Source: a virus | Lineage: Duplodnaviria; Heunggongvirae; Uroviricota; Caudoviricetes | IMG/VR virus record: IMGVR_UViG_2711768044_000004 | DNA: 45,498 nucleotides | Strand: one strand, 5' to 3' | Notes under the pieces: model-generated | What the model saw: only the letters and a program-made list of their open reading frames with translations | What the model was told of the DNA's origin: nothing | Databases searched by the model: none | Program-made: the position numbers and the translations under genes | Part shown: piece after piece, positions 1 to 45,498 of the stretch | How positions within the stretch are numbered: position 1 is the first letter of the stretch | Layout: each line of letters starts with the position of its first letter

Positions 1-1284
1 TTACAGACTTCTGGAAGGTTGCGCAGCTCTTACAACACGCGGTTGATCTTCCGCAGCGTCTTCCAGCGCACTTAAATCACGGTCTTTCACCTCTGGCATT
101 TTCAGCGCAGAGATTAAACCAATCACTGAATATGCCATGATCATAATGGCGATCGGATACCAGGATTCCGTCATGGTGCAGAAAATACCCGCCAGGATAG
201 GACCAAAACCGGAAGCGATAAGACCACCAATTTCTTTAGAAATAGCCATCCGGGTAAAGCGGTTTTTACAGCCGAACATTTCTGCCATGGTAATGTTTTC
301 CAGAGCAAATAATCCCAGCACCGCACAGTTATGAATCACAATCAGTGCAACCATAATGGTGCTCGGGGCATAGCTTTTATCTACAATGATAGAAAGCATT
401 GGCCATGCCAGCACAATCGCGGAGGTATTCATAATAATATACGGGATCCGGCGACCAATTTTATCGGATAACCAACCAAGGAACGGAATGGTCATAAAGC
501 CGAGAATCGAACTAATCATCAATGCATCTGTTGGAATTGCTTTGTTAAACAATAACGTCTGCACTAAATAGCCTGCAAGGAAAGTCTGAATTAACCCGGA
601 GTTACCCGCCTGACCAAAACGCAGCCCTGTTGCCAGCCAGAAGGATTTGCTCTGGAACATGCTACCAGCAGGTGCAGGTTTTGCTGTGGGTTGGTTGCTG
701 TCATTAACCTTCTCAAAGACCGGGCTTTCTTTCAGATTCATACGTAACCAGATAGCAAAGACCATCACGACAACGCTCGCCAGGAACGGTATACGCCATC
801 CCCACGCCAGCAGTTCCTCTTTACTGAGAATGAAGAACACAAAGGCCCAGATTGCCGTTGCGCTCAAGGTTCCGCAGTTAGTTCCCATAGCTACAAATGA
901 GGAGATAATTCCGCGCTTACCTTTTGGTGCATATTCCGCCAGCATCGTACCGGCACCGGAAATTTCCGCACCTGCACCCAACCCCTGAATAATACGCAGC
1001 GTCACCAGCAAGATGGGGGCAAAAACACCAATCTGTGCATAGGTCGGTAACACACCAATTAAGGTGGTACAGATCCCCATCATGGTGATGGTAATAAAGA
1101 GCACTTTTTTACGCCCTATTCTGTCGCCCATTTTGCCGAAAATAAATGCTCCGACAATACGCGCCACATAACCTGCACCGTAGGTTCCCATTGCCAAAAT
1201 TAACGCCATTGCCGTTGATGATTCAGGAAAAAATATTTCATGAAACACTAACGCTGCGCCGAGCGAATATAACTGGAAATCCAT
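1..1284 (-). CDS. ydfJ: MFS-family metabolite transporter YdfJ (427 aa)
   Basis: Translation is hydrophobic throughout with multiple predicted membrane spans; matches my recollection of E. coli YdfJ; stop codon at bases 1-3. Confidence 0.8.
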   Translation of the reverse strand: MDFQLYSLGAALVFHEIFFPESSTAMALILAMGTYGAGYVARIVGAFIFGKMGDRIGRKKVLFITITMMGICTTLIGVLPTYAQIGVFAPILLVTLRIIQGLGAGAEISGAGTMLAEYAPKGKRGIISSFVAMGTNCGTLSATAIWAFVFFILSKEELLAWGWRIPFLASVVVMVFAIWLRMNLKESPVFEKVNDSNQPTAKPAPAGSMFQSKSFWLATGLRFGQAGNSGLIQTFLAGYLVQTLLFNKAIPTDALMISSILGFMTIPFLGWLSDKIGRRIPYIIMNTSAIVLAWPMLSIIVDKSYAPSTIMVALIVIHNCAVLGLFALENITMAEMFGCKNRFTRMAISKEIGGLIASGFGPILAGIFCTMTESWYPIAIMIMAYSVIGLISALKMPEVKDRDLSALEDAAEDQPRVVRAAQPSRSL

Positions 1285-1720
1285 AATTCACAGGTGTTTT
1301 TTTCTATCCTGTGGTTTCCTTGGGGTTTTCTACGTTTTTTCAGATGATTATATTTTTTTTAAACTTCCTAAACTCGATTTCACTGTTTATCTGAGTCCTT
1401 TTTGTGTCCCATATATGCCCCACAGGTGCCCCACGAATCAACCCATTACCGACAAACATACATAACCAGTGCGATAGCAAAACCAGTGGATGCGATCAGT
1501 GCTGATAATGCCAGAATTATCCCGGCAATCTGAGAATTTCAGCAACTCCCGGGAAGAGAACGCGCAACGGCAAAACATCCAATAACAATAAGTGCCGCAT
1601 AAAACATCCGTCTCTGCACCGGGCTTCTTTCGAACATTTTTAATGCTTCCACATCCAGTCTCCTCCGCTAAAATTAATCACGGAAGACCTCCATATCAAA
1701 CCATGTAATACTCTGAAGCT

Positions 1721-1760
1721 AAAAACCCCGCCTGCTGCCAACAGACGGGGCTTTGTTTTT
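1721..1760. terminator. GC-rich hairpin (ccccgcctg / cagacgggg) flanked by an A-run upstream and a T-run downstream; possible bidirectional intrinsic terminator
   Basis: Inverted repeat with one mismatch read directly from the sequence, followed by ctttgttttt. Confidence 0.45.
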
Positions 1761-1814
1761 CAGGCGCACAAAAAAACCGCATTCTCGCGGCCATGACATG
1801 ATCTCATCACGCCC

Positions 1815-1913
1815 TCACCACCATCGGATCTGCCCGACAAAATATCCAGACGCCAGAATCACAAAGATCAACCAGATGAGCAAAAACTTCCATGTGGATA
1901 ATTTTTCAGCCAT
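1815..1913 (-). CDS. Possible 32-aa hydrophobic peptide (MAEKLSTWKFLLIWLIFVILASGYFVGQIRWW); doubtful
   Basis: Short ATG-initiated ORF just downstream of the tail fibre assembly gene; weak ribosome-binding site; may be spurious. Confidence 0.2.
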   Translation of the reverse strand: MAEKLSTWKFLLIWLIFVILASGYFVGQIRWW

Positions 1914-1930
1914 AACTCGAATTTCCCGAA

Positions 1931-2539
1931 TCAGTTTGCAGGCCATCCGACGACATAACTGCGGATCGCCTTCAGCTCTGTCAGCGCCTCAACCTCTGCT
2001 TTCATCTGAAGCTGACGTGTATTAATCTCCACACCTTTCGCAAACATCGCCTGCTCTGTCGCATCTGCCAGCGCAATTATCTCCGCCGCCGTTACCGGCA
2101 CCACATTATTATCCCCGTCCGTCCAGGCAAAACCTTCCGGAAGACGGTTGTTCTCTGCCATCAGTCGTGTCGTGCTTATCCTGGACAACGTCTTCTTGCC
2201 GTAATCCCAGTTCCTTCCGTTGAATTCCATCACGTATTCCATATTCTCCTGCACATCACGCCAGATATTAATCTCTTCCCGTTTCGCCGCCTTTGCCGCT
2301 TCCACTACTGCAGCCGTGGCAACAAAGGCGGTCACACTTCCGTATGTTCCTGCTGTCAGACCAGACCATAAGGCTTTTCCGTGTTCAGTATTATCCGTTT
2401 CCGTTGCGGTATACGGCAGCCATACCGGCTCTCCTTTTTCATTGACCGCATCTTCAAACTGCACCTCACAGTTTATCCCGCCGTATTCGTTGTAGGCTGC
2501 ATTTCGTACTGCAATAATCTCTTTTCCCTTATCCACCAT
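1931..2539 (-). CDS. Tail fibre assembly protein (Tfa-like chaperone)
   Basis: 202 aa; position immediately after the side tail fibre gene; sequence resembles lambdoid Tfa proteins. Confidence 0.75.
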   Translation of the reverse strand: MVDKGKEIIAVRNAAYNEYGGINCEVQFEDAVNEKGEPVWLPYTATETDNTEHGKALWSGLTAGTYGSVTAFVATAAVVEAAKAAKREEINIWRDVQENMEYVMEFNGRNWDYGKKTLSRISTTRLMAENNRLPEGFAWTDGDNNVVPVTAAEIIALADATEQAMFAKGVEINTRQLQMKAEVEALTELKAIRSYVVGWPAN

Positions 2540-2546
2540 GACCTCC

Positions 2547-3740
2547 TCATGATATGCGCTGAAATAATCCTGCCTGTCTTATGCCTGCAGCAGATGTCCA
2601 TATAACCGGACCACATGCACGCCACGTGCCCGGTAAACGGGTATCCCCCACACGAGAGGAAGCAATCAGAGGAGTTCCATCCGAAAGGCAACATGCAGAC
2701 AGTGATGAGCCGGCAATGGCTGCGCCCGGTGCCATATCCCCCGAATAACTCGTCGCATAATACGCCGCAAGGACAAAAGAACCGACACCAAACAGTCCGC
2801 TGTCAGGACTTCCTGACGGTCCCTGTGGTCCTGCCGGGCCTGTGGCTCCCGTATCCCCTTTTGGCCCCTGTGGTCCTGCCGGGCCTGCAGCTCCCGTATC
2901 TCCCTTCGGTCCCTGCGGACCTTCCGGACCTGTAGCTCCCGTGTCTCCCTTTGGCCCCTGAGGTCCTGCCGGACCTGCGGCTCCCGTATCTCCTTTTGGC
3001 CCCTGAGGCCCTGCCTGACCTGCGGCTCCCGTATCCCCTTTCGGTCCCTGTGGACCTGCCGGACCTGTGGCTCCCGTATCACCTTTTTGACCCTGAGGCC
3101 CTGCCGGGCCTGCAGCTCCCGTATCCCCTTTCGGCCCCTGTGGACCTGCCGGGCCTGTATCCCCCTTGTCGCCCTTCGGTCCCTGTGGTCCGCCCGGATC
3201 GCCCTGCTCACCTTTCGGACCGGTATCCCCCTTATCGCCCTTGTCACCTTTATCCCCTTTCGGCCCCGGTGGCCCTGCCGGGCCTGTATCGCCCTTGTCC
3301 CCCTTCTGTCCCTGTGGACCAGTTGCTCCGGTGTCGCCTTTCGGTCCCTGTGGCCCCACGGCAGTTTCGGCTTTCCCAGCAGCTTCTCGCGCCCTGCGCA
3401 CAGCCTCATCCGCCGCCGCTTCCAGCTTCTTCAGTGCATCAGGGTAATACGCTGCATCCGTTTCACGGAGCAGAAAGGCATTCAGGGTGCCTGGTTCGTC
3501 GTCGGCCATGACATCAATCTCGCCGGCGCATGCCGGCTGACGACCTTCCACGCACAAGGTCACACGATAACGCCCCGGCTCAACCTGCATGCTGTAACTG
3601 CCAGTTTCGCCTGGCTGGTGCTCTGCCACCGTGGTGACTATCACCGTCTCGCTGGTTCTCACGGCTTTCAGCTCTATGGTACAGTCCGGTACCGGTTTTC
3701 CTGTACCATCCTTCAGCACACCTGAAATCTGTACTGACAT
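2547..3740 (-). CDS. Side tail fibre protein with a long collagen-like Gly-X-Y region
   Basis: 397 aa; about 60 consecutive G-X-Y triplets ([11 protein letters not shown]... repeats) between a conserved N-terminal region and a short C-terminal domain. Confidence 0.8.
2810..3360. repeat. Tandem DNA repeats of roughly 45 bp encoding the collagen-like triplets
   Basis: Near-identical repeated units visible in the DNA; also produce several long artefactual ORFs in other frames. Confidence 0.8.
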
Positions 3741-3754
3741 ATTCCCCCCACAAA

Positions 3755-3785
3755 AAAGCCCTCCAGAACCGGCGGGCTGTCATTA
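3755..3785 (-). terminator. Weak hairpin plus U-run between lom and the tail fibre gene
   Basis: Imperfect inverted repeat followed on the minus strand by tttttt. Confidence 0.3.
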
Positions 3786-3804
3786 CTCTGTGTTACCAGG
3801 CTAA

Positions 3805-4404
3805 TCAGAATTTATAACCGACCCCCACAATGAAACCGTCAGTGCGCCAGTCGCCACTGCCGGAGCCTTCATAAGCAATATCAATGGCCACGGATTCTGT
3901 CGGGTTAAACTGCACGCCAGCCCCCCATGCCAGAGACGTGTTGCTGTAGCGACCATCATCACTTCCGGTCAGCACATCGTGTGTTTTCCCCTTGTTGTCG
4001 GTCACCTGGAGATAATATCCGGAAAAGGTGGATACACGGCTGTAAGCCACCCCCGCCATCGCATACAAGCTGAACCCTTCATTCACGCGTACAGACGGTC
4101 CCGCCATCATGCTGAACCAACGGTTACGCACAGAGTCTTCATGCCAGCGGCTATCACTGTAACGGGTAAGCTGGCGATTCCTGTCTCCTGCATAGCTGAA
4201 TGACGTCACCAGCCCCAGCGTGTCCGTAAATTCATAGCGGTATTTCACGTTGAATCCTGTTAAATCATCACTACCGTACATATCAGAATGAATATGAAGA
4301 TACCCGGCACTCAGTGTGGAGGGATGCTCTGCTGCACCTGCGGGCGCGCCCGCAGCAACCAGCAAGACGACTGCAGACAAAATAACAGTACATAATTTAC
4401 GCAT
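3805..4404 (-). CDS. lom: Lom/Ail/PagC-family outer membrane protein
   Basis: 199 aa with a signal-peptide-like N-terminus and beta-barrel-like alternating pattern ending in a C-terminal Phe; sits just after J as in lambda. Confidence 0.8.
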
Positions 4405-4426
4405 AATTACCTCTCGCTTTTCTGCA

Positions 4427-4452
4427 ATAAAAAAGGCGCCATTTCTGGCACC
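4427..4452 (-). terminator. Intrinsic terminator between J and lom
   Basis: On the minus strand, stem ggtgcca/tggcgcc (one G-U pair) with a GAAA loop, followed by UUUUUUAUU. Confidence 0.5.
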
Positions 4453-4536
4453 TAATCTGGGTTATAAAAATGTCAACGGATACTGAAGCCTGAACCCCCG
4501 GAGACTTTTCCGGTAGTTGTGGCATCTTCATCGTGT

Positions 4537-7500
4537 TTACGCCTTCGACATCCAGATAACCGTCACTGCATTATCTGAAACCGACACCGTCACGGGTGTC
4601 CCCGCATTCAGCCTGAATACTTTGATCCAGATTGTGCTGTAGACAGGTCTGTAACTGCCGCCACCATGCCCCGGACTTCCGCCGCTCCAGACACTGTCTG
4701 TCTGCATCCTCGAAAGGATCGCAGAGGAAACCGGTGTCTGCTCGTTACCGTTAAAGTACAGGTGTTCAGCACTGCCCAGCATCACCAGATTCATGGTAAA
4801 TACCTGAGCCGGTATATACACACTGTTACCGTTAAGCACATACGTCTTCGCAATATCTCCGGTTATCTGTGCTGCAGATAAATTTCCCTTAATCACACAG
4901 TCCTGGTTTATCGTCACATTGTTGAGCGTGCCTGAACTGGCGGTGATACTGCCGCTGATATCCGCATTTTTAGCGGTCAGCTTTCCATCCGCAGTCAGGG
5001 AAAATGCAGGGGGATTACCGCCGCTGGTAATGGTGGGAGCCGTCAGGCGCTTCAGGAACACGTCGTTCATGAATATCTGATCGCCCTGTGCCACAAACAT
5101 CGGCGTTGAGTTACCGTTTGCCGGATCAATAAACGCGATACGGTTGGCGGCAACCAGAAACTCGCTCAGTTTTCCTTCTTCCGTCTCCTCCATGCTGAGG
5201 CCAAGCCCGGCAACATAATGCTTACCGTCTTCGGTCTGCTCAATTTTGACGCCCCACATGGCATTCCATTTATCGTTGGCGTCTTTCCACTCTTTCGAAA
5301 ACTCATCCAGTCTGCTGGCGTTATCCTCCGTCAGGTCTACTTTTTCCAGCAGCTCTTTACCTAGATGGGATTCGGTTATCTGGCCTTTGAAAAAATCCAG
5401 GTAACCTTCCGCATCATCGCTCGCCCGACCGACGGCTTCCACGAATGCTGATTTGCCAACGGTGTTCACACTGCGAACGTAAAAATAATAATCATGGCCC
5501 GGCCTGATATTGATACTGGCGGCTATCCAGTACAGCGCCGTGCCAAGATAGCGGGCTGTGGTTTCAACCTGCCTGATTTCCGCAATCTGCTTTTCCGAGA
5601 ACCAGAACTCAAACTGTACCGTCGGGTCATATACAGCCAGTTTCGGGACCGCCGTTATCTGAAAATACCCAGGTATCAGTTCAATGGTGGCAGGCTCTGC
5701 CGGGGCGTCAATCCGGAAGGTGGTGGTGGCGGGTTCCCCCTGCTGACCATAGCTGTTTATCGCCCTGACGGTCAGAGTGTACTCCCCCAGTGGCAGGCCG
5801 CTGAAGCGGTGCTCAGTGTCTGCAGTGATGGCGGTGGTCACCAGACGGCTGTCATCGCCACTTCCGCTGGTCAGGCGAAGGCTGAAGCGCACGCCCTTCA
5901 CCACCCGTGGCGTGTCCCATTTCGCCTCCGCCAGATACTGACCGTCAGACGCGCTCACCTCCACCGTGAGATGCTGCACTGCCGGAGGTGTGATACTGTT
6001 CAGCGAACCGGGCAACGGCTCAAAGGTGGCACCATTATCCACGATGGCCTCCTTCTCCGGCACATGCTGCACCGCCGTGATGGCGAAAGTGCCGTCCGCA
6101 TTTTCGCGGATCGCCACACACCGGAACAGACGGCGGCGTAGTCCTGGTAATGCCAGCCCCCAGATACTGTATTGCCCCACCCCGTCAGGCAGTGTGCTGA
6201 CCTGTATCCGGTCAGGTGACAGCTGCCCGGTGATCTCCACACTCACCGGCTTACCACTGCCATTTATCAGATTTACTGTGGATGTGCCCTTCTCCGGTAG
6301 GATGACTTCTCGGTCCAGCGTCAGGATCCGGCTGACGTTGTCGATGGACAGGATACGCCCGCCGATCACAGTACCGGCATACGCATTATCACTGATTTCA
6401 ATGATATCGCCAGGCGTGTGACGCAGTCCCTCCGCCCCCACGCTGAAATCCACCGTCTGTGTTTCCAGCAGCTCTGTCTTTATCACCCACAGGCCTGCCC
6501 GGTGAGCCTGACCACGGCTAGTACAGCCAAACGCATCCATCTTCAGCAGATTGCGTCCGTAGCGCAGTATGGCATCCGGATCCTCAACAAGTTCAGTCGA
6601 TGTCTGCCAGCCATTCTGCGGATCGGTGTAATTCACCTCAACAGCCGTGTGTCTGTCCTTAAGGGCACTGAAGCTGTAATGAAAACTCACACCATCCTCC
6701 CCCGTCACCACATTACCGGCGGTATAAGTCCAGACCACATCCGATGGTCTGTCCTGAACAAACGTCAGCGTCTGCCCGTTCCATACCGGCATACAACGCA
6801 TCGTGGAGCAGAAATCCCCCAGGACATCCCATGCCTTACGCTGTTGTGACAGGTACGCATTAAAGGTCATACGGGGTTCGGTGCCACCATAGCCGTCCGG
6901 TACAGGCTGGTCACAGTACTGCCCGATGGCATAGAGTGCCCATTTGTCCACCTCTGACATCCCCAGCCGTTTTCCCATCCCGTAACGCGGATGAGTGAGC
7001 ATGTCCCACAGACACCAGGCCGGATTATTGCTGTATGCCGGTTTTAATGTGCCATCCCAGATACCGCTGTAGGTCCGTTTTTCAGGATCATAATTTGACG
7101 GCACCTGAAGGATACGTCCCCGGATATGGTAATTCACCGTCACCTGCTGGCTGCCGAACTGTTCTGCATCCACCTGCAGCCCCACGATGGCCGTGTTCGG
7201 GTAACACTGTTTCACATCAATCAGTTCTGTGTAAGAAGACCACAGGGTTCTGTTCTGTAACTGGTCTGAGGTGCTGTCTTCCGTCACCCGGAGCAGTCTG
7301 ACGTTAAACGGACGGGGTGGCAGATTATCCAGCACCACTGAAGCCAGATACTGTGTGGTGCTCTTGCCGTTAATGGTGATATCTTTCTCCGTCACCCAGT
7401 GACCGTTGTGCTCAAGCTGGATCAGCAGCCGGACAGAAGACGGATTGCGGTCCCCCTTTGAGGTGGTCTCTACCAGAGACTGCACCCCGAAGGTGACACG

Positions 7501-7836
7501 CAGACGGTCAATGTTCGCTGACGTGATAGTGCGTGTCACCGGTTTTGCCTTTGTCACCTCCACACCCAGCACAGTTTCCGCCCCTGAGGACTCAAACCCT
7601 TCCGGCGGCGTCTGCTCCTGTTCCCCGGACCGCCAGACTGCAGTCACACCATGTACCACCGGGTTACCGTCCGTATCCGTCAGCGGCGTTTTGTTCACCA
7701 GAATACTCTGCAGGCCGTTCACTGGTCCCTCTACAGGGCCTTCTCCCAGAGCATCAATAACACTCAGCATCTGCGTGGACTTCAGGTTATCCTTCGCCTC
7801 ACGCGGTGTGTGTCCCTTGCCGCCCCCTTTACCCAT
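4537..7836 (-). CDS. J: Tail tip host-specificity protein (lambda gpJ homologue)
   Basis: 1099 aa; N-terminus [22 protein letters not shown]... and long internal stretches match my recollection of lambda J; the C-terminal receptor-binding part differs. Confidence 0.9.
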
Positions 7837-8075
7837 TGCGTCACCCTTTACTGTCTGATGTCAGCGTCTGTTTATGTGCAAAAACAACAGGCACCCCGTG
7901 GGATGCCTGTCTGTTGACTGAATAAAATTTCTGAATTTCTTCACATTTTCGGAGACTGAGTGTCGCCAGGAAAATTTCAGCGCATTACATTGTGCAGGCT
8001 GAGAAAATAACTTCTTAAAATTAATATTCATCATTTCCCCCACAGTCTGGCCAATACTGTGGGTGTTTTTTATTC

Positions 8076-8732
8076 TCATCCCCGACCAATAACTACCGCC
8101 TGCCCGTCTCCGCCTTCATCACGGGTGCTGATGTCCTGGGATATCCGCCGCGACCCCACAAGCATCTCACCATAAGGCACCGGCATCGGGTTACCCTGGG
8201 CAATCATGTTGTCCAGTGAGGAGAAATACGTGTTCTGCTTACCATTATCAGCACTGTTGTATTCCGGTGTTTTCGGTTTCGGTGCCAGCATCTGCGCCAC
8301 ACCGCCAATCATCATTGCCACACCGAATTTCATCATTCCCGCACCGAATGCCGACAGGGTACCTGCACTGAAGTAACTGATGACGGCCCCGGCTACCGTC
8401 AGCACGGCCCCTGCCACAACCTGAAAGACGCCGCCACTTTTCGCGCCTTCAGTCCTGGGAACGAGATGAATGACATCACCGTCACGCAGTGACTCATGCA
8501 GTCGTGCATGGAGCACCTGCTCTGACGTATCCCTCCCGGCAATGCGTAACTGATACCAGCCTGAAGAGAGCATCTGCCGGAACCCTGGCAACTGAACCGA
8601 CAGTGCCCTGATGGCTTCAGCAGCATCCTTTACCTGCAGCCTGAAGCGGCGGCCAAATCGTTGTAAATCCCCGTAAAGGCAGAAACACACCACCGGTGAT
8701 GCCGCCATATCGAATGTGTCCGTCGTTGCCAT
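8076..8732 (-). CDS. I: Tail assembly protein I
   Basis: 218 aa; position and size as in lambda; hydrophobic Gly/Ala-rich central segment. Confidence 0.8.
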   Translation of the reverse strand: MATTDTFDMAASPVVCFCLYGDLQRFGRRFRLQVKDAAEAIRALSVQLPGFRQMLSSGWYQLRIAGRDTSEQVLHARLHESLRDGDVIHLVPRTEGAKSGGVFQVVAGAVLTVAGAVISYFSAGTLSAFGAGMMKFGVAMMIGGVAQMLAPKPKTPEYNSADNGKQNTYFSSLDNMIAQGNPMPVPYGEMLVGSRRISQDISTRDEGGDGQAVVIGRG

Positions 8733-9382
8733 TTTTCAGAATACCTCTCCCGTTTACTCAGTTGTTCAGGTATATGGTGAAGCAGCTCACCATTGCCACA
8801 GTAAATGGCAGCATGATTGGGTACCGATGAACCAAAACAGCACAGCAGAATGTCTCCCGCCTGTGCACCGGACAGGGATACCCGGTAAAAGCCGTTTTCC
8901 GCCAGATTGTCCAGGTACAGGTTCTGACCGTTGCGCCACCAGTCATCCTCACGCGCAAAATCCGGCAGCGTTATCCCCGCCAGATGGTATGCATCCCGGA
9001 ACAGGGTGTAACAGTCCGTCACACCGTGTTCAAAACGCCGTCCTGTGAGGTGCGGAACGCAGCGGAAATGATGAATTTCGCCCCGGCAGACCAGCCACCA
9101 GGGAATTGCACTTTTTACCTGCAGCCGCCGGTCCGCCTCGCTCAGCCAGGGCAGACCGCCGGGATGACTGTGGACCAGCGCCACAATCTCCCCCTGCATA
9201 TCCGCCTGCAGCCAGTCTTCCGGCGCAATACGAAAATACGCCTCCGGCTCTGCAGAAATATTCACGCACGGCTGATACTGCTCCCCCTCCGGCGTTCTCA
9301 CCACGAAGCCGCACGACTCCGCTGGCGCACACCGCCGTGCATGCGCCAGAATGGCTGATTCAGTCTGTTCCATGATAATCAC
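8630..9382 (-). CDS. K: Tail assembly protein K (JAMM/MPN-type HSHP motif plus NlpC/P60-like Cys-His region)
   Basis: HSHPGG motif and a DCYTLF...H region visible in the translation; the ORF overlaps the start of I by about 100 nt. Confidence 0.8.
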   Translation of the reverse strand: MIIMEQTESAILAHARRCAPAESCGFVVRTPEGEQYQPCVNISAEPEAYFRIAPEDWLQADMQGEIVALVHSHPGGLPWLSEADRRLQVKSAIPWWLVCRGEIHHFRCVPHLTGRRFEHGVTDCYTLFRDAYHLAGITLPDFAREDDWWRNGQNLYLDNLAENGFYRVSLSGAQAGDILLCCFGSSVPNHAAIYCGNGELLHHIPEQLSKRERYSEKWQRRTHSIWRHHRWCVSAFTGIYNDLAAASGCR

Positions 9383-10077
9383 TGTGAAAGTTTATTAATG
9401 GAAAGGAAAAAACCGCCGTTTGCCACATTCCCGCGCATTTCACAACCGCGCAGGCACTTGCTGCATTTGTCTTTCCTGATATCCGTGGTGGGTTTGTCGA
9501 ACTCGTCAGCCACTGCCGGGCCGTTATACCCACATTCCTCTCCACGGTAATCCCACGGACAGGTATTGGCCAGCATGATACGACCGGGAAACAGCGCCCC
9601 GTCCGTCTCTGCCGGTGTCGCCAGGATAAAGGTCGCCTTTTCGCAGGTCAGCTCTGACAACTGCTCCACCACCCAGCGGTCTGTCAGCTCCTGCTCAGGG
9701 TCTGCCTCCGGGTTTCCCGCAACAAAATTCACGGCATCGAGAAAACGGGCATACACCCGGCGGCGGACCACCGTGGCCCCCACCAGACTCTGCAAATCCT
9801 CTGCCATGCCGGTGACCAGTCCGAACAGATTCGAGACAATCAGCGACGGTCGCGCACTGCTGCCCTTGCCGTTCATCTCAAAGCCGCTGCCCTCTATCGG
9901 GTACGCCTGATACTGACGCCCCTGCCAGGTGACAGGCTCGCCCTTTTCATTGAGCTCGCTGCAGAAAAAATACCGCTCACCGCCCTGTACCGTCAGGTCG
10001 ATTTCCCACAACACCACGCGGGCGGACTGCGCTGATTTTACCGTCTCGTTCAGACTCTCCTCATGAATTTCCTGCAT
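9379..10077 (-). CDS. L: Minor tail protein L
   Basis: 232 aa; strongly similar to my recollection of lambda gpL. Confidence 0.9.
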   Translation of the reverse strand: MQEIHEESLNETVKSAQSARVVLWEIDLTVQGGERYFFCSELNEKGEPVTWQGRQYQAYPIEGSGFEMNGKGSSARPSLIVSNLFGLVTGMAEDLQSLVGATVVRRRVYARFLDAVNFVAGNPEADPEQELTDRWVVEQLSELTCEKATFILATPAETDGALFPGRIMLANTCPWDYRGEECGYNGPAVADEFDKPTTDIRKDKCSKCLRGCEMRGNVANGGFFLSINKLSQ

Positions 10078-10406
10078 CAGTTCACCACCTGTTTAAACTC
10101 CGCACTGAATTCCACACGCAGCATATTTATCCTGGAGGTCCATTTAGCGCATGTCACCTTTATCTGCCTGTACGTATAAGGCGGCGTCCACAGAAACGCC
10201 TTCCAGCCCCCGTGCTCTGCCAGAAAATCTTCCAGCCGTCTGGCATCATCACGGGTCACGGACAGCGAAACATTGTAGATTTTCAGATCCGCATTCAGCC
10301 CGGCAGGCGCACGCTGGGAATACCCGTCCCCAAAACGCACTTCCATAACCGACGGCTCAGAGGTCACTTCCATTCCCGGCTTCACTTTCCAGCGAAATGT
10401 TTTCAA
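10077..10406 (-). CDS. M: Minor tail protein M
   Basis: 109 aa; size and position as lambda gpM. Confidence 0.85.
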   Translation of the reverse strand: MKTFRWKVKPGMEVTSEPSVMEVRFGDGYSQRAPAGLNADLKIYNVSLSVTRDDARRLEDFLAEHGGWKAFLWTPPYTYRQIKVTCAKWTSRINMLRVEFSAEFKQVVN

Positions 10407-13024
10407 CGCCCACCTCCGGAGAACATACCGCCATCACGCATCTGTGCCTGGATCTCATCACGGGCTCCCTTACGGGCCATGTCATAAACCAGCACCAGTG
10501 CCTGCGGACCGATACTGCCGTTCGTGGCATCATTCTGAATCACCACGTTGTTGTTCTGATTAAAATTAATGCCGTCTGTCTGCTGCATCTGCGCCTGACT
10601 TCCGGCACCACCGACATAACCGCCATCCGCATAGCCCCGCATCAGGCGGTACAGGTTGCCGACACCAATCCGGCTGGTTGCCTCCTTCGTGAACACGAAC
10701 TCACCACGGTGAACAATCCCCGCCGGCTCATATTTGCCTCCGGTTCCCGTAAATCCTCCGGTTGCAAAATGGAAGTTCGCCGCCGCAGCCTGAATGGCAG
10801 TCCCGGAAGAAGCGGACGCCACCCCACCAATGGCTCCCCCGATGGCGCTTCCGATACTCCCGACAATCCCCACCATGGCCTGCTTAAGCAGAATTTCCGT
10901 CATCATGGACAGCACCGAACGGGTAAAGCTGCGCCAGTTCTGCTCACTGCCGGTCAGCATTGCCGCCATATTCTGTGCAATACCATCAAAGGTCTGCGTT
11001 GCAGCACTTTTCACCTGCGAAAAACTGTCCATCGCACTTTCAGCCCACTGGCTCCAGCCAGATTTAAGTCCTGACATCCAGCTGCCACTCAGCTGGTCTT
11101 CAGCAGCCCATGTCTGTTTCAGCGCACCGGTTGCCTTCGCCAGCGCCTGCGGATTGTCGCCATACACCTCACGCAACCGCTGTTCTTCCGACTCCCGCTG
11201 TGCCTGCCGATCTGTCAGCCCACGGGCTTTTGCACTGATGGCAGCCTGTTTTGCACTCTGCTGCTGTGCAAATTTCTCCGCCTGATCCGCCAGCTCATTC
11301 AGGCGTTTCTGGTATTCAACCTTGTCACCCAGGTCTGCCAGCTGGCGTTTGTATTCCAGCGTTTCGTCTTTATGCGCCAGCAGGGATTTCTCCTGCACGG
11401 ACAGCTGGCGACGTTGTGCCGCCTCCGCCAGCACCGCGTACTGACTTTCCGCCTTCCACAGCTCCCGCCGCTGCTGGCTGATTTTCTCATTCGCCCCGGC
11501 ATGCGCCTGGAGTGTCCGGAGTTCAGTCTGTAGCGCCAGCAGTTCTGTACGGGAGTTGTCCTCCTGACGGTCACCCGCAGACACTTTCACGCCTGACCGT
11601 TTCGGCTTTTTCAGCGTCGATTCATAGTCCTTTTTCGCCGACGCCATCAGAGTGTTGTAATCCGCCTGCAGGATTTTTCCGTCTTTCAGTGCCTTATTCA
11701 GTTCCTTCTGGCGGGCGGTATATTTATCCAGCGGCGTCTGCAGGCGTTCATATGCCTTCTGCGCCTCTTCGGTGTACTTCAGCCGTGAGGCCTCTGATTC
11801 AGCCCGATCCCGTGCCGCCATTTCGCTGGCTTTTTCCAGGTCTGCCTGCAGTGTCGCCGCTGAAAGACCGAGGCGGGCGTTTTCGCGGTCATCCCATGCG
11901 CCCTGAAGATTGGCACGGAAGGAGGATGTTTTTCCGCGACGGTGGCTGCGACTCTGATACCACTGCCATTTTTTATCCGCCTCATCGAATGCCTGCTGTG
12001 CCTTATTCAGCATTTCTGCAGATGACTCAGGACGCCCGATATCCAGCACTGCATCCCACATGGATTTAAACGCACTGCCAACCTTATCCGCCCAGGTCTC
12101 CAGCGTTCCCATGTTCGCTTTCAGGCGGCGGGTCTGCTCATCAAACCCTTTTGTGGCGGCCTCGTTTGCGGCCTGCAATGCCCCGGCCTCATCACCGGAA
12201 CGCTGCAGTTGCGCAACATACGCAATCTGCTCCGCCGTCACGTTATGGAACTGGCGCGCCATCGCCGTCAGCCCCGACGTCGGGTCGGTGGTCAGTTTTC
12301 CGAAAGCCTCTGCAACCTTGTCCACTTCCACACCGGATGCAGAAGCAAAACGCGCCACACTCTGATTAATGGCATCAAACTGTTCACCACCACGCACACC
12401 GGCACTGACCAGGGCTGCCAGTGACTCACTCGCCTGATTAAACGTCAGCCCTGCGGCCTGTCCGGCTCTGGAGAGAGTCAGCATGCGATCGGCAGTCAGT
12501 CCGGACTGATTACCGGAAAGAACCAGGGTTTTATTAAACGCTGAAAGCGTGGAATCCCCCTGGTACCAGGCGTACGCCAGCGCACCTGTTGCCGCAACCA
12601 GTGATGTGATCCCGACCATCGGCAACGTTACAGCACCGGCAAGGCTCCGGAACATGGGGAGCATTCCGCCGAAGGAGTCCTTAATCTGCCCGCCCTGCTG
12701 CAACAGGATCAACCACGGACTCTGACCACCGGCAAGCTGAGTGGCAATATCCGTGAACTGGGCGGGCAGTGTCCGCATGGCAGCTTTATACTGCCCGATG
12801 GATATCCCCGCCTTCTGCGCGGCAACAGCCTGACGGCTCAGACTCTGTTCAATCACCTCTGCCGGTTTTTTTAAGGACTGGCTGACCTTTCCTGACATCG
12901 TGTCTGCCAGTGAACTGGTTTCGCCCAGCGATTTTTTCACCCTCCCCATTTCTTCAGAAAAACGGGTGGAATCCAGGGTAAGAATGGCTGTCAGATCTGC
13001 AAAGTTACCCGACATAGCGGACAC
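10403..13024 (-). CDS. H: Tail tape measure protein (gpH-like)
   Basis: 873 aa; Ala/Gln-rich coiled-coil-like central region and Gly-rich C-terminus; position between T and M. Confidence 0.9.
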   Translation of the reverse strand: MSAMSGNFADLTAILTLDSTRFSEEMGRVKKSLGETSSLADTMSGKVSQSLKKPAEVIEQSLSRQAVAAQKAGISIGQYKAAMRTLPAQFTDIATQLAGGQSPWLILLQQGGQIKDSFGGMLPMFRSLAGAVTLPMVGITSLVAATGALAYAWYQGDSTLSAFNKTLVLSGNQSGLTADRMLTLSRAGQAAGLTFNQASESLAALVSAGVRGGEQFDAINQSVARFASASGVEVDKVAEAFGKLTTDPTSGLTAMARQFHNVTAEQIAYVAQLQRSGDEAGALQAANEAATKGFDEQTRRLKANMGTLETWADKVGSAFKSMWDAVLDIGRPESSAEMLNKAQQAFDEADKKWQWYQSRSHRRGKTSSFRANLQGAWDDRENARLGLSAATLQADLEKASEMAARDRAESEASRLKYTEEAQKAYERLQTPLDKYTARQKELNKALKDGKILQADYNTLMASAKKDYESTLKKPKRSGVKVSAGDRQEDNSRTELLALQTELRTLQAHAGANEKISQQRRELWKAESQYAVLAEAAQRRQLSVQEKSLLAHKDETLEYKRQLADLGDKVEYQKRLNELADQAEKFAQQQSAKQAAISAKARGLTDRQAQRESEEQRLREVYGDNPQALAKATGALKQTWAAEDQLSGSWMSGLKSGWSQWAESAMDSFSQVKSAATQTFDGIAQNMAAMLTGSEQNWRSFTRSVLSMMTEILLKQAMVGIVGSIGSAIGGAIGGVASASSGTAIQAAAANFHFATGGFTGTGGKYEPAGIVHRGEFVFTKEATSRIGVGNLYRLMRGYADGGYVGGAGSQAQMQQTDGINFNQNNNVVIQNDATNGSIGPQALVLVYDMARKGARDEIQAQMRDGGMFSGGGR

Positions 13025-13837
13025 CTCCTGCGATACCTTCTGATACCGTCATCAGCATGGCGTCCTCTTCATGCCCGGATGGCGTCAGGCTGTCAGACGC
13101 CACCACCACACCATCCGGACCATAACGGACACCACCGGCAAGCCCTGTTGCCTTTTGCATCAGCGCATCATCATCCTCTTCTTCCCCTTTTTCCGGCTCA
13201 CGCAGGAGACTGAAATCAGACGGATGCATCTCCGGATCGGCAAAAAACAGGCTGAGGACGGCATACGTCATCCCGGCAAAATGCATGTCCAGCTGCGTAT
13301 CCTGAAAAAAATGCGTGCGGTAAAAATGACGCCAGTCGGCATATTCGGTTGATGACATTCCGGCAAGCATGGCGCGCCAGTCAGGACGCCCCATCTCGCG
13401 CGCCAGTTTCAGGGCGAAAATCAGCTCGCCTTCATACGCTTTTTTACCGTTACCGGTTCAGCCGGGTTTTTCTCCTGTTTCCCGGGCGGTTCATCCACAG
13501 GTGCAGACATACCGCTCAGTCTGGCCACCACATTTCTGCCTGCGGCAATGGCCTCCACAGGCCAGGTGGTCAGAACGTCCTGTATGATCCTGTCAGTCTC
13601 CTGACGCAGGGAGGGCAACGTGCCTTTCAGTTCATGGTTATGCCAGAGCGACATCGCAACCAGCAGGGCACCTTCCCGGATGAGATCATCAAGCGCCTGC
13701 TGCTCACTGACAGCCTCTCCCCGTTGTTCTTCCTTCTCCTTCACCCAGGCAAGATACTCAAGGCGCTGCAGGGCGGACAGTTCGCTGAGCGTGACAGTCT
13801 GCCCGTTATATTCAAACGGTTCATTTTTCAGAAACAT
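13005..13837 (-). CDS. Tail assembly chaperone G-T fusion produced by programmed -1 ribosomal frameshift
   Basis: The T reading frame (13005..13394) stays open upstream into the end of G; slippery heptamer A AAA AAG lies in the G frame a few codons before the G stop. Confidence 0.7.
13421..13837 (-). CDS. G: Tail assembly chaperone G
   Basis: 138 aa starting MFLKNEPFEYNGQTVTLSELSALQRLEYL..., close to lambda gpG. Confidence 0.85.
   Translation of the reverse strand: MFLKNEPFEYNGQTVTLSELSALQRLEYLAWVKEKEEQRGEAVSEQQALDDLIREGALLVAMSLWHNHELKGTLPSLRQETDRIIQDVLTTWPVEAIAAGRNVVARLSGMSAPVDEPPGKQEKNPAEPVTVKKRMKAS
13439..13445 (-). other. Slippery heptamer A AAA AAG for the G to G-T frameshift
   Basis: Read directly: plus strand cttttttt, i.e. 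AAAAAAG on the coding strand, in frame as gtA AAA AAG. Confidence 0.65.
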
Positions 13838-13855
13838 GAATTCACTCCGGGGAAA

Positions 13856-14614
13856 TTACGTGGTGGGTTGTGCTGCCGGGGTTATAACCGCTACGGTGGC
13901 CACTGCGGCGAAATCGCCGCCATTACTCATGACGGGAATAAGCGCAGTGCCTTTTGCCACCCCTTTCACCGTTATGATGCTGTCCTTCACGGTCGCTGTC
14001 GCCACATTGTTGTGGTCAGATGACACCCTGAAGGTTTTGTCCGATGCTGTATCAGGCTGAACGGCCACCGTCAGTTCCACCGTTTTCCCGACCTCAACAG
14101 AGGCCGTGGCCGGTGTGACGGAGATCCCCGTCACCGGCGTGATGGTGCCGCTGTCCTCCGCCAGCGACGGGCGTCCGATATTGGTGACTTTCACCGTACG
14201 GGTGATCACTTCCTTCGCCGTCACAGCCTTACCGATACTGCTGACCCAGCCACGGAACACATCGACCGTACCGTTCGGGAAGCGAATTTTATAGGCTCTG
14301 GAATCGCCCTCATCAAACCACCGTAACAGCGCCTGCTGACCGGCTTCGCCGGGCTTCCAGGCCAGGGTAAAACTGGTATCACCGGCTGATTTCTGTCCCT
14401 GTCCGGTGGATACCCAGTCAGCATCATCGTCGTCCAGGTAGTTATCGTCGTAGGACTCTGCCGTCATTTCTCCCGGTGTCAGATCCTTGATTTTCGCCAG
14501 TCGCGTCCAGTCATCATCAGAAAGCGGATTTGCATATGGGTCACCCTGCCCGGAATAAAGCCAGAGTGTGGTGCCTGAGCCTTTTACCGGCTCAAGAGGA
14601 TTAGGTGTTGGCAT
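13856..14614 (-). CDS. V: Major tail protein V with a C-terminal Ig-like (Big_2-type) domain
   Basis: 252 aa; position and N-terminal similarity to lambda gpV; C-terminal ~90 aa resemble an Ig-like domain. Confidence 0.85.
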
Positions 14615-14621
14615 AGTGTCC

Positions 14622-15020
14622 TCACATTTCGTAGGTGATATTCCACCGGAGATCTGCCGATCCCCACATCATAAACTCATCATCGCGGCGGTAGTCGTAC
14701 CCCTGAAGGTTCATTTTCAGCAGTAATGCACCCAGACCGGGCACCCCATCCATCGCCGGAAAAATTTTTTCTTCCATCCATGTATCCAGTGCCGAGTCCG
14801 TCTCTTTCGCCCTGAGAAACACTTCGATATGCAGTACCGCCTCCCAGGTCTCCTCATCCACAAACTCGTCAGCCGCTGACGCATCAGTCAGGTAGACCGC
14901 CACTGCCGGAAGTTCCTGCTCGTCAATAAAAACAGGTCGCCCGTCAAACCAGGTCACCCGCTCAGCAATATTTGCTTTCAGGGCAGACAGTATCGCCGCC
15001 CGTATTTCCCTGTGTTTCAT
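14622..15020 (-). CDS. U: Tail terminator protein U
   Basis: 132 aa; size and position as lambda gpU. Confidence 0.8.
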
Positions 15021-15029
15021 TCCACCTCC

Positions 15030-15656
15030 TTACCGTTTTTGTTTCATAACAAGACGTAACTGATGTGTCATGGCTTTCATCATCTGTTCCGGTAATTTTT
15101 CCCGGTACATCCGGTCACGCTCCCGTTCAAAGGTTTCCGCCAGCGGTCCGGCCGTCGGTATTTTCACCACTTCAACCGGCAGACGATAACGCGCTGGCCT
15201 GCCCTTACGGTCAACACCGGTTGACGACGACGCCCACGGCATACGCTGCATCACATGCCACCGGCCATTTTCCAGCCGGGTAATAAAGGCATTCGGGATC
15301 CGCCGTTTCCCGACAATCAGCACGCTGCCACCACCTTTCGTGACCGATCGCTCGCCTTTCTTTCGCCGCTTTCTGCGGGAAATCCGCACGCTGGCCGTCC
15401 CCAGTTTTATGGCGGGCAGATTACCGGTGTTGATGATGACCTTCGCATAAACCCTGTCAGTGCTGGCCTGTTGCAGGCGGATACGCTCACGGATAAGACG
15501 GCGTGGGACCACCAGATCCCGGGCAACCGAAGAGGCCGTTTTCGCGATGATGGACTCCGCCACGCGGTTAAGCGTCGTGGCGGCAGCACGTGGAACGGCA
15601 AGGCGGTTAATCGCATCCAGATTTTTCATGGCCTGCGCCAGACCTTTTATCGCCAT
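15030..15656 (-). CDS. Z: Tail completion protein Z
   Basis: 208 aa; N-terminus MAIKGLAQAMKNL... and the RRKRRKKG region match my recollection of lambda gpZ. Confidence 0.85.
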   Translation of the reverse strand: MAIKGLAQAMKNLDAINRLAVPRAAATTLNRVAESIIAKTASSVARDLVVPRRLIRERIRLQQASTDRVYAKVIINTGNLPAIKLGTASVRISRRKRRKKGERSVTKGGGSVLIVGKRRIPNAFITRLENGRWHVMQRMPWASSSTGVDRKGRPARYRLPVEVVKIPTAGPLAETFERERDRMYREKLPEQMMKAMTHQLRLVMKQKR

Positions 15657-15658
15657 AC

Positions 15659-15940
15659 TTACTCCTGTTCGACAAAAATCCGGGGTTTACCGTTGTACGT
15701 GTCATAACGAGTCACCACCAGTGAGCGACCGTCAAACACAACCACATCATCGCGGGCAGGCCGGTACTGCGCTGAAAACACCACCAGTGACAACTGACTG
15801 CCGGAAAGCGCGCCCATATCCGCAGACTCATACTCCGGTATCACGTCATAACTGACGCCGTTAATCTCCGCCGTTTTCCCCATCATGCGCACTGTCGCCA
15901 TGTCCATCCGGCGGCACATCCGCGCAAGCCAGTCAGGCAT
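15659..15940 (-). CDS. Head-tail connector protein (gpFII-like), start taken at the internal ATG
   Basis: Position between head genes and Z; ATG overlaps the stop of the upstream gene (ATGCCTGA); weak sequence resemblance only. Confidence 0.5.
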   Translation of the reverse strand: MPDWLARMCRRMDMATVRMMGKTAEINGVSYDVIPEYESADMGALSGSQLSLVVFSAQYRPARDDVVVFDGRSLVVTRYDTYNGKPRIFVEQE

Positions 15941-16259
15941 TGATTTTGACCGCCACAGTGGTGCTGCCTGACGGTGCATGTTCCCATGCCATTCCCGCCG
16001 CCACTGCGCCGTCTGCGGCAGGCTGCACAGTCCCGTCCTTCAGATAAACCGCCACACCGGCCTGAATATCGTCGGCAGACTGTTTTGGCAGCAGGAACAC
16101 GCCTTCGGCGAACCCGTCACCGGTCTCCCCGGCAGGAATATCGGTAATGGCCACCGCCACCATGCTGCCGACCACCACTGCGGTACCGCTAAGAATGCTT
16201 TGATCCCCGGCATTCACCAGTTCAATGGTGGTGCCGTCCTGTACAAAATTTTTAGCCAT
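15933..16259 (-). CDS. Small Gly/Ala-rich head-associated protein (possible decoration or head-completion protein)
   Basis: 108 aa from the internal ATG, which has a GGAG ribosome-binding site; lies directly downstream of the capsid gene. Confidence 0.4.
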   Translation of the reverse strand: MAKNFVQDGTTIELVNAGDQSILSGTAVVVGSMVAVAITDIPAGETGDGFAEGVFLLPKQSADDIQAGVAVYLKDGTVQPAADGAVAAGMAWEHAPSGSTTVAVKINA

Positions 16260-16304
16260 AATGCTGTATCTCCGGACAGCCCCGACGGGGCTGTTTTCAG
16301 GCAT

Positions 16305-16323
16305 AAAAAAAGCCCTTTCGGGC
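16305..16323 (-). terminator. Short GC hairpin plus U7 immediately after the capsid gene
   Basis: Minus strand GCCC-GAAA-GGGC followed by UUUUUUU; a second stem-loop lies at about 16276..16294. Confidence 0.4.
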
Positions 16324-16345
16324 AGTGATAGAGACGCAGTGCTTA

Positions 16346-18325
16346 TCAGGCAGCGGCTGAACGTACCAGTCCGCGCCAGTCAAGCGGTGCCACACCGGCA
16401 TCGATACGGATTTTTGTGGCAATACCGTCAGTGGTGAAGCCTTCCTGCTGGTCAATGTATGGCGTGTCCACACCATCGAGCCAGGCCACTTCAATGGTGT
16501 CGGTCCCCTGTGCCGCAGCCAGGTACCAGGTTTTCGGATCTGCCGCATCAAGACGCGCTTCCGCAATCACTTCGGCAAAGTTCTGGATCGGGTTAATGAC
16601 ACCAGCGTTTGCATCCGCCCCTTTCACACTGGCCGATTTGATGGTCTGGTTTGCCACCGTCTCCAGCGCCACCGGTACCAGCATAAAGGCCGGGCGGATA
16701 TTCAGGACGCGATCGCCCTCTTTCTGCAGGCGCATCATCTGACGTGCCGCATCCAGACCGGAAACGGAAATCCCGCCCGTGGCAATATTCTTGTGATCGG
16801 CATGGAACAGCGCCTTACCGTCTGACAGTTTCGGGTTATCCGTTAACACCCTGTAGACCAGGTCACCAATCGTCGCTTTCGCGGCACGCCCCATCTTCAT
16901 CGGCACATCCACCAGCATATTCAGGTCATCATTGATAATGGCCTGACGGGTGATGGAGAAAATTTCCCCGTAGGTCGCCAGTGCAATGGTCTCCTTACGA
17001 TCTGAGGTGGTGATGTACTTGTACTCTGCCCCTTCCCGCACCTGACGCAGAGAGCCAAATCCCCCCATCCCCACACGGTATGCCGTTTTGAAGTCAGACA
17101 GGCGACCTTTGCGGGTCCATTTCTGGAAGGTTTCTTCTGATTCCTCCCAGCCCTGGATTAACCCCTTATTCGACACATCCAGCAGAATATTGCCAAAATC
17201 TGAGGTACTGTGCGTCAGCGCCAGCCCCACCATCTGCATGGGGTTATAACTGGCCACCCCGATCCCCCGCTCTGTCAGTGACATTCGGGCACATTCACGC
17301 AGGGTCATACCGTTATAGGCATTATCCTTCTCCGTAGTCTCAAATCCGGCGCGGGCCATCAGCGCCTGGCGGATCCCGTCTCCCACAAAATTGCCGTTTC
17401 CGGCATAAATATGGGCCGGTGTGGTTTTGTTGGTCGGCGAGGACTCCTTACCCATTTCATTCAGCAGACGTTCACGGGCCATTTCCAGCGAACAGTCAGG
17501 ATCGGCCACGCACTGTGCCTGAAGCGCCTGATAGCGACCGCCAAACATGGCGAACAGATCGTTAATGCCTGACATGCGGACTTTCTGCTCCGCCAGAACA
17601 CCGGCGCGAATGGTCGCTTCATCAGCCACTGCCGGTACCGGCGATGGTTCAGTTACCGCCGGTGCAGGGATTGTCACTGTGGTATCACGCGGGGCACTGT
17701 TGCGTGGCGGAGTAATCATGTTTCGGATGGATTCCGGCATCTTTTTAAATTCCTCTGTACGTTTTGACTGAATACATGCCATTGCCTTAACGGCTGGCGT
17801 CACCTGGTCAGCAAATCCGTGTGCCAGACACTCGGCACCTGACATCCAGGTCTCATCCGCCAGCATGGCGGCAATTTCATCGGTGGTTTTTCCTGTTTTT
17901 TGCGCATAGGCTGGCAACAGTACCGATTCGACTTTATCCAGCAGATCGGCATAACTGCGCATATCCTCAGCATCCCCCCCACTGAAGCCCCATGGCTTAT
18001 GGATCATCATGAAAGCATTTTCCGGCATAATGACCGTATCACCGGCCATTGCAATCACGGATGCCATCGATGCGGCAACGCCATCCACATACACGGTAAT
18101 GGTCGCCCCCTGATTTTTCAGGGCATTAAAAATGGCGATGCCTTCAAAGACATCGCCACCCGGTGAGTTGATATGGAGATTAATGTGGGTGATATCACCC
18201 AGAGCATTCAGATCGCAGACAAACTGCTTCGCGGTAACTCCCCAGAAACCAATCTCGTCATAAATATAAATATCCGCGTCACCCGGCCCCCCAGCCTGCA
18301 TTCTGAACCAGGATTTATTCTTCAT
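16346..18325 (-). CDS. Prohead protease (ClpP/S14-like) fused to an HK97-fold major capsid protein
   Basis: N-terminal ~230 aa resemble ClpP-like serine proteases (GDITHINLHINSPGGDV..., MIHKPWGFSGG); C-terminal ~350 aa resemble HK97-type capsid proteins; start placed at MKNKSW, overlapping the portal stop by 11 nt. Confidence 0.75.
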   Translation of the reverse strand: MKNKSWFRMQAGGPGDADIYIYDEIGFWGVTAKQFVCDLNALGDITHINLHINSPGGDVFEGIAIFNALKNQGATITVYVDGVAASMASVIAMAGDTVIMPENAFMMIHKPWGFSGGDAEDMRSYADLLDKVESVLLPAYAQKTGKTTDEIAAMLADETWMSGAECLAHGFADQVTPAVKAMACIQSKRTEEFKKMPESIRNMITPPRNSAPRDTTVTIPAPAVTEPSPVPAVADEATIRAGVLAEQKVRMSGINDLFAMFGGRYQALQAQCVADPDCSLEMARERLLNEMGKESSPTNKTTPAHIYAGNGNFVGDGIRQALMARAGFETTEKDNAYNGMTLRECARMSLTERGIGVASYNPMQMVGLALTHSTSDFGNILLDVSNKGLIQGWEESEETFQKWTRKGRLSDFKTAYRVGMGGFGSLRQVREGAEYKYITTSDRKETIALATYGEIFSITRQAIINDDLNMLVDVPMKMGRAAKATIGDLVYRVLTDNPKLSDGKALFHADHKNIATGGISVSGLDAARQMMRLQKEGDRVLNIRPAFMLVPVALETVANQTIKSASVKGADANAGVINPIQNFAEVIAEARLDAADPKTWYLAAAQGTDTIEVAWLDGVDTPYIDQQEGFTTDGIATKIRIDAGVAPLDWRGLVRSAAA

Positions 18326-19820
18326 GCTGGCTTTCGGTGTCGCGCTGATGCTGTCGTTCAGTTCCGGCACTGTTGCCTCCTTTGTCGTTGACGGGGTCAG
18401 TATCAAAGACCAGCCCCAGTCTGCTGTTTTCATCAATTTCAGCCTTGCGGCGACGTTTAACCTCATCCGGATGACGTCCACCGGCACGTACCCAGTCGGA
18501 TTCCGTCGCGGCACCACCCCGGATCTGTATCCGCCAGGCTTCAGCCTCCTTAACGGGATCTATCCACGGCATCACCGGCCCGGAATATGTCGCGTTATAT
18601 AACGTCTTCATATCCAGGCCAGACGGGATTTTCAGCAGACCGGCAGCAACCACCATATTCAGCCATGCCCGGTACACCGGGCGGGTTACCGCGCCAATAA
18701 AGCAGTCCTGCAGGATAAGGTAACCGTCGGTGGACTCAACCAGCTCCTGCCGCTGTGAACTGTAGGTGCCGTTGTAGTTGCGTGCGGTACTGGAAAAGCT
18801 AAGACGACTGCCTGCAGCCACCGCACGCAACTGACCATTACGAAAATTTTCAAGATTGGGATTAGGACGGTCGGATTTGACCATGCCGATATCCTCACCC
18901 TTGCGCAAATCGTCATAGATAATGCCCGGGGTGATATGCACTTCACGCTCTTCTTTTTTATCTGCTCCCTGATCGTCGTAATCCTGTCCATCCCCCTTAC
19001 GGATATACAGCCCCAGCGCCGCAGCAATACGCGCCGCTGTCAGTTCGGCATCTTCATATTCCTTAAGCGCACTGATACGCACCATCACACCAGACAACAT
19101 GGACGCACCACGCGTCTGGTGCAGGCGGCGGGTGAATTTCAGATGGACCATTTTGTCTGCGGCGATTTCTTTGGTATCACTCTGTATCCCGGAAACCGGA
19201 TAATTTTTGTAAACCAGATATTTTTTCGGCCTGCCCCACTCATCCAGAAAAACGCCCTGATTCAGTCCGGAAGACTCATCACTGCGCATGGGTACAAAAT
19301 CCGGCTCCATCGCCTCAAGCCAGAAAGGCACACCGGCAGACCGCTTAAGACCGTTTGCCGCACCACTGACCATCTGCGCAAACACTTCCCCGTCACGCAA
19401 CCAGGTACGCAGCAACAGACGCTCCAGCATGGGGCGGGTGTACTGTCCTGTCACATCCGGACTGACAGACCATTCCGCCCACAGCCGTCGGATATCCACT
19501 GCCAGCTCCGCCGCAATCTTCCCGTTTTTCAGTACCGGATGAGGCTCAACGGTGATCCCCTTAGCACCAATCACCCTCTCCTCCAGCTTGTCAAACACGC
19601 CTATCACCAGGTCATGATTGATATCCAGAAAGCGGGCCTGCTCCCGAAGGGAAACCGCACCGTATTTACTGAGCTGATCGGCAGAACGGTTTTCCCGGCG
19701 TGCTTTATGCGTCCTGGTGGGTTTCACGGCCTCATAGGCCATAATTAACGCCCTTGAGCGTAATCGCGCTGCTTTCCAGCCGGGCGAGAAAAAACCAATC
19801 ACATCATCGCTAATCGCCAT
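18315..19820 (-). CDS. Portal protein
   Basis: 501 aa; position between gpW-like gene and the protease-capsid gene; acidic C-terminus. Confidence 0.85.
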   Translation of the reverse strand: MAISDDVIGFFSPGWKAARLRSRALIMAYEAVKPTRTHKARRENRSADQLSKYGAVSLREQARFLDINHDLVIGVFDKLEERVIGAKGITVEPHPVLKNGKIAAELAVDIRRLWAEWSVSPDVTGQYTRPMLERLLLRTWLRDGEVFAQMVSGAANGLKRSAGVPFWLEAMEPDFVPMRSDESSGLNQGVFLDEWGRPKKYLVYKNYPVSGIQSDTKEIAADKMVHLKFTRRLHQTRGASMLSGVMVRISALKEYEDAELTAARIAAALGLYIRKGDGQDYDDQGADKKEEREVHITPGIIYDDLRKGEDIGMVKSDRPNPNLENFRNGQLRAVAAGSRLSFSSTARNYNGTYSSQRQELVESTDGYLILQDCFIGAVTRPVYRAWLNMVVAAGLLKIPSGLDMKTLYNATYSGPVMPWIDPVKEAEAWRIQIRGGAATESDWVRAGGRHPDEVKRRRKAEIDENSRLGLVFDTDPVNDKGGNSAGTERQHQRDTESQHEE

Positions 19821-20056
19821 CAGAACCTCGCCAGTTTAAACCCGGGCTCCCCGCGTCTGCGGTTCACCATCGCCGTAAGTCTTCGCTCCCACTCCTGACG
19901 ACCGGCGCGGATCTGTGACAGACTTTCCAGCGTCAGTTGTTGCCCGTTAAACGTGACAGATTTTCCCTCCAGTACCGCCATTTCCGCATCGCGATACCGC
20001 TGTATCATGTTCCTGACATCATCAATACTCACAACCAGCCTCCTGATGTTACCCAC
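19820..20056 (-). CDS. Head-tail joining protein (gpW-like)
   Basis: 78 aa; position between terminase large subunit and portal. Confidence 0.6.
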   Translation of the reverse strand: MGNIRRLVVSIDDVRNMIQRYRDAEMAVLEGKSVTFNGQQLTLESLSQIRAGRQEWERRLTAMVNRRRGEPGFKLARF

Positions 20057-22152
20057 GGATTATCCTCTGCCCGCTCTGTGCGCAGTTTTTCCTGCCGGTG
20101 ACGGCATTTTTCTTTCCTTCCTGACGACGCCGTGGGCGTTGTCGCATCTGAACGCCCCTCCGGACCGACAAGCCACGTTTCCCGTTGTGCCCAGTCAGGT
20201 GCTGACGGCCAGCAGATCTTTTCGTAGCCATGCAGAACGGCAAGCGCATCCGCGTAGACCAGCAGGTCAAATGCTTCGTTAGCGCCCCTGCCCGGCTTTC
20301 GCCATTTTCCGTCACTGCCGCGCTCCTCATAGGTCAGCTCATCGAAAAACCACCGCCCCAGCCAGTCGGGAAAGTGGATATAATTCGGTCCCGGCGTGTC
20401 ACGCCACAGGGCATTATTCACCCGGTCCTTAAACGCATCGGTCTGCACCAGCCACAGGGCAACATCACCGCTGGCCCTGGCACGGCGGGCACTTCTGCCG
20501 GTGTTATCCGGGAAAGTACGGTTAATCAGTCTGTCGCGACGCAGGCCATCACCCTTGAACAGAAACACCCGGTTACCCAGCCCTTCGCGGCGGCACTGCC
20601 GCCAGAAATGATAGGCGTTATCCGTCACCCCGGCTTCACCGCCCGTATCCACCGCCATGGCCATCAGACGCATGCGCACATCCTGATCAGAAGCCAGCGG
20701 CCATGTTTTATGGAACACATCCGTCAGCAACAAATCCCAGTCCTCCGGATATGCCGCCGGATCAACCGGCAGACTTTCACCGTTGGGACTGCATCGCAGT
20801 GAATGCCGGATGTTGTAGCGATCAACAATCCAGCGTTCTCCCTGTTCTCCGTATCCGGTGATCTGCACCACAAAACGTCTGTTTTTACCGCCCTGTACGT
20901 CAACCGTTGCCTCAATGAAGCGCACGCCATCCGGCACACATCGCCGTGGAACCGGCTCCGCACGCTGTTCAAGCAGCTCACTTTTGCGCTGTTCCGTGGC
21001 TGAACGGGGCAGATAGGGCCGTCCGATATCGGTGTTCACCACCGCTTTCAGGGTCTCTTCACTGCCGGTTCGCTCATATTCTTCTTCTGCCGACAGCAGC
21101 TTAAAAATCAGTTGTTCCCAGGTCTGAAACGCCGCAGCCGGCCCCTCCAGCCAGAAGCTCGCTATCCTGGAATTTCGTGGCGTTCCGGTGATGCTGCCGT
21201 CCGCCGCCGCCCGCTCACCTTCACGAAGCCAGATCCCCTGGTTATTCAGTTCGCGTTTCTGCTCCGGGGCAATCAGCCCGCGACAGTGCGGACACATCAG
21301 ACGGGCAGCCTGACCTGCAGCCACAAAATCGGGGTTATTCCGGTAACCGGTCATGTTATCCATCACCGGCTGAAAATATTCCCCGCAGTGCGGACACGGC
21401 CAGTACCACCGGCGGCGGTCTCCCCGGTTATACAGCGACAGGATCCCCGTTGTTGGCGGAGCCTCATGTGCACCACCACATCGCCATTTGGTGTCAGTGA
21501 TATCCCGCCCGGGTGAACTTTCGACCAGGGTCATCCCTGAGGACATAAAGGTGGTGGTACGCTTTGAGGCCAGGGTGAAGGCATCCCCTTCACCGTCAAC
21601 GTTCTCAGGAAAACGGTCATAATCCGTCAGCGCCACACGACGGTAATCCGAAGAGGAAAATACGGTGATCGACGGCCAGCCAATCTTCAGGAAGGAGCCG
21701 TCAAGAAACATTTTATCGTGGACGTTGTTGTCATTACGGGAAGGGCTGAGGCGTTTGCAGACCTCCGGGCTGTGACGAAACGTCCTGGAAAGACGCGTTC
21801 TGGAATGCTCACGCGCCTTGGTCTCGGTCATCTGCACAACCAGCATATCCGCCGGATCACAGATGATGCCGTACACAATCCAGCCATCAATCAGCCCTTC
21901 GGTTTTCCCGGTTCGCGCCGGTCCCACAAACACCACCGCGTCATATTCACGGGCTGATAATGTATTAATGGGGTCAATCATATAGGGCGTCAGAGATGAC
22001 TCCCACGGTCCGGAAGTATTGGCTCCCCGTGGTACCCGCATATAACGCCTGATGGCTTCCACCACAGGTAACCGGCCAGGTGGGCGAAACAGCGAGGCCA
22101 CTTCGCGCCAGATATCGGATGCGCGGCTATGGCACTCGTTAACCGGATTCAC
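20029..22152 (-). CDS. Terminase large subunit (gpA-like), GTG start overlapping the Nu1 stop
   Basis: 707 aa; Walker A-like VGPARTGKTE near the N-terminus; position after the small subunit. Confidence 0.9.
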   Translation of the reverse strand: MNPVNECHSRASDIWREVASLFRPPGRLPVVEAIRRYMRVPRGANTSGPWESSLTPYMIDPINTLSAREYDAVVFVGPARTGKTEGLIDGWIVYGIICDPADMLVVQMTETKAREHSRTRLSRTFRHSPEVCKRLSPSRNDNNVHDKMFLDGSFLKIGWPSITVFSSSDYRRVALTDYDRFPENVDGEGDAFTLASKRTTTFMSSGMTLVESSPGRDITDTKWRCGGAHEAPPTTGILSLYNRGDRRRWYWPCPHCGEYFQPVMDNMTGYRNNPDFVAAGQAARLMCPHCRGLIAPEQKRELNNQGIWLREGERAAADGSITGTPRNSRIASFWLEGPAAAFQTWEQLIFKLLSAEEEYERTGSEETLKAVVNTDIGRPYLPRSATEQRKSELLEQRAEPVPRRCVPDGVRFIEATVDVQGGKNRRFVVQITGYGEQGERWIVDRYNIRHSLRCSPNGESLPVDPAAYPEDWDLLLTDVFHKTWPLASDQDVRMRLMAMAVDTGGEAGVTDNAYHFWRQCRREGLGNRVFLFKGDGLRRDRLINRTFPDNTGRSARRARASGDVALWLVQTDAFKDRVNNALWRDTPGPNYIHFPDWLGRWFFDELTYEERGSDGKWRKPGRGANEAFDLLVYADALAVLHGYEKICWPSAPDWAQRETWLVGPEGRSDATTPTASSGRKEKCRHRQEKLRTERAEDNPWVTSGGWL

Positions 22153-22625
22153 ATATCAGCCTCATCACAGCAGGCAATCACTGCCTTTTCCAGCGTGTCA
22201 CGGATCTCATCAACAACGATCTGCACTTCGTTCAGTTGTGATGCAGTCCACCCCCTGTCCCTCTCCAGCCTGTCAGGCCATGTTTCCAGTATCTGCACAA
22301 TGGCTTTCACCACGACGGAAAACGACCGCCTGACATCACTGACGGGCACAAGCTGAACAGTTTCATGCTGAAATTTAAGGCGCTCGCGCTCGGACTGATA
22401 CCATGCCTTGCGATCGTGTGGATTCATCTCCTCATCTTCGGTGGATGGTGGCTTTTCCAGCAGCGAGGTAATCAAATCCGTCAGGAAATAAAGTTTTTTC
22501 TTCTCATTGCTGCCTGGTGCAAGAGGAACATCTGCCATTCTTGCGGTAACAGTCTGCCGGTGCAGGCCTGAAAGGGATGCCAGTTGATTAATATTTAACT
22601 TCATATTTTTCAGCTCGCCGTCCAT
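22149..22625 (-). CDS. Terminase small subunit (Nu1-like, N-terminal helix-turn-helix)
   Basis: 158 aa; HTH-like NINQLASLSGLHRQTV; directly upstream of the large subunit. Confidence 0.7.
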   Translation of the reverse strand: MDGELKNMKLNINQLASLSGLHRQTVTARMADVPLAPGSNEKKKLYFLTDLITSLLEKPPSTEDEEMNPHDRKAWYQSERERLKFQHETVQLVPVSDVRRSFSVVVKAIVQILETWPDRLERDRGWTASQLNEVQIVVDEIRDTLEKAVIACCDEADM

Positions 22626-22639
22626 CTACGCGTCCCCCA

Positions 22640-22832
22640 CATACCCCTCTGAACAGAAGTGATTCTGTTTTTTTTGTAAAGAAATGCCGCCACACAAAGA
22701 TGTCGAACAAAAATTAACCATAATCATCATCTTTTTTGCATCAATCACTTTAAAAACAACAAGTTATAAACATGATGATGATGACGATAAAATCACAAAA
22801 ATGCGCCTTTTTCCGCGCCGACCCGCCCCGTG
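22640..22832. other. Candidate cos region: AT-rich cosB-like segment and a GC-rich cosN-like element about 190 bp upstream of Nu1
   Basis: Reverse complement of 22810..22832 reads ccacggggcgggtcggcgcgg, resembling the lambda cosN neighbourhood (ttacggggcggcgacctcgcgg); spacing to the Nu1 start matches lambda. Confidence 0.35.
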
Positions 22833-23084
22833 GACAGGCCCACCCCACCAGGAGGACCCACAAAATGATAATGGTTATCATTTGCAATGTAGTCCAGTTT
22901 CTTCCACCATCGCACCGGACTGGCGATTATGAGGGTACAATCCGCGCCCGTTCAGTTCGCGCGGCAAAACCCGGTGTGCATCGTTTTTGATTATTCCCGC
23001 ACACTCGCGCAGAGGAGTATCCCGCAAGGGCTGCGGTCTCTGTTAATGCAGAAATACGGCGACGATACGGCGCATCAGCAAAAC

Positions 23085-23552
23085 TTATTTCATACACTGA
23101 GTGCGGATATATTCCTGCGCCCCTTCCAGTTGCTTCTGCATCGTTATCAGCCGGTCTCTGAGGGTGAAATAATGCCGTTGAGCTGTGTCTGCCAGTCGGG
23201 GGCGGGCTGCATTATCCACGCTGGCGGTGCCGGTGGTTTTATCTGTGGTGGACACACAGGTGGCGTTGACGCGCAGGCTGCGGCGACCAGCGGCAACATC
23301 AGCGCGCAGAGTTTCATTTTCAGCTTTCGCATCGGCTAACTCCTTCGTGTATTTTGCATCGAGTGCAGCAACATCACGCTGGCGCTGCTGCATGTCAGTA
23401 ATGGTGGCGTTCGCCAGCTTCAGTTCACTGGCTTTTTTATCGCGCTGCGCTTTGTAGGTAATGGCGTTATCCCGGTAGTGGTCTGTTGCCAGCCACAGCG
23501 CACCGCAGGCCACCAGGAGGACAACTGCCACTCCGGCTAAGATACGATTCAT
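23085..23552 (-). CDS. Rz: Inner-membrane spanin Rz
   Basis: 155 aa; N-terminal membrane anchor, coiled-coil body, strong resemblance to lambda Rz (..[16 protein letters not shown]..). Confidence 0.9.
23147..23332 (-). CDS. Rz1: Outer-membrane lipoprotein spanin Rz1, embedded in Rz in the +1 frame
   Basis: 61 aa; lipobox-like LVAAAC and Pro-rich ...[27 protein letters not shown] as in lambda Rz1. Confidence 0.85.
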
Positions 23553-24082
23553 TCATCAATTCCCCAGCACGCCAGCGCACTTTCCTGGTCACGCCGCGAC
23601 ACCTGCCCGTAACAGTTATTTGAGCGGTTCCGGCAGTCTTTACCGCCGTCATATATCCAGCGACGGATTTCAGCACATGCACCTTTCCGGTCTCCGGCGT
23701 TCAGTTTCCGGTAAAACGTTGAGGTGAAGCATTTCGACGGCCCGATGTTGTACGGACAGAATGACGCGATGCCCGCTTTCTGCTGTTCAGTCAGTGGCAC
23801 TTTGATGTTTTTCTCCACCCATGCCAGCGCCTTATCCCGTTCGATGGCGTTCACTCGGTCGCATTTTTCCTTCGTCAGCTTCATGCCGGGGACTACAGGT
23901 CTGCCATCCACCCGGGTGGCACCACGGCAGATAGTCCATATACCTGCGCCATCACGGTATGCAGTAGTGTGGTTGCCTTCTTTTTCATCCAGAAACTGGT
24001 CAAGGATTTCAGGCGCAGAAGCCCCTGCGGAAATCAGTGCCAGAACGGCAGCCGACAGGCCGTATTTGATTTTTGCGTTCAT
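23549..24082 (-). CDS. Signal-anchor-release (SAR) endolysin, T4-lysozyme fold (GH24)
   Basis: 177 aa; weakly hydrophobic Gly/Ala-rich N-terminal segment followed by a lysozyme-like domain, as in phage 21 R. Confidence 0.8.
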
Positions 24083-24194
24083 GGATATTTATCAGGATTT
24101 ATCGGTTCCGAATCCCTGGATATGTTAAGACTTCATCCCGCCAGTGGTGGGCACTGGCCAGGGTATGTCAATCTGATAAACACAGAGGTGACTA

Positions 24195-24454
24195 TGGATT
24201 ATCCAAATCTACCAAAACAAACTTTTGCTGATTTAATCGCACTCAGGCAAGCTGTCGTAGCTCTAATCAACTTGTTGCCGGATAATGAAAAGGAATTCGT
24301 TAAAACAATTCTTAACAGAACTGCCGCCGATTTTTCATCATTCCCACTGACAGATGACCTTGCGGACCTTCCTGAATTAATTGCAGAGTCCTCCATTAAG
24401 CTTACTGAAGAGATTTACTCTCCTCAAAAATCTTCACAAAATTCCTGCGAGTAA
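24195..24454 (+). CDS. Hypothetical 86-aa protein on the strand opposite to the late genes (possible moron)
   Basis: ATG preceded by AGAGG ribosome-binding site; lies in a locally AT-rich island; no recognisable homology. Confidence 0.35.
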
Positions 24455-24605
24455 CTTCAATACAATAATCGTAAAACGCTGCAAACTGCTCATCGCGGCG
24501 TTTTTTTTCATCTTCGGAAGGAATCTGCACCGACAATTTTTTATTCAGTTCAGCAATTTCATTTTCCAGGCGACTTATGCGCCGATTCATTTCTTCAGGG
24601 TTCAT
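24402..24605 (-). CDS. Hypothetical 67-aa coiled-coil protein translationally coupled to the holin
   Basis: ATG 4 nt after the holin stop with a GGGGAG ribosome-binding site; overlaps the 3' end of the opposite-strand ORF. Confidence 0.4.
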   Translation of the reverse strand: MNPEEMNRRISRLENEIAELNKKLSVQIPSEDEKKRRDEQFAAFYDYCIEVTRRNFVKIFEESKSLQ

Positions 24606-24608
24606 CGT

Positions 24609-24821
24609 CTACTCTCCCCGCGCCGACTTACGCCGGTCTTCTTTAATTTTGAAATACAGGTTCGTCAGGTATGTCAGCAGACCAAACAGCAGGCTCCCCA
24701 GCACGCCTATCGCCGTCCACTGTGAAGGCGTCACCTTATCCAGCAACTGAAACAGCCAGTAACCCGTTCCCACCGCCGATGAACCATAGGACACACCTGT
24801 TGCCAGTTTATCCATCTTCAT
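24609..24821 (-). CDS. Phage-21-type pinholin with dual-start motif (Met-Lys-Met)
   Basis: [70 protein letters not shown] closely resembles my recollection of S21; GGAG ribosome-binding site upstream. Confidence 0.8.
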
Positions 24822-24886
24822 AATCCCCGCTCCGTAACACTCCCGCCTGATGACGGGAGCCACGTTTTCCTGCAACACAGGGATGC

Positions 24887-25270
24887 TTATGGCAAAGGCT
24901 GCGCTTCCGCCATACCCTCGCTCCCCGCAGTACCATTGTCTGTCGCTTCACCGCCTGTCGTGGTGGCAGTGCCACTATGCGCCTCTGCTCCTGAAGTATC
25001 CGTTCCCGGCTCCGGTGATGCTCCCGTGCCTGCGGTGGACGCAGCAGCCGCATTTTCAGTTACCGCAGGTTTTTCCTGCGTCTCCGCCACACCAGTATCA
25101 CCTGGCGTCGTCGCCGTCAGACCGGCAAGTGCCACTCTGACTTCCTCATCAATCTGTTTGCTGATGATTTGTCTTACCTGTGCTTCCACAACATTCAGCA
25201 CCACCTGTGCTGACAGCGCCTGTTTCAGTACCTCTGTCGTGACAAGTCCTGTGGTTTTCACTTCTGCCAT
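24887..25270 (-). CDS. Hypothetical protein with a structured N-terminus and a Thr/Gly/Ala/Glu-rich low-complexity tail
   Basis: 127-aa ORF in the late operon orientation; no recognised domain. Confidence 0.45.
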
Positions 25271-25304
25271 AAACTCGTTCCTCTCTTAAACAAAACCCCC
25301 GCCG

Positions 25305-25487
25305 TTATGGCAGTGGCTGGTTAACTGACTGCATCGTGGATGATGATGCGTATTTAACTTTCTCTGCCGCTGCATCATCAATTTTGCGGCGGACATAATT
25401 ACGTATTACCTTATATCCGCCACTCACCAGATATAACGCACACACCACCGTGCAGAAATACAATAAAATAAGCTGTAAAAATGTCAT
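25305..25487 (-). CDS. Small membrane protein (60 aa, one predicted transmembrane helix)
   Basis: ATG with strong GGGAGGG ribosome-binding site 5 nt upstream; hydrophobic N-terminus followed by a basic segment. Confidence 0.55.
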   Translation of the reverse strand: MTFLQLILLYFCTVVCALYLVSGGYKVIRNYVRRKIDDAAAEKVKYASSSTMQSVNQPLP

Positions 25488-25572
25488 TATCCCTCCCAGT
25501 TATTGATATGGTGTTGACATCGTTAATACCTGTTGGTTAAAAAGGCGTCCGTAATTTTTGCATTGGATATGA

Positions 25573-25614
25573 CGTCATTTGCCGCCGGTTTCTTGTTTTC
25601 CCTTTCCCGGCGGC
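25573..25614 (+). terminator. Plus-strand intrinsic terminator (8-bp GC stem plus T7)
   Basis: gccgccgg ... ccggcggc followed by attttttt on the plus strand; a TTGACA -35-like hexamer lies about 60 nt upstream on the same strand. Confidence 0.45.
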
Positions 25615-25629
25615 ATTTTTTTATCCTGC

Positions 25630-27570
25630 TTACGCGTTATTCACTTCCACCAAAATGCTGTCAATCAGTACCGGATACGTTGCATTACTGGTGATATCGG
25701 TCAGGCGTAACTTGTCTGCCGCAAAAGAACCGACAGGTGACTGAGACAGCATGAACGGTTCCTCGTCCTTACCATCAATCACCGGCGTCACCTGAATGCT
25801 GTTATTACCGGCAAAACGGAATGCCAGCGTATGCCACTCGTTATTAAATGCACCGAATGAACCCAGCTTCGTGTTCTGGTCTGGATTCCCCTTGTGATAC
25901 ATCACGTTAAGGTCTGTGGCATCGCTCTGAACGTAAAACGATGCCAGCAGGTTATGACCGGCATTACCTTCCAGTGTGACGCCCTGAGGCAGCGAAGAAA
26001 CCGGCCAGTACAGCGCCAGTGCGTACTGATTAGCCGTAAGCGCGCCATCAAGTTTAAAACGGCAGCTGACAAGGCCACCTTTTTCCAGCAGGTCGGCACC
26101 ATTACCGGCATCATGCTGCATAAACCATGACTTTCCGGTCTGTTTTGTCAGCTTCAGCGCCTTGCCCCCGCTGGCACCGGCATCATCCACAATAGCGGCA
26201 CTACCGCCTTCTGCCCCCCAGCCCTGTGGCGTCAGTGCTCCGCCTGACTCCGATGCACGGTAAGAAAACAGCGTCGTCATTGATTTCCCGTCCGTTGACG
26301 GTGTTGATGGCGTGCCAGTGGATGGCTTCTCATCCGGTGGTGTCACAGCCTGTCCACCCATAACTTCAGCCGTGCGTCCCGCATGGAGCAGAATGGCTGA
26401 GGACAGACGGTCAGAAATGATGCCCCTGCGTGCCCATGAGCTGAAATGGCTGTCACGCTGTGTGGAGACAAAACTGCCCTGGGTACGGGATGCCGCACCG
26501 TAATACCCGACAGCCACAATATCCGGGTCTTCCGCCGGAGCATTCGTTGGCGTGTTCTGTCCATTCTCATCCGTCAGGAACGGCACAAAGAAAATATTCT
26601 GTGCGGTCAGATTTTTATATGCGCCATAGACTGTTTCATACTGCGTGGCATACGTGTTTTTCCAGTAATACGTGGTATCACCACAAATCCACGGCACCGT
26701 GGCAGCATTTCCACTCACGCACTGCGCTGCAAGTGGAGACAGGTCGGTTCTGAACTGCTGAACCATGGCTGTGAATAAACCATTATGCTGCTGACTTCCT
26801 GAAGCAAGGTCTGCCTCTCCCTGCATCCATACCACAGCCAGTAATCTGTTTTTCTGGTTCTTCTCCAGCGCCGCTCTGGTGCGGCTGAGCAGGTCCTGAT
26901 ACAGGGGTTTACCGGCTCCCCAGCGTGAAGAATCAGCGGAAGCACCGCTGGCCTCACTGAATGAGCCGTCATCCCCGGTGGTGAATGCCGAACCACCACG
27001 ACAGCAGGGAACCAGAAGTATCCCGGCATTCTGCGGAATATAAGGCAGCAGTTTTTTGGCAATATGCAGCCCCTGACCGACACAACCATACTGCCCTTTA
27101 CTCAGGTCAGCTTTAGGGTGGTTTATCCCGCTCATGTCCTGCACATCATGCAGGCAGTGGTCTGCCGGAATGACATCATTATAAGAACAGGCTTCGCCAC
27201 CCGGCGTTACCGTACTGCGGCGTGACAGTTGCTTAATGCGCGGCTCTGTGCGGTCAAATGAATCCGGTAACGGAAGCCCTTCACCGTAGGCCATGCCATT
27301 TGACTGCCCGGCGAGTACCACCACGTAGTAATAGTCAGGTGCACCAGAGGTTATTGTGGTCTGTGAACCATCACCGTCATCAGGAACTTCAACAGGAATC
27401 CTGACTTCACCTTCTGCGGCAACAGCCTGAATAAACTTCATCCCGTTATCGTCATACGAAGTAAACGGCGAACCATATGGCTGCCACCCTTCACTTATTT
27501 TTTCTGACAGCTTTTTTTGCAGTTCATCACCGCTACTGGCAGAAACCAGATCGTAATGTTTAAACGCCAT
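25630..27570 (-). CDS. Prophage-type sialate O-acetylesterase (NanS-p-like, SGNH/DUF303 esterase)
   Basis: 646 aa from the ATG with a GGAGG ribosome-binding site; GQSNG esterase motif near the N-terminus; occupies the position this gene family holds downstream of stx in Shiga-toxin phages. Confidence 0.7.
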   Translation of the reverse strand: MAFKHYDLVSASSGDELQKKLSEKISEGWQPYGSPFTSYDDNGMKFIQAVAAEGEVRIPVEVPDDGDGSQTTITSGAPDYYYVVVLAGQSNGMAYGEGLPLPDSFDRTEPRIKQLSRRSTVTPGGEACSYNDVIPADHCLHDVQDMSGINHPKADLSKGQYGCVGQGLHIAKKLLPYIPQNAGILLVPCCRGGSAFTTGDDGSFSEASGASADSSRWGAGKPLYQDLLSRTRAALEKNQKNRLLAVVWMQGEADLASGSQQHNGLFTAMVQQFRTDLSPLAAQCVSGNAATVPWICGDTTYYWKNTYATQYETVYGAYKNLTAQNIFFVPFLTDENGQNTPTNAPAEDPDIVAVGYYGAASRTQGSFVSTQRDSHFSSWARRGIISDRLSSAILLHAGRTAEVMGGQAVTPPDEKPSTGTPSTPSTDGKSMTTLFSYRASESGGALTPQGWGAEGGSAAIVDDAGASGGKALKLTKQTGKSWFMQHDAGNGADLLEKGGLVSCRFKLDGALTANQYALALYWPVSSLPQGVTLEGNAGHNLLASFYVQSDATDLNVMYHKGNPDQNTKLGSFGAFNNEWHTLAFRFAGNNSIQVTPVIDGKDEEPFMLSQSPVGSFAADKLRLTDITSNATYPVLIDSILVEVNNA

Positions 27571-27767
27571 TATTCCTCCCCTTGCCGGGATTATCCTGAA
27601 CAGTTCGGCTGCACGGAGATTCAAAGAAGATAACTGCAGCCCACAAAACGAAAAAGGCCACGCAGTTGCGCAGCCTTATAAGAGATGGTAAAAATCAAAA
27701 AAATAATAACGAAAATATCTTGTTTATATTCATGCGACCTGCCCGTACCCACTATGGGCATTTTTCC

Positions 27768-27794
27768 CATAAAAAAGCCCCTCCGGAGAGGGGC
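27768..27794 (-). terminator. Strong intrinsic terminator between the tRNA cluster and the esterase gene
   Basis: Minus strand GCCCCUC-UCCG-GAGGGGC followed by UUUUUUAU. Confidence 0.5.
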
Positions 27795-28061
27795 TGGTAT
27801 ACGCATTCATTTCCATCATCTGCATGGTGCCGGGTGCCTCCCGGTGAGTTCAGTATCAGCACCTGAATCCGCGATTATCCCATATACCTACTCGCTGATT
27901 GCCCCTCCGCACAGGGGGATTCACCATGCAAAACTTTTTTAACAACTCTCCGTCAACCAGACAATCATCAACTGCCTGAATTGTGAGGCATTTAACATTT
28001 CACTGTCCGGTGTCTTTCCTGTAATAAAAAGCCCGCAAAAGCGAGCCAGGGAAAATAAGTG

Positions 28062-28138
28062 TGGCGCGTTGTACTGGATTCGAACCAGTGGCCGATTGCT
28101 TAGAAGGCAATTGCTCTGTCCGGCTGAGCTAACAACGC
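28062..28138 (-). tRNA. tRNA-Arg, anticodon UCU (reads AGA)
   Basis: Hand-folded cloverleaf: acceptor GCGTTGT, D-arm GCTC/GAGC, anticodon loop CTTCTAA, T-loop GGTTCGAATCC, 3' CCA. Confidence 0.75.
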
Positions 28139-28141
28139 TGA

Positions 28142-28218
28142 ATACCGATAATGGACCGCCATCGGGGACCCGCCCCCCGCGCAACCAGCTTCGAAGGCTG
28201 GCGCTCTGTCCTGATGAG
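28142..28218 (-). tRNA. tRNA-like gene, apparent anticodon UCG (Arg) with a non-canonical T-loop; possibly degenerate
   Basis: Acceptor CCGCCAT/ATGGCGG and D-arm and anticodon stems pair, but the T-arm is CGGGG-GGCGGGT-CCCCG rather than the usual TTCRANY loop. Confidence 0.45.
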
Positions 28219-28225
28219 CTAATGG

Positions 28226-28301
28226 CGGTATGTGATGGTGGCCCTTGCTGGATTTGAACCAGCGACCTGGCGATTATGAGTCGCTCGCTCTCACCACTGA
28301 G
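28226..28301 (-). tRNA. tRNA with CAU anticodon (Met or lysidine-modified Ile2 type)
   Basis: Hand-folded cloverleaf: acceptor GGCCCTT, anticodon loop CTCATAA, T-loop GGTTCAAATCC, 3' CCA. Confidence 0.75.
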
Positions 28302-28360
28302 CTAAAGGGCCGGGAGCAGAATAATAATGGTGCGTAATTAATTCTGCAATCTCATCCGTT

Positions 28361-29410
28361 TCAAACGATTAAATCCTGAACTTCCCTGACTGTCTGCTCA
28401 AAACGTCCGGTCTCCAGCTCAACACCAATTGCACGACGCCCAAGCTCCATAGCCGCCTTTATGGTTGAGCCAGAACCCATGAAGAAATCCGCCACCATGT
28501 CACCAGGACGACTGCTCGCGCTGATTATCTGCTGCAGCATTTCTGCCGGTTTTTCGCACGGATGTTTCCCGGGATAGAACTGCACCGGTTTATGTGTCCA
28601 CACATCCGTGTACGGCACCTGCGCCGTCACGCCAAAATACCGCCGCAGATGCTTATATTCACTCTGCAGTTCCGCATACTGCCGGTTCAGTGAAGTATAC
28701 GTCTCCAGCAGCTGGTGGTGGGGCTTTTCCAGTTCACCCCGCTGATGCTTCTCTTCTGCCACCCTGGCAAACAGTGCCTGTAATTTCAGATAATCGCTTT
28801 CGTTCGGCAACTGCCACTGACTGGCACTGAACCAGTGCGACACCATGTTTTTCTTTCCTGTGGCATCTGCAATCTGTTTTGCCGTTATCCCCAGGGCAGC
28901 GCGCGCATCACGAAAGTAAGCAATCAGCGGGGTCATCACATGCTGTTTCAGTTCCCTGCCCTTCGCCTCATACCCGGCATCTTTCGGACGATACGGCCCC
29001 TGATAATGTTCCGCGAACAGAATGCGCTCTGTGGCGGGGAAATACGCCCGCAGGCTTTCCTTGTTGCATCCGTTCCAGCGTCCGGACGGCTTCGCCCAGA
29101 TAATATGGTTCAGCACACTGAAGCGTTCACGCATCATGATTTCGATATCAGATGCCAGGCGATGACCACAGAACAGGTAAAGACTTCCGGCAGGTTTCAG
29201 CACCCGCCAGAACTGCGCCAGACACTGGTCCAGCCACTTCAGGTAATCATCGTCGCCCTTCCACTGGTTATCCCAGCCCTCAGGCTTCACTTTAAAGTAC
29301 GGCGGGTCCGTGACTATCAGGTCAACAGAATTTTCGGGTAACGACCGGATAAATTCCAGGCAGTCGGCGTTGATTAACTCACAACTGGATATTTTTACAG
29401 TATTAAGCAT
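28361..29410 (-). CDS. Orphan DNA N6-adenine methyltransferase
   Basis: 349 aa; DPPY motif IV (IVTDPPYF) near the N-terminus and a C-terminal FxGSGST AdoMet-binding motif; no adjacent restriction enzyme. Confidence 0.8.
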   Translation of the reverse strand: MLNTVKISSCELINADCLEFIRSLPENSVDLIVTDPPYFKVKPEGWDNQWKGDDDYLKWLDQCLAQFWRVLKPAGSLYLFCGHRLASDIEIMMRERFSVLNHIIWAKPSGRWNGCNKESLRAYFPATERILFAEHYQGPYRPKDAGYEAKGRELKQHVMTPLIAYFRDARAALGITAKQIADATGKKNMVSHWFSASQWQLPNESDYLKLQALFARVAEEKHQRGELEKPHHQLLETYTSLNRQYAELQSEYKHLRRYFGVTAQVPYTDVWTHKPVQFYPGKHPCEKPAEMLQQIISASSRPGDMVADFFMGSGSTIKAAMELGRRAIGVELETGRFEQTVREVQDLIV

Positions 29411-29546
29411 GGATCATTAAGCCTGTCTCTGATAGGCTCATTCTGCTTTTGCGCAAAGCAGTGGGCCTGAGGTTTGCTTGTGAACCCAACGCATGAGCAG
29501 ATGGCTGGTGGGTGCCCCTAACACCCACCAGCCGCCCATTTACCAC

Positions 29547-29574
29547 AAATAAAAAAGCCTTCACTGCGGAAGGC
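29547..29574 (-). terminator. Intrinsic terminator after the small late ORF
   Basis: Minus strand GCCTTC-CGCAGT-GAAGGC followed by UUUUUUAUUU. Confidence 0.5.
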
Positions 29575-29758
29575 GTCTGTAACAACCGAACTGATAGTCT
29601 GCCAGACCCGCCATAACCAGCTGGGTCAGTATTAACTGGCAGCGTTCGCGTGAAAGGTAAGTATTCTGCGCTATCTCCCCGACTGTCGCCGGTTCGGTAA
29701 CGCTTAATTCATTAAACACCACTCTGGCGGTTTCTGTCATATCCTGCTGTTTTAGCAT
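29561..29758 (-). CDS. Hypothetical 65-aa protein (start taken at the internal ATG)
   Basis: The longer ORF in the track would begin with a GTG inside the terminator U-run; the internal ATG has an AAGGG ribosome-binding site. Confidence 0.4.
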   Translation of the reverse strand: MLKQQDMTETARVVFNELSVTEPATVGEIAQNTYLSRERCQLILTQLVMAGLADYQFGCYRRLPQ

Positions 29759-29881
29759 GTCTTTTTCCCTTTTCCGGTTAACGTGACACACCAATAACTC
29801 TTGTCGAAAAAGCCAGCAAGCTGAAAGAACGGTATTAATAACCACCAGCGAATTTATTGCGCTACTGTATATCGCGGACAC

Positions 29882-29902
29882 AAAAAAACCACCTTCCGGT
29901 GG
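29882..29902 (-). terminator. tR'-like terminator directly downstream of Q
   Basis: Minus strand CCACC-GGAA-GGUGG followed by UUUUUUUG, about 80 nt after the Q stop. Confidence 0.5.
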
Positions 29903-29982
29903 CTTCCTTTTGCGAAAAAAACTTGCGTTTCGCCTCGCGATACAGCTTTGCGAAGCTTATACGGATTGAAGCAGTTTATTGA
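29903..29982 (-). promoter_or_regulatory. Candidate late promoter and Q-utilisation region (TATAAG -10-like hexamer, several TTGCG repeats)
   Basis: Position between Q and the tR'-like terminator, as for lambda pR' and its short leader RNA; promoter hexamers are weak. Confidence 0.3.
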
Positions 29983-30546
29983 TCAGTTTGCAACATTTTT
30001 CTCTGTAACAAAAGCCATGCGCATGGGGGCATATAACATAAATTCAGATACCCCCAACCATTGATCAATTCGGCGTCTGCACGTAACCAACGACCAATCA
30101 GGATGATCTGCATTTAACCTTTCGGCCATTTTCAGTTTGCTCATTCCCCGTCCTTCGTACCTTTGCCGGAGAACATTGATTAGCCCGGGATATTCCCCAA
30201 GCACCTTACTGATAACGCGATCAATAATCAACGCCTCTGTGTCTGTACAATGTGACAACCAGCTCTTCTGCTTTCCTCTTGTCATATCCCGAAAAAATGC
30301 CTCAAGTTCCGGTTTTTCCAGCCCGGATTTCTTCATTCTGCGCAAAACCTCATTAACTGCTGTTTTCGTCAGCTTTTTCGAAACCAGTAACCGGTTAAAC
30401 ATATTTCCGGATTTACCCCCACCGATATACGACCACCGCCCCCACATCCGTAATTTCCCCTGGATCCAGACTGCTTCCAGCGTGTTCAGGCGTAAATGTT
30501 CGCCGCTTTTGCCTGTAATTTCCGGATATATCATATTTACGCTCAC
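29983..30546 (-). CDS. Late-gene antiterminator Q (Shiga-toxin-phage-like family)
   Basis: 187 aa; position after rusA and before the late promoter and terminator; W-G-x-W motif (LRMWGRWS) reminiscent of Q proteins from Stx phages (from memory). Confidence 0.6.
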   Translation of the reverse strand: MSVNMIYPEITGKSGEHLRLNTLEAVWIQGKLRMWGRWSYIGGGKSGNMFNRLLVSKKLTKTAVNEVLRRMKKSGLEKPELEAFFRDMTRGKQKSWLSHCTDTEALIIDRVISKVLGEYPGLINVLRQRYEGRGMSKLKMAERLNADHPDWSLVTCRRRIDQWLGVSEFMLYAPMRMAFVTEKNVAN

Positions 30547-30902
30547 TCACTCTCAATTTTGTAAATCTTCACACCCAGCCGTCCACCAGATACTGGCTGA
30601 CCACGTACAATATTGATTTCATCAAACTGCTCATCGTCCATTAACAGTCCTGCATGCGTCAGCGCATCCAGCGGCGCTTTCAGGATATTGTCCAGGTCGC
30701 GACGGCGCTTATCCGGTGGCTCTGCCATAATCCTGATTACCAGCCTTCCGGACAGGCTTAATTTCAGCCGCTGCTGGCGAACAATAAGCGCCACAGCCCG
30801 GCGATAACGCTTTCCCTCCTCCGAGATAAAATATGTGCTGCCACGGCGTCGCCAGTAAGTGTTCACCGTCGGCGGGTAAGGTAAAACCAAATCTATGAGC
30901 AT
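30543..30902 (-). CDS. rusA: Holliday junction resolvase RusA
   Basis: 119 aa; conserved ...PPTVNTYW... and ...DKRRRDLDNILKAPLDALTHAG... segments typical of RusA. Confidence 0.85.
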   Translation of the reverse strand: MLIDLVLPYPPTVNTYWRRRGSTYFISEEGKRYRRAVALIVRQQRLKLSLSGRLVIRIMAEPPDKRRRDLDNILKAPLDALTHAGLLMDDEQFDEINIVRGQPVSGGRLGVKIYKIESE

Positions 30903-30914
30903 CAGTCACCTCTT

Positions 30915-31964
30915 TTACCCAAGCACGCCAGTTGCAAAGGCGTGATCAAGAAAACGAAAAATTAAATCAACCTGAGAACCATGCTTTTCTTCGAACGCCA
31001 GAGGATCCGCATGAAGCTCGTTGTGATGCTCCCGACACAGCGGTAGCGTGAAAATATCGTGAGATTTTGTCCCCATTCCGCCCTGACCATGACCAATCAG
31101 GTGATGGGGATCGTCGGCTGGCTTACCACAACACGCACACGGCTGTGTCTTCACCCAGCGTGTGTATTTCTCGTTAACCCAGCGGCGACGTTTAGGTCGT
31201 TTCATGAAAGATTCCGGAGACTCAGGATCAACGGCAATGCTGACCACCGTCTTTTCCTGTGGTGGGTTCTGTTGCTGGTGGGCGTGAGGCAGCGGCGCAA
31301 GATTTTTTGTGCGCTGTTTCAGTATGCTAGTGGCGGTCTGCTCTCCCGGTACGATGTCGCTTTCACGGTACATTGAGCGGATTTTTTCCGCACGCAACCC
31401 CAGCGAACGACGTAATACCGCTTCCGGTAGCGCGTCCGCCACCTGATTGCGGACCGCCCACCAGGATAATTCAGCCAGCGATAATTCCCGCTCCTGTGTG
31501 CCATTCATTGCGTGACGAATGACGTCAATCATCCATGCTGACAAGTTTTGGTGAGCAAGTTGCTCAAGTGATTCGGAGGTCTGGTCACGCAACTGGTTGT
31601 CGCAGTGCCAGCACAACACCATTGCGCCGGTACCATAACGGTGAATGACGGTTTCGCTGTGATGATAATCGCCGTGTGGCCACTGGCAGGATTTAATATG
31701 GCGCAACAGCCAGTCAGACAATGCACCAGCACCACCAGCAGCACGAATCACCCGTGCGTTACTGAAAAACGGCAGCAATGTTTTGTCTTCCACCAGCGGC
31801 TGGCGAACGGCAGGAACGACCCCGGACGGCAGATTACGCATGCTTTTCGGTTCCGGCTCCACCAGTACCCGGGTATTGTGGAATACCGGCATGGATTCAC
31901 GGCCCGGCTTAACGATCACCAGCCCGAGTTCCGGTACCAGCACAGGTCGAAGTAATACCCGCAC
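30915..31964 (-). CDS. DUF968-family protein (YdfU-like) with a C-terminal HNH-like Cys/His cluster
   Basis: 349 aa; C-terminal CACCGKPADDPHHLIGHG...CREHHNELH motif. Confidence 0.65.
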   Translation of the reverse strand: MRVLLRPVLVPELGLVIVKPGRESMPVFHNTRVLVEPEPKSMRNLPSGVVPAVRQPLVEDKTLLPFFSNARVIRAAGGAGALSDWLLRHIKSCQWPHGDYHHSETVIHRYGTGAMVLCWHCDNQLRDQTSESLEQLAHQNLSAWMIDVIRHAMNGTQERELSLAELSWWAVRNQVADALPEAVLRRSLGLRAEKIRSMYRESDIVPGEQTATSILKQRTKNLAPLPHAHQQQNPPQEKTVVSIAVDPESPESFMKRPKRRRWVNEKYTRWVKTQPCACCGKPADDPHHLIGHGQGGMGTKSHDIFTLPLCREHHNELHADPLAFEEKHGSQVDLIFRFLDHAFATGVLG

Positions 31965-31965
31965 G

Positions 31966-32373
31966 TTACCTCCAGATACGTTGCTGGTATGTGCGGGATG
32001 GGCGCGGTGGGTGCTCTGAATAAGGCAGTCTCACAGAAACTATCCATTTCCGGTAGTCAATACTGAGGGTTTTATAAGCCTCATATCCGCGCCTGCGATA
32101 AGCCTGAATTATCCAGTCAGCCTGCTTTTCTGTGCATGGGGGGTGCTGAAACCAGCGAGTTTTAAACGCGTGAAAACGCCGCCCGTGCCTGCTGGCAAAG
32201 ACGGCTGAATTATCAGAATTGTGTAATTTGGTATCGTGCGCCATAAGTTTTCTCTGCTGGCGCAGCAGGTGCCAGTTGTTCAGGCTGACGTGCGAATTGT
32301 AAACCAGAATGCCAGGAAAAAACAAAACCCGCCGAAGCGGGTTAAGCGCGGGTGCGTTGAGGATGCCTGACAC
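31966..32373 (-). CDS. Hypothetical protein (true start probably internal)
   Basis: ORF immediately downstream of hok; no recognised domain. Confidence 0.35.
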   Translation of the reverse strand: MSGILNAPALNPLRRVLFFPGILVYNSHVSLNNWHLLRQQRKLMAHDTKLHNSDNSAVFASRHGRRFHAFKTRWFQHPPCTEKQADWIIQAYRRRGYEAYKTLSIDYRKWIVSVRLPYSEHPPRPSRTYQQRIWR

Positions 32374-32411
32374 ATCAGAGGTGGCGGGAGATTTCTCCCC
32401 CGCCTGGTCTC

Positions 32412-32567
32412 TTACTCCTCAGGTTCGTAGACTGTGAAGACAGCGACCTCCGTCTGGCCGGTTCGGATTCGTACCTCGCAGAGGTCTTTCCTCGTTACCA
32501 GTGCCGTCACTATGACGGTTAAACAGATGACGATCAGGGCGATTAACATCGCCTTTTGCTGCTTCAT
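32412..32567 (-). CDS. hokD: Hok-family type I toxin (51 aa), apparently identical or near-identical to K-12 HokD/RelF
   Basis: MKQQKAMLIALIVICLTVIVTALVTRKDLCEVRIRTGQTEVAVFTVYEPEE matches my recollection of HokD. Confidence 0.85.
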   Translation of the reverse strand: MKQQKAMLIALIVICLTVIVTALVTRKDLCEVRIRTGQTEVAVFTVYEPEE

Positions 32568-32624
32568 AGCCTGCTTCTCCTTGCCTTTCGGCACGTAAGA
32601 GGCTAACCTACGCGTGCAAGTCAT
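32412..32624 (-). CDS. mok-like overlapping reading frame that would couple hok translation
   Basis: In-frame upstream extension of hok (70-aa ORF) as in hok/mok/sok loci. Confidence 0.45.
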   Translation of the reverse strand: MTCTRRLASYVPKGKEKQAMKQQKAMLIALIVICLTVIVTALVTRKDLCEVRIRTGQTEVAVFTVYEPEE

Positions 32625-32834
32625 AGATATGGCCTCAGATTAATGTTAAGCGTCTTGCCGGACGCGTAATGTTAACTGGGGCTTTTCTCTATCTGCCTTT
32701 TGGTGTTCATGCCTGAGACAGATAGCCCCAAGCACCCGCAGCGATTCTACAAAAACAAACTATTATTTTCTATCCCCCTTCACAGTCTCATTTCTGACTA
32801 TACTCATCGTTCACACAACACAAAAGGTATAAAA

Positions 32835-33002
32835 ATGACTGTTCATGGTATATCAGAAAACAGTACTGTTCACTTACGTGAAAAAAATGGAGAATGGCTT
32901 TTAGTGCAAATTATTAGAAACGACGACATTACATATCAACTCAGAAATACAGATACAGGCGAAGAAATAAACGCTACACTTCAGGATATTACCCCCAAAT
33001 AA
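32835..33002 (+). CDS. Hypothetical 55-aa protein on the opposite strand in an AT-rich patch
   Basis: ATG with AAGG ribosome-binding site; followed by a GC hairpin (gcggggca/tgccccgc). Confidence 0.3.
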   Translation: MTVHGISENSTVHLREKNGEWLLVQIIRNDDITYQLRNTDTGEEINATLQDITPK

Positions 33003-33128
33003 ATAATCAAATTAGCGGGGCAAACAATGCCCCGCACCGTGCTACTTATCATCCCCAGCTGCAAATCGAATACACCACCAGTGCCACCGCCATTGCAATC
33101 CCTACCGTGGTGAATGCTTCAGGCCAGG

Positions 33129-33797
33129 TCATTGATTCACCTCCTGCGGCGGTTCTGGCAGTGGCATCCAGTGTGACGGTTTCCATGACGCCCCAGGAAT
33201 TAGCCACCCGTCATTAGCGTCAGGATGACCCGGGATGTAAGTCGCCCATTTCATTCGCCAGTCACCTTTCCCGTCAAGCTCGCGCGCAACAAGAACACCT
33301 GTTTTGCTATCCTGCATTCGCTCACTACAGCTTATCCAACCATCTTTGATGCCACTATCTTGACTCTGAAGCATAGCGGCGCGGCAGGCGTTCCAGCCTC
33401 TCACCTCTGCAATAGCGGCAACAGCATCGACCGCGTACATTTTAAGAGGGTTAGGCATTGGTTTTTCTTCAGGTACTACTGGCACAGGCGGGGAAGTGAA
33501 TAACGCCTGAATTTCATAGTTCGGCCTGTCGTTGCAATCCTCTTTTGTCGGTACATATTTCCAGTCACCAACCCACAGCTCCCCCTGAGAGTCCGTAACA
33601 CCTTTTTTCACGTAGCGATATCGCCACGCTATCGGCTCTTCTTCCAGCGATGCCAGCGCAATTTTAAATGCGGTAAGTACGTTTTTAACCTTACCGATTT
33701 CGAATGCTATTTCGCTACATACAAACGATGTATCGTCCATTATCGATTCAATTCCGGTAATCGTGTTCTGTAACCATTCTTTGGTTAATTCATTCAT
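33129..33797 (-). CDS. Hypothetical nin-region protein with a Trp-rich, Pro-rich C-terminus (possibly DUF551-like)
   Basis: 222 aa; family assignment is a guess from the C-terminal W...W...WMPLPEPP pattern. Confidence 0.45.
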   Translation of the reverse strand: MNELTKEWLQNTITGIESIMDDTSFVCSEIAFEIGKVKNVLTAFKIALASLEEEPIAWRYRYVKKGVTDSQGELWVGDWKYVPTKEDCNDRPNYEIQALFTSPPVPVVPEEKPMPNPLKMYAVDAVAAIAEVRGWNACRAAMLQSQDSGIKDGWISCSERMQDSKTGVLVARELDGKGDWRMKWATYIPGHPDANDGWLIPGASWKPSHWMPLPEPPQEVNQ

Positions 33798-33832
33798 TTT
33801 TCATTACCGCCCTTTCGGGCTGCCTCCAGACA

Positions 33833-34045
33833 TTAATCGTCGTAATAACTCATGGCTTCATTTGCAGCATCAACCGGATCAACCTCCCACCAGCAATAAT
33901 TTGGGTCGGTTCCTTCAAGTGTCCACGGTTCTAATTCATTTTTTGCCGCATTCTCGTCACCAGTAATTTTAAAAACCTGCTCAGAGAATTTTTTCACCCA
34001 CTCGTTATATTTTTCAGTGTTAATGGTTTTCTGAATATTTGACAT
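33833..34045 (-). CDS. Hypothetical 70-aa acidic protein
   Basis: ORF in the early-operon orientation; no recognised domain. Confidence 0.35.
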   Translation of the reverse strand: MSNIQKTINTEKYNEWVKKFSEQVFKITGDENAAKNELEPWTLEGTDPNYCWWEVDPVDAANEAMSYYDD

Positions 34046-34090
34046 AGATATTCATCCTGTTAAGTATTTTATTTTCGATAATAATATTGT

Positions 34091-34447
34091 TTATTCTGGC
34101 CTGGTTTTTGTCGCCCTGCGTATCCGCGCTTTCGCATTACGCTCAATCTGGATTAGCTTTTCTATATTTTTACGCCTTTCCCGTTCCTCCTGCCTCAATA
34201 GCTTTACATCATCCGCCAGTCTGGTTTCTCTTTTCGCCACAGAGAGCATCCAGTCAAATGGTTCCACCACCGCACCGCATATTTTGCACCGGACCTGACG
34301 CTCTTTTTCATCAACCCGGACAGAGGCGTGATGGCAGTATGGTCTTTCCGATGGCTCATAAATAAAATTAACCTGATTACGTGGGTCATCCTCTTTTACC
34401 GGAAATAAAACGATATTGCTTAACTCATCTTCTGGATTTATTTCCAC
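34091..34447 (-). CDS. Hypothetical protein with a Cys/His cluster and a coiled-coil tail (GTG start)
   Basis: GTG preceded by AAGGAG; start lies within a few bases of the stop of the upstream gene; C-HH...C-x-x-C motif. Confidence 0.4.
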   Translation of the reverse strand: MEINPEDELSNIVLFPVKEDDPRNQVNFIYEPSERPYCHHASVRVDEKERQVRCKICGAVVEPFDWMLSVAKRETRLADDVKLLRQEERERRKNIEKLIQIERNAKARIRRATKTRPE

Positions 34448-34448
34448 G

Positions 34449-35012
34449 TCACTCTCCTTTGATGCGAATGCCAGCGACGCGTGGCACATTAACTTCCACA
34501 ATGCGCACAGTTGGTTTGTACATCTCAATTGCTGTCAGCCAGTCAGCTCCTGTCATGCGCTTTTCTGCATCGCCATTAGTCCACTGAACCGGTACACCAA
34601 TAGCCTTCATCGCGATTTCTATTTCCCCGGCAATGGCGCTTTTTCCGCAACCAGTAAAACCAGATACAACGACAAGAACTTCGCCCTTGGCCGGTTTTAT
34701 TTCCCGCGCTTCCAGCTCTTTAACGCGCTCCTCGAGTTCGTAGACTCTGCATTGTTCTTTATCATCAATCAGATATAACCCAAGACATTCGCTTTCTACC
34801 CAGCCACCGAAATCATGATCGTAACGCTCACATGAAAACTCACCGTCGCTGTCCTTTGTTGGGATGGTGTAGCTATCTAATGGGCCACCATACGTCGGCA
34901 CATTTCCCAATGTCGGATGCTCAATCCACATGAAAAATGCACGTCCGGTTATAGGGCAAATATCTGGTCGCCATTGGTTACTCACTGTTTGCCTCCTGAA
35001 AAATAACTGCAT
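34449..35012 (-). CDS. Hypothetical protein with a Walker-A-like motif (GFTGCGKS) in its C-terminal third
   Basis: 187 aa; the nucleotide-binding domain, if real, looks too short to be complete. Confidence 0.45.
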   Translation of the reverse strand: MQLFFRRQTVSNQWRPDICPITGRAFFMWIEHPTLGNVPTYGGPLDSYTIPTKDSDGEFSCERYDHDFGGWVESECLGLYLIDDKEQCRVYELEERVKELEAREIKPAKGEVLVVVSGFTGCGKSAIAGEIEIAMKAIGVPVQWTNGDAEKRMTGADWLTAIEMYKPTVRIVEVNVPRVAGIRIKGE

Positions 35013-35277
35013 GCCCCAGCTTCTCCGCCAGCGCCAGTTCTGCCTTAGCGCCTGCTGACCGCTGCCAGCCTTTCAGCATGTAAATCGCATCAACACAACG
35101 AATCATTGCCATGCAAATATCCATGTAGTGTGGCTGTGTCAGCCCGTCCGGAAGTACTGCCGGGTTTAAGACTGTATGCCCTTCCCGTTTCAGTTCCTCT
35201 TCCGCCTTGTGGAACGCCTCACGGTTGAAATTTTTATACCCGGTCATTGGACCGGCAATATAAACTCTCACCCTCAC
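34978..35277 (-). CDS. Small Rossmann-like protein, possibly DUF4406 / nucleoside 2-deoxyribosyltransferase-like
   Basis: 99 aa beginning MRVRVYIAGPMTG...; family assignment from memory. Confidence 0.45.
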   Translation of the reverse strand: MRVRVYIAGPMTGYKNFNREAFHKAEEELKREGHTVLNPAVLPDGLTQPHYMDICMAMIRCVDAIYMLKGWQRSAGAKAELALAEKLGHAVIFQEANSE

Positions 35278-35711
35278 GCCATCACCTCCTGAAAATTACC
35301 CTGATAAAACGCCAGCACACGCTGCATAACTTCACTATTCCGGCACTCGCGACAGATTATGTTCAGGCGCCTGTCGTAGCGGCGTATTTCTCCGTCTGGT
35401 AATGACCAGATAAGGTCCGGATCAACCACAGCCGGTTTCTTCGCCTTTGCCCTTGAAAGTTTTTTGCGGGCGTTTTGCCAGTCTTTACGAGCCTGTTCAG
35501 ACGGAAATAACCCGTAGCCAGAGTTGTATACATCACCACTGGCAACCAGCTCTCTGGCGAGAACGCTCACCAGATATCTTGTTGCACCTGTTTTAGCTTC
35601 CAGTTGCCGTAACGTCTCGCGACCGCTCTGGCGTACGAGTTCAACAACCTGCCCCTTAATTTTTTCCCGCTCTTCTGGTGTAAATACTCTTGCCATCAGC
35701 GTCCCCTGCAA
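35274..35711 (-). CDS. Hypothetical protein
   Basis: 145-aa ORF overlapping its neighbours by 4 nt on both sides. Confidence 0.45.
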   Translation of the reverse strand: MQGTLMARVFTPEEREKIKGQVVELVRQSGRETLRQLEAKTGATRYLVSVLARELVASGDVYNSGYGLFPSEQARKDWQNARKKLSRAKAKKPAVVDPDLIWSLPDGEIRRYDRRLNIICRECRNSEVMQRVLAFYQGNFQEVMA

Positions 35712-36425
35712 TCACTTTTCTGATGCAACACAACAGGATGAATCAGTAATCTGTCGAACAATATCCTGGTGCTTGTTCAGCTCACGCAGCGCAGCACAGA
35801 CTCGCTCCCACTTCTGAACCTGACCTTTTGCCCGGCGCAGTTCGCGGTTAGCCACATGCAGCGATGGTAAAATCAGACTATCCGGATGCTTTCTGGTGAA
35901 CGACGGCTGTGACTGCACTGTGACCGCCACACTTTCAGTTTTAATTTCTTCCTGTGTTTCCGCTTCCCGGACTGGTAACGCAACACCTGCTGGCTGAGGA
36001 AAGGCTTTACCATCGGTTTCCGTTACCGATGCAGCTTTCAGCTCTGTCGGTAAATTATCGCCCGGTATGCAGTAACGATATTTACCGTCCTGATTAACGC
36101 GAATCAGACGACCTTTGCTGATTGCCATCGCCAGTGATGAATTCGCCCGGCGGGAGGTAATCCCGAACATTAACGCCAGTTCGTCAGCCGACTGAGGACC
36201 ATGCTGTTCAATCGCGTTAATCAGCATCTCTGCTGTGGTTTTTGGGACCGCTTCACTTGCCTCACTCGTCGGCCACCACATCGACCCCTTGTTATCAGCC
36301 TCACCACGACGCTTCAGCTTCCAGAGTTCGGTAACAGCATCGTCACGGCTGATTTCAAGACGGGCTGCAATCTCGTGCGACGAGGCTTTTTTCAGTGCTT
36401 TCAGTGCGTCAAAAACGGTTTCCAT
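35712..36425 (-). CDS. Hypothetical protein with winged-helix-like segments (start at the internal ATG)
   Basis: ATG with GGAGG ribosome-binding site 8 nt upstream; the longer ORF would start at GTG inside the upstream gene. Confidence 0.45.
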
Positions 36426-36447
36426 TAAATTTTCCTCCGGATAAAAA

Positions 36448-37200
36448 TTACTTCGCCACACTCAGATGGCTGACATTGGGACGCCAGCTTTCCCAGTTAA
36501 AACTCACCCAGCGACCACCGTTCATGGTCATCCGGTCCATAATCCTCTCACCAAGAAGCGTGCTCATTGCGGCATGATTCAGGTTTGTCAGCATCCCGAC
36601 ACTGCGCAGTGATGCCGTCCGGCGGTCAACAATCTGGTGCAGTACCACCTGCTCGTTTTTTGTCTCGCGCTGAATGCCAATTTCGTCAAGAACCAGGAGG
36701 TCCACTTCACACAGTTCCCGCAAAAATTTTTCCCCTGACAGCCCATCGTCATAGCTGGCATGTAACGCGCTCATCACATCCGCCACGGTGACCACTATCA
36801 CGGATTTACCGGCCTTCAGCAGACGATTACCCACAGCCGCCGCCAGATGATTTTTTCCGGTTCCCGGATTCCCGCTGAACACGAAGTTTGTATAACCGGT
36901 TATCATTTCCTCAGCGATGGATTTGGCCTGGCTCAGCGCATGTTTCTGCCCGTCGTTCCGCACCTGGTAATTCGCGAACGAACATTTGCGGTGCAGCGGC
37001 TGGATGCCCGAACGGTTCAGGATTTTTTCCACCCGCAACTGACGATTCCGGCGGTTAATCTCCTCGCAGCATTTCCGGCCTTCGGCAAGTTGCCACTCGC
37101 GCCACTCCTCCGTCGTACTGTACGGCACGGGAACGTGCTCAGGAGCCAGTCTGCGGATGCGTTCCAGAATACCAACTGCAACTGTCGCGATATCTTTCAT
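36448..37200 (-). CDS. DnaC-like helicase loader (IstB-type AAA+ ATPase)
   Basis: 250 aa; Walker [12 protein letters not shown] and Walker B LLVLDEIG. Confidence 0.85.
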
Positions 37201-37206
37201 GGTCAG

Positions 37207-38160
37207 TTACCCCCTGAAACCCGGTGGAATTTCAGTGTCCGGTTCAGAAATATGATTCACGCAACTCTGTGCAGGACCACGCCCAAGACGAATGACCAGT
37301 TCATCCCATTTTTCGCGCAGTTTTGCCGGACTCATGATATTTTTTACCCAGAAAGGATCCCGCTGCACTCGACTGAACATTTCACAAATCTGCCGGTGAC
37401 TGCGGCCATCCAGCATGCGCATCATCCGGACATCGTTAGCCCAGGTCGTCCAGTTTGGTTCTCTGGGGCGAGAAACCTCACCATCATCACTGGCTGCATG
37501 TTCATACAGCGCAACAACACGCCCCCAGATCCACTGCGCACAGGTAATATCATCACGGGTTCCCCACTGTCGCTTCGGCACATTCCACGTATGCGCATCA
37601 GGGTGTTTATCCAGAAAGCGTTCAACCGGAGATGATTTTTTTTCGTCCGGAAGTGAAACGTCCGGACAAGAAGATCTTTTATCTGACGGATCAGGTTTTA
37701 ATACTGACGGATCGGGGTCAATCATCGCCCCCCTAATCGGCTGTTTTTTATCAATGGTTGACCCCTCAGAATTTGACGGGTCAACCATTGATTGGTCAAT
37801 ATTTGACGGGTCATTTTTTGCCGGGCTAATATTTCTTTTCGGTTTATATGCCTCACGCGCAGTCGCTGCCGCTGCCTCGAGTTTTTCCACATTAAGCCGA
37901 TAGATATTACTTACACTACGCCCACCGACCTTACGCTCTTCCTTAGTCAGCCAGCCCTCTTTTGCCAGTTCGGCAATAGCCGATTTCACGGTTGATTCAC
38001 TTTTGGCTCCGATCTGGCGACGGATAGTTTCAATGGCAGGCCATGACACACCCTCATCGTTGCTGTAATCCGCAAGACGAGCCATCACCGCCACCCGGGA
38101 TAAGATCATGCCCGTGAAGGCGCACCCTTCCCAGACAAGGCCATGAAGCTTACTACTCAT
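37207..38160 (-). CDS. Replication initiator (lambda O-like role) with N-terminal helix-turn-helix
   Basis: 317 aa; immediately upstream of the helicase loader; contains repeated DNA motifs in its linker-coding region. Confidence 0.65.
   Translation of the reverse strand: MSSKLHGLVWEGCAFTGMILSRVAVMARLADYSNDEGVSWPAIETIRRQIGAKSESTVKSAIAELAKEGWLTKEERKVGGRSVSNIYRLNVEKLEAAAATAREAYKPKRNISPAKNDPSNIDQSMVDPSNSEGSTIDKKQPIRGAMIDPDPSVLKPDPSDKRSSCPDVSLPDEKKSSPVERFLDKHPDAHTWNVPKRQWGTRDDITCAQWIWGRVVALYEHAASDDGEVSRPREPNWTTWANDVRMMRMLDGRSHRQICEMFSRVQRDPFWVKNIMSPAKLREKWDELVIRLGRGPAQSCVNHISEPDTEIPPGFRG
37683..37815. repeat. Candidate replication origin: four to five copies of a near-palindromic TGACGGRTCA motif plus a flanking AT-rich stretch, inside the initiator gene
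   Basis: ctgacggatcagg, ctgacggatcgggg, ttgacccctcag, tttgacgggtcaa and tttgacgggtcat read directly from the sequence. Confidence 0.5.
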
Positions 38161-38181
38161 GCAACCCTCCAGGATCTCGAG

Positions 38182-38607
38182 TTAATGCACCACAACAGCA
38201 TTACCTGGCTGACCACCACTGTTAGTCATGGTGCCCCAGGCAATCGCCACCGCGACAAAGTCATCCACATCCTTAACAAGCCTGTCCCGCCGTTCGACAA
38301 TATCCCGGTAATACTCAGAACTGTGACTGCGCATACGGGCCACCAGCAGAGGCGGCATTGCCTTTTCGATTGCCGGTAACAATGCCTGAATTTTCTCAAC
38401 AGCATCAGGAGTGTCTTTATCCAGCCAACGGAAAATCTTTTGGGTGTTGAGATAGAGCGCGTTGTGCCTGTCGTCGTTGTGCAACTCGGGATATGTCATC
38501 CCCAGTTCAAAATACGCTCTGGCAATAGCAGCAGCTGGCACCTTCTCACCGTCAGGATATGCCCACGCATTCATCGCCATGCGGATGTGTTCATGCTTGA
38601 TTTTCAT
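38182..38607 (-). CDS. YdaT-like protein (occupies the position of a CII-type regulator)
   Basis: 141 aa beginning MKIKHEHI..., as I recall for Rac-prophage YdaT. Confidence 0.5.
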   Translation of the reverse strand: MKIKHEHIRMAMNAWAYPDGEKVPAAAIARAYFELGMTYPELHNDDRHNALYLNTQKIFRWLDKDTPDAVEKIQALLPAIEKAMPPLLVARMRSHSSEYYRDIVERRDRLVKDVDDFVAVAIAWGTMTNSGGQPGNAVVVH

Positions 38608-38834
38608 GAATCATCTCCCTGAACAGAGATCGACTTACAATCAGCAGAGGGAATGGTAACCGTCGGTACATGTAACTCATACTTGAGCGCACCACCAGTG
38701 ACAGCCTGAATGAGCAGTGCCCATTTCCACGGAACATCCTCTTCCCACATGCTGACAGTGGTTTTTGACGTTCCTAGTGCTGAGGCCGTTTTAACAACAC
38801 CGCCAAAATATCCTAAAACTTCTGATTTTTTCAT
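38604..38834 (-). CDS. Cro-like repressor of the DicC/YdaS family
   Basis: 76 aa from MKKSEVL with a GGAG ribosome-binding site; divergent from the CI-like gene; LGYFGG...TGG.L.Y pattern resembles DicC. Confidence 0.6.
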   Translation of the reverse strand: MKKSEVLGYFGGVVKTASALGTSKTTVSMWEEDVPWKWALLIQAVTGGALKYELHVPTVTIPSADCKSISVQGDDS

Positions 38835-38925
38835 TGTTCGCTCCATAAAACTGAACGGACAAAGTTTAATAATCAAAACCAAAGAAAGTCAAGAAACAAA
38901 ACCTTTAGTGTTTTAAAATCGAAAC
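38835..38925. promoter_or_regulatory. Divergent promoter and operator region between the cro-like and CI-like genes
   Basis: AT-rich 91-bp spacer with an inverted repeat AAAAC-ctttagt-GTTTT. Confidence 0.4.
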
Positions 38926-39564
38926 ATGACTAAGCAAACAATATCTGAACGCATTACTCAGCGTATGCACGCGCTAAATCTGAAAGGAAAAGACCTTGTC
39001 AGCGCCACAGGCGCATCAAAAGGCTCTGTCAGTCAATGGATAAATGGTGGAGGCACGCCATCATCTCGCTACATAACTTCTCTAGCCAAGATCTTGAATG
39101 TAAGTGAAAATTGGCTCCTAAATGGAGGTGTGTTAAATATAAGTGAATCTCGTGATCTATCTTTACCACCAGTAAAAATGGTTCCGTTACTATCACTTCA
39201 GCAGGCAGCAAGCTGGAGTGATTATATGAAAAATACCTTAGCCCCCTCTAGTGTGCAGATTGCTGGCGAAATCCCTGCCAATGCCTTTGCAGTAGTTCTA
39301 GAAAGCGATAGTATGTCTGCCGCTGGCGGAAGTGTATCAATTCCTAATGGTTCAACTGTTTTTGTCGACCCAGATCGTACCGCACAACATGGTAATATTG
39401 TCCTAGCATTACCCAAAGGAACCTCTATTCCTGTCATTCGAAAACTGGAAATAGAAGGTCCTGATATTCTTTTAGTACCATCGAATCAACGCTACCCATC
39501 AATCATGCTAGATGATCTATCCTGCATTTTAGGTGTCTGCTTTAAAATTCAACAAGATATTTAA
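38926..39564 (+). CDS. CI-type repressor with N-terminal helix-turn-helix and C-terminal S24 (LexA-like) autopeptidase domain
   Basis: 212 aa; HTH-like LVSATGASKGSVSQWI; C-terminal DSM...RKL serine-lysine dyad pattern. Confidence 0.8.
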   Translation: MTKQTISERITQRMHALNLKGKDLVSATGASKGSVSQWINGGGTPSSRYITSLAKILNVSENWLLNGGVLNISESRDLSLPPVKMVPLLSLQQAASWSDYMKNTLAPSSVQIAGEIPANAFAVVLESDSMSAAGGSVSIPNGSTVFVDPDRTAQHGNIVLALPKGTSIPVIRKLEIEGPDILLVPSNQRYPSIMLDDLSCILGVCFKIQQDI

Positions 39565-39619
39565 CCCTCCTTAATTAACTGTACGCCATCATATTGATGG
39601 CTTAACAGCTGCCTGCCCA

Positions 39620-39669
39620 AAATGTTTAGCTAAAAAAACATTGACTCATTATGTTTGTTTTTCTAAACT
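39620..39669 (+). promoter_or_regulatory. Candidate promoter for the ydfA-dicB operon with an overlapping palindromic operator
   Basis: TTGACT, 17-nt spacer, TAAACT; inverted repeat AATGTTT-n8-AAACATT overlaps the -35. Confidence 0.4.
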
Positions 39670-39847
39670 TCGTTTTATACCCACCCCGCCCCACAGAACG
39701 CATGGCAATACTTCGAGTTACCAGGCAGTGGTCAGGGGTTAAGTAGCCAGCCCGAGGCGTAAGAACATGACGGCAGGGTTCAACTTTAATAACTATGCAG
39801 CAGGTTTTTGTTCCGCTACCCCGGCGTTAAGGGGAAATGAGGTCAGC

Positions 39848-40003
39848 ATGGATACTATCGATCTTGGCAACAACGAATCTCTGGTGTACGGCGTGTTTCC
39901 CAACCAGGACGGCACGTTCACCGCGATGACGTATACCAAAAGTAAAACGTTTAAAACCGAATCTGGCGCGCGTCGCTGGCTAGAAAGAAATCAAGGTGAG
40001 TGA
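39848..40003 (+). CDS. ydfA: YdfA-like small protein (51 aa)
   Basis: MDTIDLGNNESLVYGVFPNQDGTFTAMTYTKSKTFKTESGARRWLERNQGE matches my recollection of K-12 YdfA. Confidence 0.75.
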   Translation: MDTIDLGNNESLVYGVFPNQDGTFTAMTYTKSKTFKTESGARRWLERNQGE

Positions 40004-40004
40004 T

Positions 40005-40133
40005 ATGGATTTCAACACAGTCATGGAAAAGGCTTACGAAGAATACTTCGAAGGCCTTGCCGAAGGCGAAGAAGCTCTCAGCTTCAGTGAGTTTAAACAG
40101 GCGCTTTCCAGTTCGGCAAAATCTAATGGCTGA
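40005..40133 (+). CDS. ydfB: YdfB-like small protein (42 aa); not in the ORF track
   Basis: ATG 1 nt after the ydfA stop; MDFNTVMEKAYEEYFEGLAEGEEALSFSEFKQALSSSAKSNG. Confidence 0.75.
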   Translation: MDFNTVMEKAYEEYFEGLAEGEEALSFSEFKQALSSSAKSNG

Positions 40134-40162
40134 TAAGCGAAGCAGCACCGCGAGGAATCAGT

Positions 40163-40381
40163 ATGCAGAAACGAGAACCCGTCATCATCGCGCCAGACTA
40201 TACCGATGATGAACTTTATGAGTGGATGCGCCAGAAAATTAATGCAGCGCAAGACCTGAAATGGGCCAATGAAGCTAGGGCTAAGCAGGCTGAAAATCTG
40301 TCCGCTCTGGAGCAGGATATCACCAATCTGGAAAAAGCAGCGGCATTAAGCATTGCCAGAATGATTACATGCCAGCGTTAA
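40163..40381 (+). CDS. ydfC: YdfC-like protein (72 aa)
   Basis: MQKREPVIIAPDYTDDELYEWMRQKINAAQ... matches my recollection of K-12 YdfC. Confidence 0.8.
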   Translation: MQKREPVIIAPDYTDDELYEWMRQKINAAQDLKWANEARAKQAENLSALEQDITNLEKAAALSIARMITCQR

Positions 40382-40720
40382 TAGCTAACCAACGAGGCTA
40401 AGGTTGGTAATTAAGGAGTTCTCCACTGGTCAGGTGGAGTGCGTGCGCCGGACACGGGCGAACATCCGGCACAGACAGTTTACTGAAAGGATATTTCCCT
40501 GAAAAGTCAGACCATAACGCGAAAGCGCACGGCGAGGTAGCTGGTTCATAGATAGCCTGTCGTTAAATTTTCGTCGACCGTGCGCTTCCGGTTGTGGCAC
40601 TCCGCGAAATGGCGCGGCGGTAAGTATGGCGTGGTTATTCCTTCCCCGTTGAGACACCGGGTTGTCAGGTTGACCATACGCTTAAGTGACAACCCCGCTG
40701 CAACGCCCTCTGTTATCAAT

Positions 40721-40773
40721 TTTCTGGTGACGTTTGGCGGTATCAGTTTTACTCCGTGACTGCTCTGCCGCCG
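40721..40773 (+). ncRNA. dicF: DicF small RNA (translational inhibitor of ftsZ in K-12)
   Basis: tttctggtgacgtttggcggtatcagttttactccgtgactgctctgccgcc followed by a T-run; matches the DicF sequence as I remember it apart from about one base at the 3' end. Confidence 0.75.
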
Positions 40774-40947
40774 TTTTTAAAGTGAATTTTGTGATGCGGT
40801 GAATGCGGCTAAGCGCACGCGGAACAGTTAAAACCAAAAACAGTGTTATGGGTGGATTCTCTGTATCCGGCGTTAATTGTTAACTGGTTAACGTCACCTG
40901 GAGGCACCAGGCACCGCATCACAAAACTCATTGTTGAGGGCGCGATA

Positions 40948-41136
40948 ATGAAAACGTTATTACCAAACGTTAATACGTCTGAAGGTTGTTTTGAAATTGG
41001 TGTCACTATCAGTAATCCTGTATTTACTGAAGAGGCCATTAACAAAAGAAAACACGAACGGGAGTTATTAAATAAAGTATGCATTGTTTCAATGCTGGCC
41101 CGTTTACGTCTGATGCCAAAAGGATGTGCACAATGA
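40948..41136 (+). CDS. dicB: Cell division inhibitor DicB (62 aa)
   Basis: MKTLLPNVNTSEGCFEIGVTISNPVFTEEAINKRKHERELLNKVCIVSMLARLRLMPKGCAQ, near-identical to my recollection of K-12 DicB. Confidence 0.85.
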   Translation: MKTLLPNVNTSEGCFEIGVTISNPVFTEEAINKRKHERELLNKVCIVSMLARLRLMPKGCAQ

Positions 41137-41324
41137 ATCCAGTATTTGCACTTATTCTGACGGTTTTTCTTGTTTCCGGAGAGCCAGTTGATATTGCAGC
41201 CAGTGTTCACAGAACAATGCAGGAATGTATGGCAGCAGCAACCGAACAGAAAATTCCAGGCAACTGTTATCCGGTCGATAAAGTTATTCACCAGGATAAT
41301 AACGAAATCCCGGCAGGATTTTAA
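41133..41324 (+). CDS. ydfD: YdfD-like small membrane protein (63 aa), reported as a lysis protein in K-12
   Basis: MNPVFALILTVFLVSGEPVDIAASVHRTMQECMAAATEQKIPGNCYPVDKVIHQD...; ATG overlaps the dicB stop. Confidence 0.8.
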   Translation: MNPVFALILTVFLVSGEPVDIAASVHRTMQECMAAATEQKIPGNCYPVDKVIHQDNNEIPAGF

Positions 41325-41417
41325 AACAGCACCGTAATAAATATCCAGTTTCATTCTTATATGTCAGCAATGGCAGAGATTTGTTCACCCTTAAATCTGT
41401 GATGAGGTTTATCAATA

Positions 41418-43859
41418 ATGAGCACTGATAAAGAAGAATTTGCACTATATTGCGAAGCAAAAAATGACAAAGTAAGAAAACGCCTGGGAATTAAAGGTGG
41501 TTTTTACTGGACTACAGCAAAAAAATTATCTGTTGCAATCTCCCGCTGCATTACCGCAATGGATGACAACGATTATGATGAAGACGACTTTAAAAAACCC
41601 GTCCGCGTCAATTTGCCCGTTGTTGACGACCTTCCGCCAGAAGGCGTGTTTGATACTGAATTCTGCAACCGCTATGAAAAAGGCGGGAAAGATGGCATCA
41701 CAATGACATTTATCGGCCCTTCCCCCTCTGTTCAGGACAAATCAGCCAGCACTGATAATACCAACATCAACGGCGAAGACATGACTGAGATTGAGGAGAG
41801 CATGCTTCTGCCTGTCTCCGGTCAGGAACTGCCCATTCGTTGGCTTGCTCAACACGGCAGCGAAAAACCAGTAACGCACATTTCACGCGACGAACTCCAG
41901 GCATTACACATTGCACGGGCTGAAGAACTACCGGCTGTTACTGCCCTGGCTATTTCGCATAAAACCAGTCTGCTCGACTCGCTGGAGATTCGCGACCTCC
42001 ACAAACTGGTTCGTGACACTGACAAAGTTTTCCCTAATCCTGGTAATTCAGACCTGGGACTAATAACTGCTTTTTTCGAAGCATACCTGGACGCTGACTA
42101 CACTGATCGGGGTCTGCTGACAAAAGAGTGGATGAAAGGAAATCGTGTTTCACGCATCACCCGCACGGCTTCCGGTGCTAATGCTGGCGGTGGGAACAAA
42201 ACCGATCGCAATCCGAATTTAGTACACACCCTCGACACACTGGATGTGGAGATTGCAGCAGCCACACTTCCGATGGATTTTAATATTTATGAAATTCCGG
42301 GCAGCGTTTATCGTCGCGCAAAAGAAGTCGTCCTGAAAAAAGAAAGTCCGTTCAAAGAATGGTCCGCAGCACTTCGTGCAACCCCGGGTATTCTGGACTA
42401 TTCCCGCGCCGCTATTTTTGCACTTATCCGAAGCGTACACCCTGAATTTTATCACTACCCGGGACGCCTTCAGGGGTATATCAACGCCTATTTGACGGAA
42501 ACTGATCACGAGAACCCCAGCAAGGAAACTCTCACAGCTGCCAGGCATACGCCGGAAAAAGATATCCTGGAAGAAATTAACCGCGAGGTGGTTACTGAGC
42601 GTGAAACAGAAGAAGAAAAACCACAACCATCTGACGCAATGGCAGGTGAACAGGCAACAACTGAAACAATGGAACCGGATACAACTGAACATTGCCAGAA
42701 CGCGCAGTCGCTGGATGCTCAGTCGCAGGTGAGTTCCGCTAACCAAGTAAAAGTCACCGCTGACGAAGTAAACAAAATTATGCAGGCAGCCAATATCAGC
42801 CAGCCTGACGCCGATAAGTTACTTGCTGTATCGCGTGGTGAATTTGTTGAGGGGATTAGCGACCCTAATGATCCGAAATGGGTCAAGGGGATCCAGACTC
42901 GCGATTCTGTGAACCAGAACCAGCAAGAAACGGAACAGAACGACCAGAAAGCGGAACAAAACAGCCCAAATACGCAACAAAACGAGCCAGAAACGAAACA
43001 ACCTGAACCAGTAGTGCAACAGGAACCGGAAAAGATCTGCACCGCCTGCGGTCATAGCGGTGGCGGCAACTGCCCTGATTGTGGTGCGGTGATGGGTGAC
43101 GCAACATACCAGGAAATATTCGATGGAGAGAATCAGCCTGAAGTTCAGGAAAATGATCCGGAGGAAATGGAAGGCACTGCGCATCAGCACAAGGAGAACA
43201 CTGGCGGCAATCAGCATCATGCCAGCGATAGTGAAACTGGCGAGGCGTCAGATCCCTTAATTAAGGTGAACGGTCATCATAATCTCACATCCACCAGCAG
43301 AGCGGGGATTCATCTGATGATCGACCTTGAAACCATGGGAAAAAATCCCGATGCCCCGATTATCTCAATAGGTGCAATATTTTTCGATCCGCAAACCGGA
43401 GATATGGGACCGGAATTTAGTAAGACTATCGATCTGGAAACTGCTGGCGGAGTCATTGATCGGGACACCATTAAATGGTGGCTTAAACAATCACGCGAAG
43501 CGCAATCTGCCATTATGACCGATGAAATCCCGTTAGATGATGCACTGTTACAATTGCGGGAATTTATCGACGAAAACTCCGGTGAATTTTTTGTTCATGT
43601 CTGGGGAAATGGAGCCAACTTCGACAACACGATTTTGCGCCGCTCATACGAACGGCAGGGGATCCCCTGCCCGTGGCGTTACTACAACGATCGCGATGTA
43701 CGCACAATCGTTGAGCTGGGGAAAGCCATAGACTTCGATGCCATAACGGCTATTCCATTCGAAGGTGAGCGCCATAATGCACTTGATGACGCCCGTTACC
43801 AGGCAAAATACGTTTCAGCTATCTGGCAAAAACTGATCCCGAGTCAGGCTGATTCTTAA
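41418..43859 (+). CDS. Large prophage exonuclease: C-terminal DEDDh 3'-5' exonuclease domain, central zinc ribbon, acidic low-complexity linker
   Basis: 813 aa; C-terminal motifs HLMIDLETMG, HVWGNGANFD and HNALDDARYQ; CTACGHSGGGNCPDCG zinc ribbon; Gln/Glu-rich linker. Confidence 0.7.
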   Translation: MSTDKEEFALYCEAKNDKVRKRLGIKGGFYWTTAKKLSVAISRCITAMDDNDYDEDDFKKPVRVNLPVVDDLPPEGVFDTEFCNRYEKGGKDGITMTFIGPSPSVQDKSASTDNTNINGEDMTEIEESMLLPVSGQELPIRWLAQHGSEKPVTHISRDELQALHIARAEELPAVTALAISHKTSLLDSLEIRDLHKLVRDTDKVFPNPGNSDLGLITAFFEAYLDADYTDRGLLTKEWMKGNRVSRITRTASGANAGGGNKTDRNPNLVHTLDTLDVEIAAATLPMDFNIYEIPGSVYRRAKEVVLKKESPFKEWSAALRATPGILDYSRAAIFALIRSVHPEFYHYPGRLQGYINAYLTETDHENPSKETLTAARHTPEKDILEEINREVVTERETEEEKPQPSDAMAGEQATTETMEPDTTEHCQNAQSLDAQSQVSSANQVKVTADEVNKIMQAANISQPDADKLLAVSRGEFVEGISDPNDPKWVKGIQTRDSVNQNQQETEQNDQKAEQNSPNTQQNEPETKQPEPVVQQEPEKICTACGHSGGGNCPDCGAVMGDATYQEIFDGENQPEVQENDPEEMEGTAHQHKENTGGNQHHASDSETGEASDPLIKVNGHHNLTSTSRAGIHLMIDLETMGKNPDAPIISIGAIFFDPQTGDMGPEFSKTIDLETAGGVIDRDTIKWWLKQSREAQSAIMTDEIPLDDALLQLREFIDENSGEFFVHVWGNGANFDNTILRRSYERQGIPCPWRYYNDRDVRTIVELGKAIDFDAITAIPFEGERHNALDDARYQAKYVSAIWQKLIPSQADS

Positions 43860-43931
43860 TGTTCAACTGTCGCCGGTTGTGACTGGTATTCTGCAACCGG
43901 CGCTCGTCTGATGTAAGAGATAAAGAAATCG

Positions 43932-44183
43932 ATGAGCGAAGTAATCATGATTGTCTCTCCCGGCAAATGGGTATCCGAAGAGCAGTTAATTGCGCTGAAA
44001 GGAATAAAAAAAGGTACGTTAAAAAAGGCCCGGGAAAAATCGTTTATGGAAGGAAGGGAATATAAGCATGTCGCTCATGACGGTATGCCATGGGATAACA
44101 GTCCATGCTTTTACAACCTGGAAGAAATTGATCGCTGGATTGAGCGCCAGGCATCAGCAAGACCAAGACGTCATCTTACTTGA
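43932..44183 (+). CDS. Putative excisionase
   Basis: 83-aa ORF immediately upstream of the integrase. Confidence 0.55.
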   Translation: MSEVIMIVSPGKWVSEEQLIALKGIKKGTLKKAREKSFMEGREYKHVAHDGMPWDNSPCFYNLEEIDRWIERQASARPRRHLT

Positions 44184-44202
44184 CTAAAAGCCACACTAAC
44201 TA

Positions 44203-45498
44203 ATGAGAAAAGTTGAAATGAAATATCCGACAGGCGTGGAAAACCATGGAGGGAAATTACGTATCTGGTTTGTTTATAAAGGCGTAAGAGTCAGGGAAAA
44301 CCTGGGGGTTCCTGACACAGCAAAAAACAGGCGCGTTGCAGGTGAGCTACGCGCCTCTGTTTGTTACGCAATAAAAACTGGTGTTTTCGACTATGCAAAA
44401 CAGTTTCCCTCCTCACGCAATCTGGAAAAATTTGGTGAGGCCCGACAAGATTTAACCATAAAAGAACTGGCTGAAAAATTTCTGGCACTGAAAGAAACTG
44501 AAGTCGCCAAAACATCACTCAACACATACCGTGCCGTCATCAAAAATATCCTGAGCATAATCGGTGAAAAAAATCTTGCCTCATCGATTAATAAAGAAAA
44601 ATTACTGGAGGTTCGTAAAGAGCTACTGACTGGATACCAGATCCCCAAAAGTAACTATATTGTTACACAACCAGGGAGATCGGCTGTAACTGTAAATAAT
44701 TACATGACAAATCTTAACGCCGTGTTCCAGTTTGGTGTTGATAACGGTTACCTGCCAGATAATCCGTTTAAGGGGATCTCGCCATTAAAGGAATCAAGAA
44801 CCATTCCGGATCCTCTTTCGCGGGAGGAATTTATCCGTCTTATCGATGCGTGCAGAAATCAGCAAGCAAAAAATTTATGGTGTGTTTCTGTTTATACTGG
44901 CGTTCGCCCTGGTGAGCTGTGTGCACTTGGATGGGAGGACATAGATCTGAAAAATGGAACAATGATGATCAGGAGAAATTTAGCAAAAGACCGTTTCACG
45001 GTACCAAAAACACAGGCGGGAACCAATCGGGTCATTCATCTTATTAAGCCAGCAATCGACGCTCTCCGGAGTCAGATGACATTAACGAGACTGAGCAAAG
45101 AGCATATCATTGATGTTCACCTCAGAGAGTATGGCAGAACAGAAAAACAAAAATGCACCTTTGTTTTTCAACCTGAAGTGTCAGCGAGAGTAAAAAATTA
45201 TGGTGACCATTTTACCGTTGACTCAATAAGGCAGATGTGGGACGCAGCGATAAAACGTGCCGGACTCCGCCATCGAAAATCATATCAGTCGAGACATACT
45301 TATGCCTGCTGGTCGCTGACAGCTGGTGCTAACCCGGCATTTATAGCAAACCAGATGGGCCATGCAGATGCGCAAATGGTATTTCAGGTATACGGAAAAT
45401 GGATGTCTGAAAACAATAATGCACAGGTAGCTTTGTTAAATACACAGTTAAGCGAGTTTGCCCCAACCATGTCCCATAACGAAGCAATGAAAAATTAA
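44203..45498 (+). CDS. int: Tyrosine-recombinase integrase
   Basis: 431 aa; C-terminal catalytic-type residues (...RHTYACW... and ...VYGKW...); stop codon is the last three bases of the window. Confidence 0.9.
   Translation: MRKVEMKYPTGVENHGGKLRIWFVYKGVRVRENLGVPDTAKNRRVAGELRASVCYAIKTGVFDYAKQFPSSRNLEKFGEARQDLTIKELAEKFLALKETEVAKTSLNTYRAVIKNILSIIGEKNLASSINKEKLLEVRKELLTGYQIPKSNYIVTQPGRSAVTVNNYMTNLNAVFQFGVDNGYLPDNPFKGISPLKESRTIPDPLSREEFIRLIDACRNQQAKNLWCVSVYTGVRPGELCALGWEDIDLKNGTMMIRRNLAKDRFTVPKTQAGTNRVIHLIKPAIDALRSQMTLTRLSKEHIIDVHLREYGRTEKQKCTFVFQPEVSARVKNYGDHFTVDSIRQMWDAAIKRAGLRHRKSYQSRHTYACWSLTAGANPAFIANQMGHADAQMVFQVYGKWMSENNNAQVALLNTQLSEFAPTMSHNEAMKN

Follow-up and report, generated by a model that had tools for sequence, protein, structure and literature searches.

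Organization of the holin–endolysin interval

The studied DNA is a lambdoid prophage of E. coli, and the whole analyzed stretch of 45,498 nt is referred to below as the window. Its lysis cassette lies on the minus strand and comprises genes for an S21-type class II holin, a SAR-type lysozyme, and Rz with an embedded Rz1-like ORF (Table 1). The N-terminal segment of the endolysin is hydrophobic, as read directly from its sequence. The initial annotation had placed about 520 bp between the holin and endolysin genes; the measured gap, from the holin stop to the endolysin start, was 526 nt. Within it lie two small ORFs, of 67 aa on the minus strand and 86 aa on the plus strand, which are convergent, as had been described, and for which the earlier estimate of an overlap of about 50 bp was refined to 53 nt (24402–24454). 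Both small proteins are already present in databases as hypothetical proteins.

The GC content of the gap was 0.413 vs. 0.520 for the whole window, which placed it at the 2.6th percentile among all windows of 526 nt. Both small ORFs had a GC content of 0.39, as against 0.53–0.57 in the holin, endolysin, Rz, and DUF826 genes, and the region is indeed richer in AT than the flanking lysis genes, as noted earlier.

Table 1. Features of the lysis region and their positions in the window.
Feature	Positions	Strand	Remarks
Rz	23085–23552	minus	
Rz1-like ORF	23147–23332	minus	embedded in Rz
SAR-type endolysin (lysozyme)	23549–24082	minus	PF00959, E = 6.6e-27; context, outside the proposed cassette
Gap, holin stop to endolysin start	24083–24608		526 nt
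Shared leader	24083–24158	plus	76 nt; upstream of the plus-strand cargo
Cargo-specific segment	24159–24462	plus	ribosome-binding site GAGGTG (24185–24190), 86-aa ORF, and 8 nt beyond
86-aa gene	24194–24454	plus	phrog_2572; acidic (pI 4.3), predicted three-helix protein
67-aa ORF	24402–24605	minus	stand-alone two-helix module; ATG at 24603–24605, 3 nt after the holin stop
Terminator-like hairpin	24473–24508	.	AAAACGCUGC-12 nt loop-GCGGCGUUUU, then T-run (8 T at 24501–24508)
S21-type class II holin	24609–24821	minus	from MKM dual start; PF04971, E = 2.7e-32; context, outside the proposed cassette

The 86-aa plus-strand gene

The 86-aa ORF had been credited with a good ribosome-binding site, and the GAGGTG motif bears this out, the start given initially being at most one base off. 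The protein matched the phrog_2572 profile over its full length (E = 3.2e-49, positions 1–86 of 86), and the same profile was matched by the homologues P0074 and P0075. A search with the single 86-aa sequence reached only relatives with at least 84% identity, and a profile search of a representative library was needed for the homologues with 41–49% identity (P0074, P0075, P0080, P0082, and P0083), which belong to E. coli and Salmonella prophages. These distant homologues are of similar length and keep the start codon and the ribosome-binding site. The scan of species-representative genomes added just one real locus, as this family is accessory content at the level of strains. No family membership was found for the 86-aa ORF in Pfam or NCBIfam. 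Some phage records leave this ORF out or label it DUF1823; the latter assignment (PF08853), present in the PhiR12 phage records, was rejected at 13.2 bits and E = 0.11 against a gathering threshold of 25 bits, the best PF08853 score among the members of the 86-aa family being E = 0.024.

Among 28 haplotypes of the gene within E. coli, 9 synonymous and 20 non-synonymous variants and no stops were found, and the pairwise dN/dS in the E. coli subfamily was 0.6–2.2, with very few changes and no clear purifying selection. Since variation within E. coli alone is uninformative on selection, distant homologues were required. Between subfamilies, dN/dS ranged from 0.18 to 0.51 (mostly 0.2–0.37), with a significant excess of synonymous changes (Fisher p from 6e-4 to 3.5e-6). 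The plus frame ranked best of the six by pN/pS, BLOSUM score, and stop count, and the differences by codon position followed the order expected for it (2 < 1 < 3). The plus frame contained no stops, and a stop was found in the antisense shadow frame of the L105 allele (four loci, L105–L108). Damaged copies made up 11 of the 86 analyzed, with ATG changed to ACG in seven and a 2-nt insertion in four. The pattern of substitutions demonstrates that the 86-aa ORF evolves as a protein and constitutes a genuine gene family of E. coli and Salmonella prophages. With purifying selection acting on the plus frame between subfamilies, the segment cannot be regarded as a standard non-coding spacer, and neither of the outcomes that the initial annotation had named as refuting it was obtained.

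In the AF2 model of the 86-aa protein (pLDDT 70), helices were predicted at residues 8–26, 30–48, and 56–74, followed by a disordered tail (75–86). The plus-strand proteins are acidic (pI 4.3–4.6), and the products of both small ORFs are hydrophilic (GRAVY −0.18 and −1.03). The 86-aa product is proposed to be a cytoplasmic acidic three-helix protein.

The 67-aa minus-strand ORF and the YdfR family

The holin gene ends with TAG at 24609–24611, and GGAGAG (24612–24617) sits 6 nt 5' of the ATG of the 67-aa ORF. The translational coupling to the holin that had been claimed for this ORF stood as far as adjacency is concerned; the coupling itself is plausible, because both the start codon and GGAGAG adjoin the holin TAG.

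Profile matches of the 67-aa protein were obtained with phrog_36381 (E = 2e-26, positions 1–60), phrog_2091 (E = 2e-25, positions 121–183), and phrog_1085 (E = 2.8e-15, positions 117–174), and it aligned with the C-termini of DUF1327 proteins of 169–211 aa and with the N-terminus of a 213-aa Stx2a-phage protein. DUF1327 itself (PF07041, 93 positions, gathering threshold 25 bits), for which the long relatives scored 118–159 bits, gave no match in the 67-aa ORF even at E ≤ 0.1, and no family membership of this ORF was found in Pfam or NCBIfam. Judging by these alignments, the 67-aa ORF is a stand-alone version of the helical extension found at the C-terminus of long YdfR-family proteins. In the long forms, the coiled-coil module is linked to an RNase E-binding domain.

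The PGAP annotation treats the 67-aa ORF as an incomplete YdfR family protein with a missing N-terminus, that is, as a partial pseudogene. It is unlikely, though by a lesser degree than the explanations considered further below, that only the plus gene is functional and that the 67-aa ORF is a dead YdfR-family remnant, kept open only by its recent origin or by its position antisense to conserved plus-gene sequence. Besides the PGAP call and the absence of DUF1327, a within-subfamily dN/dS of 0.55–0.72 for the minus module and a cross-subfamily homology essentially limited to the hairpin-encoding stretch would fit such a remnant: hhalign aligned the module with the Salmonella type at E = 7.6e-5 over 20 residues and gave no match with subfamily B. 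It should be noted that, given this weak homology, the "pair" might consist of a conserved plus gene and whatever minus frame runs into it. However, the start is not a chance internal Met, since genuine N-termini of phrog_36381 and phrog_15975 proteins are homologous to its N-terminus, MNPEEMNRRISRLENEIAELNKKLS; in addition, the ORF has a good ribosome-binding site 3 nt from the holin stop. Records of the identical protein exist for 393 contigs, and another intact 67-aa allele (P0022, 88% identical) also lies behind an S21 holin in the same position. Stand-alone forms of 71–73 aa occur elsewhere, and the basic 73-aa Salmonella-type module (pI 8.0) had a dN/dS of 0.2–0.33 in pairs at dS ~0.4. 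The AF2 model of the 67-aa protein has helices at residues 3–27 and 31–66 and a pLDDT of 91, which likewise does not suit a decayed sequence. This ORF, despite its pseudogene annotation, is probably a small and intact gene.

Leader and terminator-like hairpin

The 76-nt leader is 85–93% identical in phages with other cargo genes (L005, L111, L112, and L114), and the homology to these phages ends exactly at 24158. It contains a candidate sigma-70 promoter, with TTTATC (24098–24103) as a −35-like element and TATGTT (24121–24126) as a −10-like element separated by a 17-nt spacer; the match is weak (7 of 12 consensus positions) and is kept across subfamilies. A 7-bp hairpin, GCCAGTG-GTGGG-CACTGGC, closes the leader (24140–24158). 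A 23-nt motif at 24081–24103 is 87–91% conserved beside Salmonella-type homologues, which have no endolysin gene next to them, and about 10 nt at the left end of the leader are common to the K-12 ydfR/rrrQ junction. The following segment, up to 24462, had no homology with the loci carrying a 104-aa or ~210-aa cargo, though both flanks match.

The terminator-like hairpin starts 18 nt past the stop of the plus ORF, within the minus-ORF codons for KKRRDEQFAAF. Its folding energy was −12.4 kcal/mol (z = −3.4) in the window and −14.6 kcal/mol (z = −4.0) in the commonest haplotype; the late-strand version had −12.5 kcal/mol and is followed by UUUU. The hairpin is present in all three subfamilies, with 98.6% of cells paired and one compensatory change from G-C to A-U in subfamily B. 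Its covariation amounts to this single change, which 57 of 500 shuffles equaled, and part of its conservation might stem from the conserved KRRDE..AA peptide. The consensus promoter/terminator scan flagged neither the leader nor the hairpin, the latter because its loop exceeds 8 nt; a loop of 12 nt is atypically large.

No sok-like or other RNA family match was found at the locus. GcvB RNA (RF00022) was rejected at 19 bits and E = 0.11 (24332–24509) against a gathering threshold of 42 bits. The EHEC anti-sRNA AgvB was also ruled out here, since AgvB and AsxR are located at the PR' moron site downstream of Q, outside the lysis cassette (PMC4104026).

Distribution and proposed exchange of cargo

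The convergent overlap between the plus gene and a minus frame of ~70 codons was found in 108 of 108 loci, all of which were recovered through the plus gene, so that the linkage is shown in one direction only. The overlap was 53 or 59 nt, and 61 nt in four frameshifted copies. These loci occurred in three contexts: downstream of the holin, as a fusion with DUF1327, or between Rz/DUF2514 and the small terminase subunit; the unit of ~0.5–0.6 kb is thus shared by E. coli and Salmonella prophages in differing genomic surroundings, with its arrangement, hairpin, and flanks conserved. Both ORFs are intact in the viable isolated phages 2H10, PhiR12, PhiR5, and PhiR63. Of 5,426 complete E. coli genomes, at least 294 contain a match that spans 80% or more of the 526-nt gap, and 710 contain part of it.

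Comparison with related lysis cassettes, which the initial annotation had recommended, showed that K-12 Qin (essQ-ydfR-rrrQ) is without the insert; ydfR there is replaced by about 24093–24609 here, and the junctions map to 24092 and 24610 of the window. This absence, together with the three genomic contexts, supports the earlier suggestion of acquired cargo. In other phages, the same 76-nt leader and hairpin flank enclose a different plus-strand cargo (104 aa or ~210 aa), and at least three alternative cargo ORFs are framed by these flanks. A common origin of the 86-aa and 104-aa (phrog_1853) cargo proteins was rejected (hhalign probability 0.1%).

Interpretation of the locus

The segment of ~0.52 kb (about 24093–24608) is considered probable to be an acquired cassette within the late lysis operon, carrying two genuine small genes placed tail to tail, and the best reading of the site is that of a moron-type expression slot, antisense within this operon. 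The plus-strand unit would be self-contained: its ribosome-binding site and 86-aa ORF are preceded by a conserved leader containing a weak promoter-like element and followed by an intrinsic-terminator-like hairpin with T8. The minus-strand gene for the 67-aa protein would share the lysis-gene transcript, with probable translational coupling to the holin. Since the last 17 codons of the plus gene and the terminator-like hairpin lie inside the minus gene, the two genes are physically interlocked and are inherited together. Since the leader and the hairpin flank are common to phages with other cargo, the site behaves as a fixed promoter-to-terminator slot, the cargo of which may be exchanged through recombination in the conserved flanks, following the classic moron pattern. 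We infer that transcription of the plus gene starts at a promoter of its own, most probably in lysogens. The hairpin would terminate this transcript and may also stop non-antiterminated read-through on the late strand, and the cassette would be accessory, outside the core lysis machinery.

A functional pairing of the two proteins appears quite unlikely. The acidic plus-strand protein, expressed from its own promoter, would bind and antagonize the late coiled-coil module or the long YdfR proteins carrying it, and would thereby adjust the timing of lysis, the decay of RNA in lytic growth, or the exclusion of related superinfecting phages. The movement of the ~0.55-kb unit as a whole, in three contexts and two genera and with both frames always present, is consistent with such a pairing, although the physical overlap by itself accounts for co-inheritance. 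The acidic nature of the plus protein and the basic nature of the Salmonella-type module also fit. [quoted passage not shown] The module is also found with unrelated cargo (104 aa and ~210 aa) and thus does not need the 86-aa partner. No defence or toxin–antitoxin family was matched: PADLOC defence models gave no match for the window ORFs or their homologues, the sole PADLOC match being a weak one of HamA (E = 0.007) to the 174-aa long YdfR of L098. The fold search with the AF2 models gave a best E of 1.6, which is not significant, with no matches for the two-helix module, and the profile search against PDB sequences found nothing. The literature search on DUF1327 with holin and endolysin, or on the PhiR12 phages, yielded nothing relevant. 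There is a slim chance that the ~0.55-kb unit is an unrecognized two-protein system of E. coli and Salmonella prophages, in which a constitutive acidic protein neutralizes or redirects the late module; if this were true, the prophage would control lysis timing, late-mRNA decay, or the exclusion of related phages, and the conserved flanks, leader and terminator, would act as a general "plug-in" slot in which such antagonists are swapped.

Very doubtful is an explanation in which the plus unit is mainly a cis-antisense/terminator device that limits endolysin and spanin expression in lysogens, the ORF being secondary. Its transcript would pair with the holin–endolysin late mRNA, and a bidirectional hairpin would stop non-antiterminated read-through. 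The convergent orientation, the late-strand version of the hairpin, and the retention of leader and hairpin whichever cargo lies between them agree with this, as do antisense RNAs associated with the endolysin gene in other phages, such as PAK_P4as15, described in a review (PMC12197685). Nevertheless, the protein-level selection on the cargo ORF indicates that the protein matters, the unit of Salmonella prophages follows the last lysis gene and therefore cannot insulate the endolysin there, and no RNA family is matched at the locus. Finally, that a chance antisense "shadow" frame in a non-coding spacer or decayed gene accounts for the plus ORF is scarcely credible: the uninformative variation within E. 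coli, the largely open opposite frame, and the absence of a Pfam or NCBIfam match could be cited for it, but the selection and frame comparisons already contradict it (length, start codon, and ribosome-binding site kept at 41–49% identity, the synonymous excess, the codon-position order, and the broken shadow frame of the L105 allele).

With the moron-type slot as the preferred reading, the cassette is an ordinary phage accessory ("moron") insert, tidily built, with nothing pointing to a new kind of biology. Its description turns a "hypothetical" ORF pair into a defined object and corrects the annotation, provides a concrete example of moron exchange and expression antisense to essential late genes, and opens a way into the unexplored YdfR family, which lies between holin and endolysin in many lambdoid and Stx phages.

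Comparison with known systems

Like the 67-aa ORF, ydfR (b1555) of K-12 Qin lies directly downstream of a class II holin and upstream of the endolysin. K-12 YdfR (103 aa), however, is without the two-helix C-terminal extension to which the 67-aa ORF corresponds, and the long relatives have an N-terminal DUF1327 that the 67-aa ORF lacks, including the RNase E-binding region (residues 1–72 of YdfR; PMC13232886).

In the Stx2-converting phage 86 (orf5/orf6) and its Stx1a/Stx2a equivalents, the order is the same as here, namely, S, a YdfR-like gene, a convergent plus ORF, and R, and the same 76-nt leader lies next to R together with the coiled-coil module. The YdfR-like gene of these loci is long, the 104-aa protein carried on their plus strand (phrog_1853) shows no relation to the 86-aa one, and cargo and minus gene are separated by an 11-nt gap, whereas the pair in the window overlaps.

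The txpA/RatA and bsrG/SR4 loci of Bacillus subtilis prophages are convergent type I toxin–antitoxin units with overlapping 3' ends. The locus shares with them the convergent prophage arrangement, the 3' overlap, and, with its terminator-like hairpin, a putative common bidirectional terminator. Unlike in those loci, both partners in the window encode conserved soluble proteins and neither is a small hydrophobic toxin. A type I toxin–antitoxin identity was rejected for the locus, both products being hydrophilic, with no small hydrophobic membrane toxin and no sok-like RNA match.

A close parallel is provided by lambdoid morons (the concept of Hendrix and Juhala) such as lambda bor, which lies downstream of Rz and converges on it. 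Unlike bor, the unit in the window lies between holin and endolysin, its 3' end and putative terminator are inside the coding sequence of a late-strand gene, and three or more alternative cargo ORFs are found between the same leader and hairpin flanks; the promoter here is a candidate. Like the lambdoid morons, the cassette is an extra unit between conserved late genes that is absent in some relatives (K-12 Qin), deviates in base composition, runs against the direction of the late operon, and has a terminator-like hairpin beyond its end. In Salmonella prophages, the homologous unit is placed like bor, between Rz and the terminase genes.

Organization of the Lysis Region

The minus strand of the window is a lambdoid late region whose features are listed in the table. 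The initial annotation described two convergent, overlapping small ORFs in an AT-rich gap between the holin and endolysin genes, and our analysis confirmed this description, with an overlap of 53 nt. The GC content of the gap is 0.413, compared with 0.520 for the window and 0.53-0.57 for the lysis genes on either side, which places the gap at the 2.6th percentile among 526-nt windows.

Features of the lysis region and of neighbouring elements of the prophage
Feature	Coordinates	Strand	Remarks
Rz	23085-23552	-	PF03245
Rz1-like ORF	23147-23332	-	Embedded in Rz
SAR-type lysozyme (endolysin)	23549-24082	-	PF00959
Conserved 23-nt motif	24081-24103
Holin-endolysin gap	24083-24608		526 nt; holds both small ORFs
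Leader element (candidate promoter)	24098-24126		TTTATC-17 nt-TATGTT
Leader hairpin	24140-24158		7 bp
Cargo-specific segment	24159-24462
86-aa plus ORF	24194-24454	+	phrog_2572; GAGGTG 3 nt upstream of ATG
67-aa minus ORF	24402-24605	-	ATG 3 nt past holin TAG; GGAGAG 6 nt upstream of ATG
Terminator-like hairpin	24473-24508		AAAACGCUGC-12 nt-GCGGCGUUUU with 8 consecutive T
S21-type class II holin	24609-24821	-	From M-K-M dual start; PF04971, E = 2.7 × 10−32
DUF826	24887-25270	-	Late region
DUF1378	25305-25487	-	Late region
SASA-family esterase	25630-27624	-	Late region
STnc100 sRNA match and three tRNA genes	27765-27957, 28065-28311	-, -	138 bits (STnc100)
Rfam matches to sok antitoxin RNA and DicF RNA	32562-32737, 40722-40773	-, +	111 and 72 bits

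In the E. coli K-12 Qin prophage, an ATGA overlap couples translation of the endolysin to that of ydfR. In the window, 320 nt separate the endolysin start (24082) from the nearest late-strand stop upstream, and the endolysin ATG lacks a clear Shine-Dalgarno sequence; therefore, the insert may lower or alter endolysin translation. The STnc100/tRNA stretch just upstream of the esterase gene lies where Stx-like lambdoid prophages usually have their PR'/moron region, which in EHEC encodes the anti-sRNAs AgvB and AsxR (PMC4104026). The sok match indicates a hok/sok-type locus in the prophage.

Coding Status of the Plus-Strand ORF

Copies of the plus ORF in E. coli were 84-98% identical throughout, and their 28 haplotypes, with 9 synonymous and 20 non-synonymous variants and 0 stops, were uninformative on selection. 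Diverged homologues were recovered by profile search: the first search, of 1.8 billion representative proteins, yielded P0074 (93 aa) and P0075 (89 aa), similar in length to the plus ORF, and the second yielded P0080 along with P0081, P0082 and P0083 from Salmonella enterica. Three subfamilies were distinguished, namely, A (E. coli, 86 aa), B (E. coli, 89-93 aa) and C (Salmonella and related, 93 aa), with 41-49% identity between them, a conserved N-terminal half and an ATG/GTG start aligned behind a ribosome-binding site in all three. Lack of purifying selection on both frames, which the initial annotation had named as a refutation, was not what the inter-subfamily comparison gave: in the part clear of the minus gene, dS was 0.8-2.2 and dN 0.29-0.45, with dN/dS of 0.18-0.51 (mostly 0.2-0.37) and a synonymous excess in each pair (Fisher p = 6 × 10−4 for A-C, 3 × 10−4 for A-B and 3.5 × 10−6 for B-C). 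The weakest of the alternatives, that the plus ORF is a shadow frame, was weighed by scoring this alignment in all six frames: the plus frame had the lowest pN/pS (0.49), the top BLOSUM62 score per column (2.21), 0 stops and differences by codon position ranked 2 < 1 < 3, and the runner-up, the wobble-sharing antisense frame (pN/pS 0.59, BLOSUM 1.78), contains a stop in L105, a Salmonella allele. From these sequence comparisons, the plus frame is under purifying selection between subfamilies, and the plus ORF appears to be a real gene.

The encoded protein is acidic (pI 4.3), with three predicted helices (8-26, 30-48 and 56-74; mean pLDDT 70) and a disordered tail (75-86) that corresponds to the overlap with the minus gene. 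It had no Pfam, NCBIfam, PADLOC, PDB-sequence or fold match; the 'DUF1823' label in PhiR12 phage records is sub-threshold (13 bits against a 25-bit cut-off) and was rejected.

The Minus-Strand ORF as a YdfR-Type Module

At a near-identical locus of E. coli strain 155 (99.8% identity), RefSeq PGAP labels the minus ORF a partial 'YdfR family' pseudogene without its N-terminus. By alignment, the 67 residues form a discrete module, which is the C-terminus of 169-211-aa proteins with N-terminal DUF1327, the YdfR domain (phrog_2091 positions 121-183; phrog_1085 positions 117-174), and the N-terminus of a 213-aa Stx2a-phage protein (phrog_36381 positions 1-60). DUF1327 had no match in the window ORF; the long relatives reach 118-159 bits. 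The N-terminus of the minus ORF, MNPEEMNRRISRLENEIAELNKKLS, shares homology with the authentic N-termini of phrog_36381-type proteins, which argues that its start codon was inherited and is not accidental. The identical protein is recorded on 393 contigs, a second intact 67-aa allele (88% identical) occupies the same position behind an S21 holin, and a stand-alone 71-aa variant lies behind another S21 holin. AlphaFold2 predicted two long helices (3-27 and 31-66; mean pLDDT 91), for which the fold search found no structural neighbours. From the inherited start, the 393 contigs, both variants and the predicted helices, we argue that the minus ORF is an intact small gene and not debris. The rival reading, in which only the plus gene is live and the minus ORF is a dead pseudogene, as the database label has it, is considered unlikely.

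K-12 YdfR binds the RNase E catalytic half through its residues 1-72 and co-purifies with RNA (PMC13232886). This is the sole experimental lead for the family, and the RNase E-binding domain is absent from the window ORF.

Interlocked Arrangement and Terminator-Like Hairpin

The plus gene converged on a minus-strand reading frame and overlapped its last codons in all 108 loci recovered through the plus gene. The overlap measures 53 nt in subfamily A and 59 nt in the other two subfamilies, or 61 nt in four copies with a 2-nt insertion. Three genomic contexts were found. In the window, L001 and L007, the minus ORF stands alone behind an S21 holin. At most E. coli loci, it is fused in frame to DUF1327 in 169-243-aa proteins encoded between the holin and the SAR endolysin. 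Salmonella-type prophages have a different lysis cassette, with two holins and a GH19 endolysin; there, a stand-alone 73-aa ORF comes last, coupled to an Rz-like DUF2514 gene and directly followed by the gene for the small terminase subunit (of DUF1441 or Nu1 type). In a less likely reading, the two proteins would form a functional pair. Between subfamilies, the minus module has amino acid homology in little more than the hairpin-encoding stretch and the tail, so the plus gene is the better conserved of the two partners.

The hairpin lies 18-24 nt past the plus stop, within the minus codons for KKRRDEQFAAF, and occurs in every subfamily (98.6% of cells paired). Its folding energy was -12.4 kcal/mol (z = -3.4) in the window; the most frequent haplotype gave -14.6 kcal/mol (z = -4.0). 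One compensatory change (G-C to A-U, subfamily B) was detected; covariation alone gave weak statistical support (57/500 shuffles equalled it), and the encoded peptide may account for part of the conservation. That the plus-strand unit acts as a cis-antisense or insulating device is considered unlikely; the purifying selection on its frame speaks against this reading. A GcvB (RF00022) match at 24332-24509 (+), ending at the hairpin T-run, scored 19 bits, below the 42-bit threshold (E = 0.11); it was treated as chance, probably driven by the terminator-like 3' end.

Insertion Site and Exchangeable Cargo

K-12 Qin carries neither the module nor the plus gene; its essQ-ydfR-rrrQ genes are tightly packed, with ydfR overlapping the rrrQ start. 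Relative to K-12, every cassette type sits at the junction of the ydfR 3' end and the rrrQ start: homology with the window reaches 24092 from the endolysin side and starts again at 24610 towards the holin, subfamily B has a 580-nt block inserted in the last ydfR codons, and long subfamily A forms have ~660 nt in place of the last 30 codons.

Phages with other plus-strand cargo, namely, a 104-aa ORF (phrog_1853; orf6 of Stx2 phage 86) or a ~210-aa ORF (Stx1a phages and L114), shared both flanks with the window and differed in the middle. The left flank comprises the endolysin gene and a 76-nt leader and stops exactly at 24158; the right flank begins at 24463 (at 24421 in Stx2a phage L005), ~10 nt ahead of the hairpin. 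Stx2 phage 86 (L112) has only the leader flank in common, its right-hand match beginning at 24601. Since the flank homologies end and start at these positions, the cargo-specific segment of the window lies between the shared leader and the shared hairpin. A relationship between the 86-aa and 104-aa proteins was rejected.

The conserved leader element, which agrees with the promoter consensus at 7/12 positions and was not flagged by the consensus scan, is hypothesized to be a promoter. The 23-nt motif is 87-91% conserved beside Salmonella-type genes, where no endolysin gene adjoins; its first ~10 nt also belong to the K-12 ydfR/rrrQ junction.

In the Stx1a phage LC567819 (L111), an unannotated ~210-233-aa ORF at 1862-2563 (+) overlaps the 3' 250 nt of an annotated 263-aa YdfR-like gene at 2312-3103 (-). 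L114 has a gene call for this plus ORF, and its minus ORF is limited to 71 aa. One annotation or the other is probably mistaken, and antisense read-through may have produced the long minus ORF of L111 as an artefact.

Damaged Copies

Both ORFs are intact in the isolated viable phages 2H10, PhiR12_1/2/5, PhiR5_1 and PhiR63_1; thus, the cassette is compatible with normal lysis. Damage was found in 11 of 86 plus-gene copies (7 without a start codon and 4 with a 2-nt insertion), which fits an accessory, dispensable function. At four IMG/VR loci (L026, L033, L040 and L053), the inserted GA near the plus stop (~24449 equivalent) frameshifts both genes at once, extending the plus ORF to 137 aa and cutting the YdfR frame to its last ~18 codons, which shows cassette decay in some prophages. 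At seven IMG/VR loci of one haplotype (L059-L061, L072, L080, L083 and L086), the plus start is changed from ATG to ACG (24195 equivalent), the remaining ORF being intact, and the YdfR coiled-coil segment has a 7-codon in-frame deletion (176 versus 183 aa). In E. coli O145 RM9154-C1 (L004), an IS3-family element at 3070-4283 interrupts the long YdfR gene, with the DUF1327 part on one side and the block of module and plus gene on the other.

Interpretation and Comparison with Known Systems

The best-supported reading of the cassette is a moron-type insert, in which an independently framed plus-strand gene sits antisense within the late operon, its 3' end interlocked with a small late-strand gene, and the cargo would be swapped at the site by recombination in the conserved flanks. 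Morons that converge on lambdoid late genes are textbook knowledge, and both ORFs are already public as hypothetical proteins (WP_071528021, phrog_2572, 'YdfR family'). What is added here is the evidence for both small ORFs as genuine genes, the definition of the plus-gene family in both E. coli and Salmonella, the conserved overlap and the embedded hairpin, and the leader and hairpin flanks that enclose alternative cargo.

Follow-up and report, generated by a model that had tools for sequence, protein, structure and literature searches.

A short RNA encoded on the plus strand of the window (the whole stretch of DNA analysed here, 45,498 nt) is, judging by its sequence, an allele of EcOnc33, a regulatory RNA that binds Hfq and is encoded by lambdoid prophages of E. 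coli. RNAs of this kind have been described before, and what is new here is the allele, in which the pairing region is altered. This EcOnc33-type sRNA gene and the adjacent minus-strand gene of a small membrane peptide, DUF1378, are very likely two separate genes lying back to back, while a hok/sok-type toxin-antitoxin pairing of the RNA and the peptide is not supported.

The window covers the late region of an E. coli prophage of the lambdoid type, whose minus strand carries, in this order, an STnc100/PasD-like pR' leader RNA, the esterase, the 60-aa ORF, a DUF826-like gene, a P21-type holin, a SAR-type lysozyme and Rz/Rz1. The original prediction had placed a single-helix peptide with a strong ribosome-binding site between the esterase and the holin; the ORF and its GGGAGGG motif are there as described, but the DUF826-like gene intervenes before the holin. 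The features of the locus are as follows.

24609..24878, minus strand: P21-type class II holin (Pfam Phage_holin_2_1, 110 bits, residues 23-85)
24887..25270, minus strand: DUF826-like late gene between DUF1378 and the holin (Pfam DUF826, E 1.3e-4; phrog_311; DUF826 annotation in relatives)
25305..25487, minus strand: DUF1378 gene of the late operon, encoding a 60-aa single-pass membrane protein (ORF list, Pfam, phrog_494)
25491..25497, minus strand: Shine-Dalgarno sequence GGGAGGG of DUF1378, 3 nt 5' of the ATG (direct sequence reading)
25514..25519, plus strand: -35 hexamer TTGACA, 26 nt from the DUF1378 start codon (direct reading, pattern search)
25538..25543, plus strand: -10 element TAAAAA after an 18-nt spacer (pattern search)
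25547..25622, plus strand: EcOnc33-family sRNA of ~72-78 nt, 5' end predicted at ~25544-25551 (covariance model R1, identity to Sakai)
25547..25579, plus strand: 5' domain, the equivalent of the EcOnc33 region ligated to arcA (alignment, CLASH hybrid)
25580..25622, plus strand: Rho-independent terminator UGCCGCCGG / CCGGCGGCA, with a 9-bp GC stem (25580-25588 and 25607-25615), an 18-nt loop and T7/U7 at 25616-25622 (folding, pattern search)
25592..25603, plus strand: loop motif CUUGUUUUCCCU, invariant in all EcOnc33-type alleles aligned
25630..27624, minus strand: sialate O-acetylesterase of the NanS-p type, DUF1737 + SASA + DUF6645 (ORF list, Pfam)

The plus-strand unit and the EcOnc33 family

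The perfect TTGACA hexamer proposed on the plus strand is present, and the -10 element proposed about 17 nt further on corresponds to the same site, TTAAAA being read one base earlier than the best hexamer, TAAAAA, with its 18-nt spacer. In the 45.5 kb there is a single occurrence of the pattern TTGACA-N17/18-TAAAAA, compared to 0.01 expected. The -10 element does not have the usually critical final T, which counts against the main explanation, and a generic promoter scan, whose rule demands T at -10 position 6, did not call the sRNA promoter. The strong hairpin followed by a T-run was likewise recovered as predicted (9-bp stem, T7, -17.8 kcal/mol, z = -4.5), its pattern being unique in the window, although a generic terminator scan with a loop limit of 8 nt missed it. 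The hairpin lacks a U-run when read from the minus strand, which makes it a terminator for plus-strand transcription only. The stop codon of the esterase, the late gene upstream, abuts this terminator (25630-25632), the end of the hairpin being 8 nt away.

The covariance model R1 was built from 12 EcOnc33-type alleles, one of them the EcOnc33 of Sakai prophage Sp6, with the window left out. It matched the window at 25547-25622 (+) with 84.4 bits and E 1.4e-16, aligned over the whole model (positions 1-78 of 78), and the window is identical to Sakai EcOnc33 at 86% of positions over the spacer and 77% over the RNA. Given the full-length match and the 77% identity, the plus-strand unit is a member of the EcOnc33 family. 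Thus, the short antisense RNA of the original prediction stands as an sRNA gene, with a length of ~72-78 nt instead of ~60 nt. Rfam models at gathering thresholds gave nothing at the sRNA site. A second, weak R1 match at 34272-34308 (+), with 17 bits and E 0.23, is probably just a terminator-like hairpin.

The esterase-DUF1378 spacer has the same strand and neighbours as in Sakai Sp6 (ECs1527/ECs1528) and in EDL933. In it the RNA gene is convergent with the esterase and has its own promoter, TTGACA-18-TAAAAA, identical to that of Sakai, and an intrinsic terminator. Of 5426 complete E. coli genomes, 365 have homologues of the spacer, every one between an esterase and a DUF1378 gene, and the promoter, the stem and the loop motif are invariant among them.

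Tree et al. 2014 (PMC4104026) count EcOnc33, on the minus strand of prophage Sp6, as one of the orphan Hfq-binding sites in O157:H7 Sakai; it was recovered in 5/5 Hfq-CRAC data sets, its terminator was flagged, and it measured ~71 nt on a Northern blot (Table S2, PMC4104026). The coordinates of Tree et al. belong to an older Sakai record, and identity with EcOnc33 was established via the sequence of the Northern probe, which maps exactly to the Sakai Sp6 and EDL933 spacers, in the orientation detecting RNA antisense to the late genes. In RNase E-CLASH, the EcOnc33 5' region CCUGCAUGUUUUGCUUUGGAU was ligated to ECs5359 across its start codon (PMC5286369, Table EV7), the hybrid being represented by 5 reads in 2 replicates with FDR 2.7e-4 (PMC5286369). 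ECs5359 is arcA, and this hybrid is one replicated interaction, with ~40 EcOnc33 entries in the CLASH data (PMC5286369).

Expression, Hfq binding and pairing in trans have thus been shown by others for relatives of the window RNA (Hfq binding and the ~71-nt RNA, for the Sakai copy), and by analogy we expect expression and trans action of the window allele as well. The sigma-70 promoter TTGACA-18-TAAAAA would drive synthesis of a ~75-nt RNA stopping at the strong intrinsic terminator beside the esterase stop. As with EcOnc33, PasA and PasC, this RNA is probably made in the lysogen; Hfq would hold it through the U-tail and the U-rich stretch, and it would pair in trans with host or prophage mRNAs.

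The DUF1378 peptide and its late-region setting

The peptide belongs to the Pfam family PF07125 (DUF1378), which it matches over residues 1-59 with 105.6 bits against a gathering score of 25, and also to phrog_494. It has an N-terminal helix with hydrophobic residues 4-24, followed by a basic juxtamembrane stretch. The dN/dS ratio relative to its relatives is 0.07-0.20 (first 45 codons), and hence we are dealing with a real coding gene under purifying selection. The family is narrow (306 clusters), almost every named member coming from E. coli or Shigella, and the window protein is 100% identical to one E. coli protein cluster and to the IMG/VR locus L014. A profile search of genome contigs with the DUF1378 alignment confirmed no locus.

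A toxin family for the peptide, for which a profile-HMM search had been recommended, was found neither in Pfam (E<=0.1) nor in NCBIfam (no match at all) nor, beyond noise, in PADLOC; the search returned DUF1378 instead. Two candidates were rejected as noise: Pfam Brr6_like_C_C (13.3 bits, marginal, below the cut-off and unrelated) and PADLOC PtuB (weak, 14 bits). A literature search on DUF1378 yielded annotation mentions only and no report of toxicity on over-expression.

No promoter-like minus-strand site was seen in the 142-nt spacer (25488-25629) by a consensus scan, which is a weak test; as no promoter of its own was found there, the DUF1378 mRNA should exist only after Q-dependent late transcription. 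DUF1378 would be a conserved small inner-membrane protein made from the Q-antiterminated late transcript, which would run from pR' through the esterase, DUF1378, DUF826, the holin, the endolysin and Rz/Rz1. In Stenotrophomonas phage BUCT708 (L013:1221-2653), DUF1378 is the last gene of a cassette with a pinholin, a SAR endolysin and Rz/Rz1; its ATG overlaps the Rz stop, implying translational coupling, and there is no sRNA slot there. The coupling to Rz suggests that DUF1378 is functionally part of the lysis module, and we infer that it is most likely an accessory of the lysis cassette.

Several other features of the window are worth recording. The true start of the holin is probably the M-K-M dual-start motif near 24821/24815. 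A reverse-oriented ORF lies within the lysis cassette at 23969-24454 (+), with a probable start near 24194 and a phrog_2572 match (E 2e-48); it is flanked by a truncated YdfR-like ORF (24402-24605, minus strand) and the lysozyme, and the relatives L005 and L006 have a hypothetical protein annotated on the same strand. The STnc100/PasD-like RNA (27765-27957, minus strand, 138 bits) represents the pR' leader/tR' region and is situated immediately 5' of the esterase, with no intervening stx genes. Three tRNA genes (28065-28311, minus strand) separate the Q region from the pR' leader, and the related prophage L005 has tRNA genes for Arg, Arg and Ile at this place. Finally, a full-length DicF sRNA is located at 40722-40773 (+), with 72.5 bits.

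A conserved slot with a variable RNA body

We compared the regions upstream of DUF1378 in 84 loci (80 IMG/VR DUF1378 loci plus the window, Sakai, 933W and 1720a-02), which comprise 44 distinct versions. The layout of promoter, body and terminator on the antisense strand is kept in all 44; these features are far beyond chance. The -35 box reads TTGAC[ATG], with a single exception, TTTACT, and lies 15-26 nt from the DUF1378 ATG in 84/84 loci. The spacer between the -35 and -10 elements is 17 or 18 nt, and the -10 element is TAAAAA in 41 versions, with TAAAAC, TAAAAG and TAGAAA seen once each; the flanking sequence is unrelated. The bodies, 72-115 nt long, end in a strong terminator (-17 to -32 kcal/mol) beside the esterase stop and fall into at least eight mutually unalignable types. 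Lambdoid and Stx phages have here a conserved slot for an sRNA, in which the promoter and the terminator are fixed and the body is swapped or diversified.

Two of these versions deserve separate mention. The first is an EcOnc33-type allele of L060-L067 and L004 (E. coli LZHX12), whose promoter region has lost 11 nt; the deletion places a TTGACA from further upstream 17 nt from TAAAAA, so that a promoter is kept. The same allele carries a 15-nt insertion duplicating UUUUUGCU in the 5' domain. The slot allele of the Stx2 phage 933W, in the L0105-L0106 spacer (L011:2366-2500, minus strand), has TTGACA-17-TAAAAA, a body with UUUUCUCCAUAGG and the terminator CCGCCAGCG; no name for it occurs in the EcOnc entries consulted.

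PasA and PasC occupy this slot too, lying between the lysis genes and the sialate esterase, on the opposite strand and convergent with the esterase ('> < >'). In EPEC E2348/69 both depend on Hfq for their stability, and RIL-seq has given tens of partners in trans for them (Pearl Mizrahi 2021, PMC8550237), and the esterase-PasA/PasC-holin arrangement is widespread (Zhu, Shabalina and Storz 2026 preprint). PasA, PasC and a second unit in prophage PP2 have TTGACA followed by an A-rich -10 element, as in the window slot, and in PasC and the second PP2 unit the terminator abuts the esterase stop, again as in the window. The bodies of PasA and PasC, on the other hand, cannot be aligned with the window RNA, only the promoter hexamers being alignable; R1 gave no match at E<=10 to PasA (L001:2616-2700) or PasC (L002:2833-2910), and, unlike the window, their loci have no DUF1378 and no DUF826. 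The second PP2 unit of E2348/69 (L001:2466-2570, minus strand) has a TTGACA-18-GAAAAA promoter and a terminator. It follows PasA directly, adjoins the stop codon of the esterase and corresponds to the 236-nt 3' end of PasA described as 'minor'; hence the PP2 slot consists of two tandem sRNA units.

More distant similarities were seen with two other groups. Esr41 (RF02676) is an Hfq-type sRNA of ~70 nt, and its model gives weak full-length matches in the window (18.9 bits) and to the 933W allele (28.1 bits); Esr41 and the 933W allele share UUUUCUCCAU(A/G)GG and a CGCC(A/G)GC terminator. Membership in this family was rejected for the window RNA (18.9 bits, E 0.12-0.41, against a gathering score of 102), the similarity being mostly in the terminator, and the score of the 933W allele does not justify it either; Esr41 itself resides in the island SpLE1, not in a lambdoid late region. 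The 'anti-sRNAs' AsxR and AgvB (Tree et al. 2014) are, like the window RNA, short prophage sRNA genes in moron positions, convergent with late transcription, and, like the slot RNAs, have a conserved 3' part and a variable 5' part. They differ in position, as their slot is upstream of the esterase, next to stx and downstream of pR', and their sequences are unrelated; neither of the Rfam AsxR and AgvB models matches the sRNA site.

Possible action in cis, and the altered 5' domain

If the RNA acted in cis, it would pair with its perfect complement in the late transcript and restrain DUF1378 or the downstream lysis genes. We regard such control as unlikely, and equally so its conceivable routes, that is, RNase III cleavage, a blocked ribosome standby site or transcriptional interference, by which the RNA would serve as a type I antitoxin or as a lysis guard against leaky late transcription. 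The complementarity is perfect by construction, and it spans only late-transcript positions ~60-135 nt upstream of the DUF1378 ATG, with no overlap with the Shine-Dalgarno sequence or the ORF. In tisB/istR-1 the antitoxin binds ~100 nt upstream of the ribosome-binding site, and the spacing observed here resembles that system. There is also a general likeness to hok/sok and tisB/istR-1, in that a small hydrophobic peptide lies beside an opposite short RNA complementary to the region upstream of the peptide, and the size and topology of DUF1378 are those of a type I toxin. The constant position of the sRNA promoter relative to the DUF1378 start in all sampled loci speaks for action in cis and counts against a purely trans role, as the latter needs no such tight linkage. 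A freely drifting body between a fixed promoter and terminator is, too, what a pure cis-antisense RNA would be permitted.

If the RNA and the peptide formed an obligate pair, one would not be found without the other. The slot is complete and of full length without DUF1378, and also without DUF826, as esterase-PasA-holin in 671 of 5426 E. coli genomes, whereas BUCT708 has a DUF1378 gene coupled to Rz and no slot. Thus, the two do not constitute an obligate toxin-antitoxin pair. Predicted duplex energies, calculated with intramolecular structure ignored, which makes them uninformative, were weaker than the background for the sRNA with the DUF1378 initiation region and no better than it for the start regions of the lysis genes. 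Among the ~40 EcOnc33 entries in CLASH there is no hybrid with ECs1528, the Sakai DUF1378 gene. The EcOnc33-type 5' domain and loop are conserved beyond the needs of pairing in cis. Moreover, the window pair differs from hok/sok and tisB/istR-1 in having no toxin-family match, no peptide promoter (by the consensus scan) and no overlap with the RBS or ORF, in the independent occurrence of the partners, and in the Hfq association and trans targets of the RNA's family. These differences argue against the hok/sok-type geometry put forward in the original prediction, and the cis-antisense or toxin-antitoxin reading as a whole is quite unlikely, although in lytic growth some antisense action of the RNA on the late transcript is conceivable. 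A canonical hok/sok locus is located elsewhere in the window, at 32412-32737 (minus strand), with an Rfam sok match of 111.5 bits and a 70-aa mok/hok frame ending in a Hok-like peptide, and offers an example of the genuine layout for comparison.

It is similarly improbable that the slot, besides any role in trans, guards the lysis module in cis, its transcript or convergent transcription limiting the production of DUF1378, the holin and the endolysin from leaky read-through in the lysogen. If this were true, DUF1378 and the RNA would form a lysis-coupled, type I toxin-antitoxin-like pair, and the hypervariable bodies would be tolerated because complementarity in cis is automatic.

We return to the EcOnc33-type sRNA. 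The window allele shares the slot, strand, promoter, terminator and loop motif with Sakai EcOnc33, but its 5' pairing region is altered at 5-6 otherwise invariant positions, and its loop is 6 nt shorter. The 5' domain of the window reads CCGUAAUUUUUGCAUUGG, where CCUGCAU(G/U)UUUUGCU(U/A)(U/A)GG is conserved among the 12 other alleles; the conserved pairing region CCUGCAU(G/U)UUUUGC is absent from the window, which reads CCGUAAUUUUUGCA, and hence the allele has a different seed. CCUGCAU is replaced by CCGUAAU and GCUUUGG by GCAUUGG, at positions invariant in the 12 other alleles, and the CCGUAAU...GCAUUGG version is common to the window and L014 only. According to a crude estimate, the predicted pairing with the arcA start region weakens from -20.7 kcal/mol in Sakai to -15.0 kcal/mol in the window. 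As the changes fall into the invariant 5' pairing region, the targets of the window allele probably differ.

The altered 5' region suggests either that the set of targets has changed or that the allele is decaying. In the latter case the window copy would be a non-functional EcOnc33 allele that has retained its promoter and terminator and lost its pairing region. The replacement of two otherwise invariant motifs, the weaker predicted pairing with arcA and the occurrence of this version in just one other locus would all be compatible with decay. However, not only the promoter and the terminator but also the loop motif and the U-rich stretch are intact, the changes form a possible 5' stem GGCGUC/GACGUC, and seed turnover is the normal evolutionary mode at the slot, making decay very unlikely. 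Still less credible is the absence of any RNA gene, with the hairpin and T-run insulating the esterase against stray antisense transcription and the promoter hexamers being fortuitous: the -10 element is weak and escaped the generic scan, but the exact promoter pattern is hardly expected in a window of this size, it is kept across unrelated bodies and restored after a deletion, and the Sakai relative is a discrete Hfq-bound RNA.

As EcOnc33, PasA/PasC and the 933W-type RNAs share one slot, there is a simple rule for locating further alleles. In pathogenic E. coli, host regulation is rewired by sRNAs that prophages carry, and this locus adds to them an allele of EcOnc33 whose pairing region is altered.

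Follow-up and report, generated by a model that had tools for sequence, protein, structure and literature searches.

A locus that is laid out like the late region around the toxin genes of Shiga toxin (Stx) phages and that carries no toxin gene raises the question of its origin, i.e., whether it belongs to a toxin-free relative of these phages, to a precursor or to a derivative that lost the toxin. The original prediction left these three options side by side for a viral sequence of 45,498 nucleotides (IMGVR_UViG_2711768044_000004), the whole of which is hereafter called the window. Our comparisons indicate that the region is very probably the late-gene control region (late-operon leader) of a lambdoid E. 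coli prophage that is mosaic and toxin-free and has the Stx-phage layout with its cargo slot unoccupied. The proposed order of Q, terminator, methyltransferase, three tRNAs, esterase and lysis genes was recovered in full, each part at the position given for it and on the minus strand. The following features were assigned in the order of the minus strand, and only the tentative small RNA (sRNA) gene at 27700..27765 lies on the plus strand:

30543..30902, minus: Holliday-junction resolvase RusA, encoded by the final gene of the nin region ahead of Q (PF05866, 62.5 bits)
29983..30546, minus: Q-type late antiterminator, DUF1133 allele (PF06576, 348 bits; PF06530, 31.9 bits)
29882..29902, minus: tR'-like intrinsic terminator, CCACC-GGAA-GGTGG then T7 (U7) (sequence, fold, hairpin listing)
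29561..29758, minus: conserved 65-aa late-leader ORF (ORF listing; also annotated, at 65 aa, in the source assembly)
28361..29410, minus: N6/N4 DNA methyltransferase (PF01555, 151 bits)
28236..28311, minus: tRNA with anticodon CAU, ileZ homologue (ARAGORN, Rfam)
28152..28228, minus: tRNA-Arg UCG, argN homologue (ARAGORN, Rfam)
28062..28138, minus: tRNA-Arg UCU, argO homologue (ARAGORN, Rfam)
28030..28047, minus: terminator hairpin directly 3' of argO, left edge of the cargo slot (terminator listing)
28002..28024, minus: unoccupied cargo slot, 23-nt spacer TACAGGAAAGACACCGGACAGTG (pairwise and multiple alignments)
27765..27957, minus: STnc100-family sRNA gene (Rfam RF02076, 138.2 bits, model positions 1-206 of 206)
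27700..27765, plus: tentative divergent AgvB/AsxR-like convergent sRNA (hairpin 27740-27760 and T-run; fold z = -2.55)
27654..27677, minus: third terminator-like hairpin, in front of the esterase gene (terminator listing)
25630..27570, minus: NanS-p-type sialate O-acetylesterase (Pfam DUF1737 PF08410, SASA PF03629, C-terminal lectin-like DUF6645 PF20350)
23085..25487, minus: DUF1378 and DUF826 small genes, then P21-type holin, lysozyme and Rz with Rz1 embedded (Pfam PF07125, PF05696 (weak), PF04971, PF00959, PF03245)
24609-24878, minus: holin (PF04971)
23549-24082, minus: lysozyme (PF00959)
23085-23552, minus: Rz (PF03245)

Directly 3' of RusA, the Pfam profiles placed a Q-family antiterminator gene, which scored above the 26-bit cut-off of PF06530 (Phage_antitermQ). 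Its relatives in phage records are annotated as antitermination protein Q and share up to 75% aa identity with it, and none of the 40 phage records that matched it was that of an Stx phage. Moreover, blastp revealed no significant similarity to the Qs of three Stx phages (E >= 0.02). Judging from these matches, the DUF1133 type of Q is found in no Stx phage record, and the suggested comparison with known Q alleles, which are reported to influence toxin expression, gave no counterpart for the Q/pR'/tR' module among the Stx-phage types examined. The tR'-like hairpin stands only ~80 nt past the Q stop codon, and pR'/qut would be expected in the interval 29982-29903; the promoter scan of this leader returned no confident pR' site, the hairpin with its U7 at 29902-29882 being the only element seen. 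The 65-aa ORF that follows ends in a second terminator-like hairpin (29574-29557), and equivalent 198-nt ORFs are annotated in Stx2a, Stx2d and Stx2e phages.

The Stx2a phages compared (933W/Sp5-like) include Stx2_12E129_yecE (LC567842), Stx2_EH1910 (LC567834) and Stx2a_1447 (AP012536). Their homology to the window begins just downstream of the tR'-like terminator, at 29856-29859, and the stretch from 29856 to 28026, which runs to the argO terminator and includes the methyltransferase gene, is 94% identical at the nucleotide level. The rusA gene upstream is ~92% identical to that of Stx2_EH1910, and the Q module is swapped between two blocks that are shared with this phage. The three tRNA genes align with those annotated as ileZ, argN and argO in Stx2a_1447, in agreement with the homology that had been proposed for them. 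ARAGORN assigns the CAU tRNA to Met, and PGAP gives Ile for its counterparts in the relatives. In the UCG tRNA, the T-loop reads GGCGGGT compared to TTCGAGC in the Stx2a phages, the usual T54/T55 are absent, and the Rfam score is 45 bits versus 70-72 for its two neighbours; by its sequence, this argN-type tRNA is possibly impaired.

The distance of about 490 bp between the tRNAs and the esterase gene was also correct, with 491 bp separating the end of the last tRNA (28062) from the esterase ATG (27570). The gap is, however, not empty and contains an STnc100 sRNA gene and three terminator-like hairpins. The STnc100 match far exceeds the gathering score of its family (47), and the gene has its own terminator at 27795-27776. 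Members of this family are found 75-79 nt past stxB in Stx2a and Stx1 phages, and the relative position is the same in Stx1, Stx2a and toxin-free loci. Opposite to it, the plus strand at 27700..27765 aligns partially with the Rfam-confirmed AgvB of the O157:H7 locus. No match to the AgvB/AsxR covariance models (RF02702/RF02703) was obtained between 24400 and 30100 at E <= 1, in a search whose positive control, the AgvB of locus L007, was found at 96.5 bits. A pR' moron site with convergent sRNAs has been described for the Sakai prophages Sp3, Sp4, Sp5, Sp9, Sp10, Sp11, Sp15 and Sp17 (PMC4104026).

The slot lies exactly where Stx phages hold stx1AB or stx2AB. No stx-like sequence was found in the window, as had been claimed; the best tblastn hit of Stx1A/B and Stx2A/B against its whole length (E = 0.014) was a 10-residue chance match. 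With neither stxA/stxB nor an Stx-type Q (e.g., Q933- or Q21-like) in its sequence, the window does not appear to be an Stx-converting phage. The alignment of the gap with Stx late regions, for which a clean deletion, a never-filled site and a recombination scar had been considered as outcomes, showed a 39-bp joint, 23-nt spacer included, where the Stx phage has the 1341 bp that comprise stx2AB. When several loci are aligned together, stx2 (Stx2a and Stx2e) departs from the shared sequence right past the argO terminator, and the downstream flanks of both Stx1 and Stx2 rejoin the window just upstream of STnc100; the homology to the Stx2a phage resumes at 27986, ~45 nt past stx2B. The argO terminator is kept in Stx2a, Stx2e and toxin-free relatives, and the hairpin at 27654..27677 in Stx1, Stx2a and toxin-free relatives. 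The reading of the locus as structurally Stx-phage-like holds on both sides of the slot, with the 94% identity on the left and, on the right, an sRNA and esterase side that is homologous to the DNA 3' of stx1B/stx2B. The alternative that the tRNAs and the esterase are unrelated to their Stx-phage counterparts does not apply, as both are homologous to them.

This left flank, together with a joint that falls exactly at the position of the cassette, would be predicted if stx2AB had been cleanly removed from an ancestral Stx2 phage, by an internal deletion with its ends at the argO terminator and the STnc100 gene. However, a simple deletion would leave either cassette sequence or nothing, and the spacer is absent from Stx phages and showed no significant similarity to the stx1, stx2a or stx2e cassettes: scores as good were reached by 409, 85 and 217 of 500 shuffles, respectively, and neither a stx remnant nor a deletion scar was detectable in it against these controls. 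Moreover, the right flank is only ~69% identical to that of the Stx2a phage, toxin-free relatives are nearer on both sides, and many diverged toxin-free prophages have the very same spacer. We therefore consider a clean deletion very improbable.

The nearest relatives of the window are toxin-free, namely E. coli 2017.17.03CC (99.5% over the junction) and SHP24 (100%), and on the left flank the toxin-free L055 is 96.8% identical to the window versus 94.5% for Stx2a. The rarity that had been implied for the locus is also not supported: of 5426 complete E. coli genomes, 1068 (about a fifth) contain the unoccupied junction at a query coverage of at least 80% and with small insertions of up to ~600 bp allowed inside a joined place. 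A 1.1-kb query covering methylase, tRNAs and esterase was at least 80% covered in 367 genomes of this set. Additionally, an exact 33-mer across the spacer occurs in 54 IMG/VR contigs, none of which carries stx (0/54) and whose flanks are 71% to 100% identical to the window; these loci were picked by the spacer itself and are silent on its conservation. The site of the window is, by its sequence, one of two common unoccupied configurations, the other being the spacer-less Nil3-like type. This argues that the prophage is, with high probability, a toxin-free relative of Stx phages and not a recent toxin-loss derivative, which retains one of the three options initially proposed; the absence of a scar, the toxin-free relatives on both flanks and the widespread junction speak for it and against the other two. 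The slot history in such mosaic DNA is not readable with certainty, and if an older ancestor carried stx and lost it in an exchange with a toxin-free phage, no trace would be expected.

An exchange of this kind, by homologous recombination in the flanking modules (methylase, tRNAs, STnc100, nanS-p), would have imported the empty slot, either into an stx-bearing ancestor that lost its toxin or in a toxin-free ancestor that gained Stx2a-like DNA. The locus is mosaic, as the swapped Q module shows, and such joints are seen elsewhere: 2017.17.03CC is only 90% identical over the whole left flank and has a different Q, in L056 a hybrid ileZ/argO tRNA connects an unoccupied junction with a left flank that is 98.3% Stx2a-like, and a left-flank tree interleaves stx-positive and toxin-free sequences. 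However, the window bears no sign of an stx-bearing parent, and for both flanks toxin-free prophages are at least as near as an Stx phage, which makes this explanation quite unlikely; the sequences would fit an exchange in either direction.

Descent in the opposite direction, with the prophage as the acceptor that captured the stx operon and so as a direct precursor of Stx phages, would fit the intact slot, which has the same argO terminator and STnc100 borders as stx2, and the right border also of stx1, as well as the numerous and diverse unoccupied sites. We regard it as extremely improbable, since the window allele has diverged from Stx2a phages by ~5.5% (left) and ~31% (right), the 23-nt spacer is missing from Stx phages, a second, spacer-less unoccupied type exists and the Q module is of a type unseen in Stx phage records. 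An ancestral role could at most be attributed to the class of unoccupied sites and not to the prophage of the window. The stx1 and stx2 cassettes end inside the same ~25-nt interval shortly ahead of the STnc100 gene, and the T-run of the argO terminator is the exact starting point of stx2, which would suggest a hotspot or site-directed capture rather than random moron insertion. Moreover, the 23-nt spacer is identical among prophages whose flanks have diverged to ~87%, and it might be functional, e.g., as part of the STnc100 promoter region. That the unoccupied sites, of which the window is a well-preserved example, are the ancestral acceptor for toxin capture, through a recombination hotspot or site-directed capture and with a spacer that is maybe functional, is a rather unlikely proposal. 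The cassette boundaries mapped here could help to trace gain and loss at the site in a larger survey.

For a toxin-free relative of Stx phages, the working of the locus may be envisaged from lambda and Stx-phage biology. After induction, Q would modify RNA polymerase at pR', and the modified polymerase would read through tR' and the hairpins at 29574-29557, 28047-28030, 27795-27776 and 27677-27654, which would express the small ORF, the DNA methyltransferase, the ileZ/argN/argO-type tRNAs, NanS-p and the lysis genes. The codons AUA and AGA/AGG, which the tRNAs would read, are fairly frequent in these phage genes (6.6 for AUA, 3.7 for AGA and 5.7 for AGG per 1000 in 27 phage ORFs). The interval from the tRNAs to nanS-p contains STnc100, and possibly the convergent AgvB-like sRNA, as separate small genes. 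The moron slot is bounded by the argO terminator and STnc100 and is filled by stx1AB or stx2AB in Stx phages and by the spacer here. The module from just past tR' to the tRNAs is shared with Stx2a phages, presumably via modular recombination, with a different, DUF1133-type Q/pR'/tR' cassette in front of it.

The esterase matches the structures of NanS (PDB 3pt5, E 1e-116) and of the NanS-p C-domain (6yp6, E 1.5e-94), is 65% aa identical to the NanS-p/yjhS of an Stx2a phage and retains the GQSN motif. Neu5,9Ac2 esterase activity was reported for the EDL933 and O104:H4 NanS-p alleles (PMC8065619), and nanS-p is present in both Stx and non-Stx prophages (PMC8065619, PMC10462455). Toxin-free lambdoid prophages with such a layout and nanS-p have been described (PMC4104026, PMC8065619, PMC10462455, PMC3293862); those with an Stx-type late layout, phage tRNAs, pR'-moron-site sRNAs and nanS-p are already amply documented and occur very frequently in E. 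coli, and as a discovery the locus is of little weight. The layout alone (Q, methylase, ileZ/argN/argO, nanS-p) should not be taken to mean that a prophage once was, or cryptically still is, an Stx phage. Since they share long near-identical flanks with Stx phages, such toxin-free prophages are natural recombination partners, which gives stx a route from one phage backbone and Q allele to another.

Among the known systems, the Stx2a phages have the same order of Q, terminator, 65-aa ORF, methylase, ileZ-argN-argO, slot, STnc100, nanS-p, DUF1378/DUF826, holin and lysis genes. The window differs from them by the spacer in place of their 1.34-kb cassette, an unrelated Q module, the altered argN T-loop and the diverged right flank. 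Toxin-free prophages share the junction of tRNA, terminator, (spacer), STnc100 and nanS-p, with 96% identity to the window in Lahn2, TL-2011a and PPwrbA_EH2201 and 87% in the O157:H7 Sp/CP-933-type prophages. Unlike the window, they carry other Q alleles, e.g., ydfT-type or Q933-like, some are without the methylase or argN, the Nil3-type sites are without the 23-27-nt spacer, and a true AgvB is present in the O157:H7 locus where the window has only a divergent look-alike. An stx-negative phage partly related to an Stx2 phage was described in a study of E. coli O103:H25 (PMC3293862); TL-2011a comes from an O103:H25 strain, and its name is absent from the text of that article. PPyecE_EH1910 has a similar layout of methylase, cargo, nanS-p and holin, but with a toxin-antitoxin-like pair and TciA/TerB where the window has tRNAs. 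Finally, the LT-II prophage Rac-SA53 has a DUF1133-type Q that is 67% identical to that of the window, and SerU-LTIIb shows a partial Q match (46% of the length, 67% identity) and a methylase with 83% nt identity; the LT-II genes of both prophages presumably sit in the same late region.

The whole 45.5 kb of the window is a lambdoid prophage with head and tail genes of the siphovirus type, and all parts of the gene order that the original prediction had described, i.e., Q, a tR'-like terminator, a methyltransferase, three tRNA genes, an esterase and lysis genes, were found to be present. Being on the minus strand, the locus reads from high to low coordinates.

Features of the late-region locus, in reading order
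30543-30902, minus strand: RusA
29983-30546, minus strand: Q antiterminator, 187 aa (PF06576 DUF1133, 348 bits; PF06530 Phage_antitermQ, 31.9 bits, above the cut-off of 26)
29902-29882, minus strand: hairpin CCACC-GGAA-GGTGG followed by seven T
29561-29758, minus strand: conserved 65-aa ORF with a second terminator-like hairpin at its end
28361-29410, minus strand: predicted N6/N4 DNA methyltransferase (PF01555, 151 bits)
28236-28311, minus strand: tRNA with anticodon CAU
28152-28228, minus strand: tRNA with anticodon UCG
28062-28138, minus strand: tRNA with anticodon UCU
27571-28061: intergenic stretch of 491 bp, taken from the sequence
25630-27570, minus strand: esterase, 646 aa, DUF1737-SASA-DUF6645
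25305-25487, minus strand: DUF1378 gene
24887-25270, minus strand: DUF826 gene
23085-24878, minus strand: P21-type holin, lysozyme and Rz

The absence of an stxA/stxB-like ORF was also borne out, as Stx1A/B and Stx2A/B gave no tblastn match in the whole window beyond ten residues at E 0.014. In the proposed working of the locus, Q-modified RNA polymerase from pR' would pass tR' and four later terminator-like hairpins, and this readthrough after induction would lead to the expression of the methylase, tRNAs, NanS-p and lysis genes. On this model, the pR' start would fall between 29982 and 29903, uninduced transcripts would stop at 29882, and STnc100 would be made as a discrete RNA of about 190 nt, possibly together with a plus-strand RNA of roughly 60 nt whose end is near 27765. 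Elsewhere in the prophage, a hok/sok-type toxin-antitoxin pair (32412-32737, minus strand; Rfam sok, 111.5 bits at 32562-32737, overlapped by a 70-aa Hok-like ORF at 32412-32624, minus strand) is located upstream of the DUF968, RusA and Q genes, and a DicF sRNA gene (40722-40773, plus strand; Rfam, 72.5 bits) is found in the early/immunity part.

In a megablast search of 50,697 phage records, the locus matched mostly Stx-converting phages. The window and the Stx2a phage Stx2_12E129_yecE share 94.2% identity from window position 29856, just past the first terminator, to 28026, a point 55 nt before stx2A in the phage; the homology restarts at window position 27986, 45 nt past stx2B, and continues through the esterase at about 69%. 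The 1341 bp that carry stx2AB in this phage thus correspond to 39 bp in the window. In a multiple alignment of the window with Stx2a, Stx2e (P27) and Stx1 (VT1-Sakai) phages and four toxin-free loci, every locus contained the argO tRNA and the hairpin GGCTCGCTTTTGCGGGC with a T-run after it. The Stx2a and Stx2e sequences depart right after this T-run with the stx2 promoter/leader, the downstream flank of Stx1 rejoins at AAATGTTAAAT (about position 28001) and that of Stx2a a few bases beyond. Between these edges the window has a 23-nt spacer, TACAGGAAAGACACCGGACAGTG, which is identical in E. coli 2017.17.03CC, SHP24 and an O157:H7 prophage in this alignment, whereas the Nil3-type prophages lack it. 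In Nil3 itself (5966-6337 of its locus), the 5' half of the STnc100 sRNA region resembles the toxin-free type, while the 3' half, like the spacer downstream of it, is almost identical to the flank of VT1-Sakai, which places a mosaic breakpoint inside the STnc100 gene. Another cargo variant of the region was observed in PPyecE_EH1910 (LC567835, 4112-5710 of its locus), which has a plasmid-stabilisation/transcriptional-regulator pair and a TciA/TerB-like gene, and no tRNAs, between the methylase and nanS-p.

The original prediction had offered a toxin-free relative, a precursor or a derivative that had lost its toxin genes as readings of this arrangement. A scar was not detected in the spacer by local alignment with the stx2a, stx1 and stx2e cassettes, as 85, 409 and 217 of 500 shuffles, respectively, scored at least as high as the real sequence; a likeness by eye between the spacer and the ribosome-binding/start region of stx2A was attributed to chance by the same test. 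Of 5426 complete E. coli genomes, 1068 had a single place that covered 80% or more of the 201-bp junction query, with identities from about 75% to 100%, and 367 had like coverage of a 1.1-kb methylase-tRNA-esterase query; the window's right half was covered to at most 66% in each genome. The junction is also unbroken in ten phage records including Lahn2, Nil3, TL-2011a and PPwrbA_EH2201; a literature search on Lahn2 and Nil3 gave unrelated papers only. An exact 33-mer over the spacer was found in 54 IMG/VR contigs, none with stx, whose flanks were 71% to 100% identical to the window; having been picked by the spacer, these loci show the spread of the junction and not the conservation of the spacer. 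Among species representatives (one genome per species), the only other carrier was Escherichia sp. MOD1-EC7003.

In a neighbour-joining tree built from gap-free distances for the left flank (the methylase/tRNA side), stx-positive and toxin-free sequences were interleaved, and the window grouped with the toxin-free locus L055 (96.8%), with the Stx2a phages at 94.5%. In a second toxin-free locus, IMGVR_UViG_2534681674_000028, the left flank is 98.3% identical to that of the Stx2a phage LC567842, and a hybrid tRNA (8440-8510 of the locus) with the 5' part of ileZ and the 3' part of argO links this Stx2a-like methylase block to an unoccupied junction. This hybrid is evidence of recombination between phage tRNA genes, and the joint shows that the region is reshuffled by recombination within conserved modules. 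The ancestry of the window might include an exchange, long ago, with a phage that carried stx. A simple deletion of stx from an ancestor of the window is unlikely, since its closest relatives on both flanks are toxin-free. For this reason, the window is best read, among the options proposed, as a relative without toxin genes whose slot is in a common unoccupied state, and the reading as a derivative by simple deletion is not favoured.

The comparison of Q with known alleles set it apart from the Stx-phage types examined. The window's Q belongs to the DUF1133 group, and its best matches were in E. coli phages other than Stx phages (up to 75.6% aa), in Rac/Rac-SA53 (67-69%) and in Klebsiella phages; there was no Stx phage among the 40 matching phage records and no significant similarity to Q of Stx2_12E129, Stx2_EH1910 or VT1-Sakai. 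This Q type was present in 17 of the fetched toxin-free loci (77-100% aa). An exact-protein look-up with the window's 187-aa Q gave no match, as the start of the gene is annotated later in GCA_001268265.1 and GCA_001269205.1. An apparent sharing of Q with Stx2_EH1910 (a 'quuQ' overlap) was rejected, because the overlap is due to rusA and the DNA after tR' and the Q genes are unrelated. The upstream rusA DNA (92%) and the DNA downstream from 29859 (94%) are common to both, and since only 30560-29860 differs across this stretch, Q, the promoter region and the first terminator behave together as an exchangeable cassette. This supports the identification of the hairpin at 29902-29882 as tR'.

The tRNAs with anticodons CAU, UCG and UCU are homologues of ileZ, argN and argO. 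The T-loop of the argN-type tRNA-Arg(UCG) is GGCGGGT, in contrast to TTCGAGC/TTCAAGT in the Stx2a and O157:H7 copies, and related toxin-free loci have the in-between forms TTCGGGT, GTCGGGT and CTCGGGT. Because of this aberrant loop, and because no argN could be detected in 18 of the 51 related toxin-free loci, it looks as if argN is decaying stepwise while ileZ and argO stay intact. In Stx2_12E129_yecE (5632-5708 of its locus), the alignment revealed the anticodon TCT and not TCG in the middle tRNA, which gives this phage two tRNA-Arg(UCU) genes. The three tRNAs of the window would help to decode AUA and AGA/AGG. In 27 phage ORFs, the frequencies of AUA, AGA and AGG are 6.6, 3.7 and 5.7 per 1000 codons, and AGG in particular is well above the E. 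coli host mean. Their persistence without stx argues that they serve phage genes generally rather than the toxin specifically.

The esterase is 65% identical over its full length to NanS-p/yjhS of the Stx2a phage, retains the GQSN motif, matches the solved structures of NanS (3pt5, E 1e-116) and the NanS-p C-terminal domain (6yp6, E 1.5e-94) and was found residue for residue in GCA_001268265.1 and GCA_001269205.1 by exact-protein look-up. The nanS-p gene is reported from prophages both with and without stx, and EHEC genomes are reported to have several alleles each (PMC8065619, PMC10462455). Since the homologue in phi24B is reported to be processed and to decorate the capsid, to which it binds through DUF1737 (2026 preprint, 10.64898/2026.04.10.717836), the window's gene may belong to the structural or accessory genes of the phage and not to its cargo.

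The gap between the tRNAs and the esterase is not empty, as it contains a full-length STnc100 sRNA gene (27765-27957, minus strand; 138.2 bits against an Rfam gathering score of 47) with its 3' end at the terminator 27795-27776. An AgvB or AsxR gene in the gap was ruled out as an Rfam match at E <= 1 (24400-30100 scanned), by a method that detects AgvB, convergent with STnc100, in an O157:H7 toxin-free locus; this leaves a divergent look-alike. The plus strand at about 27700-27765 can be aligned with the AgvB gene from an O157:H7 prophage, ends in a hairpin and T-run and is convergent with STnc100, with a 5' part unlike AgvB and a score under every Rfam threshold. Tentatively, it is a divergent relative, and perhaps a variant anti-sRNA that has yet to be characterised. 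The STnc100 family was also found in every toxin-free locus checked, as well as 75 nt past stx2B and 79 nt past stx1B in the two Stx phages checked, which agrees with its reported position 75 nt downstream of stx2 (PMC12370729). A 2026 preprint deals with STnc100/PasD on the upstream side of the esterase gene and with PasA/PasC on its downstream side (10.64898/2026.05.13.724894). In the Sakai prophages Sp3, Sp4, Sp5, Sp9, Sp10, Sp11, Sp15 and Sp17, this position was termed the pR' moron site by Tree et al., who found convergent sRNAs there that lie between the moron and a conserved ORF of the phage (PMC4104026). The observation behind the original prediction is genuine and was correctly described, and it is of a kind already known: the window is an ordinary toxin-free member of a large E. 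coli lambdoid family that shares its late leader with the Stx phages.

Follow-up and report, generated by a model that had tools for sequence, protein, structure and literature searches.

The three tightly packed genes at positions 34,091 to 35,277 of the window (the whole stretch of viral DNA analysed here, 45,498 nucleotides in length) are probably best described as a mosaic run of three independent accessory genes and not as a dedicated three-gene system. In the first-pass annotation, their coupling had been taken to indicate a functional unit. Such a unit is unsupported because each gene is distributed independently of the other two, whether one looks at E. coli, at viral contigs, or at other genera; moreover, the same tight stop/start coupling recurs at junctions of these genes with unrelated neighbors in other prophages. 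The genes, together with an upstream gene of the same run, are as follows.

35274..35711, minus strand: DUF977 gene (LygF / "Ren-like"), joining the same tightly packed run as gene 1
34978..35277, minus strand: gene 1, DUF4406 protein, RefSeq WP_001266136.1 (Pfam PF14359, PHROG 355, and an alignment of 28 homologues)
34449..35012, minus strand: gene 2, "headless" Ea22-like protein (homologues annotated as ead/Ea22-like family; no PF13935 match)
34091..34447, minus strand: gene 3, predicted zinc-ribbon protein of 118 aa, PHROG 1621 (Pfam/PHROG and alignment)

Among 5,426 complete E. coli genomes, DUF4406 was present in 1,220, the P-loop cassette of gene 2 in 355, and gene 3 in 1,679, while the whole trio was found in 75. 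Single strains carry partial sets: APEC O1 has gene 3 and no DUF4406, with an annotated pseudogene remnant of an Ea22-like tail upstream of gene 3, and O157:H7 SS52 lacks gene 3 but carries DUF4406 together with an Ea22-like gene. In the 80 IMG/VR loci that contain the P-loop cassette, the cassette was fused to a canonical Ead_Ea22 head in at least 50; DUF4406 lay no more than 1 kb upstream in 8, gene 3 lay downstream in 13, and both were present in 7. A co-occurrence analysis had been proposed as a check in the first-pass annotation, and these counts, in bacterial genomes and viral loci alike, speak against a unit. In Edwardsiella, Enterobacter, and Salmonella, DUF4406 is found next to different partners, whether in the early-left or in the early-right region, and in the genera inspected, distant homologues of genes 1 and 3 never shared neighbors. 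About 700 E. coli records, as estimated from the spread of matches, keep the order of DUF4406, an Ea22-like variant, and gene 3. The trio copies inspected are 96-100% identical, which suggests that they derive from one lineage and do not provide independent support.

All three open reading frames were confirmed on the minus strand with the boundaries first assigned to them, and each has homologues in other genera at 45-70% identity; we regard them as real genes and not chance reading frames. The original description of three overlapping genes holds except at the last junction: gene 3 abuts gene 2 without overlap because its GTG start sits 1 nt past the gene 2 TGA. Likewise, the tight coupling is present, although the coupled run comprises four genes (DUF977, DUF4406, Ea22-like, and zinc-ribbon) and not three. 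Gene 1 (35277..34978, 99 aa) starts with a GTG whose 4-nt overlap with the stop of the preceding DUF977 gene reads GTGA. For gene 2, the RefSeq/PGAP model begins at an ATG at 35012 (35012..34449), giving the 187 aa originally noted. The alternative GTG at 34985, which gives a 178-aa product, is the more likely start: it follows a perfect AGGAGG (34997-34992) at a distance of 6 nt, the largest homologue cluster begins there (P0001, "MSNQWRPD..."), and from it gene 2 overlaps gene 1 by 8 nt (GTGAGTAA). The gene 3 start (34447), which is directly preceded by AAAGGAGAG, is backed by homologues starting at the equivalent position, many of them with ATG; its GTG close to the preceding stop had been noted correctly. 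Promoter and terminator scans inside the gene run returned signals at chance level only.

A 1,951-base query (33800-35750) was 99.8% identical to a prophage stretch in E. coli M1 and M3, and the gene order around the trio was taken from the M1/M3 prophage record. The host element is a lambdoid prophage of E. coli, and its early region matches records of Rac-type phages; the trio belongs to the early-right operon, between the replication genes and a hokD/DUF968/RusA/Q block. Co-transcription and translational coupling of the trio would be expected simply because genes in this operon are packed that way.

Gene 1 is the best-defined member of the run. Its match to PF14359 (DUF4406) scores 129.6 bits (cutoff 22; E=6e-38) and aligns residues 4-93 with positions 2-91 of the 91-position profile, which all 28 aligned homologues also match. 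The protein belongs to PHROG 355, annotated as "nucleoside 2-deoxyribosyltransferase" (E=5e-48). The initial reading of gene 1 as a Rossmann-like, nucleotide-related protein therefore agrees with its placement in an alpha/beta nucleoside-related superfamily. The kinship to nucleoside 2-deoxyribosyltransferase (NDT) itself appears to be at the superfamily level only: the match to PF05014 (13.9 bits) falls under the cutoff of 28.8, and a single homologue of the 28 reaches E=5e-4 with that profile. Sequence and profile searches of the PDB detected no solved structure for gene 1, and literature searches on DUF4406 and on NDT-like proteins in anti-defense found nothing relevant. Invariant residues in the 28-homologue alignment include Y6, G9, P10, D53, S74, G76, and E80, forming a Y-x-A-G-P motif at the N-terminus and an S-x-G-x-x-x-E motif near the C-terminus. 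Members of the NDT/DNPH1 superfamily carry their catalytic Glu nucleophile in a (D/S)-x-G-x-x-x-E motif, and the two gene 1 motifs may resemble the catalytic Glu and the phosphate-/hydroxyl-binding positions of those enzymes. Gene 1 would be an enzyme-like protein that probably binds or cleaves the N-glycosidic bond of a (deoxy)nucleotide.

Gene 2 has a modular architecture, with two short repeats near its exchangeable part:

34761..34973, minus strand: central conserved module (W14-D84), common to RefSeq "ead/Ea22-like family" proteins
34698..34760, minus strand: short coiled-coil linker (K85-I105, ...ELEERVKELEAREI), from alignment and a model helix
34479..34685, minus strand: ~70-aa mini P-loop cassette (G110-R178), from profile and alignment
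34449..34475, minus strand: conserved Ea22 tail / gene-boundary linker GCTGGCATTCGCATCAAAGGAGAGTGA (AGIRIKGE*), from comparison with lambda ea22
34693..34704, minus strand: first copy of a direct repeat (GGAAATAAAACC, E-I-K-P), bordering the P-loop cassette on its 5' side
34434..34445, minus strand: second copy of this direct repeat (GGAAATAAATCC, E-I-N-P), at the beginning of gene 3

A Pfam search did not detect the Ead_Ea22 N-terminal domain (PF13935/IPR025153) in gene 2, and in the alignment the first ~90-130 residues of the homologues have no counterpart; the central module, the short coiled coil, and a K-G-E tail of the Ea22 family are kept. Nearly all columns of the central module are invariant across 14 sequences. 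The AlphaFold2 (AF2) model of the whole protein was too poor for use (mean pLDDT 53); the central module is modeled as beta-rich with low confidence, and the coiled coil as a helix at residues 77-94 of the 180-aa query. Gene 2 may therefore be viewed as a scaffold, made of the central module and the coiled coil, that bears an exchangeable C-terminal cassette, with the coiled-coil linker as the predicted exchange point.

The GFTGCGKS motif singled out in the first-pass annotation (residues 118-125, 34661..34638) fits the Walker A consensus GxxxxGK[ST]. Across 112 cluster representatives, the loop residues G, T, G, K, and S do not vary, while the G at the sixth position is at least 90% conserved, and we consider the motif genuine and under strong selection. 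The cassette occurs in 445 cluster representatives of many architectures, with identity of at least 63% among the 150 of these 445 that were listed. The module ends after ~70 aa, and linkers flank it in more than 100 architectures. It ends its last strand with an invariant Glu (V-R-I-V-E173), the four residues before which are not all hydrophobic. No lid, substrate-binding part, or canonical Walker B motif was found in the sequence or alignment. The AF2 model of the cassette (pLDDT 79.8) contains no paired strands and gave no significant structural neighbor or fold match among solved structures. At ~70 aa, the module is too short for an NTPase domain, and a complete P-loop NTPase alpha/beta domain (a core of at least five strands, typically at least ~150 aa) was not found; the motif sits in a fragment-sized module and not in a complete NTPase fold. 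The profile and structure searches proposed at the outset were clear for DUF4406 and yielded only sub-threshold matches for the P-loop: for the gene 2 protein of the window, every P-loop kinase match lay below family thresholds, and the cassette profile gave weak PDB matches to gluconate, shikimate, and APS kinases and to UvrA. The N-terminal APS_kinase profile was nevertheless matched by 18 of 19 module members at E<=0.1 (best 4.8e-5), over profile positions 3-40 only, that is, its first ~40. These results would fit a piece, 70 aa long, of a unit like that of P-loop kinases (beta, P-loop, alpha, beta, alpha, beta). Its most likely role is to bind a ligand that carries phosphate, and it would probably do so only when the coiled coil holds several copies together as an oligomer.

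It is also conceivable, though we think it unlikely, that the cassette no longer binds nucleotides and serves as a structural or dimerizing Ea22 C-terminal domain (CTD) that contacts a host protein, its Walker A being kept for the fold. The small size, the missing NTPase elements, and the lack of a significant structural or sequence match to any NTPase would all suit such a role, as would the loop variants GCAKS (P0004) and GSDKS (P0382) and the behavior of the lambda Ea22 CTD, which is dimeric and cannot on its own reproduce the pro-lysogenic effect (PMC10834534). However, the invariant loop residues are typical of a working phosphate-binding loop, the module is found at 69% identity in a Burkholderia phage record, and the near-uniform APS_kinase match also points away from a purely structural role.

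In gene 3, the Cys/His cluster recognized early on comprises C38, H39, H40, C54, and C57, of which C38-x-H40 and C54-x-x-C57 (34277-34336) are invariant in 20 sequences; a basic C-terminal helix (L84-R110, 34118-34198) is highly conserved. The protein is predicted to consist of a zinc ribbon (CxH...CxxC) followed by this helix. It scores 21.5 bits with the TFIIB-type zinc ribbon PF08271 (cutoff 29), belongs to PHROG 1621 (function unknown; E=5e-55), and had no match in sequence and profile searches of the PDB; none of its homologues is characterized. In other contexts, gene 3 is either a stand-alone nin gene beside Q or a C-terminal cassette of Ea22.

The boundaries of the P-loop cassette suggest how such exchange may occur. 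The 12-nt direct repeat has just two copies in the window (0 expected), and the copies bracket the cassette; loss of the sequence between them would join gene 2 to gene 3 in frame. In P0128 and P0129, an Ead_Ea22 head with its coiled coil continues at ELEAREIKP into the gene 3 module, and this junction is common to them and gene 2. At the other edge, the gene 2 tail is identical over 27 nt to the end of lambda ea22, the Ea22-tail junction lies at gene boundaries in 325 phage records, and the K-G-E codons double as the Shine-Dalgarno sequence of gene 3. Cassettes would thus be swapped at short conserved linkers, namely the EIKP repeat and the AGIRIKGE/Shine-Dalgarno boundary. A K/RGE motif at the Ea22 C-terminus has been described (PMC7093339), and the conserved boundary linker with its ribosome-binding-site coding would explain it in part only. 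That the K-G-E codons always form a ribosome-binding site was rejected, as no open reading frame starts just downstream of lambda ea22.

Against this background, we consider it improbable that the three genes work together as a single unit on nucleotides or DNA (in modification or counter-defense, for example), with DUF4406 as a catalytic N-glycosidase or transferase, the P-loop module as its nucleotide-binding or kinase-like partner, and the zinc ribbon as the subunit that binds DNA or another target. The stop/start coupling, the NDT-like family membership of gene 1, the near-invariant Walker A, and the joint presence of the trio in the E. coli genomes and viral loci counted above would be expected of such a unit, as would P0321, a natural protein seen on four metagenomic phage contigs in which DUF4406 and the P-loop module are fused into one chain. 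Yet each gene is far commoner without the other two, the near-identical trio copies point to one lineage, the lack of common neighbors among distant homologues of genes 1 and 3 and the equal coupling to unrelated genes argue the same way, and P0321 is a single fusion. NCBIfam and PADLOC searches of the trio proteins gave no relevant match (PADLOC covers defense systems and not anti-defense proteins), and no finding bears on DNA modification or counter-defense. The P0321 fusion, the recurrence of the central and P-loop modules together in both orders, and the kept gene order are weakly consistent with some functional link between the parts. P0321 itself belongs to a family of polyproteins that join many unrelated modules. 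A second apparent fusion, of DUF4406 and gene 2 (P0017), most plausibly reflects a single-base frameshift in a short assembly and was not counted.

That gene 2 is a decaying, functionless remnant, formed when the 5' half of an Ea22-like gene was lost as DUF4406 recombined alongside, is very unlikely: the absence of the defining domain and the pseudogene with the same tail in APEC O1 would fit, but the reading frame is intact behind its perfect AGGAGG, headless "MSNQWRPD" proteins recur with three different C-terminal cassettes (P0001, P0018, and P0021), and the Salmonella protein P0005 (86% identical) likewise lacks the Ead_Ea22 domain.

The findings matter in the following respects: (i) the trio does not hold up as a three-gene system and should not be carried as a candidate modification or counter-defense operon; (ii) to the known mosaicism of the Ea22 scaffold can be added two further cassettes, a very conserved mini P-loop and a zinc ribbon; (iii) the Ea22 K/RGE end coincides with a gene-boundary linker coding the ribosome-binding site of the next gene, which offers a testable non-protein explanation; and (iv) the ~70-aa module offers an inexpensive way to explore the minimum size of a working P-loop unit. 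The P0321 fusion may also hint at cooperation of the cassette with a DUF4406 N-glycosidase-like enzyme. Combining these elements, the cassette could be a natural minimal P-loop domain, active only when the Ea22 coiled coil oligomerizes, that cooperates with DUF4406 to process a nucleotide (a host immune signal or a dNMP); we give this combination very little credence. If true, the cassette/DUF4406 pair would be a phage counter-defense or nucleotide-pool tool, and the oligomer-dependent cassette would be a natural counterpart of the laboratory "P-loop prototypes."

Each part of the run has known relatives. Gene 1 shows weak cross-matches to DUF1937, DUF7768, and Nuc_deoxyrib_tr, in line with the NDT/DNPH1 (Rcl)-like superfamily, but at just 99 aa it is far shorter than NDT and DNPH1 (roughly 160 aa). 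In the cassette, the beta-strand, GxxGxGKS, helix, beta-strand unit aligns with APS-kinase-type P-loop kinases, whereas the elements that follow in those kinases are missing; its profile also weakly matches the designed "phosphate-loop protein" (6c2u) and a de novo ATPase (9jix). The Ea22 proteins of phage lambda and Stx phages are pro-lysogenic and tetrameric, with mosaic C-terminal domains. Gene 2 shares with them a coiled-coil segment followed by an exchangeable C-terminal cassette and a K/R-G-E-type terminal tripeptide (...AGIRIKGE), but it lacks their N-terminal domain and, unlike the exo-xis (early-left) Ea22 genes, belongs to the early-right operon, with the replication genes on one side and Q on the other. 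Its cassette has no sequence match to any PDB chain and so no link to the solved lambda Ea22 CTD. In the literature (PMC7093339, PMC10834534), Ea22 is portrayed as a coiled-coil scaffold that forms tetramers, carries C-terminal domains unrelated to one another, and ends in K/RGE; the words "P-loop" and "kinase" are absent from the text of the 2024 NMR paper (PMC10834534), and "Walker" and "ATP" from that of the 2020 paper (PMC7093339). Finally, gene 3 resembles the small nin-region genes of lambdoid phages (PHROG 1621), its Serratia, Yersinia, and Klebsiella homologues lying between RusA/NinG/NinH/YbcO and the Q antiterminator, whereas in E. coli it usually follows an Ea22-like gene and is sometimes fused to the Ea22 scaffold.

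The three minus-strand open reading frames (ORFs) proposed in the first-pass annotation were confirmed from their coordinates. They belong to a compact run of four genes (DUF977, DUF4406, gene 2, and gene 3) flanked on both sides by 15-45 nt gaps, inside which no promoter or terminator signals above chance were found.

35277..34978, minus strand: gene 1 (DUF4406), 99 aa, GTG start
35012..34449, minus strand: gene 2 (Ea22-like) as annotated in RefSeq, 187 aa, ATG start
34447..34091, minus strand: gene 3 (predicted zinc ribbon), 118 aa, GTG start

Gene 1 and DUF977, its upstream neighbour, share a GTGA in which the start codon of the former overlaps the stop codon of the latter. An alternative gene 2 start, GTG 34985, has a perfect AGGAGG 6 nt ahead and is the one used by the largest homologue cluster in the alignment ('MSNQWRPD...'); from there the product has 178 aa, and genes 1 and 2 overlap by 8 nt. 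The gene 3 GTG at 34447 lies one base past the gene 2 TGA and is preceded by AAAGGAGAG; this start position is common to homologues of other genera, many of them with ATG.

A query of 1,951 bases (33800-35750) was 99.8% identical to a prophage in E. coli M1 and M3, and the remainder of the window was placed on that prophage record by coordinates, not by alignment. The M1/M3 prophage begins with integrase, exonuclease, dicB/ydfABC, relBE, and repressor/YdaT, continues with a replisome organiser, a DnaC-like loader, DUF1627, DUF977, DUF4406, gene 2, and gene 3, then a 70-aa ORF, DUF551, hokD, DUF968, RusA, and Q, and ends with tRNAs, lysis, head, and tail genes. Therefore, the trio sits at the positional equivalent of the lambda nin region, as had been assumed. 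Downstream of the Q region, ARAGORN placed three tRNA genes at 28062-28311 on the minus strand (Arg-TCT, Arg-TCG, and one with a CAT anticodon); the corresponding M3 cluster in RefSeq is Gly, Arg, and Ile, with coordinates shifted by ~100 nt, so the window is not M3-identical over its full length. Following the minus strand down from the replication genes, the first terminator-like signal is a strong hairpin just past the DUF551 gene (33015-33035, minus strand; 8-bp stem with 7 G-C pairs and a T-rich tail).

Gene 1 can be securely assigned, by profile matching, as a DUF4406 protein (PF14359, 129.6 bits, cutoff 22), and it also matches PHROG 355, 'nucleoside 2-deoxyribosyltransferase' (E = 5e-48). 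Its family cross-matches DUF1937, DUF7768, and Nuc_deoxyrib_tr weakly; therefore, the tie to true deoxyribosyltransferases is at the superfamily level only. Invariant positions among 28 homologues include Y6, G9, P10, D53, S74, G76, and E80, and the S-x-G-x-x-x-E pattern is presumably similar to the one around the catalytic residues of NDT and DNPH1. Neither sequence nor profile search found a solved relative, and the earlier label 'Rossmann-like' is fair as a loose description.

The homologue search with gene 2 returned 3,716 proteins, the named ones mostly 'ead/Ea22-like family protein' with PF13935. The alignment has four parts: (i) a central module, W14-D84, nearly invariant family-wide, (ii) a short coiled coil (...ELEERVKELEAREI), (iii) a C-terminal portion that varies among family members, and (iv) a conserved tail, AGIRIKGE. 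PF13935 did not match gene 2, in which the whole Ead_Ea22 head is missing. Salmonella P0005, 86% identical to gene 2, likewise has no Ead_Ea22 domain, and 'MSNQWRPD' headless proteins bear three distinct C-terminal cassettes (P0001, P0018, and P0021); headless Ea22-like forms thus recur. In P0013 (Salmonella, 241 aa), the central module occurs twice in tandem, a further sign of cassette-level rearrangement in this family.

The cassette in gene 2 carries GFTGCGKS at residues 118-125. Residues 100-187 were used for an exhaustive search, which detected the ~70-aa P-loop module in 445 cluster representatives; among the 150 listed, it is at least 63% identical and is placed N-terminally, mid-chain, or C-terminally in otherwise unrelated proteins of 110-623 aa. 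It is also present in the records of Burkholderia phage BcepC6B (gp37) and Yersinia phage fHe-Yen8-01. In the multi-module homologues P0316-P0387, it is 63-70% identical, several have Pro/Ala/Gln-rich linkers between modules, and Pfam recognised none of its partner modules. Across 112 sequences, G, T, G, K, and S of the loop never vary and the G at the sixth position is kept in at least 90%. Likewise conserved are E31, E33, W45, E51, K52, T55, D58, Y66, and P68 (numbered in the 88-aa segment of gene 2 residues 100-187), together with a Glu at the end of the last strand. The window protein matches Pfam APS_kinase below threshold (13.9-16 bits, cutoff 21.1) over profile positions 3-40 of 152, and this profile was hit at E ≤ 0.1 by 18 of 19 module sequences (best E, 4.8e-5). 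Profile searching of the PDB yielded nothing beyond weak matches, which cover the strand/P-loop/helix part of kinases, UvrA, ArsA, and two designed P-loop mini-proteins. AlphaFold2 modelling of whole gene 2 was unusable (pLDDT 53); the module alone (pLDDT 79.8, pTM 0.68) gave two helices and no paired strands. The Walker-A-like motif noted at first reading thus stands as genuine and under selection, but Pfam, PDB profiles, and AlphaFold2 place it outside a complete or recognisable NTPase fold. The module falls well short of the length of an NTPase domain, and GFTGCGKS is a real, selected P-loop element similar in appearance to the opening third of P-loop kinases.

Gene 3 falls in PHROG 1621 (E = 5e-55), a small family of 150 clusters at 90% identity whose named members are all Enterobacterales. 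The reported Cys/His cluster holds up: C38, H40, C54, and C57 never vary, pointing to a probable zinc ribbon. A C-terminal helix, LRxEExxRRxNIEKLIQIERNAKARIRR, is conserved even better; no solved relative was found. In P0128 and P0129, two different Ead_Ea22 heads plus coiled coil are joined at ELEAREIKP to the gene 3 module, so gene 3 also serves as an Ea22 C-terminal cassette. Two genes downstream, a 222-aa protein (33129-33797, minus strand) has a DUF551 domain at its end. Variant V2 of Stx-phage Ea22 is reported to have DUF551 as its C-terminal domain (PMC10834534); therefore, three consecutive ORF products (P-loop cassette, zinc ribbon, and DUF551) are each Ea22 cargo elsewhere.

Junctions between these cassettes are marked by the following features.

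34449-34475, minus strand: 27-nt tail shared with lambda ea22 stretch L022, 345-371 (lambda ea22 3' end)
34693-34704, minus strand: 12-nt repeat copy at the coiled-coil/cassette junction
34434-34445, minus strand: 12-nt repeat copy at the gene 3 start

Gene 2 and lambda ea22 end in the same 27 nt (GCTGGCATTCGCATCAAAGGAGAGTGA), and 325 phage records contain this junction, typically at an 'Ea22 / hypothetical protein' boundary. The K-G-E codons AAA GGA GAG, within the sequence preceding the gene 3 GTG, double as the Shine-Dalgarno sequence for that gene, and an ORF starts 1-4 nt past the Ea22-like stop in four other loci. In lambda, no ORF starts just past the ea22 stop; therefore, a linker at module boundaries is as possible a role for the K/RGE motif as a ribosome-binding site. 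The window holds exactly two copies of the direct repeat GGAAATAAA(A/T)CC (0 expected), which lie 259 nt apart and bracket the P-loop cassette, tail, and stop codon. A deletion between them would join gene 2 to gene 3 in frame (...ELEAREI(K/N)PEDELSN...), and this predicted product looks like P0128 and P0129.

The first-pass annotation had suggested that the trio is a functional unit that might act on nucleotides or DNA, a reading that the co-occurrence check does not support. Across 5,426 complete E. coli genomes, DUF4406 was found in 1,220, the P-loop cassette in 355, gene 3 in 1,679, and the entire 1,187-bp trio in 75; its copies are 97.5-99.9% identical among the matches listed, suggesting one lineage. 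As estimated from an evenly spaced listing, DUF4406 and gene 3 flanking another Ea22-like gene is commoner than the trio, and gene 3 lacks DUF4406 in ~950 E. coli records. In APEC O1, DUF977 and a remnant of an Ea22 tail accompany gene 3; in O157:H7 SS52, gene 3 is absent, and DUF4406 is accompanied by DUF4752, a hypothetical gene, and an Ea22-like gene. Among 80 IMG/VR loci with the P-loop cassette, it is attached to a canonical Ead_Ea22 head in at least 50, has DUF4406 within 1 kb in 8, gene 3 immediately downstream in 13, and both beside it in 7. Distant gene 3 homologues lie between Q and an upstream RusA, NinG, NinH, or YbcO gene, and neither DUF4406 nor Ea22 is found close to them; distant DUF4406 genes, in either early arm, neighbour DNA methylases, Rv2179c-like exonucleases, DUF4752, or DUF1382. 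Stop/start coupling carries no information on partnership, because at all these loci the genes overlap or abut any neighbour. A three-gene unit is unlikely, and the chance it keeps is owed mainly to P0321, a 330-aa protein from four metagenomic phage contigs in which a DUF4406 domain (residues 143-234; E = 1e-18) is joined to the mini P-loop module (253-321). Its gene (L103, 5001-5993; L104, 916-1908) is embedded in a lengthy series of small phage early genes that overlap one another, and it is the sole such fusion among ~165 module-bearing proteins; the central and P-loop modules co-recur in both orders.

We consider it probable that this stretch is mosaic, a series of accessory cassettes that move independently of one another. 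They would share a transcript with the replication genes and, like the genes around them, be translationally coupled; DUF4406 might contribute an N-glycosidase-type activity, the P-loop cassette on its Ea22-type scaffold could bind a phosphate ligand in an oligomer-dependent manner, and the zinc ribbon and basic helix of gene 3 may bind nucleic acid or protein.

All three proteins are in catalogued families (Pfam DUF4406, RefSeq Ea22-like, and PHROGs 1621, 11761, and 250), and Ea22 mosaicism is already published. Ea22 is tetrameric and pro-lysogenic, with an N-terminal segment and coiled coil, C-terminal domains unrelated between phages, and a shared K/RGE end (PMC7093339, PMC10834534), a tripeptide whose meaning was termed unknown (PMC7093339). 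Gene 2 matches this architecture, the head excepted, and the additions made here are modest: the mini P-loop cassette, gene 3 employed as an Ea22 cassette, and the K/RGE tail read as a ribosome-binding site or linker.
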